A stretch of 64,000 nt of DNA from Dimorphilus gyrociliatus (Eukaryota; Animalia; Annelida): NCBI GenBank assembly GCA_904063045.1, contig CAJFCJ010000024.1, forward strand, positions 801,777 through 865,776, in the 5' to 3' direction. The position numbers and the translations under genes are program-made. The notes under the pieces were generated by a model. It was not told the DNA's origin. It did not search any database and saw nothing but the letters and a program-made list of their open reading frames with translations. Positions 1 to 64,000 of the stretch are shown here, in pieces. Within the stretch, counting starts at the first letter, position 1. Every line of letters starts with the position of its first letter.

Positions 1-29
1 ACCTCTCATTACATAATCTGTTCTTTCAG

Positions 30-2552
30 GCATGTGCTCAAGCAGGAGTAGAAATTCCACGTTTTTGCTATCATGAACGCCTGTCTATTGCTGGAAATTG
101 CAGAATGTGTTTGGTTGAGGTTGAACGCTCTCCCAAGCCCGTTGCAAGCTGCGCTATGCCTGTTATGAAGGGAATGAAAATTAAGACAGACTCTCCAATA
201 ACAAAAAAAGCAAGAGAAGGCGTTATGGAATTTCTACTAGTAAACCATCCTTTAGATTGTCCTATTTGTGATCAAGGAGGAGAATGTGATCTGCAAGTAA
301 GTAAAATATTCACTCACATATATACTGTATAATATAAAAACTGTATAAATGTATACATATATATATTTTTTCAGGATCAATCGATGAATTTTGGATCGGA
401 TAAAAGTAGATTTACTGATAACCAATTTCTGGGGAAACGAGCCGTTGAAGATAAAGATATTGGGCCATTAGTGAAAACTATTATGACGAGATGTATTCAA
501 TGTACTAGATGTGTTAGATTCGCTAACGAAATAGCTGGAGTCAGCGACTTAGGTACAACAGGACGTGGTAATGATCTACAAGTAAATACATCTTCATTTA
601 TTGTATCTCTTTTAGTAACAATATTAAATACTTATTAAGATCGGCACTTATGTTGAAAAAATGTTTAAATCCGAATTGTCTGGAAATGTCATCGATATCT
701 GTCCAGTTGGAGCTCTTACATCTAAGCCTTATGCTTTTGTTGCCAGACCATGGGAGCTTAGGTATTTGATTTAATATACCTATAATACCATATATCAGCT
801 CTTGTTAATTAATTCTTTCATTAGACGAGTCGACAGTATTGATACAATGGATGCTGTGGGCAGTAATATCGTAGTTTGTACAAGAGGGGGAGATATCATG
901 AGAATTTTACCAAGGATTCATGAGGTACGCTAATTCGTTGAATTTTGAGAATTAACAATAACGTTCTTTTTCTATTCGTTTAGGGTATCAATGAAGAATG
1001 GTTGGCAGATAAGAGTCGATTCTCGTACGACGGCTTGAAAAGACAAAGACTAACATCTCCAATGATTAAAGACGAGTCGGGAAATTTAATAAGCGTTGAC
1101 TGGGAAACAGCATTACTTAGGGTGTGCGACGCAGTATGTTTCTTAAAATATAATATTAAACTAAGTTAACTGATTTCTTGCAATTAACTTTTAACAGATA
1201 ACATCTGTGAAAGGAGCAGAAATAGCAGCCATTGCAGGTGGTCAGGTAGATGCTGAGGCACTTATTGCCATGAAAGATTTGTTAAACAAATTGGGAAGCG
1301 AATCTTTAAACACTGAAGAAATATTCCCCATGGACGGTTCCGGAACTGATTTAAGATCCAACTATCTATTGAATTCTTCAATTGAAGGTATTGAAGAATC
1401 CGATGCTATCCTGTTGATTGGATGCAATCCTAGATATGAGGCTCCCTTATTAAATGCAAGAATACGTAAAGCGTATGTATAATTATTAAATTTTCTTTAT
1501 GGGACATTTTAAAAAAATGGTTTGTATTTGATAGCTTCATTCATAACGAAATTGAAGTAGGATATTTGGGACCGAAAATTGATTTAAGCTATAATTATCA
1601 ACACTTGGGAGACACAACAACCAGCTTAGAAAATATTAAATCATCACAATTTTATAAGGAACATTTGAGCAAGGCCAAAAAGCCTATGATAATCCTCGGT
1701 AGTTCTGCTCTCCAAAGAGCGGACGGTACTGCAGTTTTTGCTAAAACTCAGCAAATTAGCAATGAGTTAAAGGAAGCCGGTAGTTCCTGGCGGGTGTTGA
1801 ACGTTCTACAGCGTGTAGCAAGTCAAGTTGCTGCCCTAGATATTGGTTATAGACCAGGCGTGGAAAATGTAAGAAATAATAAACCGAAGGTATTATTCTT
1901 ACTACATGCCGATAACGAAACTGTTAGACGCGAAGATTTAGGCAAAGACTGTGTTGTTATTTATCAAGGTAGTATTTGTTTCATTGTTAAATTCATATGA
2001 ATAGCCTGAAGTAACTTTACTTTTTTTTTTCTGCGATCAACAGGATCACATGGTGATCAAGGTGCTCTTATGGCAGATATTGTATTACCAGGAGCAGCCT
2101 ACACAGAAAAGGAAGGAACATACGTTAATACCGAAGGACGAGCTCAAAGAACCCTGGTAGCAGTGAATCCTCCAGGTTTAGCTAGAAACGATTGGAGAAT
2201 CACTAGAGCACTATCCGAGGTAGATTTACTCATATCTTTGAAATGAAAGTTTTGGAAAAAACAACTTTTTTTGTTTTAGATGATTGGTCAACCACTTTCG
2301 TACGATAACACTAACGAAATCCGTGATAGGTTGGCTGAGATGTCACCAAATCTGGTTAAATTTGATACCGTTGAAGAGGCAAATTATTTCAAGCAGTCTG
2401 AGGAATTATTCAAAGATATAAAAGAAAAAATCAAGCAAGATTCATTCTCTCTGCCAATGATACAGTTAAAAGATTATTTCATGACTGATCCCATAACCAG
2501 AGCTTCCCCAACTATGGCTCAGTGTGTAAAAGCAAATAACAAGGAAGCATGA
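30..2552 (+). CDS. NDUFS1: NADH:ubiquinone oxidoreductase 75 kDa Fe-S subunit, multi-exon, 5' part upstream of the window
   Basis: GT-AG exons 30-296, 375-581, 640-761, 825-924, 984-1133, 1198-1472, 1535-1968, 2044-2219 and 2280-2552 join in frame. Fe-S motifs [47 protein letters not shown] and DICPVGALT are present, plus [25 protein letters not shown]. Confidence 0.97.
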
Positions 2553-2578
2553 AAGTGTATATTTACGAGTTTAAGATG

Positions 2579-2584
2579 AATAAA
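2579..2584 (+). terminator. Probable polyadenylation signal of NDUFS1
   Basis: AATAAA 26 nt after the TGA stop. Confidence 0.5.
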
Positions 2585-2632
2585 AGACTGTATTATGTAT
2601 AATAATATATTAAAGAAAAAAATCATAATATG

Positions 2633-3335
2633 CTAATTAGAAATCGTAGAACCGATCATTCTATGATATTCTGCAGGAGTTCTAAAGTCTTTAGGTAGAA
2701 CTATATATTTCTTGTTATTTATATACATAGAACCAGTCAATGTTTTATAGCTATATTTCTCTCCTCTTTGAACTACATCTTTTGACTGAAAAGTAAAACT
2801 TCTCTTTCGGAGAAACGAATTAAAAGTTGTACCCGTATAGATTTTGGTTTCTTTATTTAAAGTAGTCTTCACTAAAGTTTTCCGAGTTATTCCATGTACG
2901 AATAACATCATACCAATGGCAGCAATTCCCTGTATTAATTTATTAGTATTGGGATCTCTCTGATTTATCTGCAAAAGCCAACGGTAATAAATGAAAACCA
3001 TTTACATTAAACACCTACTTCAAGATTTATAATAATTTTCCAATCAATACCTATACCAGCAAGTACTGCTGTTACAATGCCTGTTAATGTACAACCAATA
3101 TGACCCAAAACAATGTAATTTTTAAAGCTGCAACTTTGTACTAAAAGATCTTTGGTTTGTTGCGTAGTTGGTGAAGTTTTCACATTGTTAGATAAGAAGC
3201 GTAAAGATGAGAGTTTTAGATAGTCCACTACTTTACTCTATTGAGATTTCAAATAGACATTAAGTTTTTTAAATATATAAAGGAAATAAATAAACTTGCC
3301 CGCAATGTTTTCCTGCTCACATGTATTATATTCAT
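2633..3335 (-). CDS. TMEM70: TMEM70-like mitochondrial inner-membrane assembly factor (3 exons)
   Basis: Exons about 3300-3335, 3019-3237 and 2633-2968. Basic presequence-like N-terminus (MNIIHVSRKTLR..LSSLRFLS) and two hydrophobic segments. The C-terminus ETKIYTGTTFNSFL..FTFQSKDV..KKYIVLPKDFRTPAEYHRMIG resembles recalled human TMEM70 (TDTYKAITYNAML..VFHQNDV..LLVNPVLFPNREDYIHLMG). Confidence 0.6.
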
Positions 3336-5300
3336 ATTATCGCTCAAGGTTATTGTTGTTCAGCCAAAAATTACAAATTCTACACTTGGTTATTAATAAA
3401 TATTGTATATATTAATCAAAATATATAATTTCAATTAAATTAATTATTTAGTAGCAATAATTTATGTTTAGATGCCGTATAGTTATCTTAATAAAATATT
3501 TTTAATATACCGAAACAAAATATTCCGAAATGACACCAGTATAGTATTTTTCCAAAAAAACGAACGAAATAATTATAAAACTTTTAAATTAAGTACAATT
3601 GTATTTATGTAATATGAGTGAAGAAGATTAAATAATTACAATAAAGTAAAACAACGCGAAAATGACTGACTTTTGTAAATTGTATGAAAAATTTGTAAAA
3701 CTTATTAATATTTATAGAGAAGAATTAGTAAAGTCTGATCATGTATGATTAGTATGAATCTACTAAAGTCATATTTTAGAATAATAAATAAATAAATAAG
3801 TATATAGTGTCTAATAAAAAAGATTTTATTAATAGTTTTTTATGAGATAGGATGAAATTGTAGACAACAATTAATGTTTTAATTATGAATATGGCATGTT
3901 GTTATCCTTAGTCGTACGAGTCAAGATAATGTTAAAAATAAAAGTAGAAATAAATTATAAAAATCAATAGTTACAATTATTCAAATTTCATATTTGTATG
4001 TTATCTCTTTTAAAAACATCATACTATTATTTATTAGTTCAGTTTATTATACTTGACCTATTCTCGTTTGAACGTAAGATTTGATAGAAAGATTAATTTG
4101 TTCATTTAAAGAAAACTAGTTTAATTTCATATTTATTTTTAAAACAATACGTTTTGTTTATTATATCATTTTTTTTTGCCTCTAAACTTCATTAATCGTG
4201 TTTTAATAAGAAATTTATTATAATATGAAACATATGTATTAATTTTAACTCATAGGCTTAATAGAATAAGGTATTCTCACTGAATCTTGAACACCTTATA
4301 TTGTTTTTATATCTTTATACGAGTTAGGATCGCCGTTGTTTTGAACGAAAAAAACAAGAAAAATACGTACCGTACAATATATCGGTCAATGTCTTCATTT
4401 TGCAGATAAGCTAAAAAACAGAAAAAATACTATTTACAGACATAACTTACTCTTCTTATTTATCTGTTAATCCCATTTTTAAGATATTGCGTGTTCCTTT
4501 TAACCTAATGAACTAAAAGAAAAAAAAATAGATAACAAAATTCATTCTATAGGGTCAGATAAACACGACGATATACTTCAAATTACAAAGATTGAAGGCC
4601 TAACTCAAATAGAAAAATGTATAACAAATTGAGACAAATAGCAAAAGCTAGTCTAAAAAAATGATTTCTGATATAAAAGAAAATGAGAAGGGAATTTCAA
4701 CAACTTTTTCTGTTAATATAATGAATTTGCGTTGTACTTAAAATAGAAATTCTTATTAATTAATTATCTACTAGATTTACTATCCTATATAATTTATTTT
4801 AAAATGATGTTTTTGATCTTTTTACAATTTGATTATGATGATTTATGCCTGAAAATATAATTGTTATCTTAAATGACTTCAAAAGGTACGATTCAAAAGT
4901 AACAAAATGCAAAGATCTGTGAAGGAAAATTCGGAGGGGCGGAGAGTCCTTAGAGAATGGTTGTTATTGATGTGGCCATGAATTCGGAAGTAGGCAGTCA
5001 TAGGGGAGGAGATTTGAATAACAACCAACTAATACTTTATATTTTATTACCTTAAAATAGATAGCGAACAGAGTATCTTAAAATATTTATTGTATAAATG
5101 TAGGTTTGTATATTAAAAAGAAAAAAATTTGAAACAATAAATAATCAAGAGAGAACTCAACAGACAAAACTGAGGTTTCTTTTTCACAACAAATACTGTC
5201 TGCTTAATAGCCACAAAAAAAATTGAATGACTGGTAAAATGCAATATGGAGTATAAAAAGAAAGGGCATTGAATTAATTAGTTTTCTATCCTTATCAAGT

Positions 5301-7916
5301 TTAAATATTTGGAGGGGATAATTGTCCAACTGCAAGTAGAACACCTTGTGATAATTTTTTCTTTTCTTTTTTAACACTTATGTCTTGAACGTCTTTTACT
5401 TCGGTGAGAGCGTATGTTTTTGTTATAGTTTTTTCTCCATCTCTTACTCTTACGGTAACAGATTCCACATTTTCAATCTTTTCGCCTAGGGCTAATGGAT
5501 GATTGTCTCTCACTCTTTCAATTTTAAGACTCTTTCTAGAAGAGCTTCGTCCAGCTACTCTAGGTCTCCTTCTGCCCTTTTCATCCTCTGGACTATGAAT
5601 ATTGGAAGTGGGAGCAGAATGTATATCGCGATTTCTTTTACAATCTCTTCCTCTTTCTACTTCAGTGTTGTCTTCGGACTTTGAGGAGGTAAATTCAAAA
5701 AGACTAGGATTAGTTCTATGTCGAAAATATTCCGCTGTATCACTACAAATAGATTCCGTATCGGATAAGAGATCTGTTGAATAAACTGAAGCATCATCGG
5801 GATGATCATCTGTCATAATGAAACAATTGGTTAAAAACTGCACAAAAATAAAAGAACAAACTAAACGCTTAAATAGCAAAAAAAATGAAATTATAATTAA
5901 TTATTATAAACACCTAAATTAATGGAGGCAAGATCTGATAATTTATCCACCTCTGCACCAACACCGGGCGTTCTTGGTGGTAAAATATTTTTTATATTTC
6001 TCTTTCTTCTGATATCGTCAGATATTTTTTCTAGTCGCTATAAATAACATCAAAGTAATTATTCATTAACGATTAATAATATAAATTATAGTATTAAACA
6101 GTATGCTTTATACCATCAAACAATTTGAATACTGTTGTTTGGCTTCAATGATTTCTTTCTGATTTAATTCTATTTCACTTTTCTGTTGCTGTACGATGTA
6201 TAAGAATAGTCAGCTACTTTCATATATTTTATAAATATAAACCTCTAATATATGTTCTAGCTTTTCCTTAGTATCAAAATAAGGTTTAGCTTTCCCAATA
6301 CTCAAAGGCATTTTCCTTTCCAATTCTCTTACTCGTTGCTGCGTTCCGGAATATTCTACGGCTTTAACTTTATGAATTTCTTCCAATTGTGTTTTACTAT
6401 TTTCAGCATCCATAAACTATTTAAAGATAAATATTAGAATAAATAAAATTTACTTGAAGAAAATACAAAAAACATGTAATATGTATATATTAGTATATAT
6501 TTATATCTATAAATTTATATGCCCTTTTACAGAATCGATACGAAATAGCCCGATTCCAATGAAGCTTTAATCAAATATAATAGCATATCAATGACGTTGT
6601 CCCTTAACCATTATGGAAACCTTTAAGGTTAATAGATTGTAAACTTCTTTCATGGGATTTAGTTCATGCCAAACCTTTCGAGATATGTATATATACTATA
6701 TATATATATATATATATAACTTATATACAAATTTAATTAATTCAATACTTTTTCATTACACATTTGTCAAAGAGCAATAAGAACCACTCTATTGAGTGGG
6801 AAGTATCTCTAAGAAACGTCACTCAATCTTAATATAGACAAATACATCTATATGTGAAAAAAAAAGCCTTTTTTATACCTTAATCGTAGCATGATTCATC
6901 ATTTCTTGCCAAGCTGGATCTAATATCCTTTTATCCTCTCCAGGATTTTCCTCCATTTCAATTTTTAACCTTTTTTCAGCAATACAAACAGTTTCCTTAG
7001 CGGCTCTATAACGATCTATTGCCATTTGGTATTCCTTCGCAGCTGTTTGAGCTTGTGAATGAGCCTTTGTTGAGAGAAAAAAAATAATTTTTTTTTATAA
7101 TTTATGAATAAAAAATTATTTTTAAAATCAATAAAAAAAAAGTTCCTTGAAACTGAAACATTGATAGAATTAGAGATGAAGTGGTTTAGGGTAGATGTAA
7201 GAGAATATCAATATACGTGTATATGTACCTTTTTAGCCTCTCTAACAGCCTCGTAATAGGGTCTAGCCTTGTTGACTGCGCTCTTTAGTTTTCTGTACAT
7301 AGCATTCATAGTTTCTGTTGATTCCTTCATTTGAATGCGAAAATTCCTTCTAGAAACCTGTAGAAATATTTTTATATAGTGTAAGAAATGTTTCTAGGTT
7401 GGTCTTTAACATTTTTAAGCAAAGAAGGTTATATGATATATAAGTAGAACGAATATCTGTGTAGATACATTATATAACATATATATTAGTATATATACAG
7501 GATACTGTATATCTTTTTTTATATCAGACTTAATTAATCCTTTCTTGAGTAGAAATCAATTGCCATTGTTAACGAAAAAAGGTGAGTAAAATTTAAGTAA
7601 AATACTGATTTCGATCCAGATTATAGAATAAATAGGCCGAAACTTTCATTGCGGTTGTTCAACTTTTTTTTTCTGATACATATATAAAATATTATTCTAT
7701 GTTCATTACCTCCAATACGTTCTCCAATTTGTTTATTTCCGTAGCAGTGTCATTCATACATTCTAATTCGGCCTATGGAATATTTTTTTAAATGGTTGTA
7801 TTATCTTATCTAATTAAAAGAGTATATACTTGAACTCTAGGATCCATTTCCTCATTATCATCTGGATGATCATCGTCTTCGTTCTCTGTAGTTGGATTAA
7901 CTTCATCTCTATCCAT
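5301..7916 (-). CDS. SH3BP5: SH3 domain-binding protein 5 / parcas family (Rab11 GEF), multi-exon
   Basis: ATG at 7916 (MDRDEVNP..DPRVQ|AELECMN..EINKLE). Later motifs AVNKARPYYE, DPAWQEMMNHAT, SIGKAKPYFD and ISDDIRRKR..GVGAE match the SH3BP5 coiled-coil domain. Low-complexity last exon ends at 5301. Confidence 0.9.
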
Positions 7917-8335
7917 TATGATATCTTAAAACCTAGTCGACTGTTAGGATTTCATAACAACATATCTTTTCTTAGCTGAAAGCTTGTTGCATTAATAATG
8001 AAAATCAGATGTCCCGTGCAGTACCAGTAATCGACTGCGTCTACAAGCCATGGGAACACCGTACCTGTTCAGAAATATAACGTACACGACAGATGACACT
8101 AGTAGCGCATTTAATATATTTTATCGATATCAATATTTGAATAAGATATTTATAGAGCCCATACGTATATTTTAATTTTGAAAATAAAATTATTCACAAA
8201 TTATTAATATCTCGAAAGAAAAGGAACAAAGTAAAATAGTACAAAAGAATATTTTTTTACAGTTGTTGGTGTTCCAATTTCTGTTTAAATCTTTAAATTT
8301 GCTGACTACGTTTAAAATTAACTTTAATTTGGATA

Positions 8336-11300
8336 ATGTCCGAAATTATAGTAATTGAGGAAGCTAATAGAGATGATACCGAACAACAAGTATTGGTGAC
8401 GAGCGACCTCTATGGAAACACAGAGAAAAGTTACCTTAAGTCGTCTGGTAATTAGTTAACTACTTATTTTGTCCTAATACTAGTCTACAATATTGCTCAA
8501 GTTATACTTTAATTTATAATATGTAATAACGTAAAACTTTAATTGACAAAAGAATATATTGAACTATTCAATATTATAATAATTCATAAAAGAATAGTTG
8601 CCTATTTAGCAAAAAAGAAAAGTATTCTTAATTAATGAAAGTAATAATAAACTTTCCTTATAGGCTACCAGCTAATAAGAGACACTGACAACGAAGGTAT
8701 TAAATGCTATGCAATAAGAAACAGCAATATTAAATGGCTTTGGTTTAGCCTTTTTTTATATTGTTATTTTTTTTCATATTTCAAATGGTATTTTATATAA
8801 ACTATATATATAATATATAGAATTTCTATCAGTTATTTCCCCATCATCAGCTCATTTAGAAGATTTTTGGGGGGGGGCGAAAAGAACAAAATACACCGCC
8901 TAATTCTTTTCAATACCCTAAAACATAATAAAACACAAAAGCTTTAAAAAAAAAAGAGGTTTGAGGTTCACTATTTTTATTTTGATTTCTTTTTAGTGTT
9001 AATATTTCCATTATTTTTGCTTTTTTGTCTTTTTGTGGTTTAGTCTTTAAGTTGTTATATTCTTATTTCTCTTGTTCTATTATATATTAAAGCTTAGCTG
9101 TATATTTCTCTACTATTCTTGCCTTATTTCCTTTCTTTCCTGCAAGCTTTGCAAGCTACAGTCATATATTAGTACTTGTTAATATTCTTCAACTATAGAA
9201 GTGCTTAAAATTTATTTATATATATATATATATATACATTATTTATTCTATTCAATTTTATTCACAGATATTGAACAAATTGAACAGCGCACTGAAAAAG
9301 TTGAGAATCCTTATCTAAATCATGATGATGATAGTGAAGAGGTAAAAAAAAAAAGAAAAATTGATTCATTAATATTATAACGTCATGAAATATTCTTTTT
9401 ATTCTTTTCTTAATTAGTATAAGAAAATATTATATATATACTTTGTATATAACTATGCAAAATATAGCAATCATGCTAAAAAAGACATAAGCATGCAGAT
9501 GATTCCGAACGAATCACGAATTCTTAGGCTTTATGAATTATATATTTTTTTTCATGAATATATCATGAAGATGTGATGTGTGAGGTAGATGCGTCTGAGA
9601 GTTGAATCTGTCTAGGGCGTGGTATTGGCAGTAATATTCAGAATATGAAAAGATGAACATTAAAGCATTTCAACGAAATAATCATAAAAAAAAAAAAATT
9701 CAACTTATTACCGAAATTGAGGTTTTATTTAAAAAAATAGAAAGGTATCTTTAATATATTTCTGTATTTTTCTCTTGTCTTTTTTCAGGGTCGACGTCTG
9801 TTCTTTAAAGATGAGGTCAGGAGAATTGATTATATACTTGCTTGGTCAGGTAGCGATACGGATGAAGATGCCAAAATAAGAGAATGTTTTGAGAATAATC
9901 TAAGGGAAGAAGGATTGGAATTAGAATGCGACGTTCGGGTAATTAGACGTTTTTGTTGTATCCATTATAATGATGAATAAGCAAATTTTCCGTACTTTAC
10001 ATTTATTCATTTTAAACTTCTCTTTGTTGATTGTTTCATTTTGTTTTCTCTTTTTTTTTTAAAAAAATTCAAGGGTGAAATGCACTATGTAAAAGTCCAC
10101 GCAACTTGGGAAGTGTTGACAAGGTATGCGGAAATAATGCAATTAAGATTACCTATGAGAGAGGTTCCAGAAGATAACAATACTCACAATTTTTTGGATC
10201 GAGTTAAGAATGACTTATATAATTGGTTAAAAAAACCGTTCAGACTGAACGAAACTCTTGTACCAATTATACCTAAAAAGTTTACATGCGTTTTTCAAAG
10301 GGATAAAGAATACTTGTAAGATACTAAAATAATCTCTCTCTCTCTTCTAATATCTAATTTAATTCTTTAATAAAAATATTCAATAGATTTGAAATTCCTG
10401 CGAAGAAGGAATTATTTTTTTCCCATGCGCAAAGATCAAGAATAGTCGAGTATATTCTTCGGAGAAAGCGTTACGTATCCGATGCTGAAGAGGATGCATA
10501 CCATTTCGGTATAACTAGACTTTTATCTAAAAAAGTCTATTTAGCCGCATACCCATTACATGAGGGCAGTTGGAAACCGTGGACAAAACCTAGTATGAGA
10601 AAACTTCTCTACGAACATTGGGCATATTGGAAAAATTTTTACAAAGAGCAACCTCTTGATTATGTTCGAATATACTTTGGTGAAAAGATTGCATTATATT
10701 TCTGTTGGCTAGGATTTTACACCTTTATGTTAATTCCTGCTTCTGTTGTTGGAATATTTGTCTTTGTTTACGGAGTGGCTACTGTTGAAAATAGTGAAAT
10801 TGCGTGAGTTTTTCACTTTTTTTTCTATACTCATCCATAATAAGCCTATTTCTATAAAACATTGTGATATTAAATTTAACTACTTTGACACTCGACTAGA
10901 TCTGAATAGGAGAATAAGAGTATAAGGACAATCAAAGTTGAATAATTAACACTAAGATTACATTATACTGTTTCCTTTTGTAATATTCTTCATCATTTAT
11001 CATAAGGGCGTAAACCTTGTTGCGAATATAGAATATCCTGATTGACGGGTCAATGACTTAGCTCTATTATCAGATATGTGATTCGAAGAAGCCCTATTCC
11101 CATTGTGACACCTTTGTATTTTAGCAATTAGCGCTATTGATTTCGCAAACGGTGAAAAGTAACAAAATTATACTGTTTTTTCTACAATAGTTTGTTAAAT
11201 ATTGCAGAGTAACGTGAACATTGTTAAATCTATCTGTACCAACTATCCTGTTTATTTATAAGTTCTCTACTATAATTTACATTGTCAAGTTATACTATAA

Positions 11301-12938
11301 AAATAACTGTAAGTTTTAATATTCGTAGCAAAGTATAGTATATCTGTCAAGTAAATTTTTATATTAATATGCAAATTTTCTCTTTTCCCCTTCGTACTTT
11401 GTTAAATATATTAATTAATTAACTAATTAAATTAATTAATTACTATATTACGTATTGAAATATCGTCAAAAATATTTTTTACTACACATATAGTCGAAAA
11501 GTAAAAAAAAAATTTTTAAGAGCCATTGCGCAATGACACGGCGTCTTTATTGTTCCATTGAAAAAATGTCATATTACGAAATTACATATCTATTATATTT
11601 GAATTATATATTATATTAATTTGTAATAAATTAATTTTAATATTAATTATTACATTCTTTTCCTTAATATTTTAACATACAGAAACGAAGCTTGCAATAG
11701 GAGTAATAAATTTTATATGTGCCCCGATTGCACAAAACGTTGTGGATATTGGGATTTAGCTGATAAATGTATGGCATTTAAAGCTGCCCATATGTTTGAT
11801 AACTTTGGTACAGTTCTATTTGCAGTCTTCATGGCCTTATGGGGTTTGTTTTCACATAATTATCAATATTAAAATTAGAAATAACATAGTGTATTATTTT
11901 ATCTTTCTATCTCTCCCGTTTCTCATCATATTACAAAAGTAATATAACTGCATAATTACGCATCTCTTCATGTTATTGCATATTAAAAACTTTTAACTTT
12001 GCCTTTTACACATATAATAGACAATATATTCACTATAGATAGTATATACGAAATATGAACAATACCATTCACCTTTATTTATTGAAAAATCAATATATAT
12101 GCTTATATATAAGAAATATATATATTTCAAATATAGGTACTATATTTCTTGAACTATGGAAACGCCGACAAGCCGAGATACAATATAAATGGAACTTAAT
12201 GAGTTTAATTAATGAAGAAGAACCGCCAAGACCAGAATATGTTGAAAGAGTTCAATCTAGAAGAACCACAAAATATAATTCTATCACTGGCGTTAGTTAC
12301 AGAAGTTGTTTAGAAAATAATACATGTATTTAAAAGTGCTCTCATTTCAGACTAGAGAACCTTATATACCCTTTAGAAATCGTTTGCCAGTGTATGCTTG
12401 TTCTGCTTCTTTAATGATGTTTATGGTTTGTTTAATCCTATATTTAATTTATTTCATTCCTTATTATCTTTCAATTTCCTTTTTTTTTTTACCTCTATTT
12501 TTTTTTTCATTAGATTTTGGTTGCAATTTGTGCCATTGTTGCTATTATTGTTTACAGAACTTCTATTATGACAAAACTATTGTTAGAGGATCACTATTTC
12601 TTTTTCTATAAATATGCTACTATTATTGCATCTATAACAGCAGCCACCCTGAATTTGATAGTCATATTTCTACTGAAATTTGTAAGATAATCATTTTTAT
12701 CTTAAATTACTGTTCTATTCTACAATTTATTTGAAAAGGTATATGAAAAAGCTGCTGTTTGGCTAACTGATTGGGAATGCTTCAGAACTCAAAGTGAATT
12801 CGAGACTAGTCTAATATTGAAATTATATGTTCTACAATTTGTCAATTACTATTCTGCTTTATTCTACATAGCATTCTTTAAAGGACGGTTGGTTTTATCA
12901 TTAATTATCTATTGTAGATACTGCTATATGTTTATATA

Positions 12939-12978
<40 letters not shown>

Positions 12979-14491
12979 GATTTGCTGGAAGACCAGGGGA
13001 TTATAATTATATTTTAGGAGCAAGACAAGAGGAATGTGATGCTACTGGATGTTTAATTGAACTTTGTATTCAATTAGGCGTTGTTTTCATCGGAAAGCAA
13101 CTTTTATATAATGTTGTTGAAATTTTATTACCGTAAGTTATATTGATAAATAACTCAATTTTATTGTATTTTCTCTCATATATTCTTCATTCTAGTCGGG
13201 CCAATAAACTCTTTCGGACATGCTATATGAAATTCTCCGAACAACAAACCTTAACAGACGAAGAGAGGCGTAATAGGAAACCTTGGGAGAAAGATTTTGT
13301 CTTAGAACCTTTTGGAACTTTTGGACTATTCAATGAATATATGGAAATATGTAATGAAAAATATATACTATTATAATATACGCTTTAATATTTAATTAAT
13401 GACTAACTTTATCAATGGCTAGTGATACAATTTGGATTCGTTACACTTTTTGTGGCTGCATTTCCACTGGCTCCCCTCTTTGCTTTAATTAATAATGTTA
13501 TCGAGATCCGATCCGATGCGAACAAATTTGTAACAGTTATCAGAAGACCTAAAGCAGCACAATCGAAGGATATAGGAATGTGGTATAATGTATTATATAT
13601 TATATCAAGGATATCTTGCGTTACTAACGTTCGTTGTTTACTATTAAAATATCATTTGTCATCCAGTTATAAACGAACAAATTACACCACAGGCTTTTAT
13701 TATTGCTTTTACATCTGGATTTATCGATAGATTGGTCTATTCAATTGCTGTTAGCAAAGATGGAACGTTAAAAGGTTTTATCAATCATACGTTGGCTCAT
13801 TTTGACGTATCCAATTTTACTGAAGAAGATAGACCATCGAATAATAATTCACAATTTAAAAATATTACCTGGTGCAGGTAAGAGATTCTTTCAATTACTT
13901 TCTATAAATACACATATCAACAATTTTCTTTTGAAGATATAAAGCATATAGACAAGCACCTTGGTCCAGTTCTCCTTATAGTTATTCTCTTTCCTATTGG
14001 CATGTTCTAGCCGCTCAATTCGTGTTTATTGTAATATTTGAGGTAAAAGACATAACTGTATTTTATGAATTTATTTCTGTTACAATAATATGGATTTTCT
14101 TTTCTATTATCAGAATATGGCGGTACTTATTACAAGTTTAATAGCTTACTTCATCCCCGATATGCCGTCCAGGGTTAAAGACATGTATAGGAGGGAAGCT
14201 TTCCTATATAATGATATTGTTATGAAAACTGAATTGGCTATTGCTAAAGGAGATATCGCACCTTTAACTGACGATATGATACAAGGTATCAGGAGAAGGA
14301 CAACAATCATGTCTAAATTTCTTCCTTCAAGGAGTTTAGATGAAACTGGTAGATTGAGTGCTACGGATAGTGATAAAGATGTTACTTATACGCCGTTGCG
14401 AAAGAAGAAACACAAGTTTGAAAAGCAGATGTCGGAAAGTGTTCAAGTTCAAGTGACATCCACAGATAATGATACTACAGTAAAGGCCTAG
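8336..14491 (+). CDS. Anoctamin/TMEM16 Ca2+-activated channel or scramblase, multi-exon
   Basis: Motifs [81 protein letters not shown]|[38 protein letters not shown]. The acidic Ca2+ ligands of TM6-8 appear retained. First exons inferred at 8336-8457, 8664-8696 and 9268-9341. Paralog not assignable by eye. Confidence 0.93.
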
Positions 14492-15306
14492 CCATTTACA
14501 AGATTGCACATGTAAAATTTATATATTGAATTTATATATATCCCGTCTCCCCCTCTCCCCATTCGTGATTACTGTGATTTTTCTATTAACAAACGAGAAC
14601 AAAATTCTATTTCGATGTATGAGAAAATAAGTTATTTCATAGATATTTTGATCTTTTCCTCACTCCTTTAACTGTATCATCAGTTGATGTATTTTATTTT
14701 AACGCTCATCCTCTCAGCTTATTAATTTCTCAAATTCAAGGGTATGAATCTCATACATAGATTATTTTTAGCATTAAGATTACTCTTCTACACCTTGAAG
14801 TATTCGGCAAATTTTATTGTATTAAAAGAATTTAACTAAGATCAGAAGTCAAAAAAGAATGGGTAAGGCATCTTGGCCTTCAAACTAACTTATAGTACTT
14901 TGGGAACAAAGGATTGAGCGTTAGAATCATACAATTATTTGATGATGTTATAATTCTTGACGTCTGGAATAAATGTATATTTCAAGAAAAATCTTCAATG
15001 TTTTTTTTGTTTTTTTGTTAAAAGCTATATAAAAAGTTACAAGTTTCTTAGACTAAGAAAGCGTCTTTAAAAAGAAACAGATACAGAATATCTTTTTTTC
15101 TGAAATTTGATCTAAATGATAAACATGAAAAAATTGACTATGATTTTCAAGTAATTTCTAACTACGACATGATAACGGTATAAATAATTTAATAATATTC
15201 CATAAGTTAGGTAACTTAAATAGAACAGTTGTGGCTTGAAAATATGCACATCGTAGATAATTACAAGAGTTATCAAATTTGCAAAAAAAATTTGTCTTCT
15301 CTGGAA

Positions 15307-15979
15307 TTATAGACCGCCCGTTTGATTCTGAAATACTTCAATAGCATCACCATCGTCCAAGTCGAGCTTAAAGGATACAATTAGTTGAAAAAAATTGATG
15401 TTCAAAAGATAAGTATGCATACTTTAATAGGCGTATCTGTATCATTTAGTCTTGTGCCGTCAAATTGAAATCGAACTTGTGGCTGGCGAACACCAGTTCT
15501 CTCACAATAAGCATTCATAAGCTTTCGTAGCGGAGTGTTTCTCTTAATTTTGAAATGAACAACAGAACCATCTTGTCCTTGAACTTTAAGATTTATATGA
15601 GCATTTTCGGTCTTTTCACCCTGAAATGATAAAGAAATCTTTATATATTTTTGATTCAATAAAAATTTGAACTGGAATTCTAAAGAGTATTAAGCTTCAG
15701 TCAGAATAAGAAATAGTTCTTTCTTTAGAATATATCTAATATATATCTGGTTTTTGAATCTTTAATTTAACTTCTGACGAATATTCAAATAATGATTGAT
15801 TTATATGTCGAAAAACTACTTAAAATTTGGTGCTAAACAAGCTATTGCAACAAAATAAGAAAACAAAAACATGTTTGGTTGAAAAAAGGTTCACGAAAAA
15901 TTGAACCCATTGAAAAAAAGCCGACATCCAACCACACATTGCCATATATCAAAAATTAATATAGCAAAAAACAAACCAT
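15307..15979 (-). CDS. SUMO: SUMO family ubiquitin-like modifier (divergent)
   Basis: Exons 15423-15620 ([51 protein letters not shown]) and 15307-15366 ([19 protein letters not shown]) with the di-Gly motif. The start is inferred as an exon-terminal ATG at 15977-15979 and is less certain. Confidence 0.9.
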
Positions 15980-16127
15980 TTGAAGAAGTTTGCTTGATCT
16001 GCTGTGAATAATAAATAGAAGGTTCTTGGAACCAAACTTAAACCTCCTACGTCTTTAAAATGACACTTAGCAAATGCCAAATGCTATTGGGAAAGGAGTT
16101 ATAGAATATTGATAGTCAGCGCCATTG

Positions 16128-16138
16128 GCGGCCATTTT
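16128..16138 (-). promoter_or_regulatory. YY1/Pho-like motif at the SUMO 5' end
   Basis: GCGGCCATTTT (minus AAAATGGCCGC) about 150 nt upstream of the inferred ATG, in an otherwise AT-rich context. Confidence 0.45.
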
Positions 16139-16680
16139 ATATATTCAAAAAAAAACGTCCCATAAACCATCAAATAGTTTATAATATCAGAATTTTTTGT
16201 TCTTTTTAATATATATAAATGTTAAAAATACAAATTTGTTAATAATTGTATGAAAAAAGTTTGCTTTATGGGATTTTTTGGCTTTTTTGGGATGTGTTAA
16301 CTTTCAGAGTCTGAAGAAGCAAACTATAAAAATGGCACTCGATGTATTACTTGCCCAGAAAAAAACGTTTTATTTTTTAAAAATTTGACAAAATCTGATT
16401 TTAAAACTGGTTCTAACCGGTTTTAACTAGATTTTTTTTATTTTTTTTAACAAAGCAGATGTCACTGTTAAGGATTAGTCATTATTTTCCAGAATACAGA
16501 TGTCGTTAGTTGAAAATCCACCATTTTTTTCTGCAAAAACTGCAAGATTTCATCAAATCAAATAGTTAGCAGTAAATTTATCCATCTAAAGCTAATGATT
16601 ACCTATCAAAGTTTCACATTACGCAATTTTGTAAAGATTCCACAAACTCTCTACCAAATACGAACTAAAAATCATAAATG

Positions 16681-16690
16681 GTCACGTGAC
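16681..16690. promoter_or_regulatory. Palindromic E-box / CLEAR-type element GTCACGTGAC
   Basis: Perfect 10-bp palindrome about 700 nt upstream of SUMO. Confidence 0.45.
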
Positions 16691-17668
16691 ATATATGGAC
16701 CAAAACTATCGAAAAAATGGTTAATTAGGGATTATACTATGGAATTAAAATATTTTTTTGTGTTAAAATTTGAAATTTCTATAAATTTTCTAAGTTTATT
16801 TAGCATTTAACCAAATATTAGACGAACCCATCATAGTAACCACCCTATACCCAGGACACGTTGAGATCGTGCGCAATGACCTAGTAAGAATGACATTTAC
16901 TCAATTATTGTTAATTTAATTACGATTAAATATTAAGAAACCTCTTCGTAAAGTACATATCAGAAAGATATACCCTAATAAGCGTGAAAAAAATATTATC
17001 ACATATGAAAAAAGTCATTTGAGAAAAGTATTTACGCACTAGCGTTATATAAGTTTTGGAAGTTGTGTATTTTTATTTTCTCATCCAAACAGTAGTTTTT
17101 CGTCAAAAAAGCAACTTGAACACTTAATTGAAAGTTTTGTCAACTTCCTATTTAAACTGAACATATATATATATATATATTAATATATTTTTGCATAAAT
17201 ATTGAAACTGACAAAATTAGTAGTTTCTATATTAAGTAACTGTAAATAGTTAAAATAACGGAATTTTTCAAAAATTTCAAACATAAAATTAGTTCAGATT
17301 TCATTATTTAATGAAATTTTGAATAAAATTTTTGAATTTTTGAAAATTTGAAATATTTTCGAAATTAGAAAGTATCAAATAAAATGCAGGGGAAAGGGAG
17401 AAAATGATCGCTGAGGGTAGACTTTGAGGCTTGGTTAGGAAGATCATAACCCTTAGTGCATTCACACTTTGTTAGCGCTAAAACAATGGTTAGGCAATTT
17501 TAAATGCATAGCAGTTTGTGAATCGATGGGTTACGATTGGGGTTAAAAGGTAAAATCGTCGACGTTTTCTCCATGACCAAGGATTTAGACAATCTTACTG
17601 ACTACTTGCAAATACACTGAATAGTATGTGTTATTATATTATATTTAGAATAAACTGAGCATCGACCA

Positions 17669-18360
17669 AGAGAGAGAGAGAGAGAGACAGAGAGAGGGAG
17701 CTGCTCTGAATTTATGAACAATACTCAACATCTTTCAAAATCTACTCATTTGTTAAAATTTGTCTAGAAAGTGTTTTCATAAAACACTGAGGATAGCTGT
17801 ATTTAGATATTTGAGTACTTTTCAAACTGAAAGATGGTAAGGGAACGTGAAATGAAATTTTTAATTAAAAAAAAGGAATGAAGAGTAACACTGCGGAAAT
17901 TATTAATAAGAAGAAAATAAAGGTAGCATATGTTATAATTACTTTTATATATTATAATAATAAATTGATGTTCAGGGACGGTTGTGTATTAATAATTTAG
18001 ATATAAAAAACAACAATTTATGAATAAATTTATGATACTAAAATGGTGAAGAGCATAAATGAAATATTAACATTATAACAGATTTTTATAGATATACAGA
18101 TAGATTACTAATGAACAAAATTTCTGTATGAATTCTCTCACTCTCTTTCTCTCTCTCTCTTTACACATCTAAAACATAAAAAAGAGATTAAGGAATGAGA
18201 GACGAGAAAAACATAAGCAACTAAGGCAAAAAGGTCAGAGTAGAAATGTCAATTATAAAGAAAGGCCGGTGTTCATGTGGGTGAAGGGGAAAAGGACACA
18301 GCGTTTGTGTGTCTGTGTGTGTGTGAGAGAGAGAGAGAGACAGAGGAGAGAGGGAGAGAG
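17669..18360. repeat. Cluster of GA/CT/GT microsatellites
   Basis: (AG)n 17669-17697, (CT)n 18134-18160, (GT)n(GA)n 18306-18360. Confidence 0.85.
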
Positions 18361-19177
18361 ATCGAAAAAGAGTCTAGAAACATTGAATCGAATTCATTAT
18401 TGATTAATTATCGGAAAGTAAAAATTTACAAGAATGGAAGTTAGACTAGTATAATTAAAGTTAACAATTACACTTTCATTTCTATTTTATTAATATTTCA
18501 ATAATTACAAACACAAGAAATATGAAGAGAATATTAGAATAGTTGTTCCTACTAAAACCTTAATAATATATATATTTTTCTCTCTATCATCTTAATTAAT
18601 TGATATTGCATGCAAACACGTACAAAGAATTATAGATGCAGATGCGAAATAATCAATAGTCAATCGGATTTAAATAATACAAGTCAAGACTGAGAACATT
18701 TTCAGAAACGTGAAAATCATGTTTCAGATCAGATCATTACAGGTGAATGGTAAAAAAGAAGAAGATGGACTTATGGTCAGTTGGTTACCTGATGGTTTAC
18801 TTTTGGAAATCTCCAAAAATAAGGTAATAAAGTTGTTTAAAAAAACAACGTGAATAAAAACTTGATACTTGTGCGATAATGTGTTTTTTGTTACTGTTTT
18901 TATTAATTTTCATAGTACAAAAAATGAGACAAATAGGCCTATGTTTTTTTACAGGCCTTATAAATCTTATCAATAAACTATTGATTATTTCTCGGCCAAT
19001 AATTGCAGAGTTGCAGTTTTTAACGGTTACGACGATGGGTTTATCTTGTTTGATTGAAAATAATCGCTTAAAAGCATTATAGCTATCGTTCATCGATTCG
19101 TTGGAGTATTAAAGTACCGTGTTTTTCTGTACCTGTACACCTATGTAGAAAATTCGTCGCGCAACTGCAATTTTCTG

Positions 19178-19187
19178 GTCACGTGAC
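19178..19187. promoter_or_regulatory. Palindromic E-box / CLEAR-type element in the proximal promoter of the PACT-domain gene
   Basis: GTCACGTGAC in a locally GC-richer patch about 120 nt upstream of the ATG at 19306. Confidence 0.5.
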
Positions 19188-19305
19188 TCGGCGGTGTGTC
19201 ACGTTCAGCAATAAGGAATCTTAAGTGTCAATATTTTGAATTTTATAGATCTATAGATTGATTAAACATTTTTGGATAAATATATTTTTATTTGTACAGA
19301 CGACA

Positions 19306-22300
19306 ATGTCTCTTAATCAGGTTTGTAGTGTCCATCTACGAATAGATATAGCTAAATACTACGATGTTTTATAGATAGAGACGCTTAAGAGACGTTATGG
19401 CGAAGAAATTGACGATTTTCAACAAGAGTTTGAAAAAAGGGCTGTGAAAGAAGAGCTTAAAAAAGAACTAGATGAATTAAAGAAGAAGTACGGTGAACAA
19501 GATGAATTATTCGCCTATATAGAAAGGATATTTAAAGATATTTATTATAAATATACAGCAAAATTAAAGGAAAAGTTCGAGGTTTGTTTTTATATTCTGT
19601 TTATCAGCTAGGTGGCGCCACCCATAAAGTGTATTGTTTCTTTTTTTTAAAAAAAGTAAATATATTTAGTGTATATATCTATATGCATTCACACTATATC
19701 GTATTTTTGGTAGAAGATAATTACAACCATTGTATAAATACAGCTTTGGCAATTTTCCCACTATTATCTCTTTTTTTTTACCGTGTGGGAAACATCTATA
19801 TAAAGTGTCATATTAAAAATTATAGACAGAACGGGGTCTATTCTAGACCTGTGACTTATGCAAATTATTAATGAACGTAACGAAGCTTTAGATACTTTAT
19901 TGAACAAAGAGAGAGCAGTATAAATATTGTATTGTTTGCAGTAATCCTTTTTTTTTAACTACTATGTATTATAATCTATTAAGTGCTGTACTGTTTTCCT
20001 ATTAATTGATAGTCATAATATTTACCTTACTTCGATAAAACCATATAATTATTATATCTATTCTGGAATAAAATCGTCATTGGTCTACTCTATTGTCTTC
20101 TTTTTTTGTAGAAAGAAGATGACAAATATGCAGAAGCGTTTAAGAAACTATTCGAGGAACAAAAGGAAGAGAATGCCTATACTATCAATAGTCTTAAGCA
20201 AACAATAGATCGTCTTGAGGAGAAACACGAAAACGATGTTGCGGGACTTCAAAAACAATACGAACACGAGATTGTTCATCTCAAGGACGTTGTAAATAGT
20301 CTAAGTCAAAAGCCTTTAGACGCAATTACGGAAGAAGAAGAAGAAGAAGAAGAAGTAGAATCTCCGCAACCTTCTAGAATTCCTAAGAAAAAGAAAGATT
20401 CGCTTTCATCCTATGCTTTAACGGCAATATCCGATTCGGAGGAAAGTGAAGATGAACTAGATCATAGGGAAATTGAAATTGATTTGAAAATTGAAAGATT
20501 AAAGGCCGAATTCGAAGTTGAAAAGGAGAGTTTAAAACGTCTTATAATAAGGAAAGATGAAGAACTTGAATCGAAGGATCGAATTATTAAAAAATTCGAT
20601 ATTGAAATGGAAACACTTCAACGGGAGAACGAAGAAACTTTTCGTAACGTTGAAGAATCTTATAGAAAACGGATTGATAAGATGCAAGAGGAAATCGATA
20701 AAGCAAAGCAAGTAATTAGTTCAAAAGAAACCGAGAAATTAGATTTACAAAAAGTCGTTGATGAACAGGAAGCCACTCTCGCCGAAGCTAGGTCAAGGTC
20801 GAATTCTCAGGATGAAAATATTGAATCATTTGCCAGGAGTACTAATAAATTAGCTATAGATCACGCAATTGAATTAGAAAGTTTAAGAGAAAATCATAAA
20901 ATTGAACTAAAAAAGTTTAGTGATAAGTACGAAAATCTCTGTGATAGTTCAAAATTGGAGAAGAATCAATTAATAAAGGAATTAGAAGAAGTTCGTCAAT
21001 CGAACGAAATATTACGAGATGAAAAGAGGCAATTGAATGATGATATAATTCTATTACAGTCGAATTTTGATACAGAATTAATTAAAGTAAAGTTAGAATT
21101 GGAAGAAAAGCAAAAGTTGGTAATTGAAGACAAGATGAAAATTATAAAACAGCAATCAACCGATGACGATTTAATTGCTGATAAAATGGCTGCTGATAAA
21201 GAGAATTACGAGTTATTAGAAGAGTTGAAATTGGCTCAAAGACAATTAGAGCATAGAGAAATAGAACTTGACGATTTAAGGCAAAAGTATGATAAATTAA
21301 AAATTGAAGGTAAAAATACAGAATTAGAAGAAGAAATTGAAGAATTAAAGAAGAAAATTAATGAAAAAGATATATTAAGCGAAGAATTTGAATTAAAAAT
21401 GAAAAATTCTATTCATGAATACGAAAATAAAGTTAAAAATCTCAGGGATGAATTAGATTTGGCAAGGGAAGATTTTAAAACTAGTCAAATTAATATGGAT
21501 ATTTACTTAAGACAAAATGAAGAAAAAGACATTCAAAATAAAGATTTAGAAATTCAATTAGGAGAAAATTTAAGTAAATTGAACGAATTTCTTGAACAAT
21601 TCGATAGACAGGAAACTGAAATTCAAAATCTAAAAAATAACTTGGATAGTAAAAATACAGAAAAAACACAAATAGAAAATGAAATAATTCAATTAAAAGA
21701 AGAGAAGTCTCTTTTAAGTTATAAAGTAGACGAATTAAACACTGAACTAGAAAGGGAGAAAAAGAGTTCAGAAAGCTTTGCAACAGGTATTAATGATTTA
21801 TATATAGTATATATACACATTTTCAGCGTAAATTTTCTAAGTAATATTAATTACCTAAAAATAACGCATAATTCATTTATAATCAATATATCGTTTTACT
21901 TTCTCTCTCCTTTAAGCAATGGAAGCGAAATTGGCGGAAGATTTAAGAATACAGGAAGAAGATCATAAAGAAGAAATGGTAATTATTAACATATTTTTCT
22001 TAATTAATTAAAGTATATTATTATATAATATATCATTTAAATATATGCATCAATATTTATTCTAAATTCTAAATAGAGAAGTTTAGTTAATTGGTTTCAA
22101 TGGCGTTCAAAAGTGAGTTTGACCATTTCATGTATATGGATGAAATCTAGTATATATATATATATATAAAAATAGATGAAAAAATTGAATATTGATTATT
22201 AAAAAAAACATCAACAAAGTAATTCATGCATATGATGCTTATTAAGTTAAAAGGTGTTATGTTTATTACCTATATATCGTGCTTAATCTTTTAAATTCTT

Positions 22301-25300
22301 CCAATTTTTATGTGTATACAGTATATATATATATATTTATATATTGAGATAAGTTCAACGAATGGGATGACCCTAAATACAAAAGTTTATATATATATAT
22401 ATATATATCTGTAGTATGTACAGTATATACTGTATATTTCATATTGAAATATTCACATTCCTAAGAATTTTAGGTCTTTGAATAAGTGTTTAAAGTCAGA
22501 TAAGGATCAAAAGGTGGATAAATCAATCTTTTCAGTACAAATAATTGTATTAACGGCCTAACATATTGACAACTGGTAGATTTATAAAAAAAGGCCTATA
22601 GAACACTTTTCAAGTTAAAACTTGTTTGTTTTCTACCTTGATTTTTTTTTCAAATGTTTGTTGTATGGATGATTTTTGACTTGAATCGCCAATGTGATGT
22701 TTGTTAATGGTAATATAAATATTGAATTTAACTTTATAATTACAATATAAATAATTTGGTCAATAGAATTAAAGAAAAAATTATAGATTATAATAATAAT
22801 AATAATATCAAGTAGAAATAATCTTCAAGTTATTTCATTAATAGCTGTTAAAAATACTTTTATATAGTTTTTATATTACTACTCTTTCTCTCTTCCCTTC
22901 ACTTTTAGTCGAATAAATCAAGTATTGAAGGTAAAAATATGGAGGAATTGAAAAAGAGAGTTCAGGAGAGCGAAAACGAATTGGAAAATTCTGGTAAAAG
23001 GATTGCGTGCTTAGAAGATGAAAAACAAGATTTATGTAAAGAAAATAGAGATTTAGAAGATCGTTTACGAACTTTGAAAGAGGATTTTGATAGGGAAACT
23101 CGAGAAAGAGAAGGTATTGCTATATATTATTATATAAATATGATATTCAATTTCATATTTTTGATGTTTCAACTACTTCATTTATAAAAATAGTATTATA
23201 TTTCACTAAAATCTATAGGCACTTCTCCAAATGTTCAAGCGATTTCTCTTTAGCCTACTCGCTTTCTGATTTTTTTTAATTCATTTTATCCTTTTTCTAC
23301 TTTTCCCAACTTATTACCCTATACAATAATTTTCTGATCAATTTACTCTCTGTAGGCCTAGAATATTTAAGAAAGCCAAGTATACAAAAGTCATAGTATT
23401 CTTTGATTGAATTAGGGAATATTAGAACTGATCTGTCGAATTTACGACTTTATATAACGCTTAGACAAACATTATGATAGCGACTTGAATAAGAATGGAA
23501 TCGTTTTCTCCTCCTTTCATTTTATTTTCTTGGTTAAGAGAAAAAGTTTATTTTTTTTAGCCTACTAAAAAGAGCAGTATTGAACAGTAAAATATTAATA
23601 TTTGTTGTCTATAACTTTGAATTTAGTTTGACAAGAGTTTAATTCTATATTTCCTACAATTATTTACAGTAAAATTTTAAGCGAAATGGACAGATTAAGT
23701 CAATAATTTAAAGTGTAAAACTACTAGTTTATTACGAAGATTTATGGTAAATCAATTTTCAACCAATTTATATACAACAACAGCGTATAGTAGAAACCTT
23801 TTGATCTTAAGCTTAAAAGAAAAAACAATCGATAATTCAATTTACAAATTATTCAATTATAGATGAAATTGAACAATTGAAGAAGACGATTCAAGAAAGT
23901 CAGATAGAAATTCAAACTCTTAAAGAAACATTGAACAAAATGGATTCTGCCGACGAAGAAAAATCTATACCAGAGTATGTGGAGAGTGAGGAAAGTGTTA
24001 CTCAGGATATATCTGAGAATATTGAAGAGGCTGAAGATTTAGATGAGGTTAGGACGGAAGAAAACGTTTCGGACGATGCAACAAAGTCCGAGAGACTATC
24101 TGGCTTATTAGCTGAAAGCGTTCAGAGCATAATTTCTGTGGAGGATACTATAAACAAAATTTTGAATAAAGCAAGAAAAAATGCCGAAGAATATACGATA
24201 CTTCAGGGAGAAGCCTTTGAACTTACTCAGAAACTTGTGATATTTGGTGAGGAAACAGCTCCCGATGCAAGCGTTGAACAAATGGTTCAAGGTCAATATC
24301 ATTTATTTCTTTACTAAATATTTATTGTAAATGAATTAAATATTCGATATATTTAAAAAAATTATCAGATAGAGAACAGCAACAATTTCAATTTATGTTT
24401 TAGACAATAAAAAATATATCACTGTGGTCTTTTATTTGACCTATTTTACATAAATAATACTAAGAGAAAAGATGATAAGAACAATGCAATAAATAACTAA
24501 AAAACTAGTCTCCTTCTCTCTAGTACGTTCTCTATTCCGTGTAAAATTGAGTATTTTAGAAGTTATTAATCTTTCAATTGTAGTCCTTATTTTCCAACTT
24601 ATTTATTACTCTATTCAAACATTTTATTTCCCCTTTGATTTTTATTTATCTAGGGTAGGTATTTTCTTGGCTTTAGTTAAGAATAGGAATATTGTTTTTC
24701 TTCATTTTTCAGATTCAAGTTTACACCTATCAAAGGCTGTTGATCGTCTTGCTACACTATATGGTCACGTTGAAAAAAATTTAATTAAAGAGACTTTATC
24801 GGCTAGAGATTCTACGCAGAAAGCTTCAGAATTCAGGGAACTTTACCAAGAGTTCGAAGTTCGATCGAAAGAATTAGAGGATGAGAGGAATCAATTATCA
24901 TTAGAACTTCACCAGGAAAAACAAATTGTTGGTGAAAGAGATCAAAAACTTGTTCAAATAGAAGAGGATGTGAGATTATTAGAAACCGAAAGAAGTTAGT
25001 ATAGAGTTAATATTCGAAAGCAGCATCTTCATTCAAAACTAAATAATCTTCTTCTTGTTCAGATATTATATCATCTGATTTGGAAAAAGTTACCGCTCGT
25101 TTAGAAGAACTATTAAACGAAAGAGCCGATTTTCAAGAAGAGAAAGATCGCTTCTCTCTACAGAAGGAAGCTATGGAAGAAAATGCTGGAGAAGAGGATA
25201 AAGGTAGGACAATAATAATTTTTTTTGAATATTATGAATAGATAATAGTTAGGATTAGATTATAATTATGAATGGTATATTTTTGTTCATCAAATTGATT

Positions 25301-28300
25301 AATTAAAAGGAAGAAGGCAATTCCCAAGGTGTTGTTTTTCTTTTTTAAAAAGAAAAACAACTATTCAATATTTTTATTTTATATTTTGATTCAGTTTTTG
25401 TTTTTTAAAAAGTTTTATAAATTGCAGTTTCAGAAGAAGATAACGGTGGGTTATTTATAATTACATACTCTCTAAACAGAATAATAATATATACATCTCT
25501 ATGATATCTTCTTTTACTAAATAATCGGCTTAATATTTAACTAAGCCCAGATAAAACAAAAATAAAAACTTTTTTTACCTTGAAACACCAAAAAAATAAG
25601 GAGGGAAATAAATTTAGGGAGATTTTGGAATGGAGATGATAATTAGTGAGAATATACTGATTACATAGTGAATTATATACGTTATTAATTAGTATATACT
25701 GCAATATATACAGTATATATAATAGTATTCAAATATATATAACCAGGTATAAACTTTTATTTTAGCAATTTTTAAATTCTTTAGCTATACCACAAATATT
25801 CGTCTATCTATTTAATCAATCAATCAATCAATCGATTAATCAATAAATCTATCTACCTACCTATATCTATCTATTTATCTATCTATCTATTATAGATACC
25901 TCTATAGTTTAATTAGTTCTCAACTGGGAAATACTATTTATTTATAATCAATTTTCATACCTGGAAAGAACTTTACAAGTTCTTTACAAGACTGATTTTA
26001 TTCCTATTAATTACTATTTGTACATATATATACTTTTTAATCTGTATTAAACGATTCCTTTATACTTTTATTATATAGATAGTTATTCTCCTATTGATCT
26101 ATCTTCTCCATTTTTTGCTATTGTACAGAAAAAGTTGTTAAAAAACTTGAATATATAGGGAAAGGATTAGATATATACTGTCTATATGAATTATATATAT
26201 ATTCTCTACACGACAAAAGTCTTTATACACCCTTAAAGATATTCCGAAATCTCCTATGTTTTTTAATCATTCTCTGCCAATTTGGTAATAACTTTGCATC
26301 CGATTCGCTTCTAACTCTTCTCTCCATAGGACCGATACTCTCTGCATGTAAATTTAATTAAAACAATTAAAAATTCTCGAATACCATATGTATTTTTATA
26401 TCAATATTTTTTTTTATTATTTGCCTAGTGACATCTCTTATTTGTTTTTAACAACAATTGATATATTTTCTCATAGCCTTTTTCATATATCTTATATAAT
26501 TCTATTTTCTTTTTTTTTCTCCCACTTCTCCTCTCCACTCTCTCCTAAACTTAATATAGGTTTATTGGAAGCATACAATAATCTGGCTAAAGAGAAACAG
26601 GAGGGCGAGAGAGAATTTGAAAAATCTAGAGAATTCATGGAAAATCGTATTAAAGAATTAGAAGTTATGGTTGACGAAGTTCAAAATCAGTTTGATCAGA
26701 TTCTAATGGAGAAAACAAATGAAATTGAAGATTTAAATAATTTATTAGAAGCTAAAGAAAAGCTAATTCAAACAAGTGCAAAATTCTTAAAAGATCAAAC
26801 GGACGAAAGGGAACAAGAAAGGGAAGATTATCAGAATGAGATATTAAAATTAAAGGAAACTTTAAAAGACCAAGAAAAGGATAACTCTAGTCAAGAAAAT
26901 ATGATTCAGAAAATACAAGATCTTGAAGAACAGATGAACTATTTCAAAAATAAACATCAACAAAGCGAAGAAGAATTAAATCAAATGAAAAGTGAAAATC
27001 AAACAGTTCAGAATAGTCTTATGGTAAACAGAAATAAGTTTAGTAACATATTAACTAAATTAATGATATATTACTCTTTTTCAAGGATAACAAAGAGATT
27101 ATTCGAGGTTTAGAAGAAGAGCTAGAATCGTCCTTGAATCATGAACAAGAATTTAAAAATGTTTGTTATATAATACTTAGTTATCAAGAAATCGTACTTT
27201 TTTGTATATTGTTTTATCTAATATCTATTTTTTTTATATATTTATAGAAAATTACCTCTCTTGAAAACGAACTTAAAGATGTTCGGGCCAATGTAAATAC
27301 TCAGGAAAATGTTCTCGAAGAGGAGAAACTCTGTTCACCTCCTCCCGAGGAACACATTTTAACAGATCTTCGAAATGAAGTTGAAACTGCCAAAAGAGGG
27401 GAAGAAAATGCTTTGAAGAGATTAACTGAATTAGAGGAGGAATTAAAATGTAGCCGTAATAACGAAAAGATATTACTGGCCGATAAGGATGGACTCCAAA
27501 ATCAGCTGTTAACAAGTACAGCTTCAATATCTGAACTACGAGCTCAAGTTGACAAGCTTCGAGTGGATTTCGTAGATAGAGATGTTATTGTTGAAGAGAA
27601 TAGTAATCTTAGAGAAGATTTACGAGTAAATAGAGAAATAATATCTGAAAAACAACTTATAAACGATCAATTAGAATTGAAACTTAAAGATTTAGAAAAT
27701 ATCCTAAGACAGAAAGATGAACAATTGGAAAATTTGTTACACAGTAATGCGCAATCTCTTAACGAATTAGAAGATAGCAGAAAGGAATTAATAGAAAAAA
27801 TTGAAAATTTAGAAAGCGATAATGATGAATTAGAAAAACAAAAGAAATCTTTAACTGAAACTTCCAGTTTTCCAGATTTAACGCAAAAATTGCTTGATGA
27901 TAAAAATTTAGAGATTGACGAACTGCGTGAAGAGATTCAAAATTTGAAAAAACATGATAATAGTGAAAATATTACGTTAGCTACGAGAAATAACGAACTT
28001 AATGATGAATTGAAAAATAAACAAATACAAATTGATGATATGTCAATAAGAATTAGCAGTTTTGAAAATGAATCTATTCAATATAAAGAGAGTTTAATTG
28101 AAATGGATCAATTAAAACTTAAGATTGAACAGTACGAAGATGAAACGAATAATTTGAAAAAGAAATTATTACTTGTCGGAGAGGAGAATGAGAGACATAT
28201 TAACGCGATTAATGAAGATAATGAAAATTTAAGGAAAGAAATTGACAAGCTAACTACTAAAAATGATGAATTTGAAGTTGAACATTCCAATTTAAAGGCT

Positions 28301-31300
28301 GAAATAGATAAAATATCTTATTTACAAAAAGAAGATGACACTATTTTGGCTAATAAAAGTAAAGAAGTGGAAGAAAAACTTTTAGAAGTTGATCAGTTAA
28401 AATTTAATTTACAGATGAAAGATGAAAGTTTAATTGAATTACAACAAGAGCTAAATCAAATAAAGGATAACAAATCTGATGAACTCGCTAAAGCTGAAGA
28501 ATCCTTACACGAGGTTAAATCTATGTTGGAAATATCTGAAAAAATGAAAGATGACCTTAATAATCAACTTTTAGAATTACAAAATATCAATAAAGAAAAA
28601 GAGGAATTAATTGATAAGCTAACGGTAGAGCTGGACGCTGCTAAAGCGTCTACAATCGGCCTTGGAGCCGGTGACGTTTCCAATGTTCAAGAGTTACAAT
28701 CGCAAGTTTTACATTTAAAGGAACATTTAGAAATTAAAGAAATTAGTATCGAGTCTCTGGCAAAAGACCTGGAGTTGTCTACTAATAAGGTAAAGGAATT
28801 GCAAGAACAATTGGATTGTTCCATTAGCGAATCCGATAATAAACTAAAAGAAATTGAAAACGAATTAAAGGCTGAAAGAACCAAAGTAGATTTCTTAGAA
28901 AACGAGAAAAATAATGCTTTAGATACAATAAAAAACTTAAATGAAGAATTTAACGATTTAAAATTATCCTCTCACTCTGCAGAAGAAGAAGCGAAGTCTC
29001 AGTTGGAGGATCTTCAAGAAGAAAATTCCCAACTTAAAAATGAGAAAGTCTTACTTCATGAAAATATCAATAATCTCACAAAGGATCTTGAAGAATTTAG
29101 AGCCCAATTAGTAAAGAAAGACGATTCTCAGATAAAATATGAAAGTTATGTAGATATTGAAAATTTACAAAAAGAAAAATCTGAACTATTAACAAAAGTA
29201 CAAGATTTAACCAAAGAAATTGAATCAGTTAAAGAGGAGTTGGATTCGCTTAAGAAGGACAAAACTGAAGACGTTGAAAAGTCCAAATCGGAAAAGACTT
29301 TGGAATTGGAAGACGTTAGAGAAGCGTTACGGGAGGCAAATGAAGAGATAAAACGATTAAAGCTATCAAATAACAAAGAATTATTAAGAATAAATGAAGT
29401 CAATAAAGATCTACAAAGAGAAATTGAAGAATTAAAAATTTGCCACGAACAAGAGCTTTTAGAGTCAAAACTTCGATTGGAAGAAACTGAGAAATTTCTA
29501 GAAGATTTAAGGAATGGAAAAGAGAATGAGAAAGAAGTTGTTCAATCTCTTTCAGACGAAATAGAGGAAACAGTAGCTTTAGATGCACAAATTCAAAGTT
29601 GTCTTGGTACGGAACATGATCAGAACACGGTCAAAGTTAATTTCGAAGAAGACGAAGATTTAGACGAAAAGTTACAGCAAGTTTTAGGCAAATTAATATC
29701 GAAATCTGTCAAAGTGTTAACATTGTCAGAAATAGAATTTATTTCTAAACAAAATGCAGATTCTGTAGTAAATGGGATGATGCATATGGAGGCAAAGGAG
29801 GATACTTTCGAAAACGAGGTGGAACCTTTCATCGATTCTATTAAAAATTTGAGCATAACTTTAGAAAATTTAAAATCTGATGAGGTTAGTATTCCTTAAT
29901 GATTTATTTATCTAATTAATTAATTAATCCATTTTATATTAGCAGTTAGAAAATGATTGGCGACAAGATTTAATACGTTCAGTTTATGACGTCTTAATTC
30001 AAGATCGCAATATATTACGTACAGAGATATTAAAATTAGATGGAAATGCAGATTTAACCCTTATCGAAAGGAAAATAAATGGAATTGCAGCCGCTCATGA
30101 GAGAGCTTTAAATGAATTACATTCAATTGATAGAAAAACGCTTTTAGATGAGATAAGAAGTCTAAAATCGAAATCTTCTAATTTTGAAGATAGAGAAAGA
30201 CAGGAGTTTACGAGAGAAATTGGACATTTAAAACGTCAACGTTCGTATATGTTTATATACTAATATACAAATATATAAATATTTATTATTCATCCTTTGC
30301 AGTCAAACTATCTGAGTATAAAATTGAGCAAGAAAAAGTACAATCTGAAGAAATAAGATCGTTGTTAGAAGAAGAAAAATCTAAATCTAGACAAACTAAT
30401 GTTCAATTATTTTCAACACAAACTGAATTATCTGATTTAAAATTAGAAATTAATGGAAATAGAAATGAATTAGCTAATCTGCAAGATACTCTTGAAATTG
30501 AACAAGGAAGAGTTATGACAGCTACGTAAGTTTATTTAAGTGATTTCTTTACTTTGTTTTATTCTTTGATTATTCTTCTTTCTTTCTTTGTATCTTTTCT
30601 TATGTTAAATAAAACATTACAGTATACTTTCTATATACATATATCTTCTAACAATTATAATATATTCATTTATAATATCTTAGATCTGTCTTGGAACAAA
30701 TGCTGTAAGTTTATAATCACATAACTCATTATGCACATAGTTTGTTAAGTATTATGTTATAGGGATAGAGCATCACACGATACAAAAGATTTATATTTAT
30801 CATATTCTATTTTCAAATATTGTAGATAATCATCTTTCTCTTTTTACTTATTTCTGTTTTAGTAAACATGCACTTGTATGGAAAATATATATATATATAT
30901 ATATGGATGCTATTACTCATTTCTTTGTTTTACTATGATTTATTGTTCATAGAACACGTCTGTAAAAGATACGAAAATTCATTTTGAATTATGATTATTT
31001 TAAATGGTACAGAAATTCATTGGAAAATGAGAGGAGAAAGATAGCAGAACTTCAATCGTCTCTAGCTGTTGAAAAAAGTAACGCTGATAGAATTCAGCAA
31101 GAACTTTTAGCCGAAAGACAAAATTCTAAAAGGGAAAATGATCGTCTAACGTTAAGTCTACAAAGTAAACAAGCGGATTTAGATAAAGAAAAGGAAAGGC
31201 GTCTAGAAGCGCAGAATAACTTTGATAGGGAGAGAACGATGGTATCCGCCTTACGAAGAGATGTTGAAGCGGAAAGAGATCAGAGTAAGACAATTCAACA

Positions 31301-32876
31301 TCGTCTAAGAGCTCAGTTAAACGATGCTAAACGGACTATTGAAGAATTAAAAGATTCCCTGTCTGAAAGTCAATCTTCGTTAAGAAAAGAGAAAAATGTG
31401 GTAGTTCAATTTAAAGAATCCCTTGAACAGGAAAGGTCAAATAGAAAGAAATTTTCTGATAGGGAGCGATCCGTAGTAAATGAATTAAGATCAGCTTTAG
31501 AGATAGAAGAATCAAAGGTCTCATTTATAGTTAATTTAAATTTTTATGTTTATTTATGCTTGTTCATTGTAAATATCCTTAATGTGGAATCGTTTATCAG
31601 GTCGACAAATTACAAAAGAGAATTACGGATTTTCACGATAAGAGCTACGATCATGATCTTGCCAAGCAATTGAAAATTGCAGAAGATGAACTGTTAACGA
31701 GGCCAACGCTCGCTGAAGTACAAAGACTACAGCAAAGAATAGATGAACTAGAAAAACAACCTCCCGAGCCATATCGAAGATGCCTTAAAACAACAAAAGA
31801 TCAGATTACGGATCTTGTCAATAGGAGTGAGCTGTCAACTGATCCAAATGTTCGAAACATAGCTCAAGATCTTATGGATATTCTACAAGATTTACAAGCG
31901 ATAGAAGCAGACGTTCATGGCTTAGGTACCTATAGTGATATAAATGAATCCTCTGTGATTGGAGCTAGTGAAGCCACAACAAGACTAATTAGGGAGTTAA
32001 AAGATGAAATGAAACGGATGAAAATAGCGGTTTGTATAAAAAATTGGTCAATTCATTACATTTATATGTCTTTTGAATAACAATTGACTATTTAAGGTAA
32101 TGGATAAAGATGAAGAATTACAAGCTTTTAAGAGGAAATATCGAAGTCATGTGACTGATACGGAAAGATCAAAGTTAGAGAAGGAAATATACGAGTTAAA
32201 AACAGAGCTTCACATAGTGAAGAGGCAATTAAATGAAACTGAATTTGAATTAGATAAATCAAGGAAGAGTGATCCTACAATGTTACGCCAAAAATTAAGA
32301 GACATCCACTCAAAATACCTAAAAGCGGAAAGTCTAAGAAAATCACTAGTTTATCAAAAGAAGTACCTCCTGCTAATGTTAGGAGGTTATCAGGAAACTG
32401 AAGAGCAAACTTTAAGGATATTAGCTAGCATGGGTGGAAGTCCCGATAAAAGAACTCTGTCTTCGAGATACGTTTCTCCATTGCATAGGTTTAAGAGTGC
32501 TGTTTGCGCTGTATGCGCCGTCTGGCGTTTAAAATTTTACGTTAGACATTGGAAAAGAACATCAAAAATAGGTGGACAAGCTTTAACGTCTACGAGTAAT
32601 GGTTATTTATCAGTTAGTAATAGATTGTAAGTGTCTTTAAAAGATATATAATTTAAAACAAGTTTAAATTTCATTTAGTTAAGCAATTTCTCTTATATTA
32701 CTAAATCTTAATATAGCGATGATCTAGAAATACGTTCGTCGTCATCTTCAATTTCAACCTTATCAAATTATCAAGCAGACGAAGAGATGCGTCTCTATTT
32801 AAATAGATTGGAACAACTACAACGTAAATTACAACCATCTTCACAGAAGAGCTTTCTTAGTTACGACTACACATAG
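19306..32876 (+). CDS. AKAP9: Pericentrin/AKAP9 (Plp)-family giant coiled-coil centrosomal scaffold with C-terminal PACT domain, multi-exon
   Basis: Very long E/K/L coiled-coil exons, including the 828-aa open stretch 27413-29899. PACT motif SKYLKAESLRKSLVYQKKYLLLMLGGYQETEEQTLRILASMGG..RFKSAVCAVCAVWRLKFYVRHWKR and terminal YLNRLEQLQRKL. The last exon starts at 32717 and stops with TAG at 32874-32876. The 5' end may extend upstream (see findings). Confidence 0.9.
25814..25890. repeat. Intronic (ATCA)n/(ATCT)n tetranucleotide microsatellite
   Basis: aatcaatcaatcaatcaatc...atctacctacctatatctatctatttatctatctatcta. Confidence 0.8.
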
Positions 32877-33182
32877 GTGGACCAAAAAAAAGGAGCAGAA
32901 GAAAAGCATTAATCTAATAATGATAAATTTAAATCAGTCTGTGATAATCCATTTTCTTGGTGGGTGCTTTTAGCACATAAAATTTAAATCTATACTTTTT
33001 ACTCTTTTGTTTTCTTTTGTCACAAAAACTTAAATAAATATATTATTATTATTACTATTGTTCAAGAACCTAGCTTTTATAGAATATACATTTATACTGA
33101 CACTATTAAACTTTTGAATAAACACATTTCTACTGCATTGTGAATAATGAGTAATAAAAACAAAAAAAAGTGTATTACTTTT

Positions 33183-34565
33183 TCAACTTGAGTTAATTAA
33201 CCTTTGATATCTATTTACAGAATTTTTACCTAAAAGTCTATTTGTTGTTTCCTTTATCGACTTTCGTCTTTCAACTTTCTTTATACTTTTTCTCTTTTCT
33301 AGTTTATCATTTTCCGGTCTATTAAATGGATTTTTTCGTTCATCGTTTGATAAAGATGAGTAAAATAAACTGGTATAGACAATAATTAACATAAATATAA
33401 TTAGAAGAAAGAGTATTAGTAATATTTTATATATTCTGTTATTAGATATTTCATTGTCTTTCATTTCTGTTAAAAAATTGAATTTCTGTTTTTTATCAGC
33501 ATAATCATCAACATCATTTGCTTTTTCTCTTAGCCTAATAATAGATTCTATATGATATCTTGTATCAGAAGTATTCTTATCGTGAACATGTTCCCAATCA
33601 TAAGTAGTAGTTGTAAAGTTGATATTATATTCTTTAGTAGTCAATTTATTATCTAGTGTTCCATTATTTGTAGTCGAATCGTCGCACATATTCTCAAATC
33701 TCTCGTATAAACCATTAAAGTTTACTAACTTTCTTTCTGTATTTATCCGCAATATCCAATTTTCGTGTTCACAAATAAAACAAAGCTTCGTTGCGAAACG
33801 TTTACGAGCCTAAGATTTATTTATTAATATCTATTAAATATATTCGTATAACGTAGTTTAATGAATTAATATTACTTTTTTATTAATACGTTGTTTAATT
33901 AGTTTCAACAGCCAGAACGATTTACAATCGCAAATTGATATTTTAGGTAAAGTAATTTGTCTTATCTTTTCCAGGTTTTCTTTAATATTTATTGAAAAAT
34001 TAACATAATTTAGTTCGTTACTGATGTTAATAGACTTTAAATGGGGTAATTTCAACGCGTTATCAATATTTATAACGTTTCTAAATAATCCAGAAATCTT
34101 AACAGCATGAACGTTTTCTAATCCGATTTTAGTACATTTATTTATGCCAGGTAGGGTATTTAATAACAGTTTATATACTTTTTTAATGCGTAATCCACAT
34201 GGTAGATTTTCATTTAAGCTTAATAAAGTAACGTAGTTGAATGTTACATTCTGAAAAGTAACACTTGAACATCCATCAATATTCATTATTTTAGAATAAT
34301 CAATAGGTTTACGTAGTATTTTTGGTAGTATTAAAAGTTTAGAATTTCCAATAATCGCCTTCTTATCGCAAACTATACGAATATTACGAAATTTTTCATC
34401 ATTATTACCAATATTACAAGGTAAACTATTGAAATCTAATCGTTTTTTAGGGCAAAATATGTTTGTTCTTTGCAAATTACCATTGGATAATTGGCAAGAA
34501 CACCTAAAACCATAGATAGGTGATATATAAACAAATAGAATATATATTAAATTACTATTATTCAT
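33183..34565 (-). CDS. Orphan type-I membrane protein with a degenerate LRR-like ectodomain (2 exons)
   Basis: The ORFs at 33858-34565 and 33183-33752 join through a 66-nt phase-0 intron (33810-33875). Signal peptide, LRRNT-like CSC..C..C, LPHLKSINISN, LRRCT-like ICDCKSFWL, Thr-rich stalk, one TM (ILLILFLLIIFMLIIVYTSLFY) and a short basic tail. Confidence 0.6.
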
Positions 34566-35009
34566 AATTTATTGTTTGTATTGTTATTATTGTTAAAAAT
34601 TTTGAAAAAATTATATTAATATACTTTTTAAAATGAGTTACGATTTAAAAATGAATTTCTTTAATTTTTGTATTCCTTTCCTTAATTCTTTATTGTTAGA
34701 TATAGATATTAGAAAAAGGTTAAACATTTGAATGAAGCATAATTTGGAGGAAATAAGCTTATTAGTAAATAATTAATATTTTAGTAGATTTAAAGAATTT
34801 CTTTAACTTTCCTAGAATAGAACTTTAGTATTCTTCCATTTTTGCAGTATTTTGCTATCAATTTTCCAACAGGATTTTATTTCTTTTTCACACGGGAATT
34901 GATGGGTTGAATAGAGCAGGTCAATAGAGTGAGAGAGAGAATAGAGACGGAGAAATAGAGAGGGTGAAATGGGTAAAGAGGATCAATCGGTAGAGTCTTT
35001 CTATTTTTC

Positions 35010-36413
35010 CTAAATGGATGTAAAATACTCAAGAGCCGATGATACGCAGTCGAAAGTGTTATCTTTTGTCAAGACTATATCGAAAGACTTTTTAAACGTT
35101 TCTAACCTCTTATCAACCTAAAAAAGAAAATATAATTGCAAATTTAAAACTGAAGATTACTTTTAACTAAAAAGATGTTAAATATTCATACTTCATCATT
35201 TAAGAAACCAATAGTTAGCGGCATATAATCTCCTGTTAATGCTCCATCAGCCATTTGTAAATCGCCTAAATGATCACCCATTAAAATAATATTTGGACGA
35301 TGTTCTAGCGTTGAAAAGTAAGATGTTGTTTTCAGAGCTTTTTCCGATTTATTCAATACATGAATAAGCGGTTCCTAGTAAAATAAGGAATAGAAAATAT
35401 AAATACAAATAACAGTGTTAGAAAAACGTACTTCAAAGTCAACAAGAATATCGTTTTTATCCCATTTCATCATATTAGAAACAATTTTAACATTTTTCAG
35501 CAGAATCTCATTTTTCGTTAAAACTTCTTGAATAACATTGCCTATACCAGCGCTGAAAACCAATACTGGTACTTCTAATTCCGATAAACGTCTTATAAAC
35601 TGAGTAGCACCGTCTCTGAAAAGTATAAAAATTAATTTTTGCAATATATTTTTAAAATGAGAGAAATGTTGCTACCTTAGTGTGATATTAGAATTATAAG
35701 CAGCATTTTTTACACTTTCTCTAGTAATATTGTGTTTAATTAGACCTTCATGAGCTTTTGACCACCATTCAATCATAAACGGTGTCTTTTCTTCGGCTGT
35801 CATACTATTATCAATTTCAATTGGATAGTACTTATCACGAAGTTTGTAAGCCTGTACATATTTATTGTTTATTTTAAAAATTATATAAAAAATCTACCTA
35901 TCTATAATACAATACTAACCATATCTCTGTATTCCAAGGGAACGGCATTGCTGTTGTCCATTGCAGCTGGATAACAATATCATTCATTTAAAATAATGTG
36001 GACATGATAAAAGAATGGGAGCAAACAATTTTAAAAATAATACTTTGCTTACCATGGCACGAATCGAATATTTTTCCACTTTCATCTGCGTACTTTGATA
36101 AAGTTCCATCAAAATCGCTTATGACCTACAAAATTAGGTCTAATTTAGTTGAGTGACAAAATGAAAACACTTCATTTTTATATTGGAAAACATTCATCTC
36201 TGATTTGCTCATATTTACCTGTAATTTATCAATACCATCTTTACCGAATCCTTGTAATTTATCAATTACATAACTCTCGTCTTTTATATGAACGTTAGGC
36301 TTTTGCAGAAACGAAAAATCAGACTGCAATATCAGAAAATTGAACACGAGGTTAAAAATACAATAAGATGTTTGATATTATGGCTGATTAAAAGATTTCA
36401 ATAAGCGAACCAT
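35010..36413 (-). CDS. NT5C3: Cytosolic 5'-nucleotidase III (pyrimidine/m7GMP nucleotidase, HAD family), multi-exon
   Basis: HAD motif I ISDFDGTLS, LRDKYYPIEID, EEKTPFMIEWWSKAH, LVFSAGIG, VSNMMKWD, IILMGDHLGDLQMADG, IGFLND and FDIVLTKD. Stop TAG at 35010-35012. Start inferred as exon-terminal ATG at 36411-36413. Confidence 0.92.
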
Positions 36414-36521
36414 TTGTATAAGATAATTGATAGGATAATCTGTTGAATGCGTAAAAAATTTTACTATATCCTCTTGTTATAGTATTTAAATACAAAGATT
36501 AATTTTTGAGTTTTCGAATTA

Positions 36522-36530
36522 CGCCATCTT
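36522..36530 (-). promoter_or_regulatory. YY1-like motif at the NT5C3 5' end
   Basis: CGCCATCTT (minus AAGATGGCG), the canonical YY1 core, about 110 nt upstream of the ATG. Confidence 0.5.
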
Positions 36531-37166
36531 TTTAAAGATATGCGCCTGAAGAGGACACTACTGTAGAAAGGTCAATGTCCGACTATTGTTGTAAATTCTT
36601 GTATTACTTGTCTCTTACTTTCATAAGTCTCACATTCATATATTCATAAGTAAATGTATAAAAGAATGCATTTAAGTCTCTTTTACTTTGCTCCACTTGT
36701 AATAGCCACAAATAGATGAATAAATAATAAACTTACTATTACCTTTACGTTGAATTTCATTATTAGATAAAAAGAAGTATGAGAAGGCAGGGAGAGGAAG
36801 CAAGAGTGAAGCAAAAAGCAGAACAGTGAAAAGAGTGATTTTTCTTCTTTCTCCTAGCTGCTCTATTCGAATATGATTGAAAAAATAAATTTTAGGAAGA
36901 GGGGGAGAGCATATGTTACATATTCAATTCAATAAAATAGATATGATGTTATCTTCATCAATTAACAATATTAACATTAAAATAGAATATTTAAACATTT
37001 GTTAATATTCAATCTTATCTTTATGCTAATTATTCAAGAATGGCAGAGGAAAGAGAATAATCAATTTTTTGAACGCTATTAGTATTATTGTTTATGTATT
37101 TTTATAATATTTCATATGAATTAAAAATTTAGCAGACAGAAATTGAAGAATAAGGAATTTTTATGT

Positions 37167-37944
37167 TTATTTGTTTGAATTTCGTCCTGCACGATGTCTT
37201 TGTTGTTTTACTTTAGAACCGCATTGTGACCAAACTCCATCCTCATCGCAGCACAGGGTATGGCTCCTTGATCCAGTTATGTAGCTGAATGGATAACAAG
37301 CGCCTGGTGTCTGTTTAGGAAGCAAATAATAATGATAGTTATAAACTAGACTATATATAACATACTTGTCCAATTTGTCTATGAAATTCGACTACGCTAT
37401 TTTCAACATATTCGTAATCAGCTCCTTCGACGGTTCTGACACTATTGCAAAGAAATTGACCAACGGTAAAGTTTTCCTATTGCAGTAATATAGAAAATTG
37501 ATTAATTCATTAGGTATATAGCATATTTCAATATGTTGAACTATTTTTGAATACATACTCCGGGATACATAGCATCAATAGCCCACATGGGAGAGCTTTC
37601 ATAATAACGAGCAACTTGAAGACAGTGAAATTCACAGTCAATTTCTCCTACAAATCAATAATGAAATAGGCAATTACTTGAATGTACTCTATGCAAAAAG
37701 AGAATAGAAAATATTTACAGACCTTCATCATTGCAAGTAGTAGTTGTAACATTATCTAAAACTTGAATTGGACCAACAGTTTCTGGGATAACTCCATCGT
37801 GTTCGACGAAAAGACCGCAAAAGCAGCTAAAATATACAAACACGTCAAGTGTAAAGTTAATTATTTGTATAAAAACAAAAGATTTTACTCTTCTGCAGCG
37901 ATGATACCAATTACACTGGCCAAAACGATAAGGAAGAGTTTCAT
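37167..37944 (-). CDS. Secreted 10-Cys protein A (167 aa, 5 exons), follicle cell protein 3C-like cysteine pattern
   Basis: Exons 37889-37944, 37723-37826, 37559-37647, 37366-37476 and 37167-37310 join in frame. Signal peptide MKLFLIVLASVIGIIAA. Pattern CxC..Cx7Cx3C..LC..C..CCx8C. Confidence 0.8.
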
Positions 37945-39340
37945 CTGCAAGAAAAACATAATGTGAAAATAGTTTAATTATTCTTTCATATAATAAATAA
38001 GGTTAGTTTACTTTCGTTACTGTATTTCTAAGTAAGTACAAATAGCGAAATTAAAGTTTTCTTTTATATTGTCTGTTCCGTCAATCAAAGCCTGTTTAAT
38101 ATTCAAATTTTATGTATTTCAAACACCTGTATATGATTAATAAATTTAAAAGTATGTTTGTGTCAGCTGACTTATGAAGGTGAAAGAAATGTCAACTTTG
38201 ATATCACTAATGTGAAAGAGCAACGTGTTTGTCCCAATTTTCAGAAAAACTATATAAATAAATACAGAATTAATTATATTAATGAAAAGTCATAATAGTT
38301 TTAAAGTAATCCTTACAGTTCTTACGAAGACAAGATATCACTTGCAATCAAAACTATTAAAGGAATTTATTAAAAAAAAGAAACATAAGCAAGAAAAATA
38401 GATATGAAAAAAATGTACTTTCTTTTTTCATGGCCAGTGATAAACTAAGTCTACATTAGGCCTATAATTATAAGACTAATGATCTAATTTTAACTTTGTT
38501 TGTATGTAAATTAACCACGAATGATATGATATATTATTTTAAATCAATGAAAAAGATCTTGTAAATCTTAATATTAATAGCTTTATAGTTTATCCTCAAT
38601 AAAAATTACTATAGAATGGTATTGAATAAACTAGATTAAAAAATTGCTTGCTCATCAAAACCATCTAGCTTTGAAAAGTGTCTGGTCTTTATTACCTTGA
38701 CTGATTTTTATAAATATGTTGTTTTTTAAAAAAAACAAATAAAAAGAAATGTTAATCTATTTCTTAAGATATTTTCCATTATTAAATGAAGAAGCGTAGG
38801 GATTAAATGTAAAGGCAAGATTAAAATGACTAAATGTGAAGAGGGAGGGCGGAAGAAGGGATAGGGAGGGAGGGGCATGTAGGTGTGGGTGGAGAAGAGA
38901 AAAGAGAACTATGTGGATAAATATAATGGTTTACAACAGGCTGTTCAGTGAAATAGATAGAAGAAGAAAAAGCCAAAGAGGCAAACAAAGAGAGGCAAAG
39001 GTGGAGAGAATATTTACACTTCTCTTCGAATTCTTTTTTAACATTCTACTATTTAACTAATCATTATCTAGATTATTTGTTGACATACATTTAATTATAA
39101 TTATAACAAATATGTGAATTGTCATGTGTTCGAAAAACAAATTAGGGTCACTAAGGTCACATTAAGGCGGAGACAGCCCATTTTTTGATAAGAGAATTAT
39201 TTATATTGGGGCAAAATTTTATTAAAGTTACATCTTATTCAAAAGTTTTTGGTAAGGCAGACAAAGATCTTCAATTTTTTGAAAATCAGCATTAAACTTA
39301 TTCAATTTTGTATTTTATTAAATTTATAGAGAAAAAAAAT

Positions 39341-40096
39341 ATGTTGGTCTACTTAGCAGCATTGTTCGTTCTCGTCGGCTCATCTTGGGCTCAGTCGAAG
39401 TAAGATATTTCTCTCTTTATATTCTATTATTCTATTTCACATATAAATATACTAATATATGAATACAAATCCTGCAATCTAATTACAGTTGCACCTGTAC
39501 CGCATTCGTTGATCCTAACGGTTTACCACCAGAATATATCGATGTTAATCAATTCGGTGTTGTTGGAAATACTGAATGTGGTGATAGAGGTATGAAAAAG
39601 AAATATTCCCTATTTTGTTTATTGTTTTATTGTGGGAAACTAGCACTTTATCTTTCTTAGGTTTAATTGATTGCGCTAAGTGGTGCAAGGATAAATTTGT
39701 TCCATGGTTCGATAATTTGGATCTTCAAGCCCCAAGACCTAACGTATATTAATTAATCCCTTTTTATGAACTGCAATCAGAAATATATGTAATATTCTTT
39801 TCTTATCTCTATTATTATAGGACAGTCAAAATCGTATTTGGGGTAAATACATGTGCGATCAAATTAGAGCTGGTTTGGGACAAGACTACGATGCTGTAAC
39901 CATCACCGAATACGATGCAAGTATGCGATTGGACTCTTGCGGAGGGTAACATTTTATAACTATTAATAGTAACACACCCTAACGTAATCTATATTATTTA
40001 TAAAATAGACAATGGGAAGATGTCATCACTAAGGATGGATCAAACGGCAAAAAATTATGCTGCGATCAAATTGGAAATCTTGTCAACTGCAATTAA
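39341..40096 (+). CDS. Secreted 10-Cys protein B (151 aa, 5 exons), paralog of protein A
   Basis: Exons 39341-39399, 39489-39589, 39661-39743, 39821-39945 and 40009-40096 join in frame. Signal peptide MLVYLAALFVLVGSSWA. Same cysteine spacing as A, with the shared motif G-x-IDC. Confidence 0.82.
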
Positions 40097-40778
40097 AATT
40101 TATCATTTTTATGCTAATTTTACAATACAATTTAATTAAAAATTACGATATCCTAAGGAAATATATTCATTATTAATAAATTATTAACAATTAATGAAAG
40201 AAAGTAATCTCTATTGTTCTTATAGTTGACAGATATGTATACATTGTTTTGTTTAGCTAACTAATCTCTTTTCTTGTGTATTCTTATCTTTTCTGTGAAA
40301 TAACAGAATTTTAGAGTTGAACAAGACTTTTCTTTACGCCAGAATGTGTGATATATGAATATACAATATAAATGTATATATATATATATATATATATACT
40401 AGAGCTTATAAAGCAGTATTATTACTTCTTTTCCTTAATATACAATATTGAAAAGTTAAACCGACACGTCTTTAGTAATTATCATCCAGTGAGATAAAGG
40501 CTTTAATGAAAGAAAAACCTTTCTTTTGTTCGTCAAATAACTAGTCATGTTTAGGGAACAAACATATGGTTATATCCTGAGGTTAAAATACCAAGAATAG
40601 TTATCTTATTCATTTTCGTACTAAATTTAATTTATAGCTCTTAAAGTCTAATATTTCTTTTATTCTATGTAGAATTATCAATAGTTAAAACACGAATGCT
40701 TCATGGTTTGCTTATCTTAAAGTGATGAATTGTTTTTTTTATTAAAAAAGAGCCTCTATTTTTATTTCTAGCCATTTT

Positions 40779-43700
40779 TTAAAGCCAATGAAAAACTAGA
40801 TAAGAAATTATTGCAGTTAGACTGGACGAAAGTAAAAATGTTGCTGAGTTTGTTTGTCTATTCGTTGTCGATGATGGGCTTTTTGTTGTTGATGATGGGT
40901 TTGTTGTTGTTTCAACATATTCGGTTGGTACCGTATAAGCTACGAAATAATTTCCCCTTGGTGGTCTTCCAGCCCAATGGCCTCCGCAATTTAAAACAAT
41001 ATATTGTTTTCCTTTATATCTAAATAACAAGATTATTTTACAAAATTACAAGATAAGAATCATTTTAAAGTGAAACGAAACGATTGATAATAATTATCTT
41101 TAAGAGAGATAAAGTCTTTTTATAGTCTCCAAGTACCTGTAAGTCATTGGAAGAGAAGTACAATCGTGAGTTAACTCCTCAGATTGCCATAATTCTTTTC
41201 CAGTCAGTACGTCATGTACCCATATTTTATGATCCTCAGATCCGGCTCCAATTGCTATTCCACTACCCAAAACTAGTTGAGGGGAGAGAGCTTTCCTATA
41301 AAGTAATAGAGATATTTATGATGATGTAGAAATATTAAATTACGCCTATAATATGTTTACCTTGCACCAATGTTTCTCCCCTGGTCCGTTTCAAATGGAT
41401 AATGTCTACCGTATGGTTTCCTCCATCGAATTGTTGCATTATTTAAGTTAATCGCAATCATTTCCGAGTATGGACCATCGTAACAGAAGGAATATTCATC
41501 TGGAGCTCTTTTTTATTTTTAGAAAGATAAAATTATAATAAGTAAAGAGAAGAGAGAAATCTATTGGAATAAGACTCACGAAAAACGTTTATGACACATA
41601 TTATATGGAGATCGTGGAGGATTTGGATTAGGTTGAGATCGACACCAAGACGTCTCGTTCTTTCTCATCAGTTGTCTAACTATTTAGTTTAAGTAAGAGT
41701 ACAGCCCAAAAGAAAAAGAAGAAAAAGATAATGATACTTGTATATTAAATTACAAATAATTTATAACTAACGCATAATTATGTTGTTAACGATAACTATT
41801 CCAATATTTTCTTTAGGAAAAATAGAAGTACTTTGCCAATTGACCCCTCCCATATCTCCAGGTATTGAAATAATACTTTGATCTAATCTTGGTGGAGTAT
41901 ATTGCTAAGTATTTTAAAATCTTTAATATGCATGTTAATTTGTAATTAGCGTATAAATACTCGTCCTAATCCATCTGTAACTTTAGCAGTTTCAAATAGA
42001 AGTTTAGCACAGTCATCTCGGTTTTGGTTGTAAGGATGATTAACCAAACTGATATCAAAGCTCAGACGACTCAACTGACCTAATGGACCGACTACTCTCC
42101 TTTGAGTTGGACTAGTCCTTTCACCTGGTACCTTTTTAATTTTAATTGAAAGAATTTTTAAATTTAACAACGTAATAGTATAGTATACCAACAGTGCTGG
42201 GTGGAACGAAAAATTCCTCTGTTGGAATAATTTCAGTACCGTTTATGGCGTCGAACATAAACATAGATCCAGTCTTTGTAGGCTGAAATAGTTTAAAATT
42301 TATAAAAAGACGTAAAATAACTATAAGTTACTTGAATATTACGACTATCAGATTAAATGAACTTACGTATAAAACCACTTTAATACTCTTATCATCTTTT
42401 AAAATTGTTGTAATTGTTGGACCGGCGGCTCCATCCTTTTAAGGGGAAAAAGGCTGTTATTATATTGTTGCAATATATTTTTTATCATATGGAAATATTA
42501 CGTAATTCCAAAGGTCATGTTTGACAAATTGCTGATGCCATAATTTTTTCCCAGAGTGAGCGTTAAGAGCAATTACAGAGTCTGTGTACAAATTGTCTCC
42601 TAAGCGATCACCGCCGTAAAAGTCATAATGTGGTGACGAGGAAGCCATATAGACAATACCAGTTTCGCTATCACCTGCTAATGGAGCCCAAACATTGCCT
42701 CCACCGTTATATTCAGTTCCATTTTCCCATGTACTATATCCTGTATCATTTTTATCAACGGGAATGACATAGAATCTCCACTTTAATTCACCAGTTTTAG
42801 GATCAAAACCCCTAGGTTGGCCTTTAGGTGTATCGCTTGTTAAATAATCTGATATTGCTATATTTTAAAAATAAGAATGTGGACCTTAGCTAAATAATTT
42901 TTCTTTGTTTTTGTATCATATTAACTTACAATCTCCAACAATTAATGTATTATTTACTATAATAGGAGCTGAAGTAAAGCCATAAATAAGAACTAATTTC
43001 CCACCGTCATTGAAGTAGGCGTTTTTAATATCTTCAGTTAAATTCAATTTACCCTATGATATTTTATATATATATATATATAAGAATGACAGTTTACTCT
43101 TTCAATTTGTTGTGTTAAGTATCAAAAAGGAAAATAACTACAAACATAATTGCCAAATTCAGGGCAAAATTTTCCTGTTGCTGCATCAACAGCCACTAAA
43201 AAAGCCGATGTAGTAGCCATATATACTCTTTTCCTGCAAAGGTCTCCATCTGCCTTAGTCTCATCAAGCCATGTTGCAACGCCCCGACAAGTCCTATAAG
43301 GATAAAATACACCGATTACTTGGAATTGAGAGATAGTCTGATTTCTAGTGTATTTATATTAAAAAACAAGATAGCCCAGTAGATTTTAATTGATTTTAAC
43401 AGATTATGTACTTTAATAACCATTTGACAATTTGATTCTTTTCAAATTATCATTTGCAATTTCTTGGACAACTGAATATAAAAAACAGATTAAAAATACA
43501 ATTTTCTTTGTGTTTATTACTTAGTTGCTCCAATACTAATATGCTCTCTAAAATCTTTGGTGTCCATATCCGTATTATTCCAGATTTCCGTTCCATTTTC
43601 AGGATCAACAGCAAATAATTGGTTTCTTGCGGTGCAGAAAATTAACAAGTCCCTGTCTTTAAATGAGCAGAGGATACACTTTATTTTTCTTAAGTGATTA

Positions 43701-44037
43701 AACTCTCCATGGATAAATTAAAGAAAAATATTATTTTACCTTTTCCAGAGCCATCATCGATAAAAACTGGTGTACTTTGGTGAACGTATTTCCCATCAGT
43801 GTCATGGGCTTTTGTAAAATTCCATGCTTTGTTAATATATTGAATATTTTCCTTTGTTATATCACTAAGAGGTGAATATCTTAAACCTTCATTTGTGTTG
43901 GTATACTGGGGCCAATAAACTATGAATAATACAATAATTGCAAGTTCAATGTTAATAAAAGAAACGAACTTACCAGAGCCTGGTAAAGCGCAATAAAGTT
44001 TAATAAGGCAAAAAATTAATAAATGTTTAAAAGTCAT
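40779..44037 (-). CDS. Bacterial-type PQQ-dependent quinoprotein dehydrogenase (glucose/quinate/shikimate family, 8-bladed propeller) with signal peptide and GPI-like tail; 14 exons, 705 aa
   Basis: Exons 43974-44037, 43740-43919, 43521-43656, 43146-43293, 42930-43053, 42502-42857, 42367-42435, 42193-42282, 41961-42131, 41772-41904, 41580-41679, 41361-41507, 41137-41295 and 40779-41019 are all GT-AG with consistent phases and total 2118 nt. Motifs WPQY..[103 protein letters not shown] and PMTYRYKGKQYIVLNCGGH. Confidence 0.9.
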
Positions 44038-45754
44038 CTTGTTTCTTAGTAAAGTGGAAAGGATAAGCCTTTTATGGAAATTTTTTGATAAGAAACTGAT
44101 TAGTAAAAAGATAAGCAAAACACGTAAAACTCCTTAAAGATAAAATAAAAAGAGAATCTATTACAGTAGAGCAAATGGAGCTCTACCTATAATTTCTAAT
44201 TAAATAAAATTACTGTTACATCCTATTTACAAAGAAGAAAGTATATATAGTTATGTATTAAACAAGTTATCTATTTTGTATTTATCATAATAAGAGATAA
44301 GTAAATTTGTAAACAGCCGACTAACTCGTTTAAGAGAGATTATTTATATCTTTTTGTAATAAATAATAAAATAATAATTAAAATGCGATAGTCTTTCGGT
44401 TTTACAGTAGAACTTTTTAATAGAGCTTGTTTTTATTGGAGAGTAGTTATCAGCTTTGCAGTTGAAAACTTTAACTTTCTATATTAGAATGCCAATATAA
44501 TAATAAAACTTTAATCCACCTGACTAAAATCTTTATGAGCATTAACGGACCAGATAATTAGAACGGTAGATAATTATATAATGTATATTTTATATAATAA
44601 GCATAATAATACCAATCCGCTTAAAATCAAATACTGAAATATTTACCAAGGTTTTACACAGACACTTACACTTTTAGAATATATACTGTACATGTTACTT
44701 TTTACCTAAATTAAAAATACCACAGAATCATCATCATTGCAAAAGCTAACATATAGCTGAAAAAAGATAAGAAAAAAACTTAACGTCTATGAAAAAGATA
44801 AATAGTTGCAAAACAAAATAAATGAAGACTAGGAAGGAGAGTGGAATCTAAAAGAGAGATTTGCAAGAGAAAGAGTTATCAAACAGCTTTATAAATTAAA
44901 TTGATCGAAGAAACAAGAAAGACATCTCGCTTCTTTTTATTATATATAAGAACGTTATATACTGTGTTAAGGAGAATACGAAAGGTTACTTTTTTTACAT
45001 ACTTAATTGTTTTTAGTTTCCTTAAAAAAACGGCATGCTTTCAACAAAATATCTTTGTTATTATCATTATTTTTCTTCTTAACTGTTTCCGCCTCGCTTC
45101 CTATATTCCTATATATATATATGTATATGTGTCATTGTACTCTACATATCCATGTATACATTTCTTATTTATTTGCAAGCGATAAATCTTATTTTTCTTG
45201 AAATGTACCATTCTTCTTATGTCTTCGATAGTATTAAATCTTTTAATTAATTAGTTACAGCAGATTGATATTCCTGAAAAAGATTATATCAATTAGATAA
45301 CGCGTTGGTTAGACAATTCGACTGATTCTTCTAAGAGGAAAAGAGAGAGATTGAGTAAAATTGGATAAGAGAATACAAGATATAATGATTGAAAGAGAAA
45401 GCCGAGAAAAAAGAGGTTAAGTAAAGGAAAATGAGCTTTTAGCGAAAGATATGTTTCACAAAGATTGTTTCAAAGGTAAATATTTATTAATCAGTGTATT
45501 TTTATATTATCTCATTAGTTGTCCTGATATCTTAAAATTAGTTGAAATATGCACAAGGTTTTCGATAGAAAATGGGGAGAAATTTATTATTCTCAATGAA
45601 TAAAAAGCTTCATTAATTTGTCTCTATGTTTAATGATAAAAATAAGAGTTACATGATAAGATTATGCATAAAGTAAAAAATTTACTGAAAAAATCCAATA
45701 CGCCAGAGACACCTAGGGTAAGGCTTATTCCTTTTTCTACAGTTATCTTCCGGC

Positions 45755-46819
45755 ATGAGAAATTCAACAGTTGAGGCGAATAACTCAACTAATTTCCATA
45801 GATCTAATAGCATACTGATATTGATAATCAACAGCTTGAATTTGTATGGTTTGCCCATCATATGTATTGTTGGTTTGGCAGGTAATTGTTTATCTATTAT
45901 AATATTCTCGTCTAAAAAATTCAAGCAGTTTCGGAATCAAACTTGCTCTGCCTACCTTTCTGCTCTGGCTTTTTCGGATAGTTTTATCTTGGTAACATTA
46001 TTTTTATCATGGTTAGGTCTGTTCGAAATACGAATAGTTAACTATAAAGGATTTTGTCAGCTTTTACCATACATAACATTCGTCTGCAGTTTTCTCAGCA
46101 CATGGATTATCTGCATTTTTACATTTGAAAGATTTTTTGCTGTTTTCTTCCCATTGAAATTAAAACTAAGGAGTACGAAGAAAGGTGCAACGAAAGTTTT
46201 AGGAGGTTTAGTGCTATTCGCATTGCTACTCTTTCCGTTTCCACTCTGGTCATATTCTGTGAAAGATGGAATATGCGTACATAAGTTAGACTATAAAGGT
46301 TTAATTGAAATAATGAACGCTATGGATGCACTAATAACACTATGTGTACCTTTTCTAATAATTGTACCATTAAATATTGCCATTGCTGTAAAATTAGCTA
46401 AATACGTTACGTTGGGAAGTCATAGATCAGTGAAAACTTATAACGAATCCAGGAGCAGGTCTATGATAACGCAAGATGATAACGAGACCGAATTACAGCC
46501 CTTAGACAACGAAGGGGAGAGTAATAATATTCATCACCAAAGGCATTCCAGAGTTGTGCAGAGGAAATCAGCAAAGTTATTGATTGTTATAGCAACAGCA
46601 TTCTTTTTGTTGAGTACACCATCTTACGCTTTTAAATTATACGTAATATTAAATCAAGAGCCAAATAATCAAAAAATGGTAATAACTGCTAAAATGAGAC
46701 AATTACAGGAAATTTTTCAGGTGTTGTATTATATAAACTTTGCAATTAATTTTTTCTTGTATAGCTTATCATCAAATGCTTTTAGAAATGCGTTAAAACA
46801 GCTGCTATCAATTTGTTAA
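45755..46819 (+). CDS. Intronless rhodopsin-class 7TM GPCR (FMRFamide/TRH-receptor-like peptide GPCR group)
   Basis: 354-aa ORF with seven hydrophobic segments. GN in TM1, YLSALAFSD in TM2, TFERFFAVFFPL (DRY equivalent) and NFAINFFLY in TM7. N-terminal NST sequons. Confidence 0.9.
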   Translation: MRNSTVEANNSTNFHRSNSILILIINSLNLYGLPIICIVGLAGNCLSIIIFSSKKFKQFRNQTCSAYLSALAFSDSFILVTLFLSWLGLFEIRIVNYKGFCQLLPYITFVCSFLSTWIICIFTFERFFAVFFPLKLKLRSTKKGATKVLGGLVLFALLLFPFPLWSYSVKDGICVHKLDYKGLIEIMNAMDALITLCVPFLIIVPLNIAIAVKLAKYVTLGSHRSVKTYNESRSRSMITQDDNETELQPLDNEGESNNIHHQRHSRVVQRKSAKLLIVIATAFFLLSTPSYAFKLYVILNQEPNNQKMVITAKMRQLQEIFQVLYYINFAINFFLYSLSSNAFRNALKQLLSIC

Positions 46820-49631
46820 AATGCAATTTCAATAAAACTTTACGCTAAATACTATTAATCTTTAGATTTATACTTTTGATGCTATAACATTAAAATATAT
46901 TTCCTTTTCTCTTTTATTGTACATAGGTGTACGTTATAAGTTTATACAGTATATCTATTTTAAGCGAATTTTAGTTTTTCGTAGAGAATTGAGGTTTTAT
47001 CTAGATCCATTGATCTAGATTATTTTCCCTCCAGCCGGGTCACAAGCTACCAAAACCTCCTTATTCCTCATCAGAGATTTAATAGAAAATGAGAGTTTCT
47101 ACCCCTTCCGTTCTCTTCGAATTATTATTGTTATTACTTTTTAAGTACTTCGTTTCAATTAATTATTAGTGCCATTATTACTAAATCATTTATTATAGCT
47201 TAGAATAGTTGCTAATTTCTGTTATTATAATAAATAGTCTTTTCCAGCAATGTTTCCCTCTTGTTTTAACATTTTATTCCCAAGAAGTAAAAATTCTTGT
47301 TCATAGGCTTACTAAGAGTAAATTTCTCTTTTTTTTTAATTTCTTATACGCATTTAATATATAAACATTCTATTTTAGAAATAAATTATGTTTACGACCT
47401 CTTTCCCTGACCTTAACTTTGCCTTTTCTACTAAAACATAATTTAATACTTTACCATTAGTAAATGAAAATAGAAAAGAGAAGATAAAGAAAACAAGTAA
47501 TGAAATCATTATGACAGACTTATAGGAAGAAGAGAAGGGCGAAAGTTTAATATATTTTTTCTTCTCTCTATCATATCAGAGTGTCTTCGAAAGGTAACTG
47601 ACTTCATTAATTAGCAATTTGTAATTAAAAGGGGATCACATCAGATAACTTTACTCTAGTTCTTTATATAAAACAGTTATAATTTTATAATTCATAGTAT
47701 TTTTAGTTTAAGAGTCTTAACAATTTCTATTTTAATATACAGAACGGATATCTATTTTAAATATGTAGACTAAAATATCTTTAGTCTTCTATCATTTGGA
47801 AGGAATTGCATGATAAAAGTATTTCCTCTCTTTCTTCTCCACTTGACAGGCAAAATACTGTTTTTTTTAAATTAGACGCTTTAATTGTACAGAATAAGGG
47901 AATAAGGAGTAATAAAAACGATTTATGAAGCAAGTTTTATTTAGTTTAGATCATTTCTGGAAGTAATAGGCTTATATATGATATATATAACTGTATATAG
48001 CACTTTATAATATATTTTGAGCATGCATTATTATATAACTATAATCTGTGGTAACCTACTTCCCATATAATTTTCATACCCAATCAGGCAATTTTACGTC
48101 TTAAGGTCTGCTAAATTCTAAAATCTCTTGAGTAAACTTGAAATTTAAGAGGAGACAGGCAATTTCTGGCGTAAGCGGATATTGTTATCTTATCTGCGTT
48201 GAGAAGCTTATTTGTGCTGTACAATAATATCCCAGAGGAAGGTAAAAGACAACGAATAAATCCCATTTTTATTCCATAATTACAAGAGTAAACCTATAAT
48301 TAAAAATAATTATTTCAGGAAATGATGAATCCCTAATCAGACAATATAAAAATAGGACTTATAATATACACTATAGTATTTATAAAATATTCGGCTTGTT
48401 AGCTAACATGCATAATTACAGTATTAAGTTAATCGCTAATAGGTCATCCAGAAAATATGATTATACTTTTTAATTCTTTAATTAATATTCATCATTACTT
48501 GAAAATTTAATCCCAGAATGAAATTAAATACTCTTTTAATTAAAAGAAGACTTTTCTTAAGTAATCTTAAATCATTGTAACTGATCAAGTAAGTAGGAAA
48601 GATAAATTGAATGAAATGAATAGATCTAATTAGATATTAACTTAATGAATAAAAGGAACCTTAAGGGAAAGCTAGACTGAGAGGAGAAGTGATTGAGTTA
48701 TTCATATAAAATTTTAATATACATATTGGAAAAAATGATCTAACTTTTATCAGATTGTGAAGAAATGTATACTACAGAAACTGAATTATAACAATAACAT
48801 ATAATTAACATTCTCGTAAGTTGAAATTTCCTGCTAATATATATTCAAATACGTAATTATTAATAGGATTCTTATTGTACCCTAACCAATTTAAATAACC
48901 TTCTGGTATTGTCTGCTTTGACTATTAAACAACAAAATAAAATCGGTCAAATAATTTAAAATAGTTACAGAGAAAAGTTTATTATACATTTCAGCGGTTT
49001 TGTAAGTCAGTGGGACTAAATGAAATTGTGTCACTGTATTTCTTTAAACCTTAAAATATTTCGATTTCCATTATCAATTCATATTGTTTTCTTTAACTTT
49101 ACGACTATTGATTAACTTTAAATTAACGTACAGATGGAACTTGTATTTTTAACTTTATTATGTCAAATAGTCAAGAATAATGAAAAACTTTGTCACGCAA
49201 GAATTAAACTTTTACTACCTATTTTCAGCTGACTATGCATAAAACACAATTTTCTTGGAAGTAGTTACGTAATCAATTGCATATTGATATAGTATTATTA
49301 TTTTGGTTAAAAACGCTTTCTTATTAAAATAATCACTAATTAAAAGCTAATATATGATCTTTATTTTATTTATCTCAATTATTGTAATCTAAAATGACCT
49401 TAATTTGCAAAATCATACACTACTCGCCAAAGATAAAGATAGAATTGTAAGAAGAAAGAGAGGAAAAGGCGTTGGCGTATTAACTTTATAAAAGTCTCAA
49501 AACGCATTTTTCTATTTAAATTATTCAATTTAAATAATAAGCTTAAAGAAGGGAAAATATACACAGCATGTTATTTATCATCGTCAGGTACAGTGTGTTA
49601 TAGAAAAACCTAAATATACAGTATTAGTATA

Positions 49632-49634
<3 letters not shown>

Positions 49635-49686
<52 letters not shown>

Positions 49687-49910
49687 AAAGTTATTGTAAA
49701 TTTCGTAAATTTTCAATATTAACAAATATGTTCAATCTATTTTGTCGTTAGAAAATTACTTTATATTTACTATTTAGACCTTTAGACAGTAGGTCGTTGT
49801 TTTGATAATTGGACGAAAAATTAATGCCCTCTATAAAATCTATATAATAAATTGATTTTATATCATTCTTTGTAAAATAGAAATCATGTTTAAACTTTAT
49901 AAAAATACTC

Positions 49911-49946
<36 letters not shown>
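49635..49946. repeat. Compound (TA)n(GA)n microsatellite and nearby (CT)n tract
   Basis: (TA) 49635-49664, (GA) 49665-49686, (CT) 49913-49946. Confidence 0.9.
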
Positions 49947-49947
<1 letters not shown>

Positions 49948-50367
49948 GAGACACACTCCTAATTCCTATTAGTGGTGCCCTCTCTATTTTAAAAAATTGA
50001 AACTATATTCTATGCCTTTAAAAAGAATGGTCTTTGATTTTATCGAGTTTACTTAATATAAAATTAAAAAAAAGAAACGATCGATCACCTTTAGACTGTG
50101 ATTAATCATAGCATCTATTTTTATTCTACTAACGAAAAATGACCCAATATATTGAATGAGGCTTGTCTGCTAATTACTATTATAATTAGCAGTAATGTTA
50201 AATATTTTGTTTCTCGTCAATTTCGGTGATTTATGGGTGAATGGTAAATTTTTAGGCCATATTGAAAAAGGAATACGCTAAGAATAGTATACATTGAACT
50301 GGCCTATAAATTGCTCAAGTACTGTATTCAGAATTTCGTTTCTTTAAATGAATTTTTAAAAACAATG

Positions 50368-50979
50368 TTATTGACCTTTCTTCTTTGAAAATGCGCTTTT
50401 CATTTCATAATAGGATTGCAAAAGTAAAAGTGCAGGTATAACAACCCATATCCCATTATAGAATACCATATAAACCCAGAGATAGAGCCAGTTATTTGTT
50501 GCTAAATTGGGAGATCCTAACAATATATCTGGTACAAAAGTCATCCAACCACCATAAATTTCTCCAACGCATAGAACGACTTGTAAGAAATGCCTGTAAT
50601 GCTTATTTTTAACTATTGCGTAGACTAATACTAAGCACATTGGTCCTTCTACGAAAACAGTTATAATCTCTAATGAAACTATACAAGGGTCTAAGATTAG
50701 CCATCTAGCATCAGCTTTGCCATATTCTTTCCATACTAGTGAAGTCCAATGAGTAGATTTTTCAACAGTTGTTGTAAGTGATAAAATAACGAATGATAAC
50801 TCTAAACTTAAGTGTATCATTGCGTCCCAGATTAACCAAAAAATTACAAATTTGTCAGTTTTCCTTACTGTTTTACTTATTTTATTGGTAATAAACCATG
50901 CTCCAATTGCCATGGCAGCCGTAGCAATCATGGATACTATGGAAACTTGGTTGATTATCGGTTCCGTTTGATCGTCCAT
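50368..50979 (-). CDS. EBPL: Emopamil-binding protein-like (EXPERA domain), intronless, 203 aa
   Basis: WKEYGKADARW, DPCIVSLEI, YRHFLQVVLCVGEIYGGWMTF, SPNL..NWLY and NGIWVVIP..QS match recalled EBPL. Di-lysine-type C-terminus SKKKGQ. Confidence 0.9.
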   Translation of the reverse strand: MDDQTEPIINQVSIVSMIATAAMAIGAWFITNKISKTVRKTDKFVIFWLIWDAMIHLSLELSFVILSLTTTVEKSTHWTSLVWKEYGKADARWLILDPCIVSLEIITVFVEGPMCLVLVYAIVKNKHYRHFLQVVLCVGEIYGGWMTFVPDILLGSPNLATNNWLYLWVYMVFYNGIWVVIPALLLLQSYYEMKSAFSKKKGQ

Positions 50980-51586
50980 TCCTTTTCTTGCAATTCTCTT
51001 CTATTAACTCTGAAAACAGAAGAAATTTTCTAACCAAAGCTCATAAATTTAGACACTCAGGTGATTTTCTTTCTATTTTCTGTATTTATAGACAACTGAT
51101 ATCATATCAGAATAATTCATGTCTATTTTTCAGAACAGTTAAGATAAGGATCAGATTACAGAAATTTCTTTATCGTACGATTGAAATATAACGCGACCTT
51201 AAAAATTATAATATTAAGCGATAATATAGCAAATTGAAGAACATTTATGTAGTTTCCTTCTACATTATTGATATAGTAGTTCTTTTCTCTGAGAAGACAG
51301 CAAGGTAATTTATTAATATTGACGCGAATCAGAATACTAACTACGCTTATGTTAAATAAATAAAATATAAATTAAAATTTAAATCTTATTGTTACCAGTT
51401 GTCTCTCAAGAAGGGTGTCATGAATGTTTTATTTTTTTTTTTTGTTTGTGCTATAATAGCAACAGGTTTTCACATTATTCAACTAGATGTTGTTTTCCAT
51501 TTCAATATATTCAATCATTTATCACTTGTCACAAAACAATTAAAGTAAGATTCAATTGAAATATGAACTTTAAAAAACAAGCTAAA

Positions 51587-52176
51587 TTAGCAGTAATCAA
51601 GTTTAGTGTGACCATATTCTAAAATACTAAAAGTATTCTGAACTGTCATAAAAATTGGTTCATTTTGACTATTACATTGCAATAAGCATAAACTATTTAA
51701 TTGATAAGATAAAACAGCACAATTGTTCTCTTTTAGCGCATTGATACATTTATGTAATGAAATATCAGTTAGTTTTCTTGTTGGATTCTTTAATAGATGG
51801 GAATAAACCGCTTTGAGGACTTTCAATTTACATTCATATGTTACCGATAACATCTTCACCTTGCCAGGGCAAGTATCCCCAAAATTTGAATTCGTAGCTT
51901 TTACAACAAGCTGAGACTTTTCTTGAAACGTTTTAAGTTTTTCCGTAATATATTTCCCACAGTTTTTTTTTCCATAATATCCACTGACAATCACTAAAAG
52001 GTTATCATCGGGACACGTTACTTGTAGTTTTCTCCCCTCTCGAACCGTTTCCGATAATCCATAGCATTGATATATTCCTATCAATAAAAATTGATAGAGA
52101 AAGAAATTAAACAAATCAAAAAAGTGGAGAATAAAATGAAATTCTTACCTGTAAAGAGAATCAGAGCAGAAAACAT
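51587..52176 (-). CDS. Secreted SUEL (rhamnose/galactose-binding lectin)-like protein with a C-terminal PAN/apple-like segment (2 exons, 172 aa)
   Basis: Signal exon 52149-52176 (MFSALILFT|G) and exon 51587-52077. SUEL-like E-G..L..CP..YG..C..ATNSNFGDTCPG..KMLSVTYEC, followed by SLHKC..NCAVLSY..LCLL. Confidence 0.65.
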
Positions 52177-52892
52177 TAACTTATTATTAACTTTATTTAT
52201 ACAATTTTCTTTCATTTATTGTACTATTATAGTAACTTTATTGACAATTATACAATATTGGATGTCTGACATCAAAATGTGTTTTAGACAATTTGCCAAA
52301 GGAACCACCTAGAATGCTCAAAAATATAGTTCAAAATCTTCTTTGGGTTTTACATATGCTCTGAATGATCAAATATCAGTGTAGGTAAAAGCTATATATA
52401 ATATATAAAGCTATAGTGTACTAAATAATATATAAATCTATTGATCTTTCTTACGAAAGTTCGTAGACGTTATACTGTAAAATTACGAAAGATCCAGGTA
52501 GGACTATGTAATGATTTCTATGAATATCTTTTATATATACACTATATACAGTATATACAGTATATATATATATGTACATACTGTATAATTACACCGTAAA
52601 TCTATCTAGAAAGTTTATCTTCTTATTTAAGTATCTGTATATTATTTTAAATTTAATTTAAAACTGTTATTTGCCCAAATGGTACTTGTATTACCAATTT
52701 TCAACAAGTTTTCTATATATAGGTTGTACTTAATACTCGGTAGAGTATTAATTTTCAACTATCAATACTTTTAGTAGAAATCTGAAAGTTTGTTACCATT
52801 AAAATAACCTGTGAAATATTATTAGTCAAGTAACAACTAGTTTCACAGTTTATTTAACTAATACACTTTTTTTTGCCAATAAATACAGAAAC

Positions 52893-53966
52893 ATGACTGC
52901 AAAAAAATTGAAAATTATAAATTTATCCATCTTCTTGGCTTTCTTCTATGGATATGGAGATTGTAGAAAGATCTTTCAAGGCTATCAGAATTATACAACG
53001 TATAAAACTGGAACTTTGAATGTTATCCTTACTGTTCCTCATGGTGGTTCTATGAAACCTTCGTCAATTAAGGGTAATACCATAGCATATCTTTAAGTTT
53101 ATGCATTATTACTATTATTAATGATAATCCTTCTCTTTTCAGATAGAACTATTGCCTGCGCAAATTCCGAAGGACAATGCACATGGAAGACTGATTGCCA
53201 TCAACCGACTAGCAACTGCACTCCTCTTGTTGAATCAGACTATAACGTTCAGTTACTAGCTGATACTATTTCCGAGAAACTGAAAGACATAACCGGAAAA
53301 TATCCCTATATTATTCAAACTGAATTGAAGAGAAACAAGTTAGATCCGAATAGAGATAAACCGGAAGCTACACTTTTCGATCCAGAAGCTATTAAAGCTT
53401 GGAATGATTTTCAAAACTATATTAAAGAGGCCAAAAACGAAATTAAGAAAGGCCTTCTTTTAGATATTCACGGTCAGAGTCATATAGAAAAGTGGATCGA
53501 ATTATCATATTTTGCCAAAATTTCTGAAATAAATTCAGATCAATTGCAATCTGATAAGTCATCGATTTATACCATGTCTAAAAGATTTCCGGAAACCAAA
53601 TTTAATGAATTGATTTACGGCAATGAAAGTTATGGTGGTTTGTTGGAATCTAAAGGCTATAAAGTTGTACCAAGTCCTTCTTATAAGAAGCCTGGTTCAG
53701 GCAATTATTTTCCTGCTTATTATATAACAATGGAACACGGTTCGATGAAAGGTGGAAATATCGATGCCATACAAGTGGAAACACCCTTCGCTTATAGAAG
53801 GAATCTCACCTATATTTCTAGATATGCGGAGGACGTTGCCAGTGTTACCGTTGAATTTTTAAAGAAATATTATGGTTCTACATCTAGTGGAGCGGAAAGA
53901 GTTCTAATTTCTATTCCCAGTATGATTCTTTTTATATCAAGTTTTATAATGCAGCTCATAGATTAG
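52893..53966 (+). CDS. N-formylglutamate amidohydrolase-like Zn hydrolase with signal peptide and GPI-like tail (2 exons)
   Basis: Exons 52893-53073 and 53143-53966 (phase 1). Motifs ILTVPHGG, KLDPNR, LLDIHGQSH..IELSY, S.GGLL..GY..VPS, YIT.EHGS and DAIQVE. Hydrophobic N- and C-termini. Confidence 0.7.
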
Positions 53967-54724
53967 ATATATCCTCTGAGAGAGGGATTTATCGGGTTTA
54001 AAGAAAATGAGTAGTGTGTCGGGGAGGAGGAATATCATACAAACAAAATAATAATAGCTATACTCTATTTGGATTTTATCTAGAATGGGAGATGGAGGAG
54101 GAGAGAGTTAGGAGGAGATAGAGATTAAAAGAAAGTAGCAAATATTTTAGACTTAATACACAGTAGCAATTGGAATAAAAAATTTGTTTTATTTAAGTTA
54201 ATGTGTAGGAGGAAGCCTAAAATATTAATGAAATACAACTCTCTTTTTCCATTTCTTCTTACTTTTGCTCAGATTCATTTTTGACATTTTTTAGTTTTAA
54301 ATAATTTCCTATTTTTCTCTTTTAAATTAAAAATAGAAAAGTATTATTTAAATAAGAAATTAATTACTTTTTCAATTGATTTTAATACGAATGTAAATGA
54401 TAGATAGGAATGCAATTTGATAAAAAAAACAAATTTCTTCAACTAGGTGGGAGTAGTGTTTCGGTTCAAAGAAAATGTAATTGAATATAGTTTAAAAGAA
54501 CATGGACAAAACTATCTTAATTTCAGACGCAAATTAAATTTACTATATTTATTCAAGTAGTCTTTTTATTATATTAAATAAGGAGGCTTTCTTCTTTGAA
54601 AAGCCATTCATAGAGTTCTTATATAATACTTGTATATTATATTGTATTTACCATATAATTATATAGATTAGTGATAATAAAACTATAGTTTATAAATCAA
54701 TTATTGTATTCTTGCATTATTCAT

Positions 54725-55561
54725 TTATTGGAGAGATTCAAATAGAAATAAGCCACCTTTTTCAGCCATAGCACCGTCTTTTTTGCAATAGCAAGTTATG
54801 TACAGTTTTGTTCCTATGTGAGCAGCCATAATGGGATACTTTGCATTTTTATACTCAATTGTCTCTGGAAGCCATATTTGTAAAGTACCGCAATGATTAC
54901 CATCTTTATCGTAAATAACTACTTGATTTTTTTCGGCATAGGTCGTTAAGAATTGATTATTTGAGAAACAAGTAATCGAATCATTACCTTTCAGTGATGG
55001 AAAACACTTGAGAATTTCGCCGTCTTTACCATTTAACAATTTTATAATTCCGTCTTTAGAATCAATAAAGACTATAGTTCCATTAAATAAACAAGCTACT
55101 TTAGACGCAGTAAAGGTTTTATTGGTCCAAATCAATTTCCCCCGGATATCGTATAATTGGATACAACTATCAGTTCCAACAATTAAATAACCATTGTAAA
55201 ATTTCATATCACTAATTAATATAGGTTTTTCAACATTTATAAATTCAGACCATTCTTTTCCTTCATCGAGGTCGTTTGTTTTCATTATTCGATTATTCGT
55301 CAAGTCACCAACCATTAAATTTAGACAGCCCGATTTACAAACGGTAATAGACGAAAGTTTATCATTTGGTTTTGATGTATAAATTGTTCTATTAAAATCT
55401 CCATTTTGATAATAAACTTTCACTCTGCACATGTTTCTAGCCTCACTCATTAATAAATATATATGAGTTGAAAAGCTGCAAATATCTTGAATAACACCAA
55501 TCTTTGGTGTTGAAAGAAATTTATCATTTCTACTATATGCATATATATCATTATTAGACAT
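54725..55561 (-). CDS. Intronless standalone NHL/6-bladed beta-propeller-like protein, 278 aa
   Basis: Repeated blades such as ITVCKSG..LMVGDLTNNRI, LIVG..CIQLYDIRGKLIW, VACLFNGTIVFID..IIKLLN.KDG and ITC.SNNQFLTT..NQVVIYDKDGNH. No RING or B-box. Start context AAAAATG. Confidence 0.55.
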   Translation of the reverse strand: MSNNDIYAYSRNDKFLSTPKIGVIQDICSFSTHIYLLMSEARNMCRVKVYYQNGDFNRTIYTSKPNDKLSSITVCKSGCLNLMVGDLTNNRIMKTNDLDEGKEWSEFINVEKPILISDMKFYNGYLIVGTDSCIQLYDIRGKLIWTNKTFTASKVACLFNGTIVFIDSKDGIIKLLNGKDGEILKCFPSLKGNDSITCFSNNQFLTTYAEKNQVVIYDKDGNHCGTLQIWLPETIEYKNAKYPIMAAHIGTKLYITCYCKKDGAMAEKGGLFLFESLQ

Positions 55562-56161
55562 TTTTACAGTTTATACATGAAATATTCACGTATATATATA
55601 TATATATTTGTGTAGTATATTCATTTATTACTAATTACACCATTTATTTAATTATAAAGCTTATACTTAATTAAAAATTACCATATTCATTAATATTATG
55701 CATTTTTTTGCCATGTTCATATAGCGATAGACTATGAAAATATCAACATTCTATTTAAAATATCCTTTTTCCTCTTCTAAAACTCTTTAACCTTTTCTTA
55801 CATATTTTTATTAAATTTGATGTAATTATTACAAAATGTTAATTAATTGTACTAAATATTTCTCAGGCAATTTTCAAAGTCTATGATTTTTTTTCAAAAA
55901 AAGGCAAAGAGGTTCAGTAAAATTAGTGAAGGTTAATTTAATAAATTAATATTAGTGGTGGATGAAAAATAAGGGTCCATTACAATAAAGTTCATGACCT
56001 AATAATTATCTAATTCAATTTCTCTCTTTTTGCTACTTTTTATGTACTTCCTGCTAGGGAAACTAATGCATCGATTGATATATATCATACTTTCTTTTTA
56101 AAGTCGACGGGGAGGTAAATTGATTGATTATTGGCTCAACAATAAATTATTTTATATTTTA

Positions 56162-56798
56162 CTCTTTCTCTCTCTCTCTCTCTCTCTCTCACTTACTCAT
56201 GCACTTACTACCTGTCTCTCCCAAACTCTATCTTTACCTATTCATTCTCTTCCTTTTATTTAATTTATTACTTGAATCAAGTTTTTCTTGCCATATTTAA
56301 CTAATCAATAGCAGAAATCTTATAGAAATCTGTCGCTAGTTTGCCTATCTTCTGGAAATGTCCATTAAAACTGTCCTACTGTTTACTAAAGTAAAGTCAG
56401 TAAAAACCTTTCTAAAAACCGAATATATTTTCTAAAAATATCTTAATTAAAAATTGCGTAATATTTTGTTATTAAGCTCACTAAATGCGGTATATTTATG
56501 AAAAATGTATGCATATTAAAATATACAGTGTATTGTTTATATTATGTTTGCACCTCGAATGCTCTTTTTCATGTTAATTAACTTAATGCGAAATGTAATT
56601 CCTTCGATATATCACTAATTAGATAATTGGATCAGTTAAACTACTTAATTGTCTTTTGGTGAATGTTTCTATCTTCTATAACTTATAAATGTACATTGTG
56701 TAGTATATTTCTCCTGAAGAAAACAAAGGGATTCTTAATGAAAAAGAGAAAGAGGAGGAGAGAGATAGAGAGATATGGAAAGTGAGAGAGAGAGAGAG
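56162..56798. repeat. (CT)n tract and downstream (GA)n-rich tract
   Basis: (CT) 56162-56190, GA-rich 56745-56798. Confidence 0.75.
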
Positions 56799-57545
56799 GT
56801 CAAGAAACAGGAGAAAAAAATGAGAAACATAACGACTGAAAAGCGATTCGTAAGGTTGAATTTACGATTAGTGTATATACTCTATGTATATAGTATATTG
56901 TGCGTGAAAACTGAAATTCGACTCTATTTTTGAAATGGTAGGAAATTTTGCAGTCAAAGATAAACTAGATGCTACAATTTGCCTAACTACATTTTTATAC
57001 CATTGTTATTTTATACAATAAAATTAAAATTAGGAAATATTTCGTTGGTCTAGAAAGTATATACGATTAAAATAACATAGTAAATTGATTGAAAAGCTTC
57101 ATACTCTCAGCAACGTGACAGACCTTTTCACATAACCGAGACGCCCTACAGGCCAGTAATAATTAAACTATTGATTCTAAAATAGCGGTATGTGTACTAA
57201 GCCAAGTAAAATGCAAAGTACAATGAATTTATCTAGAATTCTGAAAATGATTGACATTCTGACGAAAGAGAGGGCTATTTAGAAGATGCAAAATTTTGAA
57301 GATATTTGTTGTTTCCGGTGTAAGATCAGTCTTATAAATAGAATATTTCCTTCTCAAAGAGACTGGTATTATTATTAATGGATTGTTGTTTATATATCAC
57401 TTCATCAATCATCTATCAACAGTTGAATTATCAGTAATAAAGTTAGTACTATTGCTTAAGATTATTAAATTTCTTTCTCTTCATATCGAACTTGTCATAT
57501 AGGCAGGGAGTTCTTTCCAAGAAAGGAAGAGTTCATTACTTTTCT

Positions 57546-58015
57546 CTAATTAGATTGCAAGAAAGACGCTTCGGACTGATTCGAGGATATTGTTACAGCC
57601 CTTCCTCTATAATATAATGATTGTTGATTGTAGGCGATCTTACTATTTTCCGCACATTTGTTCATTGAATTTATATCATCTTTCTCGCCCGGAGATGTTG
57701 GAACAAGGAGAAGAATGCATTGGAGGAAAACTGTTATTTTATCTAGAGAAGAACATAAAGAATAAAGTAAAGAGGACATATATCCATAGAAATTTTAAAG
57801 ATTCTCTCCTTACCTATACAAACTTGAACGAATTTGAGTTTACTAACCCTTTCCCCAAGTATATATATTGGAATTGCCGCTAAATACATTAGAAATCCAG
57901 GTAGCATTGAACTCGGATTACTGTAAATAGATAACGACATAATTCCAATTAAAACTATAAACGTTACAATCGCTAGAAGGATGTTTATCTGTGTTTGTAA
58001 ATTATACTGATATAG

Positions 58016-58050
<35 letters not shown>

Positions 58051-60565
58051 GTTTGTATATAAATGAATACATTTTACATATATAAAGAGGTATATTTGAC
58101 CCAACAGATGTTAAATTAGATAAAAACAAACATAATCCTCACCTTGATAGGTCTCTCTATATTTGGTTTCGTATATCTTAAATAAAAGTAGGCAATAAAG
58201 GTGGTAAAAATTTTTAGTTGACAAGATAGAGATGCAAACTCTTGAAGTAGAGAGAGATCGGGTATGAAAGACAATAGGATAGCCGTGATGCACTACGAAA
58301 GCATATTTTTATTATAGAGTAATTTTTCTGTATTTGAAAGAGATTCTTTCCATGAATTTTATTCTCTTTTAAACTTACAACTGCAAATATACTGATAATT
58401 GGTGTGATGAACCGTACGTTAACCATATAAACGAAGTTTGGAAGTTGTTTATTGCGGGAAGCAGCAAAAAAATACCTGGAATCTGCTAAATAGGATGAAT
58501 TTAAAGTACCAAGACAAGATAAGACCACTGAAATACAGATGAACCATGACACTCCACTAATGGCTTTATCCATAAAAGTCTGTATTTAGAAACAAAAATA
58601 TGTATAATTAAAAAGAGGTGAAAAGGAACATTTTTTTATTAAAAAAAAATACACCATCTTTACCATAGCAACAGCAGAGGAATTGATAATTTCGGAAGGA
58701 GTCAGGATTGTTAAATAAGCCGCATTAACGAAAGTGTATACAATAGTAACAAGAGATAGTGAAATAACAATTGCAAGTGGAAGATCTCTGATTTAGGAAG
58801 AGAAATTTATGATTAAATAACTTATTAAAGTAATCTACTAACCTTTTTGGATTTAACATTTCTTCTGGCATAGTTGCCACACTTTCCCTATTTTTTAAAA
58901 TATTGTTTAAGTTAAACATTCTTCTTCTTCAATTGTATAAATAATTAAAATCATACGTAGAAAACTCACCAGCCTTTGTAAGCAAAATATCCGTCTACAA
59001 CAGATAAGCATAAAATGGACGGCTCAGTTGATGTGCCCTCAAATCCCTTTGATAATATGTTTGTATCACCTTCAATTATAATTATTATGTCAGTCATACA
59101 GTTTTAAATTATACTAATTGACTACTTAATATTACCCTTTGAAAATCTATATAATCCTATGACTATAATGGAAACAAGAGAAAAGATTTTAGCAAAAGTG
59201 AAAAATGTCTGTAACCTAGTTGACCAGATAACGCTTAGGCAATTAATTACCGCCAGTGTCACTATAAAAGTTTAAGAGTGCTCTTAAAGAAATATTAGGA
59301 AGGAATAATAGTTAAGAAACAGACTTACATAAACTGAATATGCCTATCAAAAGAACAATAGTCATTTGGCAGTTGCAATCAAATAGCTGTAGATAGAATA
59401 TCAATTTGTTACTTAATTCACTTTTTTCATCCAACTACCTGTAAGAAGTATTCTCCAATTGTTCGGCCAACGACAGCATTAGTGCCAGCAATGCTCTGGA
59501 AGCAGTGTCCCCAAAAGACTAAAAATCCAGGTATTTTTCCAAGAATAGTATAAACATAAGTATAATCTCCACCAGAAACGGTGATTATCGTTGATAATTC
59601 GGCATATATCAAAGCGAGAATAACAGTATAGAAACCAGTTCCAGCCCAGATTAATAAGTTAGCTGCAGGGGATCCTGTATGTTTCATAACAGTTGACGGT
59701 GATATAAATATACCTATTCATAAGAAGAAAGATATTTCTATAATTAAAAGGGTTAATAAATGTTAACTAAAAAAGAAAAATCTATAAATAAACTTCATTT
59801 CTTATAAAAAGTTAAATTAAAAAAAATATATATACACAAACTTTCTCTTCATTTTCACAATAAATTAGTTTTTTTTTTCTATTCCCACGGAATATTTCAT
59901 TAATAGATTTTTATATTTATTAATATATTTGCATAGATTAACATAAAACATTATGTTTTAAACAGAAGGTATATTTCACTTGTGCCTTATAAGGAAGGTC
60001 TATTGTCATCGTTTTGTTTTCTCATTATCTTACTAAGTGCCTCTAAATAGAATGGATTATATATAGTTGTATATCTTCTTTATAATTTATTACAATTGAG
60101 CTCTGAAGGAAGAATATATATTGCTCTTATTTGTTTGACAGATAAAGATATTTTTATTGTCTTATTTTAAATTTCTTATTCTCTTTTATGTTGTCTTTCT
60201 TCTCCGTTCGTCGTCTTCCACCGTCCTCATTACTTAAGGAGAACGATATAAAATAGACAAACACACGCAAACACACGCTAATATATATATATATATATGT
60301 ATATATATACATGCTTATTAATTTAGATGCACAATATTAATCTTCAAGTCTAATTACGTAATAATTTTAAATAAATATATATTAATGAATCTTTACCGGA
60401 ACCAACTACATTGCCTATTAGTACAGAAATAGCTCCGATGAGATTAATATGTCTTTTTAATCGAACTTCATACTCGACTTGAACGTATTGTGAATATTTT
60501 CTCTTTCTCTTTTCAATATTTCTTCCCTTAACGGTAGAAAGTAGTGGGCGTCTCTCCTCTGCCAT
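57546..60565 (-). CDS. SLC7 heterodimeric amino-acid transporter light chain (LAT/y+LAT/b0,+AT family), multi-exon
   Basis: LKRHINLIGAISVLIGNVVG|SGIFISP, LIYAELST..SGGDYTY, loop Cys (LFDCNC) for the SLC3 disulfide, GYFAYKGW..EEMLNPKR and GTLNSSYLADSRYFFAASR..LP..TP. Confidence 0.9.
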
Positions 60566-61096
60566 TTAATTTTCTCCTCGAGATAATCTTAACAATAGAA
60601 TATAAATACATATATAAAATGTATAGAAGATTTAAAGAAGAAGTTGTTTCTTATTCAAAGATTTAATCTATTTTGATAGGAGCTTTCCTTTATATAAAGC
60701 CTACTTGTATTCCTCATGGTTCAATGGTAAGATCATATTTACAAGAAAATACAATCAAAATCTGTTAACCTTCAAAGGTCTAGCATTGAAAACTAGAAGG
60801 TTATTAACACTCAATTCTACTTTTTTTTCTTTTGTACTACATTATTGAACTAGTTGATCGATGGAGAGTAACGGAATAGGAGACGTTTTAGTAGATTACG
60901 AACTATTCAGTCTAGTACGTTAGCCAATACTAGCTAATAGTTGTGCATACAGTTAGATTACCAAGTGTATGGATTGTATTTAAAGAATTTACGAGTTAGC
61001 CTTTGAGTATTTGATACGAAAGAAGGAGGTAAATTTTTTGTGTAAATAAGCAAAAAAAAAAAGATATACTGTATGTTGTATACTGACAAGAATAAA

Positions 61097-61100
<4 letters not shown>

Positions 61101-61146
<46 letters not shown>
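61101..61146. repeat. (TA)23 microsatellite
   Basis: Uninterrupted TA run. Similar shorter runs at about 12942-12974, 40375-40397 and 58019-58048. Confidence 0.9.
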
Positions 61147-61148
<2 letters not shown>

Positions 61149-61364
61149 GTATATAGCAGTATACATGATATAGAGTGTTGTATATCATATATATCGCTCA
61201 GTATATTATATATAATATTTAGAGGATAATTGATTATTAACCATTAATAAGCATCAACCTAAGATCAAAACGAATAGGCTACAGTAACGAAATACAGAAC
61301 ATATTTTACTTTAAGTACCAATTTATTACACAGTAGCGAAAAAAATTACTAAAAATCAGTTGCC

Positions 61365-61374
61365 TCACGTGACC
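61365..61374. promoter_or_regulatory. E-box / CLEAR-like element upstream of the SLC7 gene
   Basis: TCACGTGACC (minus GGTCACGTGA) about 800 nt upstream of the SLC7 ATG. Confidence 0.4.
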
Positions 61375-62317
61375 AACAATGTTTTTTCTATGATTTCAAT
61401 TAAAATTGAAGATAGCAACCTTCTAACATATTATACAAAATGCAGGATGTTAAAATATAATGATTTTAAATAACATAGATCGTTGAAATAGTTGCTCTTC
61501 TCCTTTATTTTTTTTTTTACTCCTACTTAAATGGGTTACTACGCTTGCAGAAAAATCCTCTGATCAAATGCACCACAGTTTATAATATTACAAGATTCCA
61601 CTCGGCAATTGTTTATCAAACTTGTCTAAAAGAAAGAAGAAATAACGAGTAAGGAGAGAAAAATTTAAGACTTTATCTTCTCTCAACGAAAACATTTTCT
61701 AAGAAAAAGAGGAAATTTAATTTAAAAAAAGGGAAGAAAAGAGTAAGGATAAATGAAAGTTGGGTGCCCCATTACCATCTCATGTCTAAATGAGCCTATA
61801 AGGCATGGAAACTACTCTTTAATTCGAGAAATTCTAGTACAGCACCGATAAGGTTCCTTAGTTAATCGTTATTTTCGAAAATAAAATTAAATTTGAGGAC
61901 AAAGAAGATAGAACTTGGAGAAAATTCTAAAAAACCAACGACGTATAGCTATCTTTTTCTTCATCTCACAACACGCTGACTCTGGGAGGACGCATATTTA
62001 TCAGTGATGAAGAAGTCTTCGATATAGTACAAAAAAATAATTTAGAAATTAACCTACTTAATTATTTATTTTCTTCAAAAGCCCTCTTTCAGCGTTCTTT
62101 CAAGTAAAAGGATAGGGATAACATCAGAATAAATACATTTTAATGAAAATTTCGGTATAGTTTAATTGACCCAAAAATAAGAATAAACCTCGATACTGCA
62201 AAATATAATATACACGGTATACTGTTTACTTGTATACATCCATTTATAAATTACACATAATTCATATATACTTTTATGAATTTACATGGAAAGTTTGAAA
62301 TGTATGTTCAACTGAGC

Positions 62318-63190
62318 TTAGACAAAATAGGATATGTCAACCACTTCCGGTTCCGCGGGACTATCTTCAGCCGAAAATGGAGATTCTTGATTTAGTCCGA
62401 TAGTTCCTATAACAATATCAGTATTTGTTGTAATCTTTTGCACTCTGTTCACAGTAACTTTAAACTTAAGAGTATAATATAAATCTATCAGACTGCAAGA
62501 TTTTAATCCAGTTGGTGGTAAATCCAATGGGATTTTAATTTTCTCTTTCCATCTATCAGTAGATCTAGCTCTTACTTGACCTTTGCTAACCATAGCCAGT
62601 GTCTTTCTTTCATGGAAGGTCTTTCCAGACTGGTCGTAATACCTGACATTCTAGGAAATATTTTAATAAATTTTTATTGTCCTTTCTAAATTGAAAAATC
62701 TATTTATTCTCTTTTATTACTTGCATTAAAACTACTTTAGACCGTTTAGTACTTCTGCCGCTATTATTCTTAACTTCACCTTTGAAATGTATTGTCTCAC
62801 CCGGGAGATAGCCAATCCGTTCTAAATACCAACTACAAACAATCTGTCCTAGTGTACAACACATGACAGTTTGATGCTCCTCACTATTCAATTCAACTGG
62901 TGTCTAAAGAACAATAATTATTAATCAGATGTAGCAGTATTCAAGGAAATTGAATTAAGTTTCAGTTACCATCATTTTTGGCAGAGAATTCAAGTCAACA
63001 ACACTCGTTATTGTAATTCTCTTTTTAACAGTATGATTATGCTTCCAAGGCCTTTCAAGCTTTACCCTCGCCCAATATTCTATTCCGCCGTGTTCAGCCA
63101 AAAAAGTTGAAGGTAAAACGTTTGGTAATTGAATTCTAAAGGGATATTTATGTGTCCCGGATTGAACCAAAATTTCATTTTCCTTTTCCC
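62318..63190 (-). CDS. Alpha-arrestin (arrestin domain-containing) protein, 3' exons only; N-terminus probably lies beyond the window
   Basis: GTHKYPFRIQLP..LPSTFLAEHGGIEYWARVKLERPWK, VDLN, GYLPGETI..EVKN.S, LPPTGL.SCSLI.L.YTLK and IVIGTI. The first visible exon starts in phase 1 at 63190 and no upstream coding exon was found up to 64000. Confidence 0.85.
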
Positions 63191-64000
63191 CTAAATGTAT
63201 AGTATTTTTTCAATAAGAGATTAGTAATGTACAAGCAAGCTGCAGGAAATTAAATAATAGCAAAGAGGGCAATTAACTTTCCAGGCCTATTAAGTTTAGC
63301 CTACTTTATATTGGTTGCATGGCGACCGTTTTCCTTTATATATATTTTTTTATGTCTGTAAAAAAAAAATTCCCCTTCCAACTTTTTCCTTATAAATATT
63401 GTACAAACGAAATATCCTTATCAATAGCGTGCAGTGTAGGGAAAAGGCCTACAAATATTATACTCGCTGTATATTAAAATCTTTCGTGCTATAAGTTCAT
63501 ATATCATTTCTCTTCTTTTTTTTTTCCTATAAGAATTGAAATATATACGCTAGAAACTTATATTTAAGCATATTATATAAAGAGATATATACAGTATATA
63601 CAGAATACATGTACATTACTATACATCTCTTGCATGATATATATATATATGATAATTTAATATAGGAAATATCTTAGGAGCGTCTCCTAACAACCAATTC
63701 TTTTTTCCCATATTTCATAAATATAATTAAATTCTGTTAGACAAATGAAACAAAAACTTAATAATAGAAAGAGAAAAAAACAAGATAAAATTGATTTTTA
63801 TTCTTTTTCCTAATTGTTGTTATAATTTTAATAAATAGAGTTTGGTTCACAAAATATCGTTTATCTACTGCATTCTTACTCTAAAACGTAAAAATATTAT
63901 CTATATTCGTTTGTTTGTTGTAAGCCTATACAGGAGTAATTTTTCTACGTTTATAAATAGGTAAATAATTCTTGGTGTTTCTTTCATTAAAATCTTTTTT

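Follow-up and report, generated by a model that had tools for sequence, protein, structure and literature searches.

A PQQ dehydrogenase-like gene in an annelid genome

The window analysed here, a stretch of 64,000 nucleotides from Dimorphilus gyrociliatus (contig CAJFCJ010000024.1), carries on its minus strand, from 44037 to 40779, a gene of 14 exons and 13 introns with a 2118-nt coding sequence specifying 705 amino acids. This model was obtained by independent assembly of the window and agrees with the stop-free model of the first-pass annotation; all 13 introns are of the GT..AG type and are 54-227 nt long. Exon 1 (43974..44037), defined by the gene model and by hydropathy, opens with the ATG at 44037 and encodes a hydrophobic signal peptide (MTFKHLLIFCLIKLYCALPGS); its junction with exon 2 (43919|43974) is present in a contig of run X2. 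The propeller starts in exon 2 (43740..43919; VYWPQY..RYSPL), which matches positions 1-58 of the PF01011 profile and whose junctions are found in contigs. Exon 3 (43521..43656), placed by the gene model and transcript contigs, is absent from a low-depth isoform (joint 43292->43739 in X2, depth 7 vs 43); as it is 136 nt long, skipping it shifts the frame. PF01011, the gene model and transcript contigs together define exon 4 (43146..43293; TCRGVATW...), exon 10 (41772..41904), exon 12 (41361..41507) and exon 13 (41137..41295), whereas exon 5 (42930..43053) rests on the gene model and on the record arithmetic of an X3 contig. The most conserved block is exon 6 (42502..42857), delineated by PF01011 and PDB alignments, which contains W274, H294, GDN and KHDLWNY as well as the AAT codon of Asn335 (42505..42507), in the column of the catalytic/metal-ligand Asp. 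The first codon of exon 7 (42367..42435) is Asp337, equivalent to the "+2" Asp of XoxF (D329), and exon 8 (42193..42282; PTKTG) carries Lys362, corresponding to Gcd K493. Exon 9 (41961..42131) follows from the gene model, an ambiguity at the exon 8/9 boundary being settled by the contigs (42193|42131), and exon 11 (41580..41679; gene model and transcript contigs) is followed by an intron at CDS nucleotide 1571. Finally, exon 14 (40779..41019) encodes the last blade (GKQYIV..GGH..YFVAY), the tail and the stop codon (40781-40779), so that both ends of the motif order quoted by the first-pass annotation are present. A candidate AATAAA polyadenylation signal (40761..40766, minus strand) starts 13 nt past the stop codon, and an X3 transcript contig ends at 40761, at this signal.

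Spliced contigs from runs X3 and X2 are 100% identical to the window. Their joints match introns 1-3 and 5-13, i.e., at least 12 of the 13 junctions that had been predicted from the genomic letters, and intron 4 was deduced from contig arithmetic. A pseudogene reading of the gene was considered and rejected. The surroundings are eukaryotic, as had been proposed: a rhodopsin-type 7tm_1 GPCR lies at 45755-46819, 1.7 kb from the PQQ gene, and an EBP-domain exon is located at 50368-50979. Rfam and tRNA scans of the 64-kb window gave no match. A bdelloid or monogonont rotifer as host was considered and dropped: the GPCR gave no rotifer hits, and the sizes of the introns, like the Dimorphilus entry of the preprint discussed below, suit D. 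gyrociliatus better.

The protein is an eight-bladed propeller of the Gcd type

The exon translations match PF01011 colinearly, the first match covering positions 1-58 and the last 542-589 of the 595 in the profile; exon 6 alone gives an E value of 9.5e-42. The best NCBIfam model for the exons, as for the Owenia and bacterial relatives described below, is TIGR03074 (Gcd type), although the match to it begins only at about position 152 and the relatives score below the curated cut-off. By blastp, the protein aligns end to end with bacterial proteins of ~650 amino acids and with residues 168-794 of Gcd. Homology to the eight-bladed PQQ propeller therefore extends over the whole length, in agreement with the original family assignment. 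Other families were less compatible: TIGR03075 (methanol/ethanol dehydrogenases) scores below TIGR03074, no adjacent cysteines that could form the vicinal Cys-Cys ring of that family are found in the protein, and sGDH/AA12-type models gave no match, only eight-blade PF01011/PQQ_2-type models doing so. The five-helix N-terminal membrane anchor (~150 amino acids) is absent from the protein, the alignment opening at Gcd residue 168; the sole N-terminal hydrophobic stretch in the hydropathy profile is the signal peptide.

In addition to this signal peptide, the protein has 10 N-glycosylation sequons and a Ser/Thr-rich stalk that, with the terminal hydrophobic stretch (…NSATFLLSSSLTAIISYLVFHWL), is encoded at 40782..40931 of the minus strand (hydropathy, sequence and alignment). 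The sequence pattern and hydropathy of the C-terminus would fit a small-residue site followed by the hydrophobic stretch, with no cytosolic tail; it resembles a GPI signal, and its appearance suggests GPI anchoring. With the signal peptide, the sequons and the stalk, this ending makes display at the outer cell surface most likely.

An asparagine occupies the position of the catalytic aspartate

In PDB alignments, Asn335 is aligned with D466 of Gcd, D303 of MxaF, D327 of XoxF, D308 of 1KB0 and D316 of 1FLG, a position that we take to be that of the catalytic base. Beside these alignments, the assignment draws on PMC8028316, from which the metal-site residues were obtained. The AAT codon shows no variant letter in X1, X2 or X3: Asn335 is fixed in the genome and in two transcriptomes, and the stretch is identical in a relative's transcript (X7). 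The D466N mutant of Gcd is reportedly nearly dead, and the presence of Asn335 at the base position makes ordinary dehydrogenase activity doubtful. Asn at this position is by itself no proof of inactivity, as Asp337, His294 or His331 could substitute.

The remainder of the pocket is largely preserved. The pocket and fold residues Trp274, Lys362, Asp221, Asp337, Asp594 and His640 are kept; W274, K362, D221, D594 and H640 are the equivalents of Gcd Trp404, Lys493, Asp354, Asp730 and His775, which we take to be pocket residues. More broadly, 64 of the 85 near-invariant bacterial positions are retained and 21 in total are lost; the losses include the His at Gcd 461 (Lys here) and the Arg at Gcd 734 (Trp here). 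The catalytic Asp is kept in the relatives L003 and L005 and in three paralogs of the annelid Owenia fusiformis. In the fourth Owenia paralog (P0015), it is replaced by Ser and the +2 Asp by Gly, so that loss of catalytic residues recurs within the animal clade. Between X7 and the window, 25 codons differ synonymously and 11 non-synonymously, indicating that the gene is under purifying selection; dN/dS values relative to L003 and L005 are unusable owing to saturated dS.

We consider it rather probable that this is an ancient, vertically inherited annelid gene of bacterial origin whose product is no longer an efficient hydride-transfer dehydrogenase, cofactor binding and loss of activity being the inferred components of this reading. 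More likely, it would be an ectoprotein that binds PQQ, a metal or a sugar, or else an oxidoreductase whose activity is altered or very slow, and purifying selection would maintain it in that role. The first-pass annotation had instead envisaged an enzyme loading microbial or dietary PQQ, as does E. coli apo-Gcd, for extracellular oxidation of sugars or polyols. Such a working dehydrogenase would account for the fold intact from end to end, for the retention of most pocket residues, for expression and purifying selection and for the Asp of L003, L005 and three Owenia paralogs; co-folding in a recent preprint, which places a D. gyrociliatus protein in a Ca-type metal-binding tier, would add to this if that protein is the one studied here (bioRxiv 10.64898/2026.07.14.738520). 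However, the general-base Asp is Asn335 in the genome, in both transcriptomes and in the relative, Lys and Trp replace the Gcd 461 His and the Gcd 734 Arg, 21 of the 85 near-invariant positions are lost and a surface-anchored enzyme would have no evident electron acceptor. The substitution in particular weakens the proposed oxidative role, and we regard a working dehydrogenase as unlikely, albeit the most serious competitor. It is conceivable, at a somewhat lower probability still, that secreted Gcd-like quinoproteins of annelids predate the crown group and truly bind bacterial PQQ, the Dimorphilus copy having ceased to be an oxidase and become, through the Asp-to-Asn change and the new GPI-type tail, a surface protein that senses or scavenges PQQ or sugar. 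If this were true, the annelid proteins would be the first PQQ-dependent proteins of animals, and would offer a practicable way into the long-standing question of whether PQQ is used by animals in the first place.

Bacterial ancestry and introns common to Owenia

Related loci were searched with the bacterial protein P0283 as seed. In two trees, the window protein and four Owenia fusiformis paralogs (P0162, P0160, P0015 and P0161) form one clade (SH-aLRT 99 and 98), and in both trees this annelid clade is nested inside the diversity of bacterial soluble Gcd-like proteins, a position that fits a bacterial origin. The nearest bacterial sequence is a protein from a Pseudomonadales MAG, encoded in a typical bacterial operon context. 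The branch of the window protein is very long (2.0-2.9 substitutions per site), so that the clade, taken from the trees alone, could reflect long-branch attraction; it is the intron evidence that carries the claim. Gene structures were mapped for two of the four Owenia paralogs, P0162 and P0160. Position and phase are common to the window gene and these paralogs for 11 of 13 introns: 11 coincide in P0162, and 10 exactly plus one within one column in P0160, compared with a chance expectation of ~0.1. The intron following exon 11 (CDS nucleotide 1571) is not common to Owenia. These data indicate that both the acquisition and the gain of introns are older than the split between the two lineages.

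An old acquisition from a bacterial soluble Gcd-like dehydrogenase, in what is now a vertically inherited annelid gene, is the origin that we favour. The donor would have been an anchor-less eight-bladed PQQ propeller dehydrogenase, and the common ancestor with Owenia would already have possessed at least 11 spliceosomal introns; given that the DNA derives from Dimorphilus gyrociliatus, this ancestor would be at least as old as the last common ancestor of extant annelids. Inheritance would have been vertical since, with an expansion of paralogs in Owenia and, in the Dimorphilus lineage, most likely the display of the protein at the outer cell surface and the loss of efficient hydride transfer associated with Asn335.

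Could the gene instead be an ancient eukaryotic or early metazoan one, passed on vertically and since lost from nearly all lineages, which animals never received from bacteria? The common introns do imply deep vertical inheritance within annelids, and a large plant, fungal and metazoan PQQ-8-blade clade is described in the preprint (bioRxiv 10.64898/2026.07.14.738520). However, in our two trees the annelid clade lies inside bacterial soluble Gcd-like sequences and not beside other eukaryotes, and the single annelid domain of the preprint (its text gives no species) groups with prokaryotic lineages, apart from the principal eukaryotic clade. Moreover, neither the exhaustive exon-6 search nor the profile search named any non-annelid eukaryote near the window protein among the matches listed. 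We therefore hold this scenario to be improbable. The first-pass annotation had considered that a broad vertical distribution across eukaryotes would speak against lateral acquisition; the vertical distribution that we observe is within annelids (Owenia), and not across eukaryotes.

A recent, lineage-private horizontal transfer followed by rapid intron gain is less probable still. The distribution is patchy, Owenia being the only named animal among the matches listed (proteins this divergent may rank lower), but this scenario is already contradicted by the 11 of 13 introns common to two Owenia paralogs; in addition, the sequences from animals group as a single clade, amelioration of the codon composition is complete, and dS is saturated in comparisons with related AT-rich taxa in which the gene is also present. 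The lateral acquisition put forward initially is thus partly supported: the trees fit a bacterial origin, whereas a transfer private to one lineage finds no support. Bacterial contamination or an assembly chimera can be dismissed: every attributable nearest non-annelid relative is bacterial, but the gene has 13 spliceosomal introns and spliced transcripts, animal genes flank it to either side within the window (the GPCR only 1.7 kb away), a single genomic contig spans it at a depth of 183, like other contigs of the run, and its composition is host-like (GC 33-38%; GC3 = 25.8%). Linkage to host DNA, composition, introns and transcription all mark the locus as integrated in the host. Taken together, these data bear out the first reading of an intron-rich animal gene whose ancestry lies in the bacterial Gcd-type PQQ propellers, and show that the gene is expressed.

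Significance

Whether PQQ serves as a protein cofactor in animals has been disputed for decades, and to our knowledge no candidate apo-enzyme with the classical quinoprotein fold had been at hand. The window gene, together with its relatives in Owenia, supplies candidates of this kind: old, expressed and selected animal genes rather than contaminants. They also make comparative and biochemical tests straightforward, with Asp-bearing Owenia copies on one side and an Asn-bearing Dimorphilus-type copy on the other. This significance is bounded by the fact that the category was catalogued in 2026 and that the window copy, by its residues, is probably devoid of normal catalysis.

Comparison with known systems

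With E. coli Gcd (TIGR03074), the window protein shares the eight-bladed PQQ propeller (29% identity over Gcd 168-794), the equivalents of Trp404, Lys493, Asp354, Asp468, Asp730 and His775 and the lack of a vicinal Cys-Cys ring. Instead of the five-TM ubiquinone-side anchor it has a signal peptide, and Asn335 stands where Gcd has Asp466; further differences are its eukaryotic introns, its glycosylation sequons and its GPI-like tail. Closer in architecture are the bacterial soluble proteins of ~650 amino acids annotated as PQQ-dependent dehydrogenase or quinoprotein glucose dehydrogenase (Acidobacteriota, Gemmatimonadota, Bacteroidota, Halieaceae and Pseudomonadales MAGs), which consist of a leader and propeller only and are 31-34% identical end to end, but keep HHDxWDYD, are intronless and are mostly GC-rich. 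None of those retrieved has a tested function, and we know of no characterised member. Fungal AA12, bacterial sGDH-type and centipede "GDH" proteins are likewise PQQ-related enzymes, with representatives in eukaryotes; they belong, however, to the sGDH-type family, which is six-bladed, whereas the window gene matches only eight-blade PF01011-type models. The centipede "GDH" genes are also transfer candidates (PMC9151784).

The Owenia PQQ-repeat proteins (e.g., UniProt A0A8S4Q312) form the sister clade, with 35-36% identity, a similar secreted-type N-terminus and the 11 common intron positions and phases. Unlike the window gene, they are encoded by four paralogs on three chromosomes with kilobase-long introns, have neither Ser/Thr stalk nor hydrophobic tail and, in three cases out of four, keep the catalytic Asp.

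The closest precedent is the catalogue of metazoan PQQ 8-blade candidates, including Dimorphilus gyrociliatus and Owenia, listed in July 2026 (Robinson et al., bioRxiv 10.64898/2026.07.14.738520), which renders outdated the earlier view that no animal PQQ system had been described. Both studies deal with a bacterial-type PQQ propeller in metazoans, and the preprint counts one annelid and four arthropod domains as transfer candidates, the annelid one being flagged for cross-domain transfer. There, the Owenia pockets are labelled 4D and 2D, and that of D. gyrociliatus A0A7I8WA95 is labelled 3D-1N and read as a Ca-type metal site. The 3D-1N label fits Asp221, Asp332 and Asp337 plus Asn335, the pattern expected if A0A7I8WA95 (DgyrCDS13300) is the window protein, as it probably is. 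In the text consulted, gene structure, expression, a link between Dimorphilus and Owenia and the loss of the catalytic base are not dealt with, the main text mentioning neither introns nor Owenia. With the common introns, transfer candidates that were scattered through a table come together as a single annelid gene family, dated and inherited vertically.

Results

The gene for the PQQ dehydrogenase-like protein was modelled on the minus strand (44100 to 40700) independently of the first-pass annotation. It comprises 14 exons; the 13 introns all have GT..AG ends and measure 54-227 nt. Their median of 72 nt is similar to the 66 bp of the published 73.8-Mb D. gyrociliatus genome, which is in about 350 scaffolds (PMC7854359). 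The 2118-nt coding sequence runs from an ATG at 44037 to a stop codon at 40781-40779 and encodes 705 aa. The exon translations match Pfam PF01011 (glucose/ethanol/alcohol dehydrogenase beta-propeller) strictly colinearly, over profile positions 1 to 589 of 595, and exon 6 by itself matches with E=9.5e-42. TIGR03074, the family of the E. coli type enzyme Gcd, is the top NCBIfam model, matched by the exons and by the relatives of the gene only from model position ~152, i.e., without the membrane domain. Among solved structures, the top sequence matches are quinohemoprotein alcohol dehydrogenases and methanol dehydrogenases. The independent assembly and the colinear match to PF01011 bear out every particular of the 14-exon, 705-aa gene first annotated at 40779-44037, and two of the profiles proposed for checking it, PF01011 and TIGR03074, are matched by its exons.

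In the genomic run X1, a single unspliced contig spans all of 40600-44200, at a depth (183) similar to that of the other contigs of the run. The transcript runs X3 and X2 gave contigs of 1756 and 1559 nt and smaller ones, 100% identical to the window, whose joints coincide exactly with introns 1-3 and 5-13 (CT..AC ends on the plus strand), providing the RNA-seq junctions suggested as a check; intron 4 was deduced from contig coordinates. These contigs place the formerly ambiguous exon 8/9 junction at 42193|42131. Identity to the window is complete (100%) for two runs that differ in date, 2017 and 2020, and in organism label. A low-depth X2 transcript joins exon 2 straight to exon 4 (43292-43739, minus strand); skipping of the 136-nt exon 3 would shift the reading frame, so the isoform is probably minor or non-productive.

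GC content is ~29% and uniform over the window, and GC3 is 25.8% in the PQQ coding sequence versus 31.8% in a neighbouring rhodopsin-family GPCR, a single-exon plus-strand frame at 45755-46819 (354 aa; 7tm_1 E=2.4e-21), 1.7 kb from the PQQ gene. The top named relative of this GPCR is a TRH-receptor-like protein of Patella vulgata, a mere 30% identical; the protein search found no identical annotated protein, and a copy of 83% identity is present in unannotated read assemblies alone. Farther from the PQQ gene there are an EBP-domain exon and coiled-coil exons. Two Glu/Lys/Leu-rich plus-strand open frames with strong purine skew, at 20484-21968 and 27413-29899 (494 and 828 aa), have no Pfam match and resemble parts of a large coiled-coil protein, as separate exons; in a Pfam scan, a 281-aa plus-strand ORF at 53121-53966 matched no family at E<=0.001. 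Contamination is excluded by the spliced, 100%-identical contigs, the single genomic contig at usual depth, the neighbouring genes and the composition. A pseudogene is excluded as well: the PQQ gene is a real, expressed animal gene.

Exon 6 was queried by exhaustive HMMER search against 1.84 billion cluster representatives. Among the matches listed, identity exceeded 50% only for fragments of 75-76 aa, the remaining matches being proteins 40-50% identical. The full-length matches whose source or context was examined were bacterial, about 650-670 aa long and annotated as quinoprotein glucose dehydrogenase or PQQ-dependent dehydrogenase; the named bacterial carriers included Gemmatimonadota, Bacteroidota, Acidobacteriota, Myxococcota and many Pseudomonadota. 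One cluster representative, P0015, is a protein of the annelid Owenia fusiformis, which has four paralogs (P0162, P0160, P0015 and P0161) on three chromosomes. A profile of animal sequences recovered these four, after which, among the matches listed, the score fell from 953 to 531 bits at bacterial proteins. By full-length blastp, identity of the window protein is 35-36% with P0162 and P0160; it is 34% for the top bacterial proteins and 29% for residues 168-794 of E. coli Gcd. SRR23372229 and a Tara Pacific coral long-read metagenome each contain a related AT-rich, intron-bearing copy; these loci, L003 and L005, have an extra intron within the equivalent of exon 6 (L003:1486-1974 and L005:2283-2773).

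The first-pass annotation had proposed a lateral transfer, to be checked by phylogeny. In two IQ-TREE PMSF trees (71 and 93 rows, Gcd as root), the four Owenia paralogs join the window protein in a single clade (SH-aLRT 99 and 98) nested within the bacterial soluble group. Its sister in the second tree is a Pseudomonadales MAG protein, whose gene neighbourhood is ordinary bacterial. As the branch of the window protein is very long, the clade was not based on the trees alone. The Owenia exons were mapped exactly, 15 over 18 kb for P0162 and 15 over 16 kb for P0160. MAFFT alignment places 11 of the 13 introns of the window gene in the column and phase of P0162 introns; all 11 are present in P0160 too, 10 of them at the exact column and one within one column. 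By chance, ~0.1 coincidences are expected (about 2000 possible positions). These data indicate that the gene already bore introns in the common ancestor of both animals, and rule out a private recent transfer. In the Owenia P0162 locus (L002:1-30024), a DNA polymerase B-family gene on the opposite strand overruns both ends; P0162 is wholly inside its span and presumably sits in one of its introns.

Oweniidae are the sister group of all other annelids. Dinophiliformia, for their part, are sister to Errantia plus Sedentaria (PMC7854359). With Dimorphilus as host, this phylogeny dates the PQQ gene at least to the annelid crown ancestor. A domesticated gene of bacterial type, ancient within annelids, is well supported, and its history appears to be a single old acquisition with vertical inheritance since then: the bacterial origin proposed initially stands, but the transfer was neither private nor recent.

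The window protein has an N-terminal hydrophobic leader, 10 N-x-S/T sequons and a Ser/Thr-rich C-terminal stretch. Its last 19 residues form a hydrophobic tail that resembles a GPI signal; the Owenia proteins have no such tail. The 5-TM anchor of Gcd is missing from the window protein and also from its nearest bacterial relatives, so that its absence is older than the transfer.

Residues were aligned with E. coli Gcd (NC_000913.3). Trp404, Lys493, Asp354, Asp730 and His775 of Gcd are kept as W274, K362, D221, D594 and H640. The catalytic base, Asp466 of Gcd (HHDLWD(466)MD), is replaced by Asn335 (KHDLWNYD). In PDB alignments, Asn335 lies opposite 1KB0 Asp308, 1FLG Asp316, MxaF Asp303 and XoxF Asp327, and Asp337 opposite the extra Asp329 of the XoxF type; the roles of these residues follow PMC8028316. 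The AAT codon of Asn335 is variant-free in the genome contig and both transcriptomes, and the surrounding stretch is identical in X7, a spliced transcript of roughly 88% identity from a related organism. The more distant L003 and L005 keep the Asp (KHDLWDY), so the change to Asn is derived. Owenia P0162, P0160 and P0161 also keep it, whereas P0015, on a chromosome-scale contig of 36.7 Mb, has Ser in its place and Gly at the +2 Asp; the animal clade has thus lost catalytic residues on two or more occasions. The window protein retains 64 of 85 columns that are each >=93% conserved among 86 bacterial homologs, and the Owenia paralogs 83-87% of the columns they cover. The listed codon differences between X7 and the window, 25 synonymous and 11 non-synonymous, point to a dN/dS of roughly 0.15-0.2 and with it to purifying selection.

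Discussion

The extracellular sugar or polyol oxidation first proposed for this protein is not well supported. A conventional PQQ-dependent sugar dehydrogenase is the less likely reading, as the general base is replaced by Asn335 and a surface protein has no evident electron acceptor; binding or a strongly altered function seems more likely.

As to known systems, the centipede 'GDH' transfers are of the sGDH type and unrelated (PMC9151784), and a multi-propeller PQQ oxidoreductase of T. cruzi was published in 2026 (PMC13384848). The idea that an animal PQQ system had not been described no longer holds: a July 2026 preprint by Robinson et al. (bioRxiv 10.64898/2026.07.14.738520) catalogues eukaryotic PQQ 8-blade proteins and treats five metazoan domains (1 annelid, 4 arthropod) as cross-domain transfer candidates. 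The category is already listed there, and so, probably, is the window protein, as D. gyrociliatus A0A7I8WA95 (DgyrCDS13300), with the pocket label 3D-1N in a supplement row; the labels given to Owenia proteins are 4D, 3D-1E and 2D. These labels agree with the residues found here, one Asp changed to Asn in the window protein and Ser plus Gly in P0015. The present analysis adds the verified structure and expression of the gene, the link to Owenia through shared introns, a date for the acquisition, and the finding that the catalytic Asp was lost while the gene stayed under constraint.
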